A stretch of 64,000 nt of DNA from Klebsormidium nitens. Lineage: Eukaryota; Plantae; Klebsormidiophyceae. The stretch is from positions 13,055 through 77,054 of the forward strand of contig DF237355.1 in assembly GCA_000708835.1 (NCBI GenBank). The letters run 5' to 3'. This document shows positions 1 to 64,000 of this stretch, piece by piece. The notes under the pieces were generated by a model that saw nothing but the letters and a program-made list of their open reading frames with translations, ran no database searches and had not been told where the DNA came from. Numbering within the stretch: position 1 is the stretch's first letter; each line of letters opens with the position of its first letter. Both the position numbers and the translations under genes were made by a program.

Positions 1-808
1 GATGTGGGGCCCCAGATGCCGCGTTAAGGCTTTGTGGTCAACGCGGGACCCCAGATTTATCTATCCAAAGATACAAAGCAAACACGTCGAGGGCACGTCG
101 AGGCAAATGGCGGCGTCATTCCCTTCGTCTCATCGTCATCGTTGCCTAGCTGGCTAAGACCTTGAACTTCGAGATATGCGTTCAGTTCCGAAGCAGCTAG
201 CCTTTAAATTGTGGGACTGTTTTGTGAGACTCAGGTACTCTTTATTTCGTTCTTGCAACAGCGCCAGTGCGTCTCACAATATAAGAATGATGTCGCCATC
301 CGTGCTGCTTGATCAATCATCAGATCTGACGGCCTTCCAAGAGCGAGAGCCTGGCCGCTCTGACTACCTTCACGTCAACGGCAAATGACGACATTATCCT
401 GACCAGCTGCGACGGACAGTAGCTGCAGCCTGCAACAAGCTCCTCGCAAGTACGTAGGTTCCAATCAAAAGATACGAATCAAAGACGGGTGCGTGCCGCT
501 CGCGGCTCCGCTTCTGCGCCTGCCGCAATCAGTCGCTCACAAGTGCCGTTTCGGCTGAACGCGCTGCGCGTTCGATAAGCTGCACATTCGACGCCGAAGC
601 CCCGCGCCCGAGATCTAGCGCAAGAGGAAGACCGGCCAGCAAAGACTGCGTTGCGGCGTTTATCCTCATTCGAGGGCCTGTTCAGATCCCGCATTCCAAT
701 TGCAGAAGCGCAAACCGCAGAGGGAGACACGAAAGCTTCCTGCGTAGGCTTGATAGAAACAACGCATCGAAATAGTTGAGCTTTTCAGTGCGATCATCGG
801 TCCTTGAG

Positions 809-3800
809 ATGGCACATCTCTCCCACTGCTCAAAGGCGCAGCTGGCGACCCGCTGCCTCTTCGCTGCAGTCCTGTTGGTCGCCCAGGTGCGTTCTTTGAA
901 TTTAAGCTTTTCAGTCGAACACTTCTCGGTTTGCAATTCGTTCTACGAAGCTCGATCCAATCTTTCTTTGTAAGAAGCAGTCGCCAGTCTATTCCTTTTC
1001 AAAGGGTCCCATCGGATGCACTTCAAGCAGCGTGCACTTTCGCTTTCATTGTTCCGCACTTGAGTTTCTTCATATTGCCCTAATATGAAGGAGAGGGAAT
1101 AAAAGAGGTCTCAACCAGGGTTTGGAGAAGGTCCATTGAGTCGTGAAGGGAGCAATGCGTGGCATGCACGGGCTTTGATATTGTCGAGTTGTTTTTGCGT
1201 TCTTGGCATGTGTTGCTTAGATGTGGTATGATTCTCCACTTTTCTCCCCGTCGTTAGCGTGAGAATTCGAACGGTGGTTTTTCATTGCCCACCAGCCATA
1301 TGGATTCGATCATCACTCCGCCTCAGTTGACGCACGAGTCAGAGACCGAGCAAGACATGCAGCTAGGCATCAATGAAAGGGCGATATACACAGTCCTGTT
1401 TCTCCATGAAAGTTCACAAACACACTCAGTACAGGCTCAAGCACGACTGACTGTGTCTCGGTCCTTTGAGCGGCTCTCATTCGGTCGAATCTTTGCTCAC
1501 TCAATTTCTGCATCGATACCAGATATTCAGCCCCGTGAAGCAAGCGCACAAACCATCCGACAAACGTTCGTGTCAGTCCACTGCCAGTCCACTGCCCTTA
1601 CTCTTCCCATTTCGAAGCTGCTTCCCAATTGTCTTGCAGCACGTTTCTGCGGGAAGGACCCGGGGCCTCTCACGCGCGACGGCCCAGACTTCGAAAGCGG
1701 CCGCGGGTGCTGGCGCGGCCGCGAGCACGACGGCCGGGCGGACTGTGGTGAACGGTGTGGCACTGACGAGCCAGCAGATAGCGGTGCTCAAGTAAGGTGG
1801 AGGTCACCATTTTTTGAGCTCCGATTATTGTTTGAGATCATATGTCAAGTCGACTGGCCGTTTGGATAACGGCCCAGCCAAACCTGGTGGAAGTGCAGAT
1901 TCGAGGAGCAGATGTTGTCCAAGGGAAACGCACGTTTATTCAGTTTAGAAAAGCACACAGTCCACCGGAAGTGGCGCGTCTAGTTCGAAAGTGAGGCGAA
2001 AGTGAAAGTGCAAAGTATTGATCCGCTTATTGTGATGCTTATTCTGATGTACGTGCGTCGCGCAACGTCGATCCGACGGCATACAGTATCTGAGCCGTTC
2101 GACAGTGCCATTAGGGGGTCAAAAGGCCCATTTGTAGAATCGCCCAGATACGTTGCTATTGGAAGGACAGCATTTTTGACTAGGTTATCTGTATTTTTGT
2201 ACACCTCTCTGTAAGGACTGTGAGGAACCCCGGTCAAAGTGACGGCCATTCGAAGCATGGTAGGAAGATGATCAGTGCTTGCGCTTTCCTTATGCTCTTA
2301 TGCCTCCGGCTTTTGGCAATATAACAAAATGTGCTGTGTGCTTGGTTAGCCTGTGCGTTTCTGTTTCAACAGCTGTGGCAAGATCCATAAGGTCACGCAA
2401 TTTCATCGCGTATACACCCCACACCATTTGCTCGTAGAAACGCGGGCATTAACGTCCAACCGGGCAACTTCTGGTACGATTCTCTGAGCGGCGCTTACGG
2501 CAGCGTCGGGGGACCAACCCGGGGACTTCTCCAACCGGGACTGCCTTTTGGTGAGGTTAAGGTTTGATGCATTTCGCCAATTACACGTCATCTGGCCACA
2601 CAAATAGCTTCCGAGAACGTTTTTATCTTTGCATTCCAGAAAAAAGTCACATTTTCGAAGCTCGCTTCTCAAACTCCTTGCAAAGCACCCAGCTTTGCTG
2701 AAACCATGGCGCCAATTGAGCTCCGCTTTTGGATTCCCAATCAGATTCCCTCAGGAGACGCAAATTCAGGCACTTCGTCCTCTCAAATTGGTCTCTGAAG
2801 CGCTCCAAAGAGTCGGTAAAGCGACGCACATGTCGCCAAACTTGTCACCAGGAAAGAATGAGCGAAAGAATGAAAGAATGAACTTATCAACGGATCGCCC
2901 TGGCCCGGAATGGACGGCTGGGATAGCGCACGAGGATTTTCGGTGGAAGAGTAGCGGATCTGAAGGAATGTAGCCGGGTTACGACACACTGCTTGGATAT
3001 TTTGATATCAATCGTGCAGCTTTTCTGTTGGTGCTTCATTTGGTAGACCCTAGCTCACCGATCCGGATACCACCTTTGCCTACCCGGGCGCTTTTCCAAC
3101 CGGGACTGCCTTTTGGTGAAGAACTTCACGATTTTTCATAACCGTATTCCCTCAGGATGGAAAGCGAAGTGAGGGGTTTCAGTCACAGGTGTAGTCGCGA
3201 GGTCGTAGTGTACTCCTTGCAACTCCAGACCAGAACCGCCTTCTGACGTCACTGTTTGCTTTCTGGCAGCAAATCGCAATCCTGAACGGCGGATGCCTTG
3301 TGACGTCAGCAGTTGTCCAACTCGCATATGACGTGAATGCATCGTTGCGAGAAGCGGCAGCCGAACACTCTGTACTCAAGTCCATACTAAAAGCAGATCA
3401 ACCAACATTACTCAACCTTACGAAGAGACTGACATTACATTTCTTCGATTCTGCAGGCGGAACTCTCTCCGCCGACGCTTCCAACGGCAACACCGGCGTC
3501 TTCGTCAACGGTCGGCAGCTTCCCTCGGTGGATCTTACCGCCCTCGAGGCGGCGGGATTCCCGGGCACTATCGGCTACTGGTGGATGGATTCCCTGGGCC
3601 GGTACGGTACCGCGGATAGTACCGTTGTGCTGGGACAGCTGTCGGCCCCAGGGAACAGAACCGGGGCAAGTACGACAACCAGCGGGACAGGTAAGAATGA
3701 CGATCAACTGGGGAATTGTCAGATTGGAAAGCTCTTTATTAACTGAAGATTCCGACTGTCATGGTTTGGAAGAGACTGTTTGTGTTTCGAGATCGAAAAG

Positions 3801-4424
3801 GGACAGCTGTCGGCCCCGGAAGAAGAGACCGGGGCAAATACGACCACAAGCAGGACATGTAAGAATATTAAAGATTGACGAACCAAGTACAAATTAAAAC
3901 TGTGGAGACGGGATTGGAAAGCTCTTATCTGGCTGTCATGGCCCGTTTGCAAGAGACTGTATATGATTTGGGATTGAATAGGTAGACGAACTGCGACGAC
4001 GTATGGGAGAAGGCCTCCGGGAATCCCATGTACATCTGCTGTCCACCGTTTTGATCCCTTTTTGAGGCACACGCAAAGAGTGCAAGCTGTCTCAAACCGA
4101 TGAAGAATTTCAGTGGCACCACTAATGTTTGCCCAATCCATCCTCGGCAAATAGGAAACTAGAAGCTTCGTGATCAAGGCGTGATAGCATGTCAATTTCT
4201 TCCCTAGTTCAACACCGCCGGAAGACCACGTAAGGGGGGCCCGCCCTGTCCAAGGAATTAAGGTTAGACTAATGATGAAGTGTTTGTCTTTGCGCTCAGG
4301 GACGGACACGAGTCCTTATGGCGGCTACAACTGGGGCTCCGACGTCTCGGGTGCGTATGGCGGGGGGGATACCCAGGGGGATTGGTACGTCTCGGTGGAT
4401 GGTACCGATATTACCAACTTCTGA
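809..4424 (+). CDS. Secreted protein (233 aa) with tandem XLG/EDR4-type 'NG...GxFWYD...G' domain; exons 809-886, 1640-1791, 2438-2550, 3457-3690, 4300-4424
   Basis: All introns are GT-AG and splicing keeps the frame. Product: hydrophobic N-terminus (RCLFAAVLLVAQHVSA), Ala/Thr linker, then TVVNGVALTSQQIAVLKNAGINVQPGNFWYDSLSGAYGSVGGPTRGLLQPGLPFGGTLSADASNGNTGVFVNGRQLPSVDLTALEAAGFPGTIGYWWMDSLGRYG. From memory this closely resembles the repeat region of plant XLG N-termini and EDR4-like proteins, and bacterial hypothetical proteins. Confidence 0.85.
3085..3121 (+). repeat. Intronic copy of the 3' end of exon 3 of gene 1
   Basis: tccaaccgggactgccttttggtga occurs at about 2530-2554 (real exon end and donor) and again at about 3095-3119. 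Confidence 0.8.
3800..3926 (+). repeat. Degenerate copy of the exon 4 end and donor region of gene 1
   Basis: gggacagctgtcggcccc...accggggcaa...gtaagaat...gattggaaagctctt is repeated from 3632-3736. Confidence 0.8.
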
Positions 4425-4960
4425 AGACTTTCTACATAAGACCTATATTCGACGCGCCTATACGACGTAAGCAGATACCTTTGCAACAGGCAGTAGATGT
4501 GCGAACGGGATGGTACCGACATTACCCATTTTTTGAGAACCTTTACGGATCTTTTTCGAAGCGCTTATGCAACGCGTGAAACGAAGGTAAGTAGACGATC
4601 AAGCGAGACGTGGTGTATGCGCGATTGGAATGGTACCGACATTACCAACTGCTGAAAACCCTCTACATAAGACCGGTTTCAACGCGCCTATAAGACGTAG
4701 ATGGAAGTCGAGTAGCCCTTTTGCGATAGGCAGTCGATGTGAAACCGGGATACTACCCTTGCTACGAACTCCTAGAAGCCCTCTGTTGGGCATTTCTTTC
4801 AACGAGCTTACATGACTACAGATGAAGTAAGTTGGAAACATCTGCGATAGGCAGTAGGTGTGCGAACGAATCACCGACTTCTTGAGGTCTTCTACTGGAG
4901 GGGAGACCCTCTGAGCCGTTATACGACGTGAAAGAAAGATAAGAGGACGACCAGACGATA
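4397..4960 (+). repeat. Degenerate tandem repeats of the stop-codon and 3'UTR region of gene 1
   Basis: atggtaccga(t/c)attacc recurs at about 4399, 4510 and 4630. Further units carry ggcagt(a/c)gatgtg and cgcctata(c/a)gacgt out to about 4930. Confidence 0.75.
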
Positions 4961-6363
4961 GGCGATACATGGGAAAACGGAACAGATCAGGTTATGGCGG
5001 TCAGCAAACAATTTCTTTTGTCAATTCGGTCAAGCTCCGGCACTGAAATGCTCGACTTTGATTTCGCGAGCCTGTTCGAAGGTCACAGGCTTTCGTGATG
5101 GTATATAGTTGCGAAAGCAACGGTGATGTGGTCGGATAATGAGTCGCGGTGAGCTTGGCAATGAGGTCCTGAAAAAGACGGGCCCAAGAACTAGAGAATT
5201 TGGATGCCGGATATATTCCTTTCCCATGACGAGCACACGTCAGATATTGAGCCTGACTTGCGCATCTGGCCATGAACCAAACGCATCCGCGATCCGCTCG
5301 GAGTTCGTTTCTGAGGACGATCCTGACAAAGATTGGATGGCAAGACCTAGCTCTCTCAGAATCGTCTCTCAGGAGGCCCTTCGGCTTTTTGTGAGAGTCA
5401 TCTTACGTATTCAAAACCTCGTCACAGGCACATGCTTGCATGCTGGCGCAGCCGTCTGCAAATCAGGTTGGGCACCTGAAATTCCTGGCTCGCGGCATAC
5501 GCGGCACGTATTGCAAAGACGCTGCAACGAACTTTTGAAATTCACGTTGCATGGCATCTAGCTACCGTCCTCCTCGGATATGCACGGAGATATACGCCCT
5601 CAATTTCAACTGGGCCCTTTATAAGATACCGTCATCACCACGGCCAGATATTTAAGTGGAGGGATGAGTCCGACGCTTGTTGCAGAAGAACTGCCTACCA
5701 TCGAACGATGGGCGGCCAGCTAGGTTACATCCATATGATCCCTAAGGACACATGCACATGCAGTAAAAGCTTATACAGGCTAGCCTATGGCTTAGCACGT
5801 ATACTAGCATCCATGGCTTTAACAGCCAGTATAGGCCGGAAACGCGCAGATCAAATCCGGTACAGTGTCAGTAGGCTCAAGTCGATAGCTTCAGCGCAGC
5901 CTGCTTTTCGCGTGCCAGAGCCAAGTATAGTTTGCAATAAGTTAGGGCCGGGCGGCCGGCACGAGGACGGTCCAATCACGCGTCACGAAGTCAGTACAAG
6001 CATGAATGGACGGTTGAATGGTACCGCAATGACATCGGCTCGTTTGAGCGCGGTGGGTAAGAAAGTACTAAACGACCGCGTGTGCATGAGGGGCATGCAC
6101 CGATCATTAGCAATACGAATGACTAGAGGGAGCGGCCACGGCCGCGGCAGAAACAATGCAAGTACCGTTGCTCAGCAAACACTACCGAGCTGAGCGGAAG
6201 CTTGAACACAACAAACGCAACAAAGTACGCAGTTCAGAGTTTACGGCCTGATGAGCTCTTCTCTTGTATCTTTCCATGTCAAGAGAGCGTCCAAGTACAA
6301 TCCCCTCGCTTTCCGCCGCTTCGAGTCTCGTTCTGGTTACGGGTCAACGTCCCTGACCTAACC

Positions 6364-9300
6364 TCAATCCGCCTTCTGCGGCCCACTATTTGAGTCCGGC
6401 AAGTCCTTCCGAAAGAACGGCCCCGGGGGCGGGCCCTTTTCCCGCAACGCCCCGCTCGGGTTCCGCTCCGGTTCCGCTGCACTCAAGTTCCGCTCCGGTT
6501 CCGCCCTGGTTACGTTCGGCCGGGCTGCGTCCCTGACCCGCAAATCCAAGCGCACCGGCTCGTACTTTTCCGACATCGCCTCCGCAATTGGCACTTTGTG
6601 CCCGTTCACCTGAGGCTTAGCCAGCTGTCCATCCGTCCCCGCTGCCACGTGGGCACCTTCATTCAGCGCCACGTGGCTCACTCCCTCCGTTTCGCTCTTC
6701 TCAACCACGTCCGGGTCGGCGCCTAAGCCGGTCGAGCCAACCGACGGTTCGCTGACGACCGGTTCTTCCTCCCGGGCAACTACCGTTGGTTTTCCAAGTG
6801 CATCAAACGCAATCCGGGTTTGTACCCTAGAGACCGTCGCCTGCTCGACCTTTTTCGCGGCCTCCTGGAGCACCCGCTGGGTCTCCGCGAGCGCGGCGAG
6901 GACGGCGGGGCTTTTGGGCATCGCGTGGAGGGCGGCCGCCGCGGCCTCGGCCTCCCTAAAGAGGGCCCTATACAGAAACAGTATGGAAAAGGTTGGTAAC
7001 CCATTTTTCCTACATCTTTCCTTTTTCTCCTTTCTCGTTTCGCCGCAGGGAGGAAGGCGGGCGTGCCCCTACCCGTCGAGGTTCCCTTGTGAAAGCAAAG
7101 CGGTAGAGGGTTGAAAGCACGTTTACTGGCCACCCCCTTTCGAACAAATTGATAATCAGATGGAGTAAATACAGCTTATTCTTCTCGGATCAGAGGGTAT
7201 AGAGGTTGCCGACGTAAAAGTCGATCTGACGGTAGATTGATGTCAACCTATATTCCGAAACATCTCAAAGGACGGGTTTGGTGATCGTCACTGGCGGGAC
7301 CCAAGGGCAGTGATGGAATTGTTGACGCAACTCGCTTCCGTTCCGGCCCAATTTCTCAACCCTGCTTGAGGATTCGGACCTTGGAAAGCTGACACCTCTG
7401 CTGATTTCCTTCACGGGGAATGGAGGCTGATAATAACATAAAACGTTGTCTGCCACTCTATGAAGCGGAGTAACGGGTTTGACGTATTGCGACGTCGTAT
7501 CGCATTCTCGTATACCAAAATACCAAAGCAGCGCCCTAGAAGCAGCACAAGCGTGACCTCTTTACAACAGACGACCTTCAGAAGCTAGCGATCCAAAAGC
7601 AAACAACTAGAAAGGGGAGACAGAGTTGCGTGATGCTTGCCTGGCTTCCTCGGCCAACTCCCGCCTTCGCGCCTCCAGGGCCTTCATATTGCCCAGTGTC
7701 TCCGTCCGCTTCAACTTCTGCAAAAGCGAAAGCGAAATCTGCGTCAGGAGTCTGGTAACTAAAGAGTGACTTAACAGCGGGGTGACTTAGGATAGGCACC
7801 GGGGAGACGGGTCGGGTTAGCATGGTGGTTAGGGTGGGTTCGGGTGCGGAGCGGGTGATTATTTGGGTTAGGTTTTTGTTTGTTTGGTCGGAAATTGTGT
7901 ATTTTAAGTCACTCACCCGTTAAGTCACCCCGGAGTTACCAGTATCGCATCAGGTCGAGGATTCAGGGGCGAAATGTTTGGCAGCTTTTGTAGTCAAGGG
8001 TTAGGCGAGAAAGATGAAAATCCCTTGAGTTCGTGAAGGGTTCATGTTCATGCTAGCTCTTAAGCAAAGCAGGACTCGAGCTGCAATGTCACGTAGGCTC
8101 CTGAAGTGCACCATGCATCTATGCTATTTAGATCCAGCCTGGAAGCAGCAGCCCTTTTGACAAGGCCACTCATTAAACCCTGAAACATGGATCCCAGAAT
8201 CAGACCCCTCTACTGAACTATATCATGTCAAAGCCCCAGCAAAACATCAGCGCGCCTGTACCGCACCCAAGGTTGTTACCCCGTGCTCCGCTTCCGGACA
8301 CTCCGATTTTCCGACCCTAGAAAAGATTTTCAATACTATCCTCAATTCCTTCTTGAGATTGTGAACCCGAGCCTCGAACCCCCACCTTTTCCTGCCAGCG
8401 CGCCCGTATCGCATCCGAGATCCTTTGCCGGTGCTCCGCACTCCGGGGCCGTCTTTCCGTTACCATTTTCGCGCGCGGCTTTCTCGCTCGGACCCGATAC
8501 GCTTTCCACCAGTTTTTGGATTCCCTCGCCGCGACCGCGTTTGCGTCCCGCCACATCGCCAGCACGTAATGTGACACCAGCCGTTGTGTTTTTCGCCGCT
8601 CTATTTGCTCCTTGAAGAGCCCTGGAGTGCGGGGCTGCCGGATGTGCCTGCAACAGGGACGCACGTCGTATGTTGCCTCTTTACCTCTGGTCGTCCTTGT
8701 CCTTCGTTCTGTCGGTAGCGATGGAGCAAAGCGTCGCTGAAGCGGGTCCTTTTGACAGGAAGCGAGGGTTCTTCGCGGGGGTGTTTAAAGACAACTATCC
8801 GTTGCCAAACGACGATGACGTGCAAACGTCTAGAAAAGGTCATGCAATGTTTTCCACTTGGAAGAAGGGCGTTCCAAATAAATCGTCGACGGCGTGCTGC
8901 TCCGTCAATTGGAACAGTGGACTGCCGACAGATCCATTTTGCACACAAACAGACTCTACGAGGTCCCAACTTTAGACATCTAGACGACCGTACTTGACAA
9001 ACACACTAATTGCGCAGTGAGGTCTGCAGAGGAACTAAAGCGGGGTGGCACAGACGGACAAAAAAAAGCGAAGACATCTAAGCGGTCTGGCCAGTACTCT
9101 GCAAACTGGACCGTACTAGACTACGAAAAGGCAACAATCTCAGCGCGTTTAAAACAAACTTGAGGTAGAAATGGGCGCAGATCTTACCTGCGAGACACCC
9201 AGCCTTCCGCATGCTTCCGCTCGAGTCGCTGCAGCGTCTTGGGATCCTTCATCGCGGCCATCGTCCGCTCCCTAATGCGTTGTTTCGTTTCTGCACGGGA

Positions 9301-11225
9301 AACCCACAGCCGTCAGATCAGAGGACTCTGACCGGCTCCCGATCGTCCAATAAGGAACAACGATTGTCCTCGTTGTTTCTTTCCATACAGTTCACGACGC
9401 CAGCTCACGCTCCTTGAGCACTTCCCGTCACCTTCGAAGTGATGCTTGCCCGTATTGCCCCACACGCTTCCCCTCGTTTGCAAGCGCAAATTCGGATGCT
9501 TCGATCATGTACCCTTCTTCTTTTGCAGATCAAATGACTTAATCGGGCCCCACAAGTCTAAAACAGCCCTCGAAGACAGGCCCCTCACCTCCCCGAGTGA
9601 TGCTAGCCCATTGTTCCACGCTCACTGCCCGTCATTCGCCAACCTAGTTCCAAAAGTTCAAACGACTTCTCACCGGCTCATGCAAGTTCAAGACCAAACG
9701 CGGGGAGACATTCCAGCCCTTAACGCAGTCCCCCTCACCTTCCGAATGGTGCTCGCTCTTCTCCCACGCGCGCTTCCCCTCGTTCGCGAGTCAGGATTTC
9801 GCCTATTGACGTAAAATACCCCTCTCCACCGAATCAGGATTGAGGTGCCGAATGTCGGAGCTAACACCACGCCCCCTCACCTTCCGAGAGAACTTTGCCC
9901 TTGTTCCATGCGCGCTTCCCATCATTTGCAAGCCCAACCCCGGCTGGATCACATACTGGAAAGGTAGAAGCTACCGAACAACAATTCGTTTCTCTTCGTC
10001 TCATGCAGGTCAAAGTTCCAACCCGGAGACACAATCTCAACCCTTCTCAAGCACTTCCCCTCACCTTCCGAGTGATGTTTACCCTTGTTCCATGCGCGCT
10101 TCCCCTCGTTTGCGAGCGCAATCCTGGCCCGTCTCAACACTTCCCCCTCGTCGATTACCTCCCCATGGATCTCCGCCTTTAGCCGCACCCGCTGCAGCGC
10201 GGACTCGGGAACGTTCTCAACGTACCGCACACTCCGTTCCTTGAACCGCGCGCGCACTGGTTTTGAATCAGAGTTGTCGTTCTCCTGCAAAGTAGGAGCT
10301 TCTGAATCATTGATGCCTTACATTCCTGAACCGCAGACGTCGTCCTGACAATGCGGGAGACTATTGCGCGGCATAAAACGAGCCTAGCGATTCCAAGGAC
10401 TGCATGCAGCGTTCCTTGAACCGAACACGCGCTGGTTGGGAGTCGGGGTTGTCGTTTGACCCCTGCAATACGGAGCTTATGAATAAATCACTTTTCACAG
10501 GGCTTGAACCGCAGACGTTGTCATGACAATGCAAGGGACCGTTGGGCGGCAAGAATAAGAGAAGTGGCGATTTCCAAGGACTGTATGCTTCGTTCCTTGA
10601 ACAGCACGTGCGCTGGTTTCGAGTCGGGGCTGTCGTTCGACCCCTGCTAATATGAAAAGCTGTTGAGGTTTTCTTTCTCTAGCCACGCCACGCCTAGAAC
10701 AACGTATTCTGTCAAAAGCGGAGGGGAAATTTGGGCTTGCGAATGTGGAGGATGTGGAAAATCTGCAAGCACTGCACACTGCGTTCTCTGTACCGCACAT
10801 GCGTCCGTTTCGAATCAGCACTGTCGTTTCTGGCCCGGCAATCATGATGGTCATTGCGTAACTCCACGTCGATTACATTCACTACGGTCTTTGCAATGCA
10901 CAAGTGTCTTCGAGCGGGTCTTCCCGTCTTCGTTTCTGACCTTTTAGATGGGTCCTAGCGGCAACATTACGTACCCTAAGAATAGAAGAACTCCTGCCCT
11001 CACGCAAGAGAGGTCAACCGGAATCCTCGTGCAATAAGGATTGCTCAATCAAATTTGCTAAATAAGCAGAAAGCGCTCGAAGATATGAAAGAAGCTCAGA
11101 TGCTTGACGACAGGGGAGGAGAATATCAATCGACTGAAGGCAAGCGGAAAAATGGGCGCATTCCTCACCTCTGACGTTGATTCTTCATCCAAATGCCCGT
11201 TAAACTGGATCGCCTCGCCTGGCGC
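6364..11225 (-). CDS. NUMOD3-motif protein of the plant At1g53800 type; 5' end uncertain (may extend to about 13109)
   Basis: Exons include 11169-11225, 10065-10284 (EVLRRARIALANEGKRAWNKGKHHSE), 9188-9290 (ETKQRIRERTMAAMKDPK), about 8386-8750 (RPRSAEHRQRISDAIRARWQE), 7641-7717 (KLKRTETLGNMKALEARRRELAEEAR) and 6364-6967 (ALFREAEAAAAAL..KSPAVLAALAETQRVLQEA). The order and motifs match my recollection of the plant NUMOD3-domain family. Splicing around 8386-8750 is not fully resolved. Confidence 0.75.
7752..7942. repeat. Imperfect ~38-bp inverted repeat pair (foldback or mini-MITE) in an intron
   Basis: Left arm ctggtaactaaagagtgacttaacagcggggtgactta (from 7752). Reverse complement of the right arm (ending 7942) is ctggtaactccggggtgacttaacgggtgagtgactta. 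No clear TSD. Confidence 0.5.
9420..10130 (-). repeat. Four degenerate copies of the donor-side end of the NUMOD3 WNKG exon plus the real copy
   Basis: ccc(c/g)tcacct(t/c)c..gtgatg..gcttccc(c/a)tc(g/a)ttt units start at about 9421, 9580, 9731 and 9874; the real copy is at 10056. Confidence 0.8.
10380..10850 (-). repeat. Three degenerate copies of the acceptor-side start of the same exon
   Basis: cgttccttgaacc...gcgctggtt...gtcgtt..ccctgc units occur at about 10410, 10590 and 10785, matching 10236-10290. Confidence 0.7.
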
Positions 11226-14200
11226 CTGCATAGTTGAAGGGGGAAATCAATCACTGAAGGTAAGATTACATGAGCAGTGGAACAAGAACGCAGATACATG
11301 CGGAAAGCCGTGTTGCCCCAGAAAGAGTCGGCGCTTCCGAAGTTCCTGCCCTTCGAGTAGTGACAACTTATAAGCACCTATTAGTGGGGCCTTTGGAGGG
11401 CCAACCAATCATTCAAAAGACGCCAGGTGAAAAGTTGTTCAAAAGCGAATGGGGCTTGTGCTTGGAAAGGGAGTGGGTGTTGAATCTTTCGTAATGCCGC
11501 CCTTATTGACTGGGCTGTGTTTACGTGAGTCAACTAGCCGCGCAGGCCATACCATGGACAACTTGGAGTTCAGCCGCAGCACATTGGAATGACCGCCGAA
11601 GCGCACAGTCGTTCAAGGCCCGAGGTTCTTTCAGCCGTTTCGAGAGCACTTTGGACCGACACCTTTTTGAATCATTCAGATATGCAAGAGAAAAGAGTGC
11701 AGGAAAGTGGGGGGAAAGAGATCGACAGACCAGAAAAAAGAGTGAGTCACCAAGGCAGTACAAAAACAGGACGACGAGGGGATTGGGAGGGGGAACATAT
11801 AGAAAGAAAGGAAATGGGGAATCAGATCAATGGAAGGGCAAAGCCGGAACTCACCATGCTCATTGCAGGCTGCAGTTCCTCTTCTTCGGCAGTCAGCCAT
11901 GTCTGGCTCTCTGTTTCTAAGGTGTTGAGAGCCGTGGCACGCAAGGGCCCTCCGAACCTGACCAGAAGCAGATGGTGTTCATGTAAGCAGACCAGATTAC
12001 TAGTCTTGGAAAAAAGTTGGTGGTAGTGTGGGCCTGCCGTACCGTCACCGCGGGATAGAACGGCGTGTTTGCAAAGACAGAAGGTTCTGTGAAGGGTCTG
12101 CTCCACAATACAATGAACAGAGGCAAATTCCGATCATGCCCTTGAGCCCATGTTGGTGAAGAGTTTGATGATCAGTGAGGCCTTGCATGCAGTATGAGTA
12201 TAGCAGGGGATTACTGTGGTGCATGTCACTTGTACAAAGCGTTTACTTGGCTCCTAGGTAATTGAGAGAACGCCCCTTGAAAAAGTGCTCGATACTGTTA
12301 GGACTGTCTGAACACTTGCTGCAGCCGGAGTGCCTCAAGCCCCACTGCATTCTCCGCACTGAAGGATTAAGAATGTCGAATGTCAACCACTAAAGATTCA
12401 GTCGTTCTTAAGCGAAATTTTCAGGCACCCAGGCGGAGCGGGTTGAGTGTTTAGGTGCAAGCCTTCCGACTGCTTTAAGTGAAGCTCTTGAAATGGAGTT
12501 CGGATGCTTTCAATGCTCTAGAGTCTCATCGCTGCAAACCCTGCTAGCCCCGGATTGAAGAACCCAGATGACAATCAAACATATTTTAATGCTGCATGTG
12601 CAAACGCAAGGTATTTGCAAGCAATCGGTGGTGCGATTGCTCCCTCATTCTCGTCCTAATGTCAAGTGGTGGTACAAAAAGTTTATTAGCGCTCAGATTG
12701 ATTACGAAGAGGCGCTCCTCTGTTGGTTTGAGAGAAGCTACTCTGCTTTCCAGCAAAACCATGCCAATCTGCTTTATTTTGAGGCAGAGTCCTACCTGTT
12801 ACCCTTTGCTCGCTGACCGATTGTCCCGTCCAATGCAAGCGTTTCATAGCCCAGACGCAGAGGCCTGAAAGACGAATGTGACATCAGACGCCTGCTACGG
12901 CGCCACCCTACAGCAGAGTCTGCCCTTCCTCTTGTTCCCCAATTGCATGGCACACCTTCCTTCAACTTTGCAAGATGCTTCCGATTTGTAAGCCCTTTGG
13001 AAGGGAGGGGTAGAAGAATAGGGTTTGCACGTTGCAATCCGTCTGTGCTGCTCCATGGCCAGTGCAAGCAGATGCGATGCTGGCTCCTCAACAAGGACTC
13101 CGCAGCCATGACATAGGTTCACGCTGCACCTGCTAGCTTTGCGACTCAGCTATGTTACCATGCCCTTCGATTGTTGATTCAATAGCTGTCAATGGCATAG
13201 AAATTAAAGGCCAGCCCCTCTGGACAGCTTATCTCTCAGTCCTTTCGTGATAGCATGAGGGCTAATCTGCCACACTGATTCAAGGAGACGCTATGGATGT
13301 TCATCTCAAAACAGATTGCTTATGAGCTGCGGTCTCTGCTAACTATTGGCTGCGTCCGAAAAAGATGGCCGCAGGATGCCTTTCAAAAAATGTCTTATCC
13401 TCCGGTTAGCTCTATAAAACCGATTTGCTGCCGTAGCTGCCCTCCAATGCAGGTCCTCCAAACCAATTGCCCGCAAGTTCCCAAGGCACCTGAGTTACGT
13501 ACAGGGGGACATACAACGCTACACAGCCTACAGCCTGCAGGAACTTAATTAAAGCCTTTCCTTTCCTTCCCTCACCACATGAGCCATGAATTCTCATGAG
13601 AAGCAAACAGCCATGCAAGTTTGCGTTCAAGTAGGATAGAACCGGGCTTCCACTCCGCTTAACCGCGCCGGCAGTTCTCAAGGATTCTAAAACAGGTTTT
13701 GACTGTGGTAAAGGTGCAGGGGGTTTGCGGTAAAGGTTGAACACTCTTAGACGTGCTGGCCGCTGCTCAGGCGCGCGGGCCGCCACAGAGTCATGTTTCA
13801 GTGGGTGACGAGTCAGTTCATAATAATAATATATAATTGCATTTATAAATTTGCAAGCTCAGCGTTACTTGCATTACGTGCGTGCGCTTGGGCCCACCGC
13901 ACGCGCGGTACTTGCCCCGGGGCGCCGCTGGGCCGCAGGCGGCCCGGGCCTGTTGCGCCGTCGCGGAGCAACCCCGGGGGCCAGTACGTGCCCCGGCCGC
14001 TGTTCGATACGGCGACATACCATCGAAAATAAATGATCACTTTTGACGTATACAATATTAGGTGTTCACAAATCTGCGCCGCCGCGCGGGGGCGGCAGCC
14101 AGTCACGGTGGCAGCGGCAGCTACTACTGGTAGCCTAGACTCAGCTAGCTATTATTGGGCCTGGTCTACAGGGTGTGGCAAATTTTCAGCCTTCACGGTA

Positions 14201-15173
14201 GGGTTTACCTATCGTCGAACTCGAGCAATCGTTGCAGACTGCCGCAGCCCACAAGCGCGGCCAGCGGCGTCGTACTGTGTCGCCCAAACCGCGGCTGGGC
14301 CTAAACCTAAAACTGGCAAGCCAATAGGTATGCTGCATGCATAATGCAGCATCCTCGGACCTAGCTGACTTTCTGACGCCATCCTGAAGGCATCGAGCAG
14401 GTTCAGACTATATACCGGTTGTATCTAGTACAGCATTATGCTATATACTACTAGCAAACTGGCACCATTGGCATAAGGGCAGTACAGCAGCAAGTTGAAC
14501 AGGCGGACAAACCACCAAAGACAATGTACAAGGACAGACTGGAACAAAGTTGAAGGCCAGCAATCTTTCGTGCTTGGCCGAGATCTATGTGCTCGAGTTG
14601 CCAGCATTGCTCACTCAGCACTGCGGAAGGGCAGCATTAGATGAGATCTACCAACAAGCAACACCGATCTCCGGAGTGGCAGCAGGCAATGCCTGCCTCC
14701 TGGGTGCAGTCGGGCGTTGACCTGTTTTGCTAGCAGATCTCATTGACAAGCTGGACAGGTGGGGATCATGTACTGCATTCTGAATTTATAAGTGGATTAT
14801 CCTGTAAGATCTGCATCAGCAACATTGCGCGGGCGCAAAAAATTGTTTGAAAAAGACAGCCAGTAGGTAACGTTGCTTAGCACATCAGAATGCGCACGAG
14901 TGGTTGGTCCAACAGAGAGCAGGCGTTGAATGCAACATGTCATGACTTGTCAGATCTAGTGACTAGTTGCAGCAGAGTTGCAGCAGAGTCTGTTTTCCAA
15001 GGCGAGCGCAGGATCAGCAACCTAGCTCATGATGATGTACTACTCAATGACAACCCATCACTCCTCATCAAGCAGCCTGTTTTCTGGGGCAAAACAGATG
15101 TCAAGAGCGTCCAAACATACCTTCAGTTTGCTCATGTGCTTTCTCTTGTCCTAGTAACATTTGATTCGTTGTG

Positions 15174-17615
15174 ATGAAAGGCAGCATTGTACAGAGCCTG
15201 AGTGTTCCAGCTATTCCTGTTGAGGAAAACTCTCATACACCATCTATGCTCAAGCTCTTCTCGAATGGCAGCTCGCAGCTGGCCGGGGGGGATCAGGGAG
15301 GCTCCATGGAGTCCCTGTTGAGGGCCAAAAGCTTCTGGAAGCAGCTCACACTTGTGATTGCTATGTTTGCGATCGGACCTGCACTGGTTTACAACCACCG
15401 TCTTCTCAGGTACTGGCCCTCTCACTCATCTGGAGGGCAAGAAGCGTAGCCAGCGTTGGACAGAAACAAGCAGTCTGTTTGAAATGCTTGGTGCATTGTC
15501 TTGGAAGGATGTAGTGGTTCCAGCTCAGGCTGCTGGTGCCTTTAATTTATGTTTGTCAAGATGTTTTGCACGTCAGTAGATAGGCTCGAAAGTGAGGCCC
15601 TCAAGAGCACGCATGTCGATTGGATGCACCTGAATCATAATTCACGTCACAATTTGCTTCATCTTTGGTCATATATATCACTCTGCTTTTGCAGAATCCA
15701 ACTGCTAGAGCTTCACCAGCTCACGCTACCTGTAAGTCAAAGCCTGAAGCAAAACCATATGGTAAGCAATAGCCAGCCCTTTCTCACTTCCGTGAAATAA
15801 GTTGACTCCGGTTGGAAACCAGTCTGGATAAGTTGTTCCATGCTGGTTTGAACAACCACTGAGCAATCATTGGTGCATTAAGAGCAAACCTACCTTGCTT
15901 GTCCCTGCTAGCCCTCAGTGGTGGGAGACTTCTCAATTGCTCCTTGAATAACTCAAAGTGCCTGGCAAAATCCACAATCGGTCTGCTATACCTCATTTCC
16001 AGCGCAACTATCGAGCACCCTTAGAATTGGACGAGCCCCAATGTACCACCCAAAGATGACACCTTTCTGGATGTAAGGTCTAGTCAGAGCCCCCCACCGT
16101 CTTTGGCAAACGTTCTGATCATCCCTTGACCAACATCTGTTCGTGCATACATGCAGGTTGCTCATGAGTCAAAGTGGGACTCGAGAGTTGTCATTGTCCC
16201 AGCTGTATACCGTGACTGGCAGTGGGGCGAATGGCCCTCTTGGACTGCAAACCGGAGCATACATCTGTACCAGCGCACAACCCCCTGGGCACCACAGTAC
16301 TGCCAGAACACTGGCATGGAGGCAGGCGTCTTCCTCAAGTTCATCGTCGACCACTACGAGGATCTTCCTGAGCAGACCGTCTTTGTCCATGCTGAGTAAG
16401 TCTCCACTCTTTTGAAGTGGCTTGAGCATCTTCGACCATGAAGTTTGCATGCACCGCAATCGAGGCTCATCCTTCCTTGAAACCTCTTTCGACTTGAACA
16501 AGAATGTGGTTTGAGCACAAACCTACAAGCAGTCAACCTGTGCAATGCTTCCATCAACCCATCGAGATCAAGCACCGTAGATCATCTCTTGTGTTTGTTT
16601 GTAATCATTTACCAAGCATGCTATATCAGCCGTCTGGCGACTTCCTTTCGGTTGTCCAATGATTGTCCAAACCCTCGAACGGGTGTCCAAAACGCCGGCA
16701 GTCTGGCGGTGACTCTGCTTAGAGTCCATGTCCAGACTCCGTCCAGAAGTTGTCCAACAGTGTCCAAAGCCCGTCCAGACCTCAAGAAGGTTTGGACAGG
16801 CTTTAGACACATATTAGACAAAGTGCTTTCTCACAGTGGTCGCTCCGGGACGGAGTCACATGACGTGGTGGCAAAGTGCATAATTTCTAGCCCTCGCATC
16901 GGTAAGCTCAGTTCGTGCTCAAAAACGGATGTAGCATATGCGTTGAAGATTAGAGCTTGCTTGACTCGCGTCACTGACCGCTTCTTTCTTTTGCAGCCCT
17001 GCAAAACACAATGCTGACATTCTCACGTGGATCGACTGCTTGAGCCCTATTGGCCTATCGTAGACAAGTCTCAATACCAAGTGGATCCCGGAGAGGCGGA
17101 TCGGCGACTGGACCACGTGGCCCTACCACCCGGGAGTCGCCGGGCAGCTTCCTCGCCTCGAGCAGTGCTGGCGAGACGTCGCAAACATTTTTGAGAAACC
17201 ATTAACGGCCGAACCTGCGCAAGAGCTAGTAGTGAGCTTCTATTGCTGCCTGCAATTCGCCGCAAGTAGAGATGTGTTGCGCCGCTACCCTTTGGAAATG
17301 TGGACACGGGCTTATCAGCTCCTAGGTCTCGATCAAAGATGTGTAGAAGGGCCGATAGATGCAGGGAGCAATTGGGCCCTAGCTTCAGGTCTGCCTGACG
17401 AGGAGCCTCCGCGAGACTGGTTCTCTGGGAGTTGGGAGAGCAAGCTCATACAAGGTATGGCTCTGGAGCACGTCATCTCCGTGTTGTTGAACGACGAGCC
17501 GCTCAACAGTACTCCATACACGCAAGAACATTATTGCAAGAATTTTTTGCACACGTCCGTATGTCCCGGCAGCCCCTGTGGAAACGAGGTCCCCATCAGG
17601 CTGACTGGATTTTAG
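15174..17615 (+). pseudogene. DUF3431-family (glycosyltransferase-like) type II membrane protein with one in-frame TAG at 17061-17063; exons 15174-15409, 15695-15731, 16157-16395, 16997-17615
   Basis: N-terminal TM (LTLVIAMFAIGPALVY). Motifs NTGMEAGVFLKFIVDHYEDLPEQTVFVHA and FYCCLQFAASRD resemble DUF3431. The last exon is open on both sides of a single TAG (..GLS*TSLN..). It could be an intact gene with a sequencing error. Confidence 0.72.
16640..16830. repeat. Cluster of TGTCCA/GTCCAG motifs with terminal inverted copies in an intron
   Basis: About eight gtcca hexamer/pentamer copies are followed by ttggaca and ttagaca. Confidence 0.45.
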
Positions 17616-18834
17616 GACTCTAGCCTAGGGATTGCGAGATCAGACTTTGTGAGAGCAAGACGCGTATCAGCTTCAATTAATTTGCGCCCCATGCAGTGGG
17701 AGAGGGGCGTGCACGGACAGGCAGCTAGGAGAGATCAGTACAATCGTGTATTGAGAATAGAAAAAGCTCGATTCTCCCTGATCAGAAGTGCAACCGGTCG
17801 AAGTCACTAAAGTCACGGTGCAGCTAAGTACTCCAGTCGAGAGTGCGCTAACCGTAGGGATCTAGGCGTTCCGGGAATAGCATAGGGATTTTGTCTTCCG
17901 ATGAGAGTACATTGAAATCCCTCTTAAAATTGATTGTAGACAAGGAAAATAGACTCTGCTTAATATTAGTTTCATCATGTAGGTGTATCGGTATGTTCAA
18001 TGCAGGTGTTCGTCGTGAAGACGTTTGATTGATCATTGCTACGTACGTACTGCATGTACGTACGCGCGAAAGAGCTCTTCAGCTCTTGCCGCCGACCCGG
18101 TGTGAGCAATCGTGCGCGGGGCGGCCGCCCTGATCAAAGACACATGCAGCGCTGCAACGTGTTTTGCAACAGCTCCTGGCCGCACATGCGCGCGAGAACC
18201 TCTCGATTCAAACTGGCGCATGTTGAGCTTGTCCCACATCGACATATATTGCAATCCATTATCGTATATCGACTGGCTGATTGCAAATCAAGCACGCCAG
18301 CTTGAAGATTGTGACGACGTTGCAATCTGACTTCAAGTCGACTCTGTACGTTATAGCAAATGGAGCATCTTTACGCAAATAGGTACGGTATCATGTATAC
18401 ATATGTACGAGAGCTATCATGTATATAGGACCTACATATATGAGAGTATACATGTTCAGATTCCTGATCCCGCGCGATGCACGCAACTTCAGGACCGTCC
18501 GGCCGTTCCCAATTTTAGGACTTGGAACATGATTCACAGCCGTAGGCCTTGCCTCTCAAAGCAAATATTTAGCCTATGCGCACGCAAAGCCAGCCTAGTT
18601 AGCTCCTTCCGAAGCAAGACTTCCGCCCTTCCGTGCTTGCTTTCAAGGTCCGATTGCTATGTATATATGATGCTACACTTACGCACTTCTTGTCATGTAA
18701 AAAGCTCGTGTACAAATCTGCAAGGCTTCCGTAAAATAGCCACGGACGTTGGCTGATTATGTACAGTTCCAGTTGGATAGAGCCAATCGATGGTCTCAAC
18801 ATAGATCCGAGACTGCTATGCAAACGGTTCCGTA

Positions 18835-21800
18835 TCACATGACGGAGCACTTGTCATCCTTTGACTTCGAGTCCTTCGACTTCCCACTCTTGCCTGTTGC
18901 GCTGCTGGAACTTGACTGCTGCAAGAAAGCGAATCAAGAAAACTATATTAGACGCTGTTTGTGATTTGTCGTATTCTTGTTGTCTTAGCTGAGGCGTCTT
19001 ATTCTCTCCGCTCCACATCTCAGTGAGAACGATTGGCAGATTAATGGTCTCATAGCGTCTTGCCAACAACAGAGGCTGAACAAGTATTCTCAGTTGTTAA
19101 GATGGATATGGTAAGTGCTTTCGACGCCAGCACATATGGGTCATAGCGCGCAGATGATACATACGCAACGAGAAGGGTTGCAGACTCCGGAGACAAGAGC
19201 TCCACGAACTCGACATATGACCACCAGAGAGAATTCCCCTCCTCCGCATCACTAGCTGCACTTCAGAAACAATTGCATCACGCCCACATAGCCTGTATAA
19301 TCATGCAACGAATCAGCTCGGCAACCAGACGCAAATGAGGATTCACTGGAGGAACTCCTCCAGTCGAGAATGGAAACAAGACTCTTACTTTTGCTCTCCT
19401 CCCAGATACTGGCTGCGGTTCAGGCGGCCGTTGCATCGCCTCCTGTTGCCGCCTCCGCTCTGCCGCCTCCGCCTGTTGAGGGATTGAGTTAGCAGGAAGA
19501 GTTGAACAAATGATAAATGACCAGGCGATGCCCAGCAAGCATGAAAGTGGTGCAAGAAGAACGTGGATATCGAGTTGCCGTGTTGGAAGCCCCCCCCCCT
19601 TTCGGTACCCCCCGTATGAACGGCAGACTTTGAGCTTTTCTTAGATCTGAAGTATTGATGTGGGGGGTATCCAGTGGACGCGAGGTTCAGGTCAAACTAC
19701 TTGAGATCCTTGTTTCTCCTTCCATAGGCTCGGACACTTGCCGCAAGGCAAAGCCGCTGTGACAAGACTTCGTTTGAGCCATCAAGGGCAATCAACTAAT
19801 GCACGCAACGCAGCTGCCGAGTCCCGCAACACGAAAGTCCGACACGTTCTTACAAAGCAAACGAGAGAAGTGTGGGTGACTCCTCCTTACCAGCTGCGCT
19901 TCCTGGGCCGCTAGCATATCCGACTCCTCCTGTTGCAGCGCCAAAGCGTATTGCAGATCGGCGTCTACGGGGGGGTGGTTTCGGGCGCCATCGGACGGGG
20001 CCTGGTAGTCGTCCGGCGGGCGGTACAGCTGGAAGGCCCCGGTGACGAAGGTGGTGTCGCCATCAACCTGTAGGAAACGTGTCCATGGGCGATTAGGAGG
20101 GGTCTGCCCCACGTGGCTTGCGGCAGATCCCAGATTGCGACTGCCCGCTGCTGCGATCGGAACCGCGTGGCTTCTGTGAGCGACTACAAAAGCCTGGATT
20201 TCCGCTTGCCCTGTCTGGCTCGAGCACAGGAAACACCCCCGAGGATCAGAAACAAGCACTAAGGTGGAAACAACGGTTGCTTTGCGGATATGAAAACAAG
20301 TTTCAAAAGAAGAGAGTACAAACTCACCCCGCTCAGTTTCTCCCAGACGAGGCCCGATTGATGCAGGTAGCCCTGGTCGGTGGCGAGCAGGTACAGCTGG
20401 CCGTCGTAGCGGAACATGGTGTTGAAGTGGTTGTTGCGGAAGAACACGCACAGCTCTCGCTCCTGCAATTGGGCGAGTGACACGTGTCAGAACAGGGCGC
20501 CTCAATCAACCGGGCATATTTGACACTTCGGCCGAGTCCTGTCAGATTCAGGAAGAAGCTGCTGAAGAAGAAAACGACGGTGGCAAAAAGGCAATCGCGA
20601 CCCGTTCTCACTACCAACTTATGAGGCATCTGGACGAGAATGAACCGCGGATGCCAAAACGAGGCCTCTCAAGAGACATGACAGAAGTGTGCGAGTGCGA
20701 GACTTGACTGACGAACGAGAATCATTAATCAGCTTCAGAAGGGTAATCTTATCCTGGAACGGTCGAACTCCTGAGAGCAATCGCAGAGCGAGCCACCTCG
20801 ACTTCAGCTCCGGAAAAAGAAGGAAGGCAAATTTTGGCCGGCTGACTCGAACAATACTTCTAACTTATTATCGTCTATTTTTCCGCATTGCACTTCCACT
20901 AGTTCGACAAACGCCTCACGCGCTCAGATCAGCTGTCCGAATTCAAGTGAAAGGCGGTGAAAGTCACAAACGCCGAGGAGTCACCTTTATCCCCTCGTGC
21001 AATTTGACCAGCCCGTGATACGTCAGCTGGCTGGCCGTCGACTCCAGAAACGCCTGGATCGCACGCCCCTCCCGCGCTTTCCTCCGCGTCTCCTCCGAAT
21101 CAGACGCCTCGGCGCCCCCGCTACTGCCAGTCCCGCCCCCTTCTGCGGACGTGCTCGCCTCCTCTCCAGAGGCTTTGTTTGCGACTTCCGCTTCTGGCTT
21201 GCTATCCTGATCACCACTCGGCTCCAGTTCTTTGCTTTTCTCGCCACCAGGAACTGTCACCACCAAAGACTCTGGTGTTGCGCTGGGCGTCTTTATGCCC
21301 CCCCCACGGACCGAGTCTGCAGCGGTCTCGCTAGCTGCCAGGATCCCACCGACCGACGACCCCCTTTCTACGTCAATTGACCCTTCGGATCCCCTTCCAG
21401 TTTCCGCCGTTTCAGCCGCTCCCACGACCGCTGCTCCACTCCCCAAGCCACCAGAGTTTTCCGCTGTATCAACCACTTCTGAAGCAGCAACCGCTGTTTC
21501 TTCCCCCATCTCCGCCGCCGCCTTTTCGTATTCTGTCAAATCCGGATGCGTTACCCGAACAAACCCGTCCTCGTCCGACTCCGTTTCCTTTCCGGGGGGT
21601 GGATCGGCACTCTCGGCTGCACCCCCCAGCGAGAGTTGGATCGCAGCAGCAAGCGCGGCCGCCTCTTCCTCCCCTCCTTTACCCTGGATCTGCTCCCTTT
21701 TGTCCACAGTGAGCTGCGAGTCTGCCCCAGCGGCAGACTTATCTTCCGATTTTCCTACTATTTCGGTTTCCTTCACGCCCTGCAAATCATGCCCGGCTGC

Positions 21801-23497
21801 TTGGCTTGATCGAGGGCCTGGCTGCGCGGTTTCTCTGCTCGCTGTGCTTCCCGCGGAATACCCGCTTGCCCCATGCACGCTGCCGAGAGCCATGGCGCTG
21901 AGAGAGCTTGCCAGCTCTGCAGCCAGATCTTTCTCCTTGGACGACCCCTCGTTTCTGCTGACGGCCGGCTTGGAAAGGTCTTTGCCAGACCGGGAGCGCA
22001 GGGAGTCGATGCGCGTGAGGTCGAGATCGACGCCGGAGCACTGCAAGTCCACCAGCTTTTCGACCAGGTTGTTGTAAGAGGATGCACCGATTGCTGCGGC
22101 CGCTTCTTTATCCTGCAGTCAACCAGGTACTAGGATATTCAAGACCAAGCTGCGTTATGTTTGCGACCTTCTCTACATTGTTGAAGGGGTACAAACTGCG
22201 GCTGCGGCCACTGCGTTAAGCTGAAGAAGAAGCAGACCAGTAGAACCACTAGAGCAAAGGTATGGGAGCTCGATGGAGAAAGCTTAGGTCGGAAAAGCTT
22301 AGTACAGTAATGCAAGTGGCTCTAGCTGAGCAAGTAAGAACAGGGTGTCTCTCAATTGCCGGGCTCGTCTTCTCATCCTGCTTCTGTTGCAGACCCTGGT
22401 GTTAACCAGATGAAGTAATCCAAGTAACAAACAGACTTTGACATTGTGGCATGCCAATGGCTAGGTGTCTCGATACCATCGTGCTTTTGACTTCAACGGC
22501 TTTTGCACAGAAAGGTTTGCCTCCCATGAAATGGGGAACCTTGATTTTGACCTGGTTTTCTGCTTTTGTCCAAAAATGGGAGCAAAGAGAACCCGTTGAA
22601 TCTGCCAAGCTCCCAACAACTTGCAAAGCATCTTTATCTTGCCAGCGGGTTTGGGACCCTACAAGGAGGCATTGTTGGGAACTAGAAATGAAAAATTTTC
22701 ATGTGCTCTGATTGGAGACGAAACATGATGCGCTGAAAATGCCCACAGTCATTGAACACTTGTTCTGAATTGAGATGCTGATCAAGCAGGGCCAGTCCGC
22801 AGCCAGGCTATTGCAACATTGTCTGCCAATGTGCACTTCACTTGGTTCAAAAGAATGGGATGTTGGATGCAACCAACAAAATTGCTCTGCAAAACAGTCC
22901 TGTTTCAGAATCACAGCCCCCCTGATTCACAAGACAAGTAGGGTAGGACAAGATCCCAAAGCAAAGCATATCTGAAGCACGAAGCGTAGAGAACCAATGC
23001 ATTGAGAAGGCTAGAAGATGGAAGTGGAAGAATGAGAAGCTTACCTGAGGATCGACGAGCCAGCCGTGGACCAAGCTGATGTCAAGCAGATCAAAAATTG
23101 CGCACTCCGAGGTGAACTCAAAATCAACGACGCTTCTGAAACGCACGTTCACATCAATCCCCGTCGCCAGTTTCGGAAGCAGCGCAATGGCATCACTAAT
23201 GTTCTGCTGCTGATTGCTGACATAAGCCGCATCTTTTCCGCTGACGTTCAAATTAGTATCAAGGAGCCTCTCGGCCACTAGTGACATCAGCCGACTCTCA
23301 GATATCTCTCCCGCATCCTGGTGCAGCTGCAATTGATTCCGGAGGAGCAGGACGTTGGCGATTGCCAAAAGGGGGCACGGCCCGTTCTTGTTCTGTACGA
23401 TGACGGGGACCTCCCTTCTAAAAAAATGGACCCTCTTGATGAGATAGCTGAGCTCTAATCCAAGGCTGCCAGCTGCTCCTGTCGCCTGCGCCGCCAT
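18835..23497 (-). CDS. MINDY1: MINDY-1/2 family deubiquitinase; exons 23045-23497, 20985-22112, 20328-20462, 19891-20067, 19389-19472, 18835-18915
   Basis: Catalytic motifs QNKNGPCPLLAIANVL, LVHGWLVDPQ and CVFFRNNHFNTM. MIU-like DADLQYALALQQEE and C-terminal CaaX (KDDKCSVM*). All junctions are GT-AG and in frame. Confidence 0.92.
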
Positions 23498-24107
23498 GGC
23501 AAACTGCACTTTGTGGCCTACTGCGCCAGGCTAACTGTCAGTGTCAGGGCCCAGGCTCCCCCACTCGCCAGCTATTGAAAGCTCCCCAATTGGGTTCAAT
23601 TGGCGCCTTGAATGTGCAACCTGACACTGACATAAATTCCTGGGCAAACGAAACCATGAAGTCAAGCGCAAGAGAATCTCAAAGCCGTGTTTCTCTATAC
23701 GCCGGACAGGCTGATGATACGCGATAATATTATATCAAACGCTATGGGGCATGATAATTAGGGTTCCGCCAAGCAGCTCCGCTGCACCTCCAGGTGGTGC
23801 TAGAGCCATATGTGCTCATGCAGGGCAACTGCTCAGCTGCGCATTCCTGATGCTTGGCGAGACGTTCTCTTGACGCCCTGGGCGGCAAGAGAAGGAGCTG
23901 ACACGACATTGTTATGCTTAGTCTCCCTGGATTGTGAATAGGGTAGGATGGCCCTCTTGGGAGAAGCGAGTTAGGAGGATGCAGGCCTTTCTTTGCTGAA
24001 GTGAGAGTCTGAATCGTGGTCTGCGAAAATAATGCAGCTTCGATTTTGGAGGCCAAGTTCTTCGCTTCGGCCTTTAGAATGACCGAAAGACCAGACCACA
24101 CTCTGAG

Positions 24108-27100
24108 ATGATGGCTAGCACTGCTGAGCCAGTGAAACCAGCGGGGGGTGCAACAATTGAAGCTTCTGCGCAGAAGATGGGTGCGTCAAGCGAGAAATCT
24201 GCAAAGAGATTTCAGAATTACATCCGAGGGGTGCACACGATTGTCGGGACGCAGGACTATTTGAGAAAGTCTGCAAAGTCGAGCTTGGTGCTCTTTGGCA
24301 GGGATCACGAAACCGCAGAAGCGACGAAGACCGTCTCATTCAAAGTGCAGCTCAGGGCAGAGGAACTCTACAACAAGTGAGCACGACTTGTGCCCTGCGT
24401 ATCAGTTAAAATCTTCTCCATTTGCAATGCACTTATGCTTTCTTGCACTGCTGGTCCACATAGGGCTGGGGCCTTCTCATTACTGCTCGGCACTTATGCC
24501 TCCCTGCAGCCAGTGATTAAGAGTGCAGAGAGGCAGTTCAAAGTCAAATTCTGAGCTTGATGTATCAAGACCCTTGAGCACCAGGGCTTTTCTACTGGCA
24601 GCTCCAACTTCTGACTTGGTCTCTGGTTTTCCAGCTCGTTTCAGCTGTCACTTGGTCTTTACCCCCAGCTCTGCTAGGACAAAAGGCAGGATCAAATCCC
24701 TGCTCAGGCCAATCAACATTGATCGAAGAACAACGAAACTCAGTCAAGTGACGAATCACTGAGCAGACATTTGCACCAGGACTGCATAAAGGGGATTTTC
24801 AGGTGCCTGCTGTGAAGGCCCTTCTTAAATATAAACCGAAGAAACAACGATTGAAACGACTGGCTGGTACAGGTATATGAAAAAGTGGATTCTGGCGCCG
24901 GATGGCCGATTTCGCAGGCGGTGGGATCTGCTGCAGATGCTTTGCATGTTGTACATAAGCATTGTGATCCCTTTCAGAGTGGTAAGCTTTCTAGTCACCT
25001 GGAGACACTCATGCTTCCACGGCGTTTTGGTTCCTTCTTCATGCATCTTCTTATGAGCAAGTTGTGGGCTGGCAAAACCATTTCCCATCTTATCAAAATC
25101 AAGTTGGCCTCTGATTGAGGAGAGTGGTAAAGATGTTCGCGCGGTGAACACGGAAATTAGCTAAGCTGATCAAAGTCTTGTAAGTCCTGCCATCTTCCCC
25201 GGATACATTGGACATATACAATGGTTTCATGATTACTTACGGGACTATCCTTCACGAACATAATGCTGTTTTCTTCTAAAAGGACTTGCCCTCAATGTTG
25301 AGAAGAGTCGAAAGATGCAGCAATTGCCAAGGCCAATCTACTCACGACCTGGAGTTCCCTCGACCCTACCTTTCTGTACACAACCGAACATGATCATTTT
25401 TGTGGATTATCCAATTATTCTTCTAGGCCTATGTCCTGAAGACTGTCTAGTCATGTGCCATCAGCTTCTGTGAGATTAACTCTGATTCTCGAAAACACTC
25501 AAAGCTCGAAATCTGTGCAGGGACTGGGTGCATCTGCCGAGGGGGGGTGGTACATCTTCGAGCTGACAATCGACGCTTACTTCTATCGTGAGGCAACACC
25601 CTGCTTGAATACTGTTTCTTTGTGCCAGTAAATCCACATGGAACTTCAGCTCGGACTTTTGACGCTTGCTCCGGCAACCCTGGGACTTGGTCCTGTATCG
25701 GTGGATTGAGCAAGACGCCTGCTTTCTTCCTATGCTGTTTGCTTGCTCGACTTATTTTCGCAAATAAATCTACTCCGCTGCTCTCGAACTGGAGGACCTA
25801 CGAAGAAATCGTCCGTATGGAAGAAGTGAGACTTCTCTGGTGGCCACCTTTATACATCAGTCGCCGAGCGTCATTTCACAAACGAATCCTCCTTGCAGTT
25901 GACCTGATCATCAACTTTTTAACCGGGCATCAGTACGCAGACGGGGCTCTCATTATGGTACCCAAGGACGTAGCCTTCCATTACCTGGTAATTTCCCGGC
26001 CCTTAACTCAGCATCTGCAAAATTCCCCTCACTTGAGTATCTGGTGCTCGTTGGAGCAGTAGGAAGTACGCTCGTTCAGTAAACAGGCAGGCTCCCTATT
26101 CGAAACGCTGAAATGCACAGCTGAAGCGCCGGTTGTCTGCAGCCGGAGTTTCTTTTCCACAGACTTCAACTGGAAAACATGTCGTGAGCATTTGAGCAGC
26201 TTTTCGTCCTTTTGAAGTTCGTTGGACGGGAGCAGGCGTGTGTATAACAGTTGGCCTTGAGACTTCGCCTGCGTTCTTGGAAAGGTTCTCTCACGGTTGT
26301 CAACCTGGATATAGCTGCCATACAGCTCTTAATCAAGTGCGGATGCAGCCCGGGAATATGAATTGGTCCATCGAAAGAAACATTCCTTTCCTTGACATTG
26401 GCTCAAGGAGTGATGAGTAGCCACACTTGCATGGGAAGCTGGTTGAGAATCCCGGTATCGACGTTTCCAAAAGGATGCCCGTGCAACTTGGTCGAGGGTA
26501 GACGATACTCAGACGGTATCAGTCGGTTTCCAACGGTATTTTTCATCAGTCCTTTAAAGAGGTGGACGCTTAAAGCTGAAGTTTGCAGCAAATGTTCACA
26601 CATGCCCCGTTTCCCTGCCTCCAAATCCTCTACCGTAGCAGCTGGTCTCTCTCGCAGCCGCCCCTTACTTTTGCCGCTCGTTAAGCCTGGCCTCGATTTG
26701 GTTCCAAAGGGACCTCGAATAAAGAGATGCCCAAGCTCGTGCTTCCTGTCGAGCCAAGAAGAACGGAATTGCGCTGGGCGCATCAGAGCCGTCATAAACG
26801 CCACCGTCTGTCAGCGTAGTAAAGCGGACTGCCGTGCGTTGAGTCCTTCGAAACGCCGCCGTCCCGTCCGCGCAATAAAGCCAAAAAGAAGAAGAAATGA
26901 AACCATTTTCTCTTCGTACAGAAAACCTGGTTCCCTTTGGACTTCGTCGCCTGCCTTCCCGTGGATCTCATACTGCGGGTCGTCCAGGGCACCTTCTACT
27001 GCTCGCTGTCCCGGACATGCCATCACAAAATCTCAAGTGAGACCGCTCCTTCTTTTACTGCCCTTTGTAATGTGGTCTGCATCCCAACTGCATCGAGTGC

Positions 27101-30100
27101 ATCGCTTCTCGCGCTATTCGTAACTCGGACATTAAAGGCGCTGGCTCCGTGTACGACATTAATGTTGAATGAATTTCCCATTCTTTGTTCTTTGATGTTC
27201 AGCCATTGTATTAGATATTGTAATACAATTTTCGAACGATTATAACCAACCATAGCACGAAGCAGATTCAATAAGCAGAGGATCGTCGGTGATTCGCGTA
27301 ATCTGTGTCCAGAACTGCCTCTCAACCGTGTCCTTGTAGTAATATCGAGCATAAATAGCTCCCACGTCAGAAAACATCGCGTGCTGCTTTTCGTAGCCAT
27401 CTGGCAATGCCGGTGTCACTGCGATCGTGACCCTCAGTCAGTAACGAAACCACCGAGTCTTACAAGCTCTGCCAAATGTAACAAGTTGCCCTGCTAGATG
27501 ACATCTTTGAAGGAACACGGTGTATTGATTCGCTGCCAATGTTGGTGAAAAGCTGACTCTGTTTCAGGCATCTTGCTCAGAAGACGCTTCGTAACAAAAG
27601 AAGGCAAGTCTTTGACACTGCTCGCTGTAACTCACAGCCTTTTAGTCATGACGATCATCGGTGTGACGTTCTGCTGACGTACATTCTCGCGTGTTTGCAG
27701 CGGCGGGGATGCTGTTCCGTCTCTTGAAGATTCTGCGTCTCTTCAAGCTGATCAAGCTGGTCAGGTACGCCCGCCGTCATCGAATCACTTCAACCAGCCG
27801 CCCAACTTCTTTTCGTCAGCTGCACCTCCTGTCAACGCTCTCTCTTTCATGGCACCTTCCTTGTCCCGTACTATCATTCTTCTGGCACTCAGTATGCCTT
27901 GGAAATGTAACACTGAAATTTGAATGTTTGTCTTGTTTGCGCAAATAAATTTCTCCCTGTGGCTACTCATATTTTAAGCCTTTGCCACTCATTCGTCGCT
28001 TCGTGGCCTCGTCATGCGCTCAGCAATCCTCGGCCGTAGGTTCAACGTTACCACACCTTCGAGCTCGGTCATTTATCAACTCAACTACTCAACTCGATCA
28101 CGTCATTCGCATTTCGTGTATCGGGGCAACCCTCCGTCGTGATCTTCAGAATCTTAGAACGCTCCCCCTCGTGCACAACTCCAAAATCCCAAGTACTCGT
28201 CGCTTTACAGCTGCCTCACCCCTAAACCATGCACCCCAAGCACGCCAAATCCCTAATATCCTCAATTTCAAGCGACTGAAATTTTTCCCTTTCGCCTTTC
28301 AGATTGTTCAGCATCCGTCGGCTGCTGGACCGATACCACCACGACCTGTTCCTAGTTCTTCCCTTCCTGTCCGTCGCCCAAATGTTCATCGTCATCCTGT
28401 TTCTGGGCCACCTCTACGCCTGCTTCTTCTACTACTTCTCCACCTCGGTGAGTATCGCTTTCCCAGAGTTGCTGCTTATTGCGCTGGCAAAAACGGTCTG
28501 CGAAGACTTTGTTTGATGCGACATGCTCAACGCTGTAGAAGCTATATAGCTACCAATCAACTTGTTTCCTACATTGCCGTGAAAGCAGCCGCCCTGTTTG
28601 CTTCAACCAGGAATGGACCACTTCCGCGGAAAAGCGAACTGCAGGATTCGGCGATTTCGATCTTTCAAAGTATTGCCTTACGCTTTGCTTTACGTCGACG
28701 GTGACGGAGCTCCTCCCGAACTGACTCGCAGAGCGACCTCGAGAGTGCACAGCGAGCTTACATAGAATTCGAAAGAGTGCACTCGCCCTCGGTGTACCAT
28801 TCTTCGATCTCAGCAGACTATCATCGACTATCAGGCCTGCTGAAGTGAAAAATTAGTAAAGCAAAAGCGAGAAAAAGCGGCAATGTCCTCCTCAACGCTC
28901 AGGTCGGCCGAATAGGCCTACGGCGATCATGTTGCGTCATTGTCTTGAAACTAAGAAGCAGTACGAGACAAGAGCGCTTTCTGGTGCTGCAGGATTGGCG
29001 GACCCCCGCCGAGAAGCGAGGGCTGGCGGAGACGCTCAGCTCAGGGACGTCAACCGACAGCCGCCGACTGCCGTGGATCATCTCCGAGTTTGGCGGGTAG
29101 GCAAACGCACTTTTGGTCAGCTCCCAAAGCCTCTTTGAAGAAGGCGCGGAACGTGCTCTTCCTCGGTGTCCTTTAGCATCGTGGATTGGCTTTCAGATTC
29201 CTGAGTGTCCGCATGGTGACGCCGTCGGCGTTCAGGAGTGACGTCCGTCGAATGACGGCGATCGCTTCGGTGAGCGAGCGCACCGTCGTGATCGAATCGG
29301 TCGGTGGTCTAACGGCAATATAAAAAAGGCGTGGGACTCGCACGTGCTTTGGAGCTCCCAGGTTCCGAAAGCATCGTGGAGAGGTCTTTGAATCCCAGAT
29401 TGTCAAGATTGTGAAGCCCTCGGCGTTCAGGAGTGACGTCCGTCGAATGAAGGTGCTCACTTGGGACGGGCTAGCAGCGAGAGGACTCTAGGCATCAGTC
29501 CTGCGGGCTCATAAGACTTTTATGGACTTCAGGTTCATGAAAAGATGAATGCATGAGTCGAGGCTGTCTATGAACGCTGCTAGAGAGCCCAAGTTTTGTA
29601 AGAAGTACTCTTTCATCTGCCTTCATGTCCCTCTTGCGGTTCAAATCAAATTTATATGCTCGTCAGGGTAATGGTACGCCCCGATGAGTAAACCCGGCCT
29701 CTGCGTACTTTCGCGCGCTCTATTGGCCGCTTGCTCCGCTTTGAACGGTGCGCTTCGGTGAAGCTTCACAAGAAAAGCTTCTTGCGGAATGTATCCAAGG
29801 TCCCCTTGCAAACTTCAAAGGAATAAGACTATTCATTTCCAAAGGATTATGGTCCCCCCGACAGCATGGGTCGGGCCTCCCGTTACATCGGCGCGCTCTA
29901 CTGGTGGGTGGATCGGCTGAGTACTGGGCTACAAAGCCTTGTTTGAACCACCAAGGTCACACTGCAGACGCACAAATTCATTCCAGAACACAAAACACTT
30001 TTTCCTCCGGGAGTACGGCACGCCCGGGAGCATGGGCCTGGCGTCCCGGTACATCGGCGCGCTCTACTGGGCGTTCGTCACGCTCTGCACGCTGGGCTTC

Positions 30101-33100
30101 GCAAGGAAAAGCCTTTCACTTGAACTAACATCAAAACGCAGGTCTCTGTTAGCAACTGATCACGAGAATTTCCTTGACCTCCTTCCAGGGAATATGGCAC
30201 CCCCGGGAGCATGGGCCTTGCCTCGGCGCGCTCTACTGGGCGTTCGCCACGCTCCATACGGCGGGCTACAAAAACTCTCACACAAAACCGTATTCCACAA
30301 AGTTAACAGGAGAAGTTGAAAATTTCACTGGCAAGCCCAGGAACTTATCTCCACTTTCCCCCAGGGAGTATGGCACGCCCGGGAGCATGGGCCTGGCATC
30401 CTGGTACATCGGCGCGCTCTATTGGGCGTTCGCCACGCTCTGCACGGTGCGCTTTGGGGAATTTCCCAGGAAAATCTTCTTTGCAATACAGCTCAAAGGT
30501 CCACCGGCAGATTTTGAAGACGGTCTCTTCTTCTTTTCAGGGAGTATGGCACGCCCGGAAGCATGGGCCTCGCCTCCCGGTACATCGGCGCGCTCTACTG
30601 GGTCGCCACGCTCTGCACAGTCGGCTACAGAGACTCTGACACAAAATCCTACTCTACAATACTATCAAAAAATGTCAGATTTCCACTGGCAAGCCCATGA
30701 ACATATCTTCACTTTCCCCAGGGAGTATGGCACGCCCGGGAGCATGGGCCTTGCCTCCCGGTACATCGGCGCGCTCTACTGGGCATTCGCCACGCTGTGC
30801 ACGGTCGGCTACGGTGACATCAGCGCGAAAACGGAGGGCGAGCGCGTCTTCGCGATCGTGTCCATGATCACCGGCGGGTTTGTTTTCAGTGGGGTCATCG
30901 CCAAGATCGGGTCGCTCGTGGCGAAAGTAGACGCGGCAAAAACTGCGCACAACGACAAGATGGATGCGGTGAGCCGCCGGCGCGGGTGTGGGCTTTTCGA
31001 GTTGGACGTTTCTCTCGCATTTATGGGTTTCATTTCATTGCATTTCATTTGAATGACTCATACAGATAAGTTGGAAAGATGTAGTTGTTGAACTGATGTG
31101 CAAAGATCTACCCATCTCTGATTCGCAAGTATCGAAAACGTTTCGCAAGCTGTACAGACAGGTGCCCTCAGTAACGTTCAGTGGAGCCAGCCCCACCGTA
31201 CTGCCAGAAAGAAGGCTGGTGGCGGCGTTCATGCGCAAGCACAGAAGGCAGCGCGAGCTGCGCAGCCAGGTGCTCGTTCTCTGGTTGCGGCAAACCCTTC
31301 TGAAAATCGTTATCTTCTGGCCCCTCTTACTCCCACCCAACTCCGGAAGAAAATCAATGTTAACCCTGCTTAACCCATCTTTCATGCGCAGGTAACCGCG
31401 TTTATACGCGAGCACAAAATGCCGCGTGACCTGCGCAGCCAGGTGCTGATCTTCTTCACGAAGCAGCAGGTGCGCGCGTACAACGTGCGGACGATCCTGT
31501 CGCAGATGCCGTACGACCTGCGGTCGTCCATTCTGCTCTACCTGTACAGAGATATCATCAAAAAGGTGAGCTGACGTCACGGGTTGGTCGAACTAGGAAT
31601 TGTCGTGGGGTAGTTCTGTCAAGATCACAAAGTTCCAAAGTTTACAAGAAACTATGAGTACTATTTTCAATTGTCGGAATGACAAAACGACCCTATGGGA
31701 CCTTAGCTTAGGGTGGAAGGTACAAAAACTGAGTCGAAAGACGGGGAAAGGGTTGAGCTTGGTTTGAACCACTGTCAAAGATGGCTTTCTAAAATAGCGT
31801 CTGAGGAAGGCTCAGACAGCACATCTGGCAGATCCGGTCACATGATCACCAGTGGGATGCTTTGATGTATATGAGTCACTTTGATTATGATCCTTGATCT
31901 TTTCACAAAGGTTTCAATTGCACAATCTAGTTTCACCACAGCCTTTTCAAACTGCTTCTAAAGTGTCGGGTGTCGAACATAAGCAGCGAACAAACTTTCC
32001 CCGCTTTTCCAGGTTCCCTTCTTCGACGGCACGGACGACATCTTTATCACAGACGTGTGCCTCCGCCTGAAACCAGCAACCTATGCGGCGGGCACGTATA
32101 TCTACACTACCGGCGAGATCGGGCGGGACCTGTTGGTTGTCGTTAAGGGAGAGGTGAGCTACACTGGACAGGGTTAAGCCCCTTACGTCGCAAGATTACT
32201 TGGCCTCTCAATTTCGTTCTTGACAATCCGAGCTTATTTGAAGCCTTTTAAGCGGCAAGACCTGGTCCGCTTATACCAATCGCTAACGATCTTGAGAGAC
32301 AGAAAGTTGTCCAGAGCAGAGTTCTTTGAAGTTCTTGGAAGCTGGAGGTGCTGGACAGGTAACGCGCGCACTCTGCGAGTTGGTGCGCGCATGGTACCGT
32401 TGGCTCCCCCAATGTCGAGCTCGTACCAAGCTCAAATTGTAGAACCCCTTTCTCTAAAAAATCCCTCGCCGGTTGGATCTGCTGGGCCCGCTGAAGCGGG
32501 GGACATGCGCACTGTGCGGATCCCGCCGATCGCCCTCCAATGTGTTGAATAACATGGACTCCGAAAGGCCAAGGACTCACAATGAGCGCGCATATCTGCT
32601 CCGCAGGTGAAGATGCTGGTTTGGCCGAAGCAAGTGCCGCGCGCGCTGTGCGCGTGTCGCTGCTCGCCCATACGATTCTGAGCTCATCAACAACCCAACT
32701 AACCGGAATTTTGAAAACCGCGGGGAGCAAAAAGGTGGAGGTGCTGGGTCCCCAGAAGCAGGAAACGCGCGCTGTGCCCGTGTCGCAGGGTCGCCACAAC
32801 GGATACGCCTCAGTCATAAACCAAAAACTTGAGGTCAAATGTAAACCCCGTTATCGAAATTCGCGTGTTTCTTTCCGCAGGTGGAGGTGCTGGGCCCCCA
32901 GAAGCAGGTGACCCGCGTGTTATACGAGGGCAGCTACTTCGGCGAGGGGTGCATCCTGGGGGACGTCCGCAGAATGGAGAGCGTCCGAGCGCGGACGCCC
33001 TGCAGCCTCTGCGTACTCGAGGTGCGCAGACTGCTCAGCTTCTGTCTTGCTTACAACATTGTTGTTCTGAGTCCAGTATCGTTTCCTCTTCTTTCTTCTT

Positions 33101-35239
33101 CTTTGCTTCTTTCTTTTCTTGCGAGGTTCGAAGGAAGTTAAGGAGTGCGTCCGAGCGCGGACGCAGAGCCGAGGTACGCAAACTTGAGCTCCTGTTTGAT
33201 AAAACAAGCATGCTCTAAGTCGAGTATCGCATTAAAAGGCTTCTTTTTTCTCGTTCTCTTTTCCTTTTTTCGTGCTAGGTTTGGGAACCAGAGAGCCTTT
33301 GAGCGGGGAGTGCCTTGCAGCCTCTGCGTCCTTGACTGCAACGCTCTTTTCCTCTACTTTGAAGATTGAACATATCTTTCTGGGTTCGTGGATTGGCGAG
33401 CGTTCGATCACGTGACGGCCTCTAAGTCTTGCGGCCTGTGACAAGCGGGCAACTGCGACCTACCTCATATCGGTTGCTTCGTTAGGACCGTTTCGGCAAC
33501 ACATCAAGCTGAGTTTGTCTTCGTGAAAGCAGATTAGCCGCCTGGATGCCAGTAATCAATGTTGCTCGGTGTGAACAGGCCTTGTGTTGAAGCGAACACG
33601 CAATAGCTTCGTTTGAGCCTACGCGTAGCCTATCCAGACTGGCAACAATCTCACCACGAGTGCGAGAAACGACGACATGCACGTGACGCTCTCCTTTCCA
33701 CCTATCCTCAGTACCCATAGAGTTGCGGAGCTTCCTCCTTAAGCCCTCTCGCTTACGTCCTTTTCCTACAGCCGGACGGTCTCTCAAGAGTCGATCATTT
33801 CTATACAAACAACATCCGATCTAGGTTGTGTGCGAGAGCGCTAAATTCTAGAGAGTGCGTGATCCGTGCCCTTTACTACCTCTTCATATTCAGGTATTTT
33901 GTACCCGATTGACCTACCTGCATCTTGCGGGCCTCCTTTCGGAACCTGATCCTTAACCCAACCGCCTGTGAGCGGCCGCCTTTCTTTCCGCCCTTCCCGC
34001 CCTTCGTTTTTAACCACCTCCTCAACCACTTCCCTAACCATCTCCTTAACCCTCCTTCCTCAGGCGGACGATCTCGAGGAGCTGCTCATAAACTACCCCG
34101 AAATGGACCAAATGCTACGGCGCGTTTACAGCCGGCGAAAGCAGCACTTCAAGTCTGCTGCCACCTCCTTCTCCTCGGTGCCTTCCCCCGGTCCTCGTCG
34201 GCGACATTCAACGGACCCCAACGGAACCGTCCCTCGGGCAGCGGAACCGGCCGACGCACTGCACCTCCTGGCCGGGGGGCTCAAACCCGCGGCAAATCCC
34301 CCCCCTGGCATGGACTTGAGGGCGATCGCGCGACTGTCCCGGTCCGCGACGAACGGCCCCGGTGCGTCGGAGTGGTCCGGACCGGAGACATCTTTGGGGA
34401 AGGAAGAGGCGACGCTTCTCAGCGAATCACTAGGCTTCGGGTCGCCGCCTCAAACGCAGGAGAGCCCGGGGAGCGAGGCGGAAAGCAAGGGGTGGAAGCC
34501 CATGGCCCGGTTGTTCAAAAACCAGGTGGTTCCGGAGGAATTAACCAAGGAGTTAAAGAAAGAGCTAACAAGAAAGGCCACGAATCTGAGAGCAGATCCG
34601 GCGCTCGGGGGAGCGTCTACCGACGCGCCAGAAAAGACGCGCGGCGGCGGAAACGAACCGGAAGAGGGCAGAACCAGAGTCGCAAGCAGTATGGACGGGG
34701 TGACGACCAGCGGAACGGGAAGGATAGGATCAGTAACGGAACCGGAGTCTAGCGGAAACGGTGGTGGGAGTCCCACCGGTCATCGCCGAAGGTTGAGTGC
34801 GCAGGCGGGGGGCCAAGAGAAGTGGGCTAATGGGGGAAATCTAAAACTGGTCGTGAACGGGGATTCTGACACCGGGGATACAGGGGGAGCGGAAAACTTG
34901 GATGCAGGACATTCCGACAGGCGTTCGCCTAAATCGCAAGAGCTCCCCGGAATAATGAGCTTCCGCCGGCGGAGCTCCACGCAGGCGTCCCTTCTGGGTG
35001 TCCAGGAACCGTCGACAGGGGAAGCCGCAGAGAGCGGAACGAGTTCCGGGCTCAGCGGGCTCCGGGCGGAACTGCGGAACCTGCGGCACGAGGTGAAGGT
35101 GCTGAGGACGGAACACCGGCAGGATGCGGCGCTCGTTCAGGAGCAGTATAAGGCAATAATGAGCCTCCTTTTGAAGGTGTCCCGCCAGACGGTATCGGGG
35201 CAAGGCTCCGATAACGACTTCTTTGTGCATCATGCCTAA
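24108..35239 (+). CDS. Voltage-gated cyclic-nucleotide-binding-domain K+ channel (Shaker/KCNH-like, no ankyrin repeats); exons 24108-24376, 24873-24981, 25521-25587, 25899-25987, 26922-27036, 27701-27764, 28303-28447, 28993-29096, 30722-30968, 31392-31565, 32013-32153, 32881-33021, 34064-35239
   Basis: S1 (RRRWDLLQMLCMLYISIVIPFRV), S2, S3 (WFPLDFVACLP), S4 (FRLLKILRLFKLIKLVR), pore YIGALYWAFATLCTVGYGDISA, C-linker and CNBD (VPFF...YFGEGCILGDVRRMESVRA). All splice phases are consistent. Confidence 0.93.
29175..29460. repeat. Two-copy intronic direct repeat (~85 bp)
   Basis: agcatcgtgga...cggcgttcaggagtgacgtccgtcgaatga occurs at about 29176-29256 and 29370-29451. Confidence 0.7.
29667..30721 (+). 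repeat. Six degenerate tandem copies of the acceptor and first ~100 nt of the pore exon
   Basis: Copies start at 29667, 29845, 30010, 30189, 30365 and 30541; the real exon starts at 30722. Spacing is 165-181 bp. Confidence 0.9.
31215..31290 (+). repeat. Degenerate copy of the C-linker exon start
   Basis: Translates LVAAFMRKHRRQRELRSQVLV, versus the real VTAFIREHKMPRDLRSQVLI at 31392. Confidence 0.7.
32340..33345 (+). repeat. Echo copies flanking CNBD exon 32881-33021 (about four upstream, two downstream)
   Basis: g(g/a)aggtgctggg..cagaagcag variants occur at about 32345, 32480, 32607 and 32735. gcgtccgagcgcggacgc occurs at 33147 and tgcagcctctgcgt at 33316. Confidence 0.75.
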
Positions 35240-36618
35240 CTATAGGCCAGTCCGTTCTTCTGTGACGGTAGTTTTGCATTCGATCAGTCTGACGCGGTAC
35301 CTAGTAAGCCCACCGCCAGCATCGATGGCGGCGCTCTGTTTATTAGGACTCGGGAGCGCCTGAGGAGCGGAATAATTTTTCCTAGTCATGAACAGAAACG
35401 AAGTCGACGCAGACTGCCCTTGACCCCAAGTACTTCCAACCCCGCAGAAGAGCAAGCGCTGTGGATAGCAGTGTCTAGCTGTAGCGGTGAAATCTGGGTG
35501 CCCATATTCCCCATATTGCCAACATTCCTGCAAAAGCTAGAGCAAAGTCCTCCAGAAGCGCTGATCTCAACTCGCCCCTCGAGGATCTCATCTCGCCCCG
35601 CGAAGACTCACTTTGGGTCGTTGGCCCCCTCTAGCTAGCTCTTGAGAATATTGCATGCAATGAGGCAACGCGTTCACGGCCGGTCGGATCGAGCTCCAAG
35701 TCAGTCCTGCTGAAGATCTCAATTTATAGTTAGTGATTGATCTGCGGTTTTGGTGACTAATTCTATAGCCCTAGCTCAGATCGATGAGTCGCGTTGAAAA
35801 CACAATTCGTCAATTACCCAAGCATGTCGAAACCAATGTCGGATCGAGGGGGCTTGCCCCGCCTGCTTCGGTCATAGCTAAGCGCAGCGGCCGATCTCCT
35901 AGCAATTCCGTGTAGTCACTGCCGAAGCAGTCAATCGAGTAAGCCCACATACATGAGTTGATGTGGTTCGTGCGATATCCTTGCAACATATGGGTTCTAA
36001 TGGGGCGGCACTTGTTTGCCCATGCAACACTGCAGCAGTGACGGGACGAACTTGATGTCACATGGCCAGCTGTAGGTGAACAGCTACTTTGTACTCACAA
36101 CTTATACATGCTGAATGCAAGCTCGCCACCGTACTCATATGTCAGCAAGCACGGAGTGATGTCATGCTGACGCCACTCTGGGGGATTGAAAGTATAAGCA
36201 GGCAGTCTCCTGGAGCCATACGCAAAACGACAGATTTAGTTCATCTCAAAGACTCTGCAACATCCTCCAGGGACATCTCCTCAAAGCAGTGTACCCTTAT
36301 TTAGCTGATCATGACAGGCATTCTGAGGAGGTCAGGATGCGTTGGCAGGTTCTCTTGAGCATCCCTAAATGTACGGAACGAAGACTTCAACAATTTCAAA
36401 ACCCATAATTTCCAAAATGGACAACGCCACCCACTTCCTTACGCGCGATGAGCAAACGATTGAAGAGACGCTCCCGCTCCCGCTTGCACCGATTCAATCC
36501 GAGCACTGGACTCCGTCTTCCGGACCCTATCCGTGCTGACGTCACGAGGTGACGTGTTTTGACGCCTTGCACGCATCAGGGGTTGAGTTTCCTCGCTCCA
36601 CGTCACACGCCCGGCGCT

Positions 36619-39600
36619 TTAGGCACATGCTGCAGTAGCGCCCGGGGCGGCGACGCACGCCGTGCGGCAGCAAACGAACTGGTCGCCCGCGGCGTTGAAG
36701 CACTGGTTGGGAAGCCCCGAGTACGGGTCACACGCGCGCGGTGCGCGCGCAGAGGCAGTCGGGGCGGGACTGCCGGCTGGCCCGGGGGTAGCGGTTGGTG
36801 GGGTCGTGGGACCGCACGACGCGATCGAAGGCGGGGGCGAGAGACACTGGAGGAGACCTCCACAACTTGTCAGAGTTTTGCTTGCAAGTGGCTCTTGTAA
36901 ATCTAAGACGGCCCCCCCGATACAGCCTTTTTAATTTGAACACTTACCAAAAAGTCTTGTTTCTTCCAATCTTCCAAGGCCGTGAGAGGCATGTTCTGAA
37001 TGTAGGCCGAATGAAGTTGGATCAAGGCGGAACCGTCACGGGCTCAGCCAAGTCCTCAAGGAGAACGCTCTGGAGCTGTTAAATCCGCAGACACAGCCGT
37101 CGAATCAATAGTCGAGAAGCATTTTTGACGGCTGCTAACTTTCACTGAGTGCGAATGACATAAGGTCCACCGACGGAACCCACTACTCGTTCAATGGTCT
37201 CCACTTGTTTCGTTCTCTAAATTTTCCGGCGCAGTTCCGAAGATCGGTCCGAATCGCGGGGATACTTCCATCACCCGGTCGGACATGTGCACAGAATCAA
37301 TGTGTCCAGGAGTGTCCGGTCTGGTGTCCGGTGTCCGGTGTCCGCGGCGGCTCACCGGATTGCTGCAGCAGACGAAGGCGTCCCCCGCGGCGTTGAAGCA
37401 CTGGTTGGGGTCGCTGCCATAAGCGTCGCACGCGTCTATGATTGGGGCGCTGCTGACGGTAGGAACTGTACACGTGGGATTCGGGCGGATATGTATATCG
37501 ACATGAACGAAACAGAGCACAGGATCATTCTTAGCAAAAGGAAGAAGGTGTTTGCAATCGGCGAGGCTGAAAGGAATTGAAGCAATATACGAGCGCCAAG
37601 CGGCTGGTTCGGGTAAGGACTCGGGCAAATAACAGTAGATTTTCGGTTAATAAAACCCTCGCTGTCGCTGTCGCTGAAAGACTTGGAGCCATTTGCATGA
37701 AGCAGCATTCTGAGAAGAGATTTCCGCCGGGCGAGTGCTGCTGAAGTTCGGCGGAACAACGGAAGGCTGAAGCCTGACGGAACAGCGGAAGATGTGAGTG
37801 GACCAGACGAACGGGTCAGAACGGAGTAAGAGCGACCCGTCTCGCAAAATTTTTACACGTCATGGGTTTCATCTGGCGCGGTACTAATTACTAATGTCTG
37901 GAGACTGTCTTTCTGTTTTTGGTTGTGGCTATAGTCTCGGTGGAATCCAATCGCTCCGTTAGCAACGGCAGAAGAAACGAGAAGCTTTCAGTGCGGGTTG
38001 CTTTGAGAGTTGCTTCGCCGTTGAAAATGTGCAGTTAAAGAAAATACATTATCCAAAAGGTCCCTATCATTCTGAAACCGTAAATGACACGCGGCGGCGA
38101 ATGTTTGACTATGATGGAACTCTGCCACAGATTCCGCCGGGCAAACGCCTTTCCGGCGGATCGAAGGTGCGTGGCCCGGAATGTAAAGAAGGCCCAGACA
38201 GCCTCGGGGTTTAGGTTTGGGGTCGACTTACTCGGGGTCGTTCCGGTGGGACTAGTTGTTCCGGTCGGCACGGTTCCGGTCGGCACGGTTCCGGTCGGAG
38301 TGGGGACCGCTGTCAGAACTGGCTGGTACTTGCCGCTCGCACAGGTAGGGAGATTGTTTACGGTCGGGCCACAGGACTCCGGATCGCAGCAGACGTAAAG
38401 TGCACCCGACGGGTCAAAGCACTGCAATCAAGAGCAAGCACGGTTCGAATTGCTAGCTCTCAGAATCGCTCTTACAGTCGAACTATGCAAGAGGGGACGT
38501 CGGAAAGAGAGGAAGCTTATTTTCCAATGTAATTGATATCCTTGCAATCCAGGCCTGGCGAGATTTGCCGCGTGCATCGTGGGAGCAGAAAAATTCTGCG
38601 GATATTTCGTCTGGCTGTCGTTCTCAGTCCAGGGGTGCGACCAAATGGCCATCTCGTTTTCTTGTTCTCGAGACTTACTACGAATTACAGCTCAATGCGC
38701 CGTGCGAACGTTGTAGGACTTTCAATCCTTGTCGGAGCGGACTCGCTGACTTGCAGTCGGCTTGACGGGCGGATAGGCTGATGTGAAGACGGTCTATACC
38801 TCAAACCAGGCTAAAATATACACAGCTTGCTTGATTCAAGCTTATATATGAAAGTCGGATATCTGAAGCTGACACTTACTCTTCAGAACGGTGTGCCGCT
38901 TATTCGAACGACGGACCAAGCAAACGGTCTCCGTTTCATCTGAAGATAGAACTAGTTGGCAGCGTTGAACCTCGAGCATAAGATCGGAAGGGTCTCGGGC
39001 CGACTTACCTGGTTCTGAAAGTAGGACAGGTAGTCGCAGGTTCCGCCTGAACCATTGTATGAACCCAGTGGTTAGCGACGGTCAGGTGAGGCTGGTTAGC
39101 ACTAAGGTCAGGTCACTTTCCCGCTTAACCGGTCATGAGCGGAATAGCTTAGCCTAGCTAAGGAACGGGCGACGAAGATTACAAGCTGAAAAACTCTTGA
39201 CCGAAACAGCCGAAGGCTATGGTTTCTTTGACCTGTTCAGGGCTTTAGCCCCAGAAAAGGAGCCACTCCTTGGCTCTCGACGATGAAATCAACGGAAGTC
39301 CTAATCTGAACTTCGGAAAAGCAATAGCATAAAATCGATGGAGGTAGGTAGCCAGTACGGTAGAGCAAACAAGAATACGCACTGTCTCCGGGGAGCATCG
39401 TCTGAATCGGCGTCAATCACGGTCCGCGAGAGAGTCCAGAATGTCAAAAAGCACCTTGCAGAAGGGTCGCCACAGTTGTAAAAGCAGGAGCCGAAGTTGG
39501 GCTCAGGGTCGTAGGAGCGGGGGTGGTCGGGACGGGGGTGGTCGGGGCCGGGGTGGTCGGGGAGGGAGTGGTCGGGACTGGAGTGGTCGGGGCGGGGGTA

Positions 39601-42600
39601 GTCGGGGGCCGGGGTGGTCGGGGTGGGAGGTGGGTCGGGGCCGAGGGGTGGTCGGGGCGTGGGAGGNNNNNNNNNNNNNNNNNNNNNNNNNNNNNNNNNN
39701 NNNNNNNNNNNNNNNNNNNNNNNNNNNNNNNNNNNNNNNNNNNNNNNNNNNNNNNNNNNNNNNNNNNNNNNNNNNNNNNNNNNNNNNNNNNNNNNNNNNN
39801 NNNNNNNNNNNNNNNNNNNNNNNNNNNNNNNNNNNNNNNNNNNNNNNNNNNNNNNNNNNNNNNNNNNNNNNNNNNNNNNNNNNNNNNNNNNNNNNNNNNN
39901 NNNACGGACCGGTACGGGTAACGGTTACGGGAACGGTTAAGGGTACCGGGTAACGGACGGGTACGGGTACGGGACGGGACGGGTTCGGGTACGGACGGGT
40001 ACGGGTAGTGGTCGGGGCTGGAGTGGTCGGGGAGGGGGTGGTCGGGGAGGGGGTGGTCGGGGCGGGGGTGGTCGGCGCGGGTGTGGTCGGGGCCGGAGTG
40101 ACGCTGTCCGGGCAGCTCAGGGGGCTCAGCGCGTACGTATCATTGGTGTTCGAGAACACGACGGCCGTTGTCACGGAGCTGCAGCTCGCGTCGTTCAGGA
40201 AGAGGCAGTAGCGAAAGGCGCTTATGTAGTTGAAGAGCTCGCACTTGGCCAAGCCCGCCTGGACGCACAGTGTGCAGCACGTGGCGTAATCTGGCACCCC
40301 CGTGAGTACGGTCGTGGGCGGGGTGGGTCCAAAACCGCCCACTGAACCCTGTGGAATTGCGAGCTGGCCATTGACCGGTGGGACTGCGCCGGTGCATCCG
40401 CTCCGGCATGGGGTCGGTTGAGCTGGCGACGGGGACTGTCCAATAGTGGGGAACCCATCGCGGCAGGCGGACGAGGGCGCTGATGTCGGGACCGGGGGTG
40501 CATTTTCTGAAAAGATAAACGAAAAGATAAACAGCAACTTTCTTACATAGAAAGTCAGAAGTTTTGGCCGTTCATCAAGCTTCTGAAATTGCCATTACAA
40601 CTAGCTCGGACTTCGATATATCTATTCAACTAGCCTGCCACAGAATACAAACTCCTGTTACTCATATATGTGCACTGAATCGGTTAGCAGTGGTGCGTGC
40701 GGCAGCCAAAGACGCTCAAGATAGTTGAGCACTTTTTGGCAGCTTGTTTAATTCAGGAAAAGCCGGTAAGATGACGTAGGCAAGAACGGAAATCATTATT
40801 GAATCTGATTCACGAGGATCAAGATGGCTAGTCGACCAGGGACATTCGACTTCCAGAGCTTGGCCAGATCCTGAGCGCGGGCTTTCCCTCAAGCGCGTCG
40901 CAGGCTGAAAGTCCTCAAAATCTCTGCGCACAGCAGAAAGCCTCCTTGTGAACAAGATGCAGGATGCTCACCTGAGGCCGTCAGCGAGATGTCATCCACG
41001 AAGACGAAGGAACTGCTTTGGCAGCTAAGGAACATCTGGGCGCTCGACCCGGACGATTCGAATTGCAGAGGTCCAATCTGCTGGAAGCTCGCAGCGTCCG
41101 TGGGGTTATCATTGGCAACCCGATAGACGGTCTCAATGATCCCGGATTGCCTGAAATCGACGTTGCAGGATTGCGACGTGCTGCCCGCACTTGTGTTGGC
41201 TGGTGCAATTGCGAGCTTGAAGTATAGTACGTAGTTCGTACCTGTTCAAGAACGCGCGTCGGGGCAAAGATTCAAAAATCACCCACATGCGACATTATTG
41301 CGTCTTCAGGTGGATTCGAATACACCGAGCCCAGAGAGCCAATTGGGAAAAAGAGGATATGTGCACGGCAGTGGATTTGTGATGAAATGCCGCCTGCAGG
41401 TTGCTACCACCTCAAAGTCACGTCAGCTCATCATTTGTGGAACATTGAAGTTCTTTTTAAGGTGAATACGGCAAAGGCAGACCCTTCTAACAGCCTCAAT
41501 GCATGCCTTCTCAAATCGTCCTTCAAAAGCTCCTCAGTAGCACCTCTGTTGACCTCCAGCTGTAGGGCAAAGCTGCCTTGCAAAGTCAGATTAGCTTGCA
41601 GTGACACTCAGGCTGCTGATCACCTGCTGAAGTTGCAAAGGTCTGCGACAGATAGGCTCCTCCAGACTCAACGAATGCCGCTGCGTAAGTTCCAACTGGA
41701 GTTGGGAATGAAGCACCCGGGGGAATGGGCGGATACACAATCAGGGCAGGGGCAAAATTGCCATCCCAGCCGCTAAAATCGCCGGTCTCAAAGCCTCCAT
41801 TGACAAGAAGCTGCTGTCCTGCATGCCATCAGTAAAAACAAGGTTAGCAGTACTTCAGTTGAGTAGATCGAGATGCTCACGTTGTTTGGGAAGGTCCATA
41901 AGACCATGAGTGCTGGCCAGGACAAGGTAGTAATACTGCCAACTGGTATTAGCTTCGATGGTATTACAGTAGCGAAAAAGCCAGGGACTGCGCTACCCAA
42001 CAGCCTTGAGCAGCCAAGAGACAACCTGTCTAAAGAAGACAGCCAAAGTGAAATGCTTACTACTATAACAAAATATCTGGAGTACGAACTTGTATGCGCA
42101 ATGTTGCGCCATCTGATTGCAGGAACCCTCATTTAGAGGCAGCCAGAATCTTACACTAGTAGGTGTGCTACCAAGCTGCACATATCACTGTTTGAATGAT
42201 TACCAACATGAAAGCAACTTATAGACGACCTCGAATGACCAAGCGTTTGTGTGCACTATAACACCTCTTGATTACTGAATCAATGTCAGGCAATACCCAA
42301 GGCGGACTCACAGCTAACTGTCTTGGCAGTGTTTGAGATTCCTTACGCCCAAAAAACAGCCGGCCAAAGTGCTCAAGGACGATGATGCAAACTAATGAAA
42401 TCATAGACTATGGTTGAATGGCTCATCAACCAGATCTGGCTTGCTGCTGGTTAGCCAAATTACCCCATGGAAGACAAGAGCCAGGTATTCATGGGTGAAG
42501 AGAACAAAGTTGTTCTGCATTGACAAGACCACCCAGACTGAGTTGCTGCTTCAATCCGTTCTTAGTATATCATTCAGAAGCTGTTGACAAGCAGCTGAGA

Positions 42601-43071
42601 CCAGCCAGAGTCCTTAGACAATTCACTGCTGATTTGAAGAAAAGAAACTTCTCAATCATCAGAATTGAGAGTTGAATGAAGGATACCGAAGCTGATGACC
42701 GGGGGCTGACGCGTTGTTGTGATGCAAACTAATGCAAATTATATGGTTCTTCTGTGTTTAACTTGCCTCAAAAGAACTTTCAGATCCAGACTAAAGAACC
42801 AATTCAAACATTGAACCAAATTTGAACACACTTGAAAACACTTAAAAACCTGCATCTACTCCGCATGCAAAATACAATGCCGCAGCGATTCGTCTCTGCA
42901 GTACGCAGCAAGCTAGGCAATCAATGCAACTTCCCCAACCACGATCCAACTTGAAGGAACAAATCTTTCACCTGCAACGGGCGTGCTGATGGCAGCCTGC
43001 AACAAAAGGGCCGAGAGCACCACCAAGCTGAGTCCAGACACCCGCCTCAACTTCATTATGCAGCCCGCCAT
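36619..43071 (-). CDS. Secreted modular protein: signal peptide, CBM4/9-like jelly-roll, PAN/apple-like domain, PTTPA mucin stalk and three 6-Cys modules; exons 42972-43071, 41624-41818, 40972-41241, 39455-40506, 39009-39046, 38232-38421, 37356-37465, 36619-36846
   Basis: Signal peptide MAGCIMKLRRVSGLSLVVLSALLLQAAISTPVA. CBM-like LLVNGGFETGDFSGW...GTNYVLYF...FVFVDDISL. PAN-like CCTLC..C..FNY..CLFL. GT-AG junctions are phase-consistent. The stalk exon is interrupted by an N gap. Confidence 0.82.
39500..40100 (-). repeat. 15-nt coding tandem repeat (PTTPA/PTTPS)
   Basis: g(g/t)ggtcgggg units on the + strand lie on both sides of the gap. Confidence 0.9.
39667..39903. other. Assembly gap (237 N) within the tandem repeat
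   Basis: Run of n in the sequence. Confidence 1.
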
Positions 43072-43719
43072 CACTGCGCACCAATATTCCGTTGTTGTCC
43101 AGACGAAAGAGGCCCCGCAGTCGTGAGTCTCCTTGAAGGCTTCAGATTGACGTGTGCCAAAGTGCTTCTAAAAGACAAACAGAAGTGCGGAAGCGAAATC
43201 TTTGGTTGCAAATGGGCCCAATGCGCTGGAATGGCGCCGGAAAGCTGCAATGCGGAAGGGTCAACGTTGCAACTGCATTGCATCAGACGCTGAATCGTCA
43301 CAACTTATGATAATATTAGTCGTATTGGAGAACGGGAAGTCACAAACTCGCTCTCTTTTCCGCCTCCCAGCTCACTGTCAGTCTGTGTCCTGCAGTGAAT
43401 CTTCCGGAATGAACTGATTCCTCATGTCCACCTTGATCAATCAGTCGTATCAAAATCTTCTCGCAGAGGACTATTGGACCGTCTTTCGAAATCAGCCGTT
43501 TCTGTAGTTATGATTTTACACGTCCTTTTTGAAACGAGTTCGACTTCGACCAGCCGGGCGACCAGCTCAGTTCTAGCGACAATATGGCTCGGAGAACTTA
43601 GGGCCGGGTTCTGTGCAGCAGAATCCCCTGTGAATATCGCGGATCTGATTGATCACCTAAACAATCTCCTTCCTCTGTTTCTCCAAGTCCCGAAGGAGTC
43701 CCGATGTTAGTATTGTTTA

Positions 43720-45660
43720 ACTTGATGTACCAGTACTGCCGGTGCAAAGCGTTCGTCAGAATTCTGCTGGTTATACGGGGCAGTGGTACGGCCCCTAGCC
43801 TCTGGTACGTCCTACCCAATTCGGCAACAAAAGACTGGTTTTCCAATTTGAATACGTCTCAACTTTCAAGTCTCCGAGTCCGAGTTGCGGAGAGATCTGC
43901 GGTCACATTTCCAAGACTCCCCTTTTCATGCCTTCTGCATTTCCTCAGGGATCTTTCAACTCCGTCCTATCAGGATCGATCAACTTGCATGCATGAGATC
44001 GACAGTACCGTACCCTGTACGGTCACCTCGTGAGTCGTGTCGGGCCAGGCGAATAAATTTCCGTACAAGACGGTAAAACCAAGACCAGTAAATTCTCAAG
44101 AGCTGTACGGAAAACTTGACTCGACAAAAAGGTCCTGCCGGGAAATCCTCTCAAGGTACTTGTAAAGCCGGTACCATGCCGGTATACCTACGACGTTTTA
44201 AACCGGGGGCATTGGGGGAACCGGAGAAATCGACGGTCGTCAGTACACTAGGTAGCTAGTACCAGCGGTCCTGAGCAGTGAGCGGTGTTTCAAGTTTGCC
44301 CCGAGCATTGGGCCCTGGCCCCCCGGTGGCGGCGTGATGCGACGCCGTCTTTGCAATGTATCCACCTGTACAGTATCCTGCAGGGCCGGTATCCTTCCAT
44401 GCACGGTAGAGGACAACTTCCTTCCGAGTCGCCTCGTATTAGGTACCTGGTAGGTCGGAAATTCCGACCTACCGGTACCAAGTACGCTATACCTCATATC
44501 TTGAAGCTGTACCCCCCGGGGCTCTGCCAATCACAATACGATAACTGTTGAAACTTGAGGGGGGGGAACCTTGCATGGACCAAGGTTGGATGGTCGCCGG
44601 AGCGCGGGTGCCAGACCGCACGGCGGCCCCTGGGAGGCGGCGACGACCTCGACTTACAAGGATACACCGGCCCTTTTTACCCCGCACGCGGCAGGACCCA
44701 GTGCACAGTACGGCGCGTACGGCGCATTCTGTACGCGGCGGCTCGACCTGAATTGGCTTTGTGACTCTGACAGGGGTACTGTAGGACTCCGAAGCAGTCG
44801 GAAGTACCGTACGATATTAACCTAGGCCCTTCGGTAGTCTACAGTTGTCTAGCACTGGTACCGTAGGATGTACGATTTTTTGCAGGCCAGTTCCGAAGTT
44901 CTGCACGCGGTACACTGCGGCCTGCAGCTTGCTCCGGCTAGAGCAGGTACTGTAGGTACAGGGTTCGTATGGCTGAGCAGTGAGGTCAATGTCTTCTAAG
45001 TTTAACCTACCGGTAATTACTAAAGAGTGGGTACGGTACTTTGGTGCTTCTCCAGCATACAGGAAGTAGGAACACAACTTTGCCAGCAGACAGGATCCCT
45101 GTCACAGGTAGATTGCCGCGATTTGGGACTGCCTGTGGCACGCAGGCTATCATTTCCCGGCCGTTCATTAGCGTGGTCACCAAGCCATTCCGGATCGTCG
45201 ATGACTCAAAACCCGGTAAAAGCGGAGCAGAACCTTGTCCAGTAAAAACGGGCTAAACTGTGCAGACTGGAGGCACTCAGTGAAATCCAGCCAATAGGAA
45301 ATGAAGACCGAGTGCGACAAAACGCGGCGATCTACCTGTCATGTTCAAGATTTGAAGCCTCTACAATTGATCCTAAAAGCTTGCTCAATGCCAATTCATT
45401 CAGAGTCCAGACTACCTAGCTAGCTGGGAGCTGCTCTGCCGGATGATGCTCCTAGTGCCTGAACAAGCCAGTCGGTAAAAGTCGAAATAACGTCCTGCAC
45501 CGTGCAAGTCGCTTGTATTTGTACCGTACAACTTAGATACTTATGTAGATCGCACTTGTACACAAAGTACTGCTCAGGGGCCAAGACTCAAGAGAACTTT
45601 TTGGAGGTACCTACGAGTAACGGGATCCTGATTCCTGACTTGTACGTCGGTAGCATGGAT
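43720..45660. other. GTAC-dense non-coding island between the divergent secreted-protein genes
   Basis: About 37 GTAC by hand count in about 1.95 kb, against about 8 expected at uniform base composition. Confidence 0.7.
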
Positions 45661-45771
45661 ACGTCTGACAGGCCTACACTACCGGTAGTGCGCCTGCACT
45701 ACCGGTAGTGCGCTCGATTCAAAACGTCAGAATATCCTGTTGGCGATTATCACTAGTGTATCTCAGGCTCA

Positions 45772-46218
45772 GGGCCTGGTCGCATGCCGCCAAAACCGAC
45801 AGATTTCGATAGAATGTGTCGGTTTTGGAGCGACCGCATGACCGCATGCCACCAACACCAGCAGAAAGTACTATCGACGCGGGGGAAATGTTCACTCATT
45901 GACCGGAAAACCAACAGAATCTGACGGGCTAGCCTGACGTCCAGCCAGAATCTGTCGGTCCCAAAAGTCGCAAACCGAGCACTTTGTAGGGGAGACTCAT
46001 CGACTGCTACTGCTCGGTAGGTCCTGAGATTTTTCCAGCTTTTTTTTGTTCGATTAAAATCTTTATTTCGATGCCGACCGTTCAGCTTCACCAACACTTA
46101 TCGAACAGCGACGTCGAAAACTGTACTTTGCCGTACAGACCACCGGGCCACCTGGCCAAAGTCAACCCAACACATTCTGTCGAAATCTGTCGGTTTTGGC
46201 CCGCATGCGACCAGGCCC
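45772..46218. mobile_element. Tourist/PIF-Harbinger-like MITE (447 bp)
   Basis: About 45-bp TIRs gggcctggtcgcatgc..ccaaaaccgacagatttcga(t/c)agaatgt. A 3-bp TSD, TCA, lies at 45769-45771 and 46219-46221. No coding capacity is evident. Confidence 0.85.
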
Positions 46219-46759
46219 TCAGCCTCTCACAGTCATGTAGTCAGGGATAATCTGACCCCTGACGTCAGCTATGCAGCATGCACACTGCGATGACAATACG
46301 TAGATGAGATTCTGAATCTGTGACCGCATACGGGCCACATACTTTGACGAGAAAAATGGTCCAAGGAAGCAGAGGAAAGCAGTGCAAATCGGTTGCGCCC
46401 CAGTGCACCAGATACTCTCATCCTTCGACAACGAAAATGAAGCAAGGGCTCAGGTGGCAGTGTCTTTGCATTATGCACCAGATTACCGGTCCATATTCTC
46501 TCAAACGATACGAGCTCGGATCGATCCGGAATCGGTACTCGACTAGTGTGCTGCATCTACGATTCGAAGCCTGAGCTGCCGACCTGCAAAGCCCGAGTCT
46601 TGCACACACGGGGACCATCCTATGTAAAGACTAAAGCTATATATTCTTTAGGCAGGAGCAGCTTCTCTTTCATTCAATGATTCAACGCCCCCAGACTTTC
46701 CGAAACTTTTCTCCAAGGTTCTGAGACCAGAGGCGCTTCTACCTACGGGCGCTTCCACA

Positions 46760-49700
46760 ATGTCGTCTCTTTCGAAGCATCCCCGGCTCTCCGTACCCGC
46801 CTCTATCCTGCTCGGATCGCTCCTCCTTTTCTTTGCGAGCTCTATTTCATATGTGGGGGCGCAAGAGGGTCCCACGTCTCCCCCGGGCCCCAGCTTTCCC
46901 CCGCTAGTTCCCTCGCCTACCCCCCTCGAGTGCCCGGATGGGGAGAGTTCCTACAGCTTCAACGGCACCATGTGCTGCGCCTATGACCGGACCTGCTTGA
47001 TCGGGGACCCGTTGAACCCTTCCCTTGCGACCGGCGCACTCTGCTGCCCCCAAGGGGCACTCTGCGTCTTTGACTACACCTCCTTTGCGGCCTGCGTGAC
47101 CCCCCCCGCTGCGCAGTGCGCGTCCTGCCTGCCTGCCAATCCGAATTCCTTCGATCGCTGCAGTCTACTGAAGTCGGGGGACTTCTGTTGCTCTCAGCAA
47201 ACCTGTGGGGGGTCCATTGCGGACTCGAGGTCGGGCTTCTGCTGTGACAAGGGCTCCAAGACGCAATGCACCTTTCCCCTTTCAGTGATAGCCAGTCCCT
47301 CTGCGGTCACCCGGTGCTGTGAACCAGGGCAAGTGATATGCGAAGACCGGTGTTGCAGTCGAGCAAACTGCATCAGCCCAGGTCCTTTGGGGCCCTACAC
47401 GTGCAACGAGCCAAGTGAGTGAATGGGCCACCTTGACCTGAGTGAAATTTAGCTCAAGACCTGTTAGCACTGCATCTTAGTATGGAGCACCATAGGCTAC
47501 AGTCCTAGCCTTCGATGCAAGGCCAGTGGCGTTGAGCAGTAAGACTGCCTGTGAAGCGCTGAGGCCCATAGGCCTCATTTGAGAGAGTCGGTTGCTCTTG
47601 CTGCTTGGACCCACTAGTCCTGACTGGTCGCACACTTGCAATGCTTACCATTACTGTATCGTGTCTTGTTTGTGAGCTTTCGTGATTCTTTTCTGTGAGA
47701 GGACTGCGTCTGTATGTGGATACCAACATGTTGTGGGCCCTTTGGGGGACATCTTGCCCTCCGCTACTGAGCTTTGGATATATAAGATCAAGCCAGACTT
47801 TCATGTAGGGCTTAATTTGAGCTTGGGGATCCTTGAGCAACCTGCAAGGGTTTGAACATGCCTATTCCGATTGCTGGTTTGTCATCTCCGAGTCTTGTAT
47901 GGTCATTATTCGAATGAAGTCAGAACCTTTGAAAACCCACTATATCAATGACGGATTTGGGCCATCTCTTCTTCAAAGGCTGATTTTCTTTCGTTGTACC
48001 CACTGCACTTCTCAAACCATAAAAGTAGCAACCTCTGAGGCCCTGCTGATAATTCTTCTTTGCAGTCCCCACAAATGCGCCCCCCCCCCCCAGTCCCAAC
48101 GATTGCCGCCCCCCCTCCCGTCCAAACACCTGCGCCCCCCCCCTCCAATCCCCACCCCGACGGGTCCTTTCCCTACATTTGCGACAACGGAAGGAGGAGC
48201 GTAAGCTCACGTTCTCCTGGATCTCAGTACCAACAATGCAGGGTTAAGCATAGAAGATATTGGGTACTGAGGCTTACAGGGAGGAGTCCATGTGTTGAAG
48301 AATAGGAAAAAGTTGTTTTGTCCGTTAGGCGGATTCTTCACAGCTAACACAAAGAAGTGGGCTTCTTGAAAAGTTCTTACCCCAAGGTCGGGTCTGTACT
48401 CATGTGTAATCATGTGTAATCTAACCTACATGTGTAATCTAACCTCAACATAAACCTCTGTTCTGCTTCAAAAGATAGAGCTCCAAATATCTGAACACCC
48501 CAGCATTTGGTAAGAAAGTGGTCCACGTGGGCAGGTGACGTCACCCCCATAGATTGGTTAACCATGCCACAAGTCTATCTGGCACGTCGTTAGTGGGCCG
48601 AAAGATCTGACAGTCAATGCAAATTGTGTAGTGCTGCTGAGGGAGCAGAGTTGGTAGGGGTAACAGTACTCTAACTCTTTGCTGAAATTGCCGCGGATAG
48701 GAGACTTCTTCTACGTAGAAGAACTCTTCATTCTAGGAATAACTCAAATCTTTGTGAACCTGCTCAATATCCAGGTTTCGTAGAACGTGCATTGAAGCTC
48801 GCACTAAACCCTACACATCACTTTCTTCTTCTTTTCGTGGACAATATCGTGGAATAACAGTAAAAGGACTTCTTGAACCAAAGAGTCGAGTCTTCTTTTG
48901 TCTCGATCACTCACTCAAAACTCGGGGGAGCGTCCGAAATGAGCGTTCTCACCCACCTTTCAGCCGCAATCAGCTCTACTCGAGCTTCACGAGAATCCCG
49001 AATCGCCCGTCAACACCACCCATAGGAAATCGAGACCCGGAATTCAATACACTTTTCAGAATGGGCAGGGAGCTGGATTAAGTTTAGCAGTAGTCCGAAT
49101 GAGGGAACTTTTCAGACTACACTGTTCTTATGATTTAAAGTACATTTCTAAAGCGCATATCACCTAACACAGGGGACTTTTCAGTCGGCAGCTTTCTTAT
49201 ATTCCTTTTAAGACTGTACTTTAATGGGCGGCTGATTTGTAGTGACCTTTTCAATGGCAGGTGCGACCCGTTCTCGGCGCTCCCCTTCACGTGCTACAAC
49301 AACGCCGGTACGTCCTTCGCTTGCTGCCCGGACCCGAAATGCCCTTCCCCGGGCCCAGTGCCAAGATGCGCCGGAGAAACCGCGGCTCCGTCGACTCTAG
49401 CACCAACTCCAACGCCAACTGTAACTTCCCCCATTCCAACTGTAACTACCCCCATGCCAACTGTAACTACCCCCACGCCAACTGTAACTACCCCCACGCC
49501 AACTGTGACCACTACCCCAACGCCAACTGTGACCACTACCCCAACGCCAACTGTGACCTCTACCCCAATGCCGACTGCCACCACGGCAGCGCCAGCTGTC
49601 ACGACCGCAGCACCGGCCCCGACTCCGACAGTTACTCATGCCACCGGCTCTTATGTGTGAGCCCCTTCCAGATATTTCTTAGTCAAGCGCCCCGCACTCC

Positions 49701-51469
49701 TCCGTCGTACCTCGTTTTGCCCTAAGTCTAGTCGCCGGCGCACTGCAAATCGTTTTCCGAGTCCGGACTGCGCTCGTGGTTCATGCCGGCCTAGAATGGG
49801 ATTTAGACCCCGTCTGCAGACAAGGGCTCGTCGAAGAAATAAGGTCATGCTCACCGTTCGAGCTCTCTGGTCCCGCTCTGAAGTGCTTGAATTTCGGGCG
49901 ACGTGTGCTTCTAAATGAATCGAAACGACGGGGCAACAACGGACGACGTCTTCAGGTTCAAATGACGTCTCGACTTGTTGGTCGATACGTCTGCTTGGTC
50001 TTCCTTTTACCGTGCGGTTTCTGCTTTCCTCAAGCGCGCGCGCCAAATAGAGCTGTATTCTCGCCATCTTCAGCTCGAGCAGTCTTGTCTAACTGCGGCT
50101 CAGCAACTCGCAGTGCCCGTTTATTCTGTCGGCCGTGACGTTGAGAGCCGTTACTTTCGCCTTTCCGCTTGCCCAGAGAGAGTGTACTGGTAGTTGCTGT
50201 CGTCGTGGTTCGCTTGCGACGATACGGTTTTTGGAACGGGCTACGAACATTTGCTTTCAGCACTGCTTATGGGCCTTTGTTTATTCATCTCTTCCGCTCT
50301 CGGTCTAGTGTCGGCTCATTGCTTTCCTCTCCATCTTCGCATGGTAATGTAAGCTGCCGCGCATCACTCTCTCATCTCGAGCACGTTTTCGAAGCTCGCC
50401 GGCCGAAATTTCCGGCCAATTCTTCACCGTTGACCGTTTAGTGGCGCCTCTCGAGTCTCGATTCTCGGGCACGCCGTGTACGCCTTGGGACATGACGTTC
50501 CGTTCCGTTTACGCCTTAGGACCTGACGTTCCGTTCGGTTTAAGCCTTAGGCCTTAAGCATGAGGACGTGGCATATTTTTCACGCAGGTGCGACCCATTC
50601 TCGACGCTCCCCTTCACGTGCTACAACAACGCCGGCTCGTCCTTCGCTTGCTGCGCGGATCCGCGCTGCCCAATCCCAGGCCCGACGGCTAGCTGTGCGG
50701 GGGATCCCCCCGCCCCTCAGCCAACCCCTACACCCACACCAGCTGTCACCACCGGAGCGCCAGCTGTCACCACTGCGGCGCCAGCTGTCACCACCGGAGC
50801 GCCAGCTGTCACCACCGCGGCGCCAAGCGCTACGACGCCTGCGCCGGTCGCCACTGTTCCGGCGCCGACGGCCACCTACGTCACCGGCTCTGGCTACGTG
50901 TGAGTGCCCCAATCTCCTTTCCTGATGAAATGTCGCCCTTTTTCTTGAGTCGTTACGTGCCCACCTTCTGAATAGGGTCTGTGTTGAAAATCCGTCTTTC
51001 GAGCTGATCAGGCCTCACCGTGTAATTCTCCATTTCGTGCTACACAATGCACTTTGCCGGGTGAAAGCAGAAGAGTAATCACACAGTGTGCCAAGATGTC
51101 GGTCCAAGAGTCAGCATACAATCTGCCGGATGTCAGAAGTTTGAAGTAATTGAGCTGACACCCAAAAGGGTCCCGGAACATCCGAAGTTCTTTTGTAACA
51201 CAGACCGCGCCGCTCGCAGTTTGACCTTGCTTTTCTTTGGCCCAAGCCTAAATGTTTTTCGGAAGACCCGAAGTGCTTTCTTCCCTGCACATAATAATCT
51301 CTTGATTTTTAATCCTGGTCGCGAACTTCCATCTTGCATTCAACGTTGCAGGTGTGACCCGGCGTCGGCTCTTCCTTACACGTGCTACAACGCTTCTGGG
51401 TCGTCCTTTGTGTGTTGCGCCAAGTCGACTTGCCCCGCTCCTGGAGCCACGGCCGTATGCGCCCCATAA
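46760..51469 (+). CDS. Secreted Cys-rich, Pro/Thr-rich protein with three 6-Cys modules; exons 46760-47414, 48066-48200, 49261-49656, 50588-50899, 51352-51469
   Basis: Signal peptide (ILLGSLLLFFASSISYVGAQ) and a 24-Cys N-terminal region, then three CDPxSxLPxTCYNxxGxSFxCC modules separated by PTVTT/PAVTT stalks. Exon 2 needs frame corrections in its poly-C runs. Confidence 0.8.
49390..49640 (+). repeat. Coding tandem repeat (PTVTT(T)P units, 21-24 nt)
   Basis: ccaactgt(a/g)ac(t/c)ac(t)acccc units. Confidence 0.85.
50735..50830 (+). repeat. Coding 21-nt tandem repeat (PAVTT(G/A)A x4)
   Basis: ccagctgtcaccac(c/t)g(g/c)(a/g)gcg units. Confidence 0.85.
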
Positions 51470-52849
51470 GCTATAAGCATCCCCCACAAGTCGAGCGGAC
51501 GAAGGAAGTGGGGCAGTATCCTTTTCTGATTAGGAGCGTGTGCGGTTCTACCGTCAATGTGGGACCATTTGTTTTTCAACGTACCAGTGAGAATAAGCGT
51601 AGCAGTGTTAATCCACGGAGTACTCTGTACGCAGTCCCCCTATCATGACCCTTTTTTCGCCTAGATTCTGGTTGATTTTGTTAGTTTTATGCTTTACGCC
51701 CGAAGAAGAAGCGAATTACGGAAAGGAAGTTTCTTATCGGCGTCACGCCTAGGATTGCTTACTTGAGATAGATTGCTACTTCAATTGGAAACGGCGGCCA
51801 TGATGAGGTAGCGTGCAGAGGTACGTAGTGTCATGCTGAACATGCTGCTTCGTTGTTACTGATTGCACTGTGGCAACTAGAATTGGATTTTTCTTAATGT
51901 TCAAGATTGTCTGTAAGTGCGCCATGGCCCAAGTGCCCAAGCGTGCCAGTTTAAGAAGAGTCACAATCTGTCCGAGTCTACGTAATTGCTTTGCGATTGG
52001 GCTGTCATGAGCAGCCGATTTGGTTCCCTTTTAACAATAGCATTACGCTTGCAGCCCAGTCCGCTAGGCAGCTTAAATCTGATGGAATACTAATGGGCAT
52101 AGGTCTCACCATGCTGCAGTGGGCGATTCTCGTGCCAGCAGTGCTCCCGCAATCCTCTGCCTCACATCAATTTAGTGTCGCATCAGAGAATAGTCAATGG
52201 AACCGGCGCTGTGAGTTTGAGCGGAGCCGCGGACGGTTTGCATGGGCTCCATGCGCCTAAACCCTTTCTTTTACGAGGGTTTGATACATGTAGCTGCCGA
52301 ATATATAATCGTACACAAATGCAACTAGCTATACCAACGTATGTCTTTCATGACGCCCCGGATATGACCATCGACCACGCCTACTGGAAATCGGCTGTAC
52401 TCGGTTGGATCTGCCGACATTGCAGAACTCGGCCTGGAGCTTCGACCCCTAGGATGCTACTTCTTTTGGATCACGGCGCGAAGGAAAAAACCTGAGCTAT
52501 ATCTTGCATGATAAATTCGTAGATTCTTCCAGCGGATGAGTCGCCGAGGTTGCAAATCATTCAGTAGTTGTAAATGACATCGCGTTAGGGCTTTCAGGCG
52601 TGAGGCTAGGCAATCTGATCCAAGCATCCTGCAACTTCCGGCGATCCTAGTTCGAGACAATCAGCTGCGACTCACGAAACCCTAACCGGAAATGTAAGCG
52701 TTGTCACAGAGGTAGTAGCAAGTCTACATCTTGAAGTTCATAATACCAGGCAGTGACGTCCCTATCTCAGTAAGCCGGACCATCTGCTTTTGCGCTGATG
52801 TTGTTCAAATGCCACGCAAAAAACTACAATTCTTGCGAAAAGGACGGTG

Positions 52850-55156
52850 CTATGAAAGCGACGAAGTACGCTTGTACACCACAAACTCGTCGTGCTTGAA
52901 CAGCCAGCAGGGCATTCCGCTCCGGTGCACCGCCGTCCACGTTTCGCGAAAGGATTCGTGATTCTGCATGTGATCTGTGGCGCCGTCCGGATCTTCTCCA
53001 ATGAAAAAAATGGTCTCTCCCGTGTAACATTCGACGGAGTGCATCACTCCGGCGGGCCAGCTGAAGAGGAGCGCGCGGTCGCCGGCCTTGCCTGACTCGA
53101 TGTAATTTGCAGCGTCCTCGCTTCGAACGTCGAAGTAAAAGGGCCGCTGCACAAGGGCGCGTGTTTTCGACGGCGTGTAGAGCCGGGATCTGCCGGTCTT
53201 TAGGTTTCAGACGAGCCCAGGCTGTCGCGTCTTCACTTCTTCTCTCTCTGCTGTGCTTTCGTTTCGGTCCACAGATCTGTGAGTTCCGCATACGACGATG
53301 CTGTACTTGCTCCCCCAATTAGATTTGCATCTCATTCATAGTACCAGAGATAGGAGATTGATGTTCAGATCCCCCGACGGACTTCGCAAGCCGACCGACA
53401 AACGATGCATTGTGGCAAGGCAGGAATGTAAAGGACGAAGCACAGCTGAATTTCTGACGCTTCCCGCATTATCTCCCTTTCGACCGACAGTTGCACATTA
53501 CTGCCAGCACTACCTCCTCTTTCTCGATCGGCGAAAGTTCCAGCACCTTCGTACCATTTGGGAGCTTCCGTCGTGTTCCCCTCCGGCTTCACTCCCACCA
53601 GCATCAGCTCCGGCCGTTTCAGCTCCATCCCCACCGGGCGTTCCGTTCCGGCTGCCTGAGGATTCCGCTCCCGGCGGCGCCGGCTTTCCCCGTATCGCCT
53701 CTCCCCATCTCGCCATAAACTCCGGCCTATCTTGCCACCACGAAAAGTCATCAACCGCAACCACATCTGCCCCCAAACCGGCCAAGAGCGCGCTCCAGTA
53801 ACCCGTTCCGGCTCCCACGTCCAGGATCCGCCCCTCCGGAGCGGACTCTATCATGTAGCGGAGAACGGAAAGCGTCGGGACGGACCAGCAGATGGTGTCG
53901 CGCACGCGCGCGTTGACGAGCAAGACGGCCGTGCTGTCGGGGAGTTCGGTGTACTCAAGACGGGAATACCCCGCAAAGAGAACGTACCTGCGAAATGCAT
54001 GGGATCTGTTGCAGTGCTGCTCGCAAGACCGTACGAGGATACTGGAAAAACCAGCGGTCTATACATGGCTTGAGCCAAGAGGTCTCCATACGAAGGCACC
54101 AATCTGGTTAACTTTTTGGCTCGCTTTGGATCGTTTTTGATCCAAACTGCTGCAGCCTAGGGTAGAGATTAGGACTTAGATGTTCCTGCAATTTCCAAGG
54201 ATGGTCTTCAACGAAAATAGCTTCAGGATACTAATGTCACCTTCTTGACCAGAGGATATGGAAGAATTCTTCCTGCTTCGTGTAAGTTTGCAAAGCCGCT
54301 GGCCTGAGCCTCAAGAGGCCTGAGTTCAGAATGAACGACCTCGACCTTCCGCCTCCCGATGGGAATAATCAAGAAATTGACTCTAGCGCCGGCGCTCTTA
54401 TTTAACCATCCACCCTCAGAGAGTGCAGGAACCAAGGATTAAGTTCTGGGTTACATGTAACCCATGTGAGCAAAGTCATTTCGTTCTGCATGAAGGGCCC
54501 AAGGCCAGCATGCTTGCATAACCCGTGGCACATTCCAAGGACCCCCGATGTCAGCAACTCAAGCCTCTTGATATCATCTCTACTCGTTGCATTACTCTGC
54601 AGTCCAAAATTGAAAAGCTTTCAAACCGCAGGACTTCACTTTTCGTTGCGGCCCCATGCATTAGATAACCCATCATGAGGCATGTTTAGACTCTCCAGAA
54701 TTGACAAAACTGTCTAGAATGGCTATCGAACTTTGAGTGTTAAAGGCATGCAGAACAGATTCCATGTCACCTCGCGAGAGGCAGCCAGAACTTCTCCAGC
54801 ACCGGGTTGAAGCAGTCCGTCCCTGGGATCACCGGCGGCAGCGCCTCTTCCAGATCTTCCTCCACCCCTAGTTCTCGCAGATACGCCTCGTGCTCTGCTT
54901 TGACCTGGGGACTCTTCATCAAGTCTCGAACCCGCTGCTCCCAGCGCGGGCAGACGGTGCGCGCGCGAGCTGGTGCGCGCGCGCGCTGAGCCCTCATCCA
55001 CTCATCGAAGTTTGAGACGAAGTCTGAAGGAGCCGAGACGTCCATTGGGATTTGGCAAGGGGGCCATGTTGCGCGTTGCTGCTGGGGCTCTGACTTGGAA
55101 GAGGACAGTTGTGCAAGGGATGGTTCTGCCTCCCGGCTTAATTGAGAGGCGCTCAT
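52850..55156 (-). CDS. Class I SAM-dependent methyltransferase-like protein; exons about 54771-55156 (first in-frame ATG at 55045), 53555-53987, 52850-53146
   Basis: ICWSVPTLSVL...RILDVGAGTGYWSALLAGLGADVVAVDD (motif I) and DRALLFSWP. Junctions are phase-consistent. The 5' end is uncertain. Confidence 0.78.
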
Positions 55157-56780
55157 TTCCGCTTTGTGGCTTCTCTGCGTAGAAAGAGAGGACCTGTTTG
55201 AGTCCTTTGTGAGCTGCTCTTAATCTCTATTTCAAATTAGTGGTCTTCCTGTGATTGGAGACCTTTGCTGGTCTATTGGCGGCGTTTCGAGACCACACAA
55301 ATCTTTCAACTGGTCTTCTATCGAGCGGCTTGATCAGGCTCTGCGCCGCCCCGCCAGTTGCCGCCACCGGCAATCGCCTTTACCAAAATGCTTTGAGAGG
55401 TACTTGGTCCGACTCCTGCTTGTTATTTCTTTCCTCTTCAGCCTCTGGTTGTAAATGGAGGGAAGGTTTCCCTGCGATTGAGACCTGTGAATATGAAGAA
55501 AGTAAACCCTGCCACAATGGAGTTCGTGGTGATCGAATGCATGCATGGCCTCCCGGCTGCCTTGACCCCAAGTTGCATGTTATTCAGCCTCAGGAACAAG
55601 TCAGGAATCGGCTTCGATCTCCGCAATTCTTGAAAATATCAAGTTGACTCCAGATCTGCTCCTATCCACTCGGCTAGCGTCACCAATGAAGCAGCCAACA
55701 AGTGATTGAGACGAAGGGCCGTGACGATGCCTCGATATCTGGTGACGCGCGGGAGCTTATAAGCTTGGCGTGAACCCGTCGGGAAATCCTATCCGCACAA
55801 AACGCGTGGCGGCTCGCTGCAGTGCAAGTATGACCGGCCCGACTGCGGCCGTCCGTGGCACAGGCGCGGCCGCGCCAATCCGCGCATGCACGCAATCGTA
55901 GCTTCAAAGTGCTGATTGCATAATGGACAGTACGAATGCATGATTTTGGTGATCATGGCCCTTGGGCGGTCACTGCCAGGACCACTTCCGGGTTGACGCT
56001 GCTGTGTATGACGTGGGATGTCAAAAGAGGTTAAAGAAAGCAACAATGATAAGACTTAGGTACAAACGGCACAGCTTGTCAACGCGTGCGGAATTCTTCC
56101 GACTTTGAATATGCCCGTGTGTTACCATTCTATAATTGCTGGATGCTAGATTCTTCATGATATGAGAATGTTAATGGATCATATACAGAGGAGTACGACG
56201 GTCGGATCCAGAACTTATCATTTCGCGATACCGTCAAGTCGTTCGAGTGACGAGATGTGGGACGCGCCCCGTGCCGCAGGTACGTAAAGCTTTGGCCAAT
56301 GCAGCTTGGTGGCGAAAGTCCGTACTGCAATACTATCAATGCGGCATTCGCTTCGGCGGAAATGGCATTCGACGCGTAGGCTCGGCCTCTGAAATGAAAC
56401 GTACTGCTACTTCGTAGGCATGTCTTGTTATCCAAGCATCCAATCATGATACATACTCGAGGCCCTAACTCTCTCAGCTTGCAACGCTACAGCCTTGTCA
56501 CATTGCATGCAACATGCCGCGCGCCTGCCACCCTTGCCATGTCGCGGAGGGGCCCGTTAGTGCCTACGGCATGTGCGGTATGCGGACGATGGGTGGTCCT
56601 GGTTCCGTCTGGCTTGATCAGTGTTCTGTTGTTGCGCGCAGGCTTCACGCAGCAAATCTGCAGTGACTTGGGTGAAGAAGATGACGTGCACCATAACGGA
56701 GGTATCATGTACAAGCAAGGCTGGCCCTACATTAGTATACCGTGGCACACACTAGGACACATTGAGTGCGAGCGCCTATC

Positions 56781-59700
56781 CTACACCTTTGGACTCCGCG
56801 GGTTCCGTTTCTCGTTTGTCTCTACAAACACGAAGTGCCTATCGAGCCCGGATGGCTGAAACGTGATCGCAGTCACAATTGTCTTCCCCTCTAGGTGCGG
56901 CAAGTCGTACTTTGAGTCCGGAATCTTTTGCTGGAACACAAACTCGTTCTCGTGTAGGTACTTTTTCAGAGCCACTGCAACTGCGTCCACCTCTTGCTTG
57001 AAGGCGGCTTTCCAGACGTCTTCCGAAGAGGACAAAGCTGCAAGAAAACAAAGCCGTGCCGTCAGACATCCTTCCGCTCTAGCTGACGATAGCCCTTCCA
57101 GTATCTTGCACTTTATATACGAAGCTTTCTTACCGGTCCGCGGGGTTAACTCACAGTTCTGGTCGAAGCACGACATACGGCACGCATTTGGCAAAGGCGA
57201 AAAAGCAGAGGTAGTCTCCCCGCTGTCAGAAGGTCCACGTCACCAGAAGATAGGGGGGGCCGACGATATCCAACTATAATCCTGCCCAGGACGTCACCGC
57301 TAAGAGAAAGTTTCGAGGTTTGACATGGCAGGGAGCATTGCATGCAACCCCCTGCAGACGCCTGATACACCCGGACGCGCGAGGACCCTCGCCGATCAAC
57401 GAAAGCAGATCATTTTGGCTGACGCTTGCCTGTGCGCTACTGTGCGGAATTGATGACGTTTTGGCCGAAAGCGTAATTGAAATTTTGGTGATCTGCGATT
57501 GCTCGGTTAATGACAGCGGGTGGGCGCCCTCACAACGCAGCTTGCTGACGTGGGCAGCAATCAGTGCCTCTACTAAGGCTGATTCACGGAATTCACGGCG
57601 CCGCTGAGACGCCAGCCAAATCTTGAGGTCAAGCTTTCATTGATAACGCCTGCCCGTTCAACCAATTCAAGCTTCGTCTGAACAGCAAAACAAAGCCACA
57701 CATCGTTTGAAGAAAAACCACAGAAGTCGAAAGTAGCAACCAGAAGATGGATATACCATCTTCTGTTCAAACGATGAATGGCGCACCCGTTCCGGGGGGC
57801 TTTGTCTGGAGCAGCTTCGCCTGTGCGACCCGCACGAGCGCCACGGCCATTCCAATCTTCTCCTGCTTCCGATAGTCCTCCGCCAAGATGCGGTAACACT
57901 GGGTTTCGTGCAGGGTTGCGTTTAACCCCAGCCATCGCTGCGGAAAGATGGAGAAAGGATTTGTAAATGGCTGCAGAGGTAATGAGAAAAGTGGTTGCAC
58001 AATTGCAGCGGAGCGGAAAAGGCATTGGTTGGTCGCGGCGGAGACGAGAGAGACGATGGCAAACAAGGAGAAGAAAAGCGATGGCAAAATGGCACCCAAG
58101 AAGCCATAGAAGGAGAATCTGGTTCGGATGAGGGCACCTTCAACTTTGAGCAGAAAACTTTGTGCTAGCAGGAAAGCCGTTCGGACGGTAATTCTCAGGC
58201 GCTCTGACACGTCCGACAGACTGGCTGCTTTCGATTATCGATGGTGCGTTTGCTGGCAGGGCATTGCAGACGTCTCCCCTGAAGGTACACCCTTCCAACC
58301 ACGCCACGCCCACAGCCCGTTACTGAACAAGCGACACAAAAGAGACGGCCCAAAAATCATCTCGCGCGCTTCATTTACGGCCCAAACGCTCTACTAGCGC
58401 CGGCAACTACGCGACAACCTGTCAGTCAAGTCGAGCAAGTCGCTGCGTGTTCTTGAAGAGGGCGTCGGGGGGACCGGTCCCCCCGAGGCGACCAGCAGAG
58501 TGCCCGTAAAGGCAAATTGGTCGCTTGGGACAATTCTTGCGATGGAATCTCGTCCGTCGAATGAAAATTACCCTCAGGACTCAGATGGCACGAGTGTTCC
58601 CTGAAATTTGACGCCCTCTTTAAACGCGCAGTTCGAGTTCTGCCTTTGGTTGATCGGCCATATCTTATCAGGGACGCCACAGGTCCTCATTTCAGACGGC
58701 TACATCGGACGCCTAAACACAAACGCGGAAGACGACGCGTAACGCTACCGGGAAATCAACGTCTGAAACGTACCCGGACTAGAGGCCTAAAGTTTGCCGG
58801 GAACTTGACTCGTAATACCTGAATCTACCCGAATCTTAACAAATAATATCTAGCCAGACATGACCTACCCGGATTTCATCGGACGTCCCCTTCCAGTCGC
58901 GTAGCTCCTTCCGTAGAGTCCCGCAACCAATCATTTACCTTGAAACTTCAAAGCCGATTAATTCTGAGAGGCTCGACGACCCAAATTGTTGTCGGACGCT
59001 TCCAGCTCCCGTTTCGGACGGCTATCGCCCACTCAGAACTTGTCTCGTTCCAGTCGCCCAAGTGCTCCCCTGAAAGTCTCGCGACCAAGTAGTCATCTTG
59101 AAGCGCCAAAAGCGTTCAGCACTGAAAGATCGGACGACCTACATCTACTTTCGGACGCTGCGAGCTCCCAATCCGGACGCCTAATGCTCACCCGGAATTT
59201 GTCGGACGTCTCGTTCCAGTCGCCCAAGTGCTCTCGTAATAGTCCCGCGGCCTGGCTCAGCAACTCCACGACACCGTAGTGCAGCTTCGCAAGCAGACCG
59301 CCGCTGGTCTGCTTCTCAGCCGCCTTCCGAGCAGTAACCGCCTGGTTAAGGGGACACAAACAGAGTTTGAAAGTCGTCGAGGCATAAGGATACTTGACAC
59401 AGAGGGTTTGGTCGCGAGGATTGGAAATCAGCATACGATCACCATAGAAGCAGCGGAAGGATAGACATGACCAAATGCTGTGGTCGCAGTAGTGAAGCTT
59501 TGCAAGCAGACCGCCGCTTGTCTGCTTCTCGGCCGCTTTCCGGGCCGTAACCGCCTGGTTAGGAGCGGAACGAGGGGTTTAGAACTCCCTTGAAAGCTTG
59601 AAAGGAACCGGGTTAAGGACTATAAACTACCGACGTGGATACCGACTTAGGCTAACGCTGGCAGCTGCCAGTAGGCCCCCGTTCATCTCCAACTTTGCAT

Positions 59701-62091
59701 CTTTATGAGCCTGTGTCAAGGCTTGGAAAATGTGGGTTAAGACTGCTGATTAATAAGCTAGGAGGAGAGGGATCATCTCCAAAGGCTGAGCTCAACAGTT
59801 GCGGTCGATGCTGGCGCAGCTTCGCAAGCAGACTGCCGCTGGTCTGCTTCTCAGCAGCTTTCCGAGCCGTAACTGCCTGGCTAAAAAGAAATAAAAAAAC
59901 GTTAAGAAACATTCAAGGCTTGCTTGACATCGAGAGGGGATTTTCAAGTGAATCAAAAGCAACGTGAAATTAAAGGAGGGGGATTTCCACGTGATCAAAA
60001 GGCAACGTAAAAGTAGGAGGCAGTAGGAGGACAGACACAATCGCCATAACCGACAGATACGAAGTGGTGAAGTTCTGCAAAGCAGACCTCTGCCGCTCCG
60101 CTTCTCGGCCATTTTCTCAACCGTGACCGCCTGGTTAGAGAGTGAAAAGCGAGGGTTATGGACCTCCGAAAAGGACGGTTAGAGCCATGATTATGAACCT
60201 CTGCTTCTGCCAAACACAGGATCTTTCAGTGCCTGGCCATGCAAGTTTTGAACATCTTAAATTCACGCTTCACAGAAGAGCTATGAACGTGCTCGCACTT
60301 GTGCTTCTCCCAAGCACATAAATTTCCAGATCAGAATTGGTGATACCCGGGTTCAAACACCTCGACCGAATGCTTTAAGCAAGAAATAAAAGGAGAGATC
60401 CCACACCTGTGCTTCTGCCAAGCACAGGATCCTCCAGATTTTGGCCATGGAAGTGGTGACCTCCGGGGGGCGTTCGGGGGGCAGCCGCGGCTGAAGGGGG
60501 GGGAGGATCTGCTCCTCAAGGTGCTGGAACACGCCGGCGGCCTTGCGGAGGATGTTGGAAGCTTCCACGAGATCGCCTGTCGATAGACGGAGCCAAATTG
60601 TGCTTCAGTTGTAGATTTGCGTCAAACACTGGTCAAAAGTTTGCGGGAGATTGCCATACACTTTGGTCACCACAAGCCGCTTTTAAAGGTGCTGCCAAAG
60701 CTGCCAGACTCGAACCCCGATTCGGGAGCTACCGGGCAAAACCAGGGCTTTTGGCTGATCGTTGGATTCAAACGCTTTAGAGATTGGTGGAGCGGTATGT
60801 ACCACTTCATCACTGATCTGGCTTGCATAGACCGAAGCTTAGCGCTTCGTCGAAGCGCTGAAGATGTCCCTGACGGGATAATCCAAGCAGACACAGCCGT
60901 ACCCTCTAGACATTCTACGACGCAGACGCCATAGCGGAACACACGGAAACCCGTAGAAACAAGCAATTCATCGTATGGAAAGTCGTAAACCCCGAAACCT
61001 CGCACCTTTGTCCATCATCTCGAACGCCCGTTCCCGCAGCAGCCCCGCGTACAGCCACATGGTCATGACGTGCTCGTAAACCAGGTCGTTAACCCGGAAA
61101 AGTTTCCCCTTGGTGAAACCCCCCGAGAGGGGGCTGGTCCACCGTAGCCGCAGCTCCTCCGTCCATTTGATGACCAACGGGTTATCTATTTCGGGGATAA
61201 CCCGGGTTACCAGGTTTTCGAGCAGCTAGAGAGGGAGGAAGAAGAGAGTTTTGTTGTAAGTGCGCTTAGTGACGTGGAAGTTTTCTCGCTCTATCTACAC
61301 CTTGGTAAAGGGTTGCCGTTGGGTTGAAATGATTTCTGTGCTTTCACGGAGTCAAAGAACCAAAGCACCAAATCCTCGTTTTCCTCGAACCACTTGAGCG
61401 CTGAGACTTGGGCAGAGTGAAAAGCACGGACAGAACATTGCTGACAGAAAATCGAAGCATTGCTTTTAATGTCGTCTAGGAAAGGATGCGACTGCAACTG
61501 AGACTTTGAAAATCTGCTTGTAGTAGATGACATGTCGGTCTATCGCCCAAGATAGCAGATCCCTTCATGTCTCTTGAAAAAGCACCTGAATCTTTACAGC
61601 AGGTGCTTTTCAGAATCTCACAGACCTCGCGTTTGCCGATCCGTCCCGAATGCAATATCCTTCCTCTTTTCAGAACAATATTCACACAGAGATTTTTCAA
61701 AAGACACGGCCTGAATTCGAACAATCTCCCGCTAAAAGCAACAAATGCAGAGTGTGCCTGAATGGAGCCCAGGGCCTGGTTGCAAGATTCATCATCCTTC
61801 CCAATCCGCTTAAGCTTTAAAAGCAGAATCGAACCAAGCTAAGCTTACCGGCAGATACTTTTCCACCTTCCCGATCTCCTGCGCTACTGGTGACGTCTCT
61901 CCCCCCGCAATCTCCCTCGCAATGGCAAAAGCCATGTTTGACCCGTTCCGTGGCTCCTCCCATGCCTTTCGCCGCGACGACAACTCCCGCAACTGCTCCA
62001 GAGTCCCCGAGTCCTGAGCGTAGTACGTCTGCTCAAAGACCACCGGCTTGGTAGTCATCCGGGCCGAAAGTTCGTGGTATTGGAGATACAT
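56781..62091 (-). CDS. BROX: BRO1-domain protein, plant BROX-like; exons 61849-62091, 61006-61225, 60407-60576, 59192-59341, 57787-57937, 56781-57037
   Basis: TLEQLRELSSRRKA, AIAREIAGG, LRKAAGVFQHL..LP..ERPPE, CLAEAQAVTARKA..GGLLAKLHYGV and HENEFVFQQKIP match the plant BRO1-like family. Junctions are GT-AG and in frame. Confidence 0.9.
58990..60245 (-). repeat. Echo copies of BROX exon boundaries
   Basis: The acceptor and exon start (cag|gc(g/a)gt(t/c)ac..gagaag) is copied at about 59554, 59876 and 60130. Donor-side copies occur at about 59030-59090 and 60195-60240. Confidence 0.8.
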
Positions 62092-62858
62092 ATCTTTGAA
62101 ACTATAGGGGTATTACAATTTCTGGAGGGATGACTGGGTTTTGGGGTGGCGACAATTTGGAATCCTTCGGGGGTTGATTGGGTTTGGGTGTGTGGCAAGA
62201 GTTGAGGGTTTTTGTTCGATCTAGAGGTTTATGTGTCCAAGCCACTGAGAGCTTCTGGAAGTTGACAGGCGGTGGGCTTAGATGAATTCTGGGGGATTGG
62301 CCAACCGAAGCTTCGGGGTATGCTGCTTTTGGGGGTGTCAGGGACTGTGGGGCCACAAGGTCCCAAGTATCAAGGTTCTCAAGGTCCACGCAATTGAGGA
62401 TCGCTCGGGGGTTTCTAAGTGGTGGGGCTTTGGGGGCTTTTGCGGGTGGGGCTAGCCTTAGAAGGTTTCAGGAAACGTGGGGTTCTCGATGGTAATCAGA
62501 ATGCAGCAGATTCAAGCAATTCTCTTTCTGAGGATTCCAGAGGTTTGGGGCCCTGTGGCGTGCTGTCGAGATGTCTCCAATTTGGTGCTTTGTATGGGGT
62601 ATCGAATGGTTGGGGGTTCTTGAAGCTTCCAGTTTTAGGAATCCGGAAGATGGAAGATGTGGAGAGTTGCCCCTTTTTGGAGCTTCTGAAGGGACGTGAT
62701 CAGCTGGGAGCTACTATTTCAGACCCACAGGCAAGCTAATCGAACTAATCAGAGTTTCACCCCTTAGCGCCGTTCTGCTCTTCCAACTTCTACTTTCATT
62801 TCTCCTTTGTTGTACTTTGGCAGCCAAGATCGTTAGCCGGACAGCCGATGAGGACTGT

Positions 62859-63704
62859 CTAGTTCATGGTGTCGTCTTTGGACCCTGATTCTTCTGCCGC
62901 TTTTCTCTGAGCCTCTTTCCTAGCGTCCATCGCTGCTATGTCGCGGTACAGAATCTCCCGCTGCCTGACCTGCAGAGGAGAAGAGCTGTTCTTGAGATAA
63001 GTCGCGAACCATTTTCGTTAGAAGTAATTCAGTGACAATTGCAAAGAGGAAGCAGATCACTTGGGTATTCTAACCAACCCATCAAAAAACCCGTCAAGGC
63101 GTCTGGACTTCCATTTGGTACAGAATGACACGCAATGCTTATCCTTGGAATTGGACCTTCGTGGGTCCAACCTGTGCGTTGCCAAGATCACATTCGATTA
63201 ATACAAGCATATAAGAGATTCACAAAAATCAGAAGAGGTCGCTCCCTAGGAACAGCAAACAAAATCACACAGACGAAATGAACAAAGTTGACAGAGGAGG
63301 CCTTGTTCCAGGATGTGGAGATGTACATAAGTATGCTGAGATGTAAGATGCATCAGCTAATGGGCGGCCAGCATAAGATTCCCAGCTGGAAAAGCAGATT
63401 GGAAGTCTCTTTCGCTCTCAATCATAACATCTCAGCTCAGAGCTCGAAAGCACGAACAATCATGCACAATAGCCAATCAAATTCCAAACAAAGAGTATAC
63501 TATGTTTGGCCCGAGCTAATCAAGGGCAACAACTTAAGCGCACGTTCTCTTGAAACTTTTTAACTTCAACAGATGGTGACAAATTGCACCAAAACGCACC
63601 CTGTACCACTGCTCCACATGATACGTGATCCAGAAGCCCACGCCTCCGCCAACGAGTGCGCCGATTGTGATGGCTACATTGTTGGATACCGATGGCCCAG
63701 TCAT
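62859..63704 (-). CDS. Small single-pass membrane protein (71 aa), function unknown; exons 63600-63704, 62859-62969
   Basis: MTGPSVSNNVAITIGALVGGGVGFWITYHVEQWYR|VRQREILYRDIAAMDARKEAQRKAAEESGSKDDTMN*. The donor is gtgcgt and the acceptor is polypyrimidine plus ctgcag, in phase 0. Confidence 0.7.
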
Positions 63705-64000
63705 TTCCTCAGGGAGATGATCAGCTTAGATGAAGCACTAGCCAAGGCTTCCATGTCATAAGAACAGCTCAAACGAATGCTAGGAAATCTTACTATCAGC
63801 ATTCATGAGGAATAGATTCAAGCAGTCCCCCAAAATGCGCCTAGCTCTGTGCAGCACGTCTAATGAATGGACTGTTTAACATATTATATTATGATTAAGG
63901 TGGAAGTATGGCAATCAACCGCCTGCAGAGCCTTGGGTCACGTTTTGGGTCACGAAATGGTCCAAACTCATCCAAATCGAGTCGAGTTTTTTGCATTGAG

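Follow-up and report, generated by a model that had tools for sequence, protein, structure and literature searches.

The window analysed here, a stretch of 64,000 nucleotides from the Klebsormidium nitens scaffold DF237355.1, contains the genes KFL_004060080 (plus strand) and KFL_004060070 (minus strand), which are arranged head to head, in agreement with the divergent pair reported in a preliminary description of this DNA. Three copies of a six-cysteine module had been placed at the end of each gene, and all six were found in these positions. The module is 36 residues long and its claimed cysteine spacing, C-x9-C-x9-CC-x3-4-C-x8-9-C, fits 6/6 copies, with Pro/Thr stalks between the copies in both genes. 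As described, the last module lies at the extreme C-terminus of both proteins, the stop codon following 1-2 residues past the final Cys. Two of the three minus-strand copies are split by an intron, each with GT-AG boundaries. When all six reading frames of the 64-kb window were searched with a module HMM, the six known sites scored 33-65 bits and everything else at most 10.6 bits; the modules are therefore not due to chance, and no seventh copy was found. The features of the two genes are as follows.

36619-41818, minus strand: KFL_004060070 (the public model P0002 spans 36619-41035 only)
40972-41818, minus strand: candidate "CBM-like" head, in three pieces (41818-41624, 41576-41544 and 41241-40972)
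40133-40303, minus strand: PAN/Apple-like Cys-rich domain (sub-threshold Pfam PAN_1 match)
39453-40100, minus strand: first Pro/Thr stalk, a 15-nt tandem array that encloses the gap 39667-39903 and an odd GTACCC hexamer stretch (39906-40007)
39038-39009, minus strand: module 1, Cys1 and first loop, within a 38-nt micro-exon (39009-39046) that has a phase-1 acceptor and a phase-0 donor
38341-38421, minus strand: module 1, Cys2 to Cys6, then a short Thr/Pro/Gly stalk to 38233
37356-37430, minus strand: module 2, Cys1 to the CC pair plus three residues, with a GTGAGC donor next to it
36814-36846, minus strand: module 2, Cys5 to Cys6, opening the last exon
36625-36732, minus strand: module 3, terminal copy (stop codon 36621-36619)
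46760-51469, plus strand: KFL_004060080 (public model P0001, 476 aa), laid out as a signal-peptide-like N-terminus, a 24-Cys head, a Pro-rich exon and three module-plus-stalk exons
46760-47414, plus strand: exon 1, hydrophobic N-terminus and 24-Cys head, its end set by the phase-1 donor of paralogues
48066-48200, plus strand: exon 2, Pro-rich linker with three 27-nt repeats and the poly-C runs C12, C7 and C9
49262-49369, plus strand: module 1, at the exon start, with a phase-2 intron immediately before Cys1
To ~49657, plus strand: Thr/Pro stalk after module 1
50589-50696, plus strand: module 2, of the same exon design as module 1, with a stalk to ~50900
51353-51460, plus strand: module 3, terminal copy (stop codon 51467-51469)

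The public models P0001 and P0002 hold identical modules with identical splice joins. Outside the modules both are faulty, and K. nitens gene models are also wrong at two related loci, which matters to users of the K. nitens proteome. Exon 1 of P0001 ends early, at ~47227-47229, and so loses eight conserved Cys of the plus-strand head, all 24 of which are retained in two paralogues; in exon 2 the frame that matches the paralogue switches across the poly-C runs. KFL_004060070 probably continues upstream of its public model through a jelly-roll-like head, with an uncertain start for which the ATG at 42112 is a candidate, and the frame of this head breaks near 41610, owing to a 47-nt intron or else a 1-nt indel. 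Further downstream, the Pro/Thr reading frame of the first stalk differs on either side of the assembly gap, around which P0002 splices from ~40003 to ~39578.

The two heads had been described as completely different, CBM-like plus PAN on the minus strand and a 24-Cys domain on the plus strand. The 24-Cys head was confirmed; it had no match in Pfam and no significant one among PDB sequences, and its AlphaFold2 model, built on a three-sequence alignment, reached a pLDDT of 55 and was set aside. The PAN assignment is a sub-threshold match to PAN/Apple (PF00024; E = 0.011, with a score of 16 bits where the cut-off is 21.4) that covers 54 of 76 profile positions, and the exon had no match among PDB sequences. 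The CBM-like label comes down to terminal motifs and a non-significant PDB match to the N-terminus of CBM61 (E = 1.5); searched exon by exon, as were the intron-split modules, this head had no Pfam match as a CBM4_9/22/61-like jelly-roll.

The preliminary description further proposed a system with shared regulation. This part found no support: the gene starts are 4.6-5.7 kb apart with nothing recognisable seen between them, and the plus and minus modules are of different subtypes with different intron positions. We therefore rejected a two-gene system with a common promoter. The pair is instead one among several local clusters of a dispersed family; such clustering was also seen for other genes that carry the module, and it points to local duplication and exon shuffling.

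Distribution of the module and diversity of its heads

The preliminary description had proposed to build an HMM from the six modules and to predict their structure. A profile of the six copies searched against 1.84 billion representative proteins gave only 25 matches at E<=1e-3; all named ones are K. nitens hypothetical proteins, and the others are environmental or read-archive sequences. As judged from these sequences, the family appears so far confined to Klebsormidium and environmental relatives. Module-bearing open reading frames also occur on contigs that lack introns, in a JGI sample and in an SRA run; one of them shares 66% identity with a K. nitens member, and these contigs indicate that the module is transcribed in relatives. 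A search for transcript-derived copies of the window proteins themselves found none, and a metagenome scan for PNQC[FY][ND]A[APS]G gave six pattern matches, none of which was confirmed. Our literature search on KFL genes, the Klebsormidium secretome and cysteine-rich proteins found no paper on the module.

The idea of interchangeable heads was borne out, and more widely than claimed. Besides the window genes, the module is joined to an alpha-carbonic anhydrase (Pfam E = 2.9e-43), a GDSL lipase/esterase (Pfam E = 3.8e-14), a NAGPA-type glycosidase (PF09992), an LTD domain (from its UniRef name) and several unknown heads. Eight heads compared with NCBIfam gave no match, and glycoside hydrolases that act on wall polymers were not seen among the heads. 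Across the family the module occupies N-terminal, internal and C-terminal positions, with the last copy ending 0-1 residue before the C-terminus in 16/26 members. A single C-terminal copy is present on some enzymes, the carbonic anhydrase and the NAGPA-type glycosidase among them; members of stalk-knob-stalk layout have two to five modules, and P0003 consists almost entirely of five in tandem. The module is joined to its many heads by exon duplication and shuffling.

Most full-length members begin with a hydrophobic, signal-like N-terminus, and the module-bearing proteins are predicted to be secreted. The stalks are encoded by 15- and 21-nt tandem arrays. Pro/Thr(Ser/Ala)-rich tandem repeats thus lie between globular parts and, together with the hydrophobic N-terminus of the plus-strand gene, give the pair the characters of mucin-like or HRGP-type proteins. 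The Pro/Thr stalks are probably O-glycosylated.

The module as a disulfide domain and its relation to known families

AlphaFold2 predicted the module with a pLDDT of 93.3 from a 29-row alignment (confident models in 2/5 cases), with a beta-hairpin formed by residues 11-14 and 21-24. This confident fold matched no characterised domain family. Foldseek against the PDB returned no match at E<=0.001, VIA-align against 48,161 chains none at Z>=2, and a shape search of the ESM Atlas no convincing match (best TM<=0.46); as the model has only 39 residues, these blanks are weak evidence. A feature search of the ESM Atlas with the module and the P0016 head likewise gave no usable match. At the sequence level, the module profile had no significant match among PDB sequences, and Pfam contained no family for the module even at E<=10, whether queried with the individual module exons, the two heads or 20 family proteins. 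The module, which had been described as unrecognised, thus remains without a Pfam entry and without a sequence or fold match.

Selection on the module was assessed among three paralogues, giving dN/dS values of 0.38-0.48, and between the window genes and their paralogues, giving 0.44-0.48; the position-3 modules are orthologous, with 81-94% identity. Most of the residues that are conserved (Cys, Pro, Gly and the Asn-x-x-Gly turn) could have a purely structural role. Non-Cys positions, for example the Asn-Gln or aromatic pair that precedes Cys2, are conserved across distant heads as well. The module thus qualifies as a real domain of the disulfide type, which has a high-confidence predicted fold and is under purifying selection, lineage-restricted and unannotated. 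Its six Cys would pair in three disulfides, and this even and conserved count makes the covalent cross-linking role put forward in the preliminary description unlikely. The C-terminal "CA" ending was considered as a special signal and rejected, as terminal disulfide mini-domains all end at their last Cys.

A close parallel in architecture is fungal CBM1 (PF00734), a disulfide-stabilised, beta-rich module of ~36 residues that is found at either terminus, its last Cys adjoining the protein end, and is joined by O-glycosylated Pro/Thr/Ser linkers to many secreted heads; non-catalytic proteins can contain it as tandem copies. The K. nitens module is likewise ~36 residues long, usually terminal and linker-joined to diverse secreted heads. 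In contrast to CBM1, with its Gln/aromatic signature and its four conserved Cys in the pattern CGG...C...C...Q-C, it contains six Cys, two of them adjacent as a CC pair, in a different spacing; with this Cys pattern and no Pfam match at E<=1 to 10, membership of CBM1 was rejected. In Solanaceae chimeric lectins, small Cys-rich hevein/CBM18 modules alternate with extensin-like, Hyp-rich stalks, an arrangement shared by the K. nitens proteins and likewise found in the plant lineage. Hevein, however, has eight Cys and a CCS-x2-G-x-CG core; we rejected membership of hevein/Chitin_bind_1 (PF00187), as the module has neither a match to this profile nor the eight-Cys core.

Phytophthora CBEL combines PAN/Apple with CBM1 in a cell-wall-associated protein. 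The minus-strand gene resembles it in pairing a PAN-like domain (sub-threshold) with three small Cys-rich modules, although CBEL comes from an unrelated lineage and its modules are CBM1. With granulin and knottins the K. nitens module shares the character of a hairpin-based disulfide mini-domain with a CC pair, and its sequence fits the C-C-CC-C-C framework of the knottin/inhibitor cystine knot. Granulin (PF00396), however, has 12 Cys and four CC pairs against six Cys and one CC pair, and membership was rejected in sequence terms, with no Pfam match for either the module or the 24-Cys head; the ESM Atlas shapes nearest to the module included a progranulin model (TM 0.43 over 31 residues, below 0.5). 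Chlamydomonas and Volvox HRGPs (pherophorins, GP1) are green-algal wall proteins with globular heads on Hyp-rich rods, but their globular domains differ, and no Pfam pherophorin match was found in the K. nitens family.

Proposed role of the module at the cell surface

Interchangeable heads of this kind would be expected if the module served as an anchor or a binding unit. We propose that both genes would encode extracellular mucin- or HRGP-like proteins whose Pro/Thr stalks, probably O-glycosylated, bear a 36-residue domain in which three disulfides hold together a beta-hairpin fold. Pro/Thr linkers join this domain to unrelated secreted heads, in most cases at the C-terminal end, and its most likely role would be that of a generic non-covalent tether, which binds a polymer in the wall or the glycoprotein coat of the alga itself. 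Tethering would keep or position the head, an enzyme or a lectin-like domain, at the cell surface, as fungal CBM1 does. The binding function and its ligand are suggested by analogy, and to the overall reading, secreted stalk proteins with a lineage-restricted module as a generic non-covalent wall or coat tether, we give about an even chance. Points that weigh against it are that the heads seen include no wall-polymer glycoside hydrolase, that most conserved residues could be structural, that the transcript search for the window genes was blank, that both genes show frame problems in the draft assembly and that two of five AlphaFold2 models were confident. The narrower proposal, that the module represents a new wall-polymer-binding (carbohydrate-binding) family of Klebsormidium origin that serves as a general retention tag for lectin-like heads and for secreted enzymes such as the carbonic anhydrase, the GDSL esterase and the NAGPA-type glycosidase, is more tentative.

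It is possible, at a lower probability, that the module is a knob for protein-protein assembly, which binds itself or wall glycoproteins rather than polysaccharide and so builds a glycoprotein coat, as the globular termini of HRGPs do in Chlamydomonas and Volvox. The stalk-knob-stalk layout with two to five modules per protein, and the near absence of anything else in P0003, are in keeping with this, as is the wall glycoprotein framework that has been proposed for K. nitens, the proteins of which are unidentified (PMC4927632); this framework also speaks for the tether. The lone C-terminal copies on the carbonic anhydrase and the NAGPA-type glycosidase nevertheless resemble tags more than building blocks.

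We consider it unlikely that the module is a compact, ligand-free disulfide cap or spacer that guards the ends of extended O-glycosylated stalks from proteases. Its usually terminal position and the mostly structural nature of its conserved positions would suit such a cap, but the conservation of the residues before Cys2 across distant heads, the reuse of the module in N-terminal, internal and C-terminal positions and dN/dS values below 0.5 all argue against it. Very unlikely, too, are precursors of knottin-like bioactive peptides (antimicrobial or signalling) excised from polyproteins: many knottins share the C-C-CC-C-C framework and the five tandem modules of P0003 resemble a polyprotein, but no conserved processing sites lie beside the modules, and enzymes or large domain proteins with one to three copies make up most of the carriers. 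Decay of the window genes into pseudogene copies of a real family, with nothing functional made at the locus, is highly improbable, as the frame break near 41610, the frame changes at the poly-C runs of plus-strand exon 2 and the blank transcript search are set against 36/36 module Cys and 24/24 head Cys intact, canonical splice sites with matching phases around all modules, dN/dS values of 0.44-0.48 and breaks that adjoin repeats, homopolymers and a gap in a draft assembly.

Klebsormidium serves as a key model for how green plants came to live on land, and hardly any of its wall proteins have been characterised. An orphan domain that recurs on some two dozen of its secreted proteins, among them a carbonic anhydrase of the periplasmic type, offers a handle on how this wall is built and populated. 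Should the module, as proposed, tether heads by binding a defined polymer, it would provide a new family of binding modules and a surface-display tag for streptophyte algae. If the retention-tag proposal is true, the module would represent an independent solution for retaining apoplastic proteins in position when out of water, in the wall of an early land-dwelling streptophyte.

The module in the two window genes

Window coordinates were obtained by subtracting 13054 from the coordinates of scaffold DF237355.1. The DNA is eukaryotic in character, with a GC content of about 52% and short, intron-broken open reading frames. The plus gene, KFL_004060080 (public model P0001, 476 aa), and the minus gene, KFL_004060070 (P0002, 418 aa), of K. 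nitens NIES-2285 are annotated only as hypothetical proteins. A strict pattern scan in all six frames recovered all three modules of the plus strand and the last of the minus strand; the remaining two minus-strand modules are intron-interrupted and, like the candidate CBM-like head of that gene, were searched exon piece by exon piece.

Intron-interrupted modules of the minus gene
39046-39009, minus strand: module 1, first cysteine and first loop, a 38-nt micro-exon with a CTAAC branch-like site, AG acceptor and GTAAGT donor
From 38421, minus strand: remainder of module 1
37430-37356, resuming at 36846, minus strand: module 2, GTGAGC donor in phase 0, CAG acceptor

The splice joins of P0002 in modules 1 and 2 are exactly identical to those derived here. 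All six copies conform to C-x9-C-x9-CC-x3-4-C-x8-9-C and, as the preliminary description had stated, the last module sits at the extreme C-terminus, the stop coming 1 or 2 residues past the final Cys in both proteins. Identity to the first plus-gene module is 78% and 57% for the other plus-gene copies and 32-44% for the minus-strand copies. When a module HMM was run against all six translated frames of the window, the six module places scored 33-65 bits and the best background 10.6 bits. The observation of six modules is confirmed.

Gene structures and faults in the public models

Each plus-strand module starts exactly at an exon start after a phase-2 intron, and its exon, which carries the module with its own stalk (a 21-nt tandem array), also ends in phase 2; these exons are therefore symmetric and duplicable. 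The donor chosen in P0001 lies within exon 1, at about 47227-47229, so that the final 57 head residues are lost and with them 8 of the 24 conserved head Cys. The dropped stretch is retained in the paralogues P0004 and P0028, and all 24 Cys are conserved across the three genes. Judged from this comparison, the end of exon 1 is expected at 47414, in phase 1. With that end, exon 2 (48066-48200) falls one base out of register; it is built from three 27-nt repeats containing poly-C runs (12, 7 and 9 bases), across which the paralogue-matching frame shifts. Either a homopolymer error in the draft assembly or a genuine frameshift is responsible. The faults lie in 47227-47419 and 48066-48200. Secretion of the predicted plus-gene product is well founded, given its hydrophobic N-terminus.

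P0002 begins at a Met (41035) within a beta-rich domain, and the open frame runs on upstream of this start (exon 41241-40972). About 165 additional jelly-roll-like head residues lie upstream (40972-42112), and the gene start is uncertain.

Candidate head pieces of the minus gene
41818-41624 and 41576-41544, minus strand: resemble the beginning of a jelly-roll binding module

Near 41610, between these two pieces, the reading frame is broken. A 47-nt GT-AG interval would mend it; since the other introns at this gene measure 400-1060 nt, a 1-nt indel is no less likely. Secretion of the minus-gene product is only inferred, as neither its start codon nor a signal peptide is certain. Further downstream, an assembly gap (39667-39903) sits within the 15-nt array coding the first stalk; the repeat unit is common to both flanks and the Pro/Thr frame differs between them. 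Continuity of the stalk is plausible. A degenerate GTACCC hexamer array (39906-40007) adjoins the gap, flanked by blocks of the 15-nt repeat, and may reflect poor sequence quality at this edge.

Distribution and architectures of the family

A six-copy profile searched against 1,835,955,588 representative proteins gave 25 matches at E<=0.001, one of them (P0013) a repeat artefact, and 10 at E<=1e-10. P0028, P0029 and P0030 were added by word-index searches with P0001 and P0003, in which K. nitens was the only named species. All named members are K. nitens hypothetical proteins; the remainder originate from JGI/IMG samples or Logan read-archive assemblies. One JGI protein shares 66% identity, across its entire length, with a K. 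nitens member; the family is therefore present in at least one diverged relative. Short contigs with unbroken ORFs encode both this protein and the carbonic-anhydrase member, and these contigs are therefore probably transcripts. On a 147-kb eukaryotic contig of a metagenome, JGI sample 3300060285, probably from an uncultured Klebsormidium relative, a two-module protein (L001 6001-6609) adjoins RFC1 fragments.

Family proteins carry 1-5 modules, and in 16 of 26 the last one ends 0-1 residue from the C-terminus; in a few, modules directly follow the signal peptide or are internal.

Heads carried with the module
Alpha-carbonic anhydrase: Pfam, E 2.9e-43
GDSL esterase/lipase: Pfam, E 3.8e-14
NAGPA-type phosphodiester glycosidase: precomputed Pfam PF09992
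LTD domain: UniRef name

Other heads had no match in Pfam or, for eight of them, in NCBIfam. The proposal that the module is shared among interchangeable heads is borne out by this variety.

Two module subtypes could be distinguished: an aromatic-Thr pair precedes Cys2 in the plus gene and its paralogues, and Asn-Gln occupies this place in the minus gene and most other members. Intron position also separates them; at the P0029/P0003 locus a phase-0 intron between Gln and Cys2 splits every module, at the same site as in minus-gene module 1. P0029 and P0003 are separated by 98 bp. P0003 (KFL_001660180; L008 2399-14214) has five modules, lacks a signal peptide and starts mid-module, 98 bp past the stop codon of a gene with a NAGPA domain and two terminal modules of its own; they may form a single gene or represent alternative 3' ends. 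Decayed module-exon copies within introns of the five-module gene (L008 12197-12385, 13105-13206 and 13250-13366) suggest ongoing exon duplication and loss.

P0004 (KFL_000230160) and P0028 (KFL_000230170), each with a 24-Cys head and three modules, are head-to-head inverted duplicates (L005 1935-5672 and 10001-13694) adjoined by a glyoxal-oxidase gene. The P0004 model lacks the third, terminal module exon (L005 13587-13694), which is intact in the DNA and ends Cys-Ala-Pro stop, as in the window gene. Among P0001, P0004 and P0028, module dN/dS is 0.38-0.48 and the third module is orthologous (81-94% identity); the three-module tail is therefore old and constrained.

P0017 and P0022 likewise share a scaffold. 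The window genes are arranged head to head with starts 4.6-5.7 kb apart, nothing recognisable was found in the intergenic stretch, and their modules are of different subtypes. Their adjacency fits general family clustering better than the two-gene system with shared regulation that had been proposed.

Fold and possible role of the module

Pfam yielded no model for the module in searches of each module exon (E<=1), no match to it in ten family proteins (E<=0.01) and only spurious rows for module-rich proteins (E<=10); the six-copy profile found nothing significant among PDB sequences. AlphaFold2, run on a 29-row alignment, gave a mean pLDDT of 93.3 (above 90 in two of five models) and predicted a central hairpin of residues 11-14 and 21-24 linked by the conserved Asn-x-x-Gly turn. 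This model had no match in the PDB by Foldseek or among 48,161 chains by VIA-align; the closest ESM Atlas shapes, a progranulin model (TM 0.43) among them, reached TM 0.37-0.46. With so small a domain, blank searches of this kind are no proof of a new fold.

The module is best read, by analogy, as a general-purpose tether that would hold varied secreted heads to a polymer of the wall or matrix, because it is a 36-residue disulfide mini-domain, mostly terminal, joined by Pro/Thr linkers to unrelated secreted heads and repeated in tandem in non-catalytic proteins. Fungi use CBM1, and Solanaceae lectins use hevein modules, in similar fashion; the likeness is one of usage, and the module belongs to neither family. 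Self-association of the module, a purely structural cap, a role as peptide precursors and local gene decay at the window locus remain as alternatives to the tether. Of the cross-linking also put forward in the preliminary description, a covalent form is unlikely because the Cys count is even and conserved. The earlier interpretation is partly supported: the interchangeable heads stand, covalent cross-linking is unlikely and shared regulation is unsupported. This undescribed domain is restricted to one lineage and its manner of use is a known one; its function as a tether is putative. A wall glycoprotein framework has been proposed for K. nitens, its proteins unnamed (Kondo et al., PMC4927632), and the module family is a candidate component of it.
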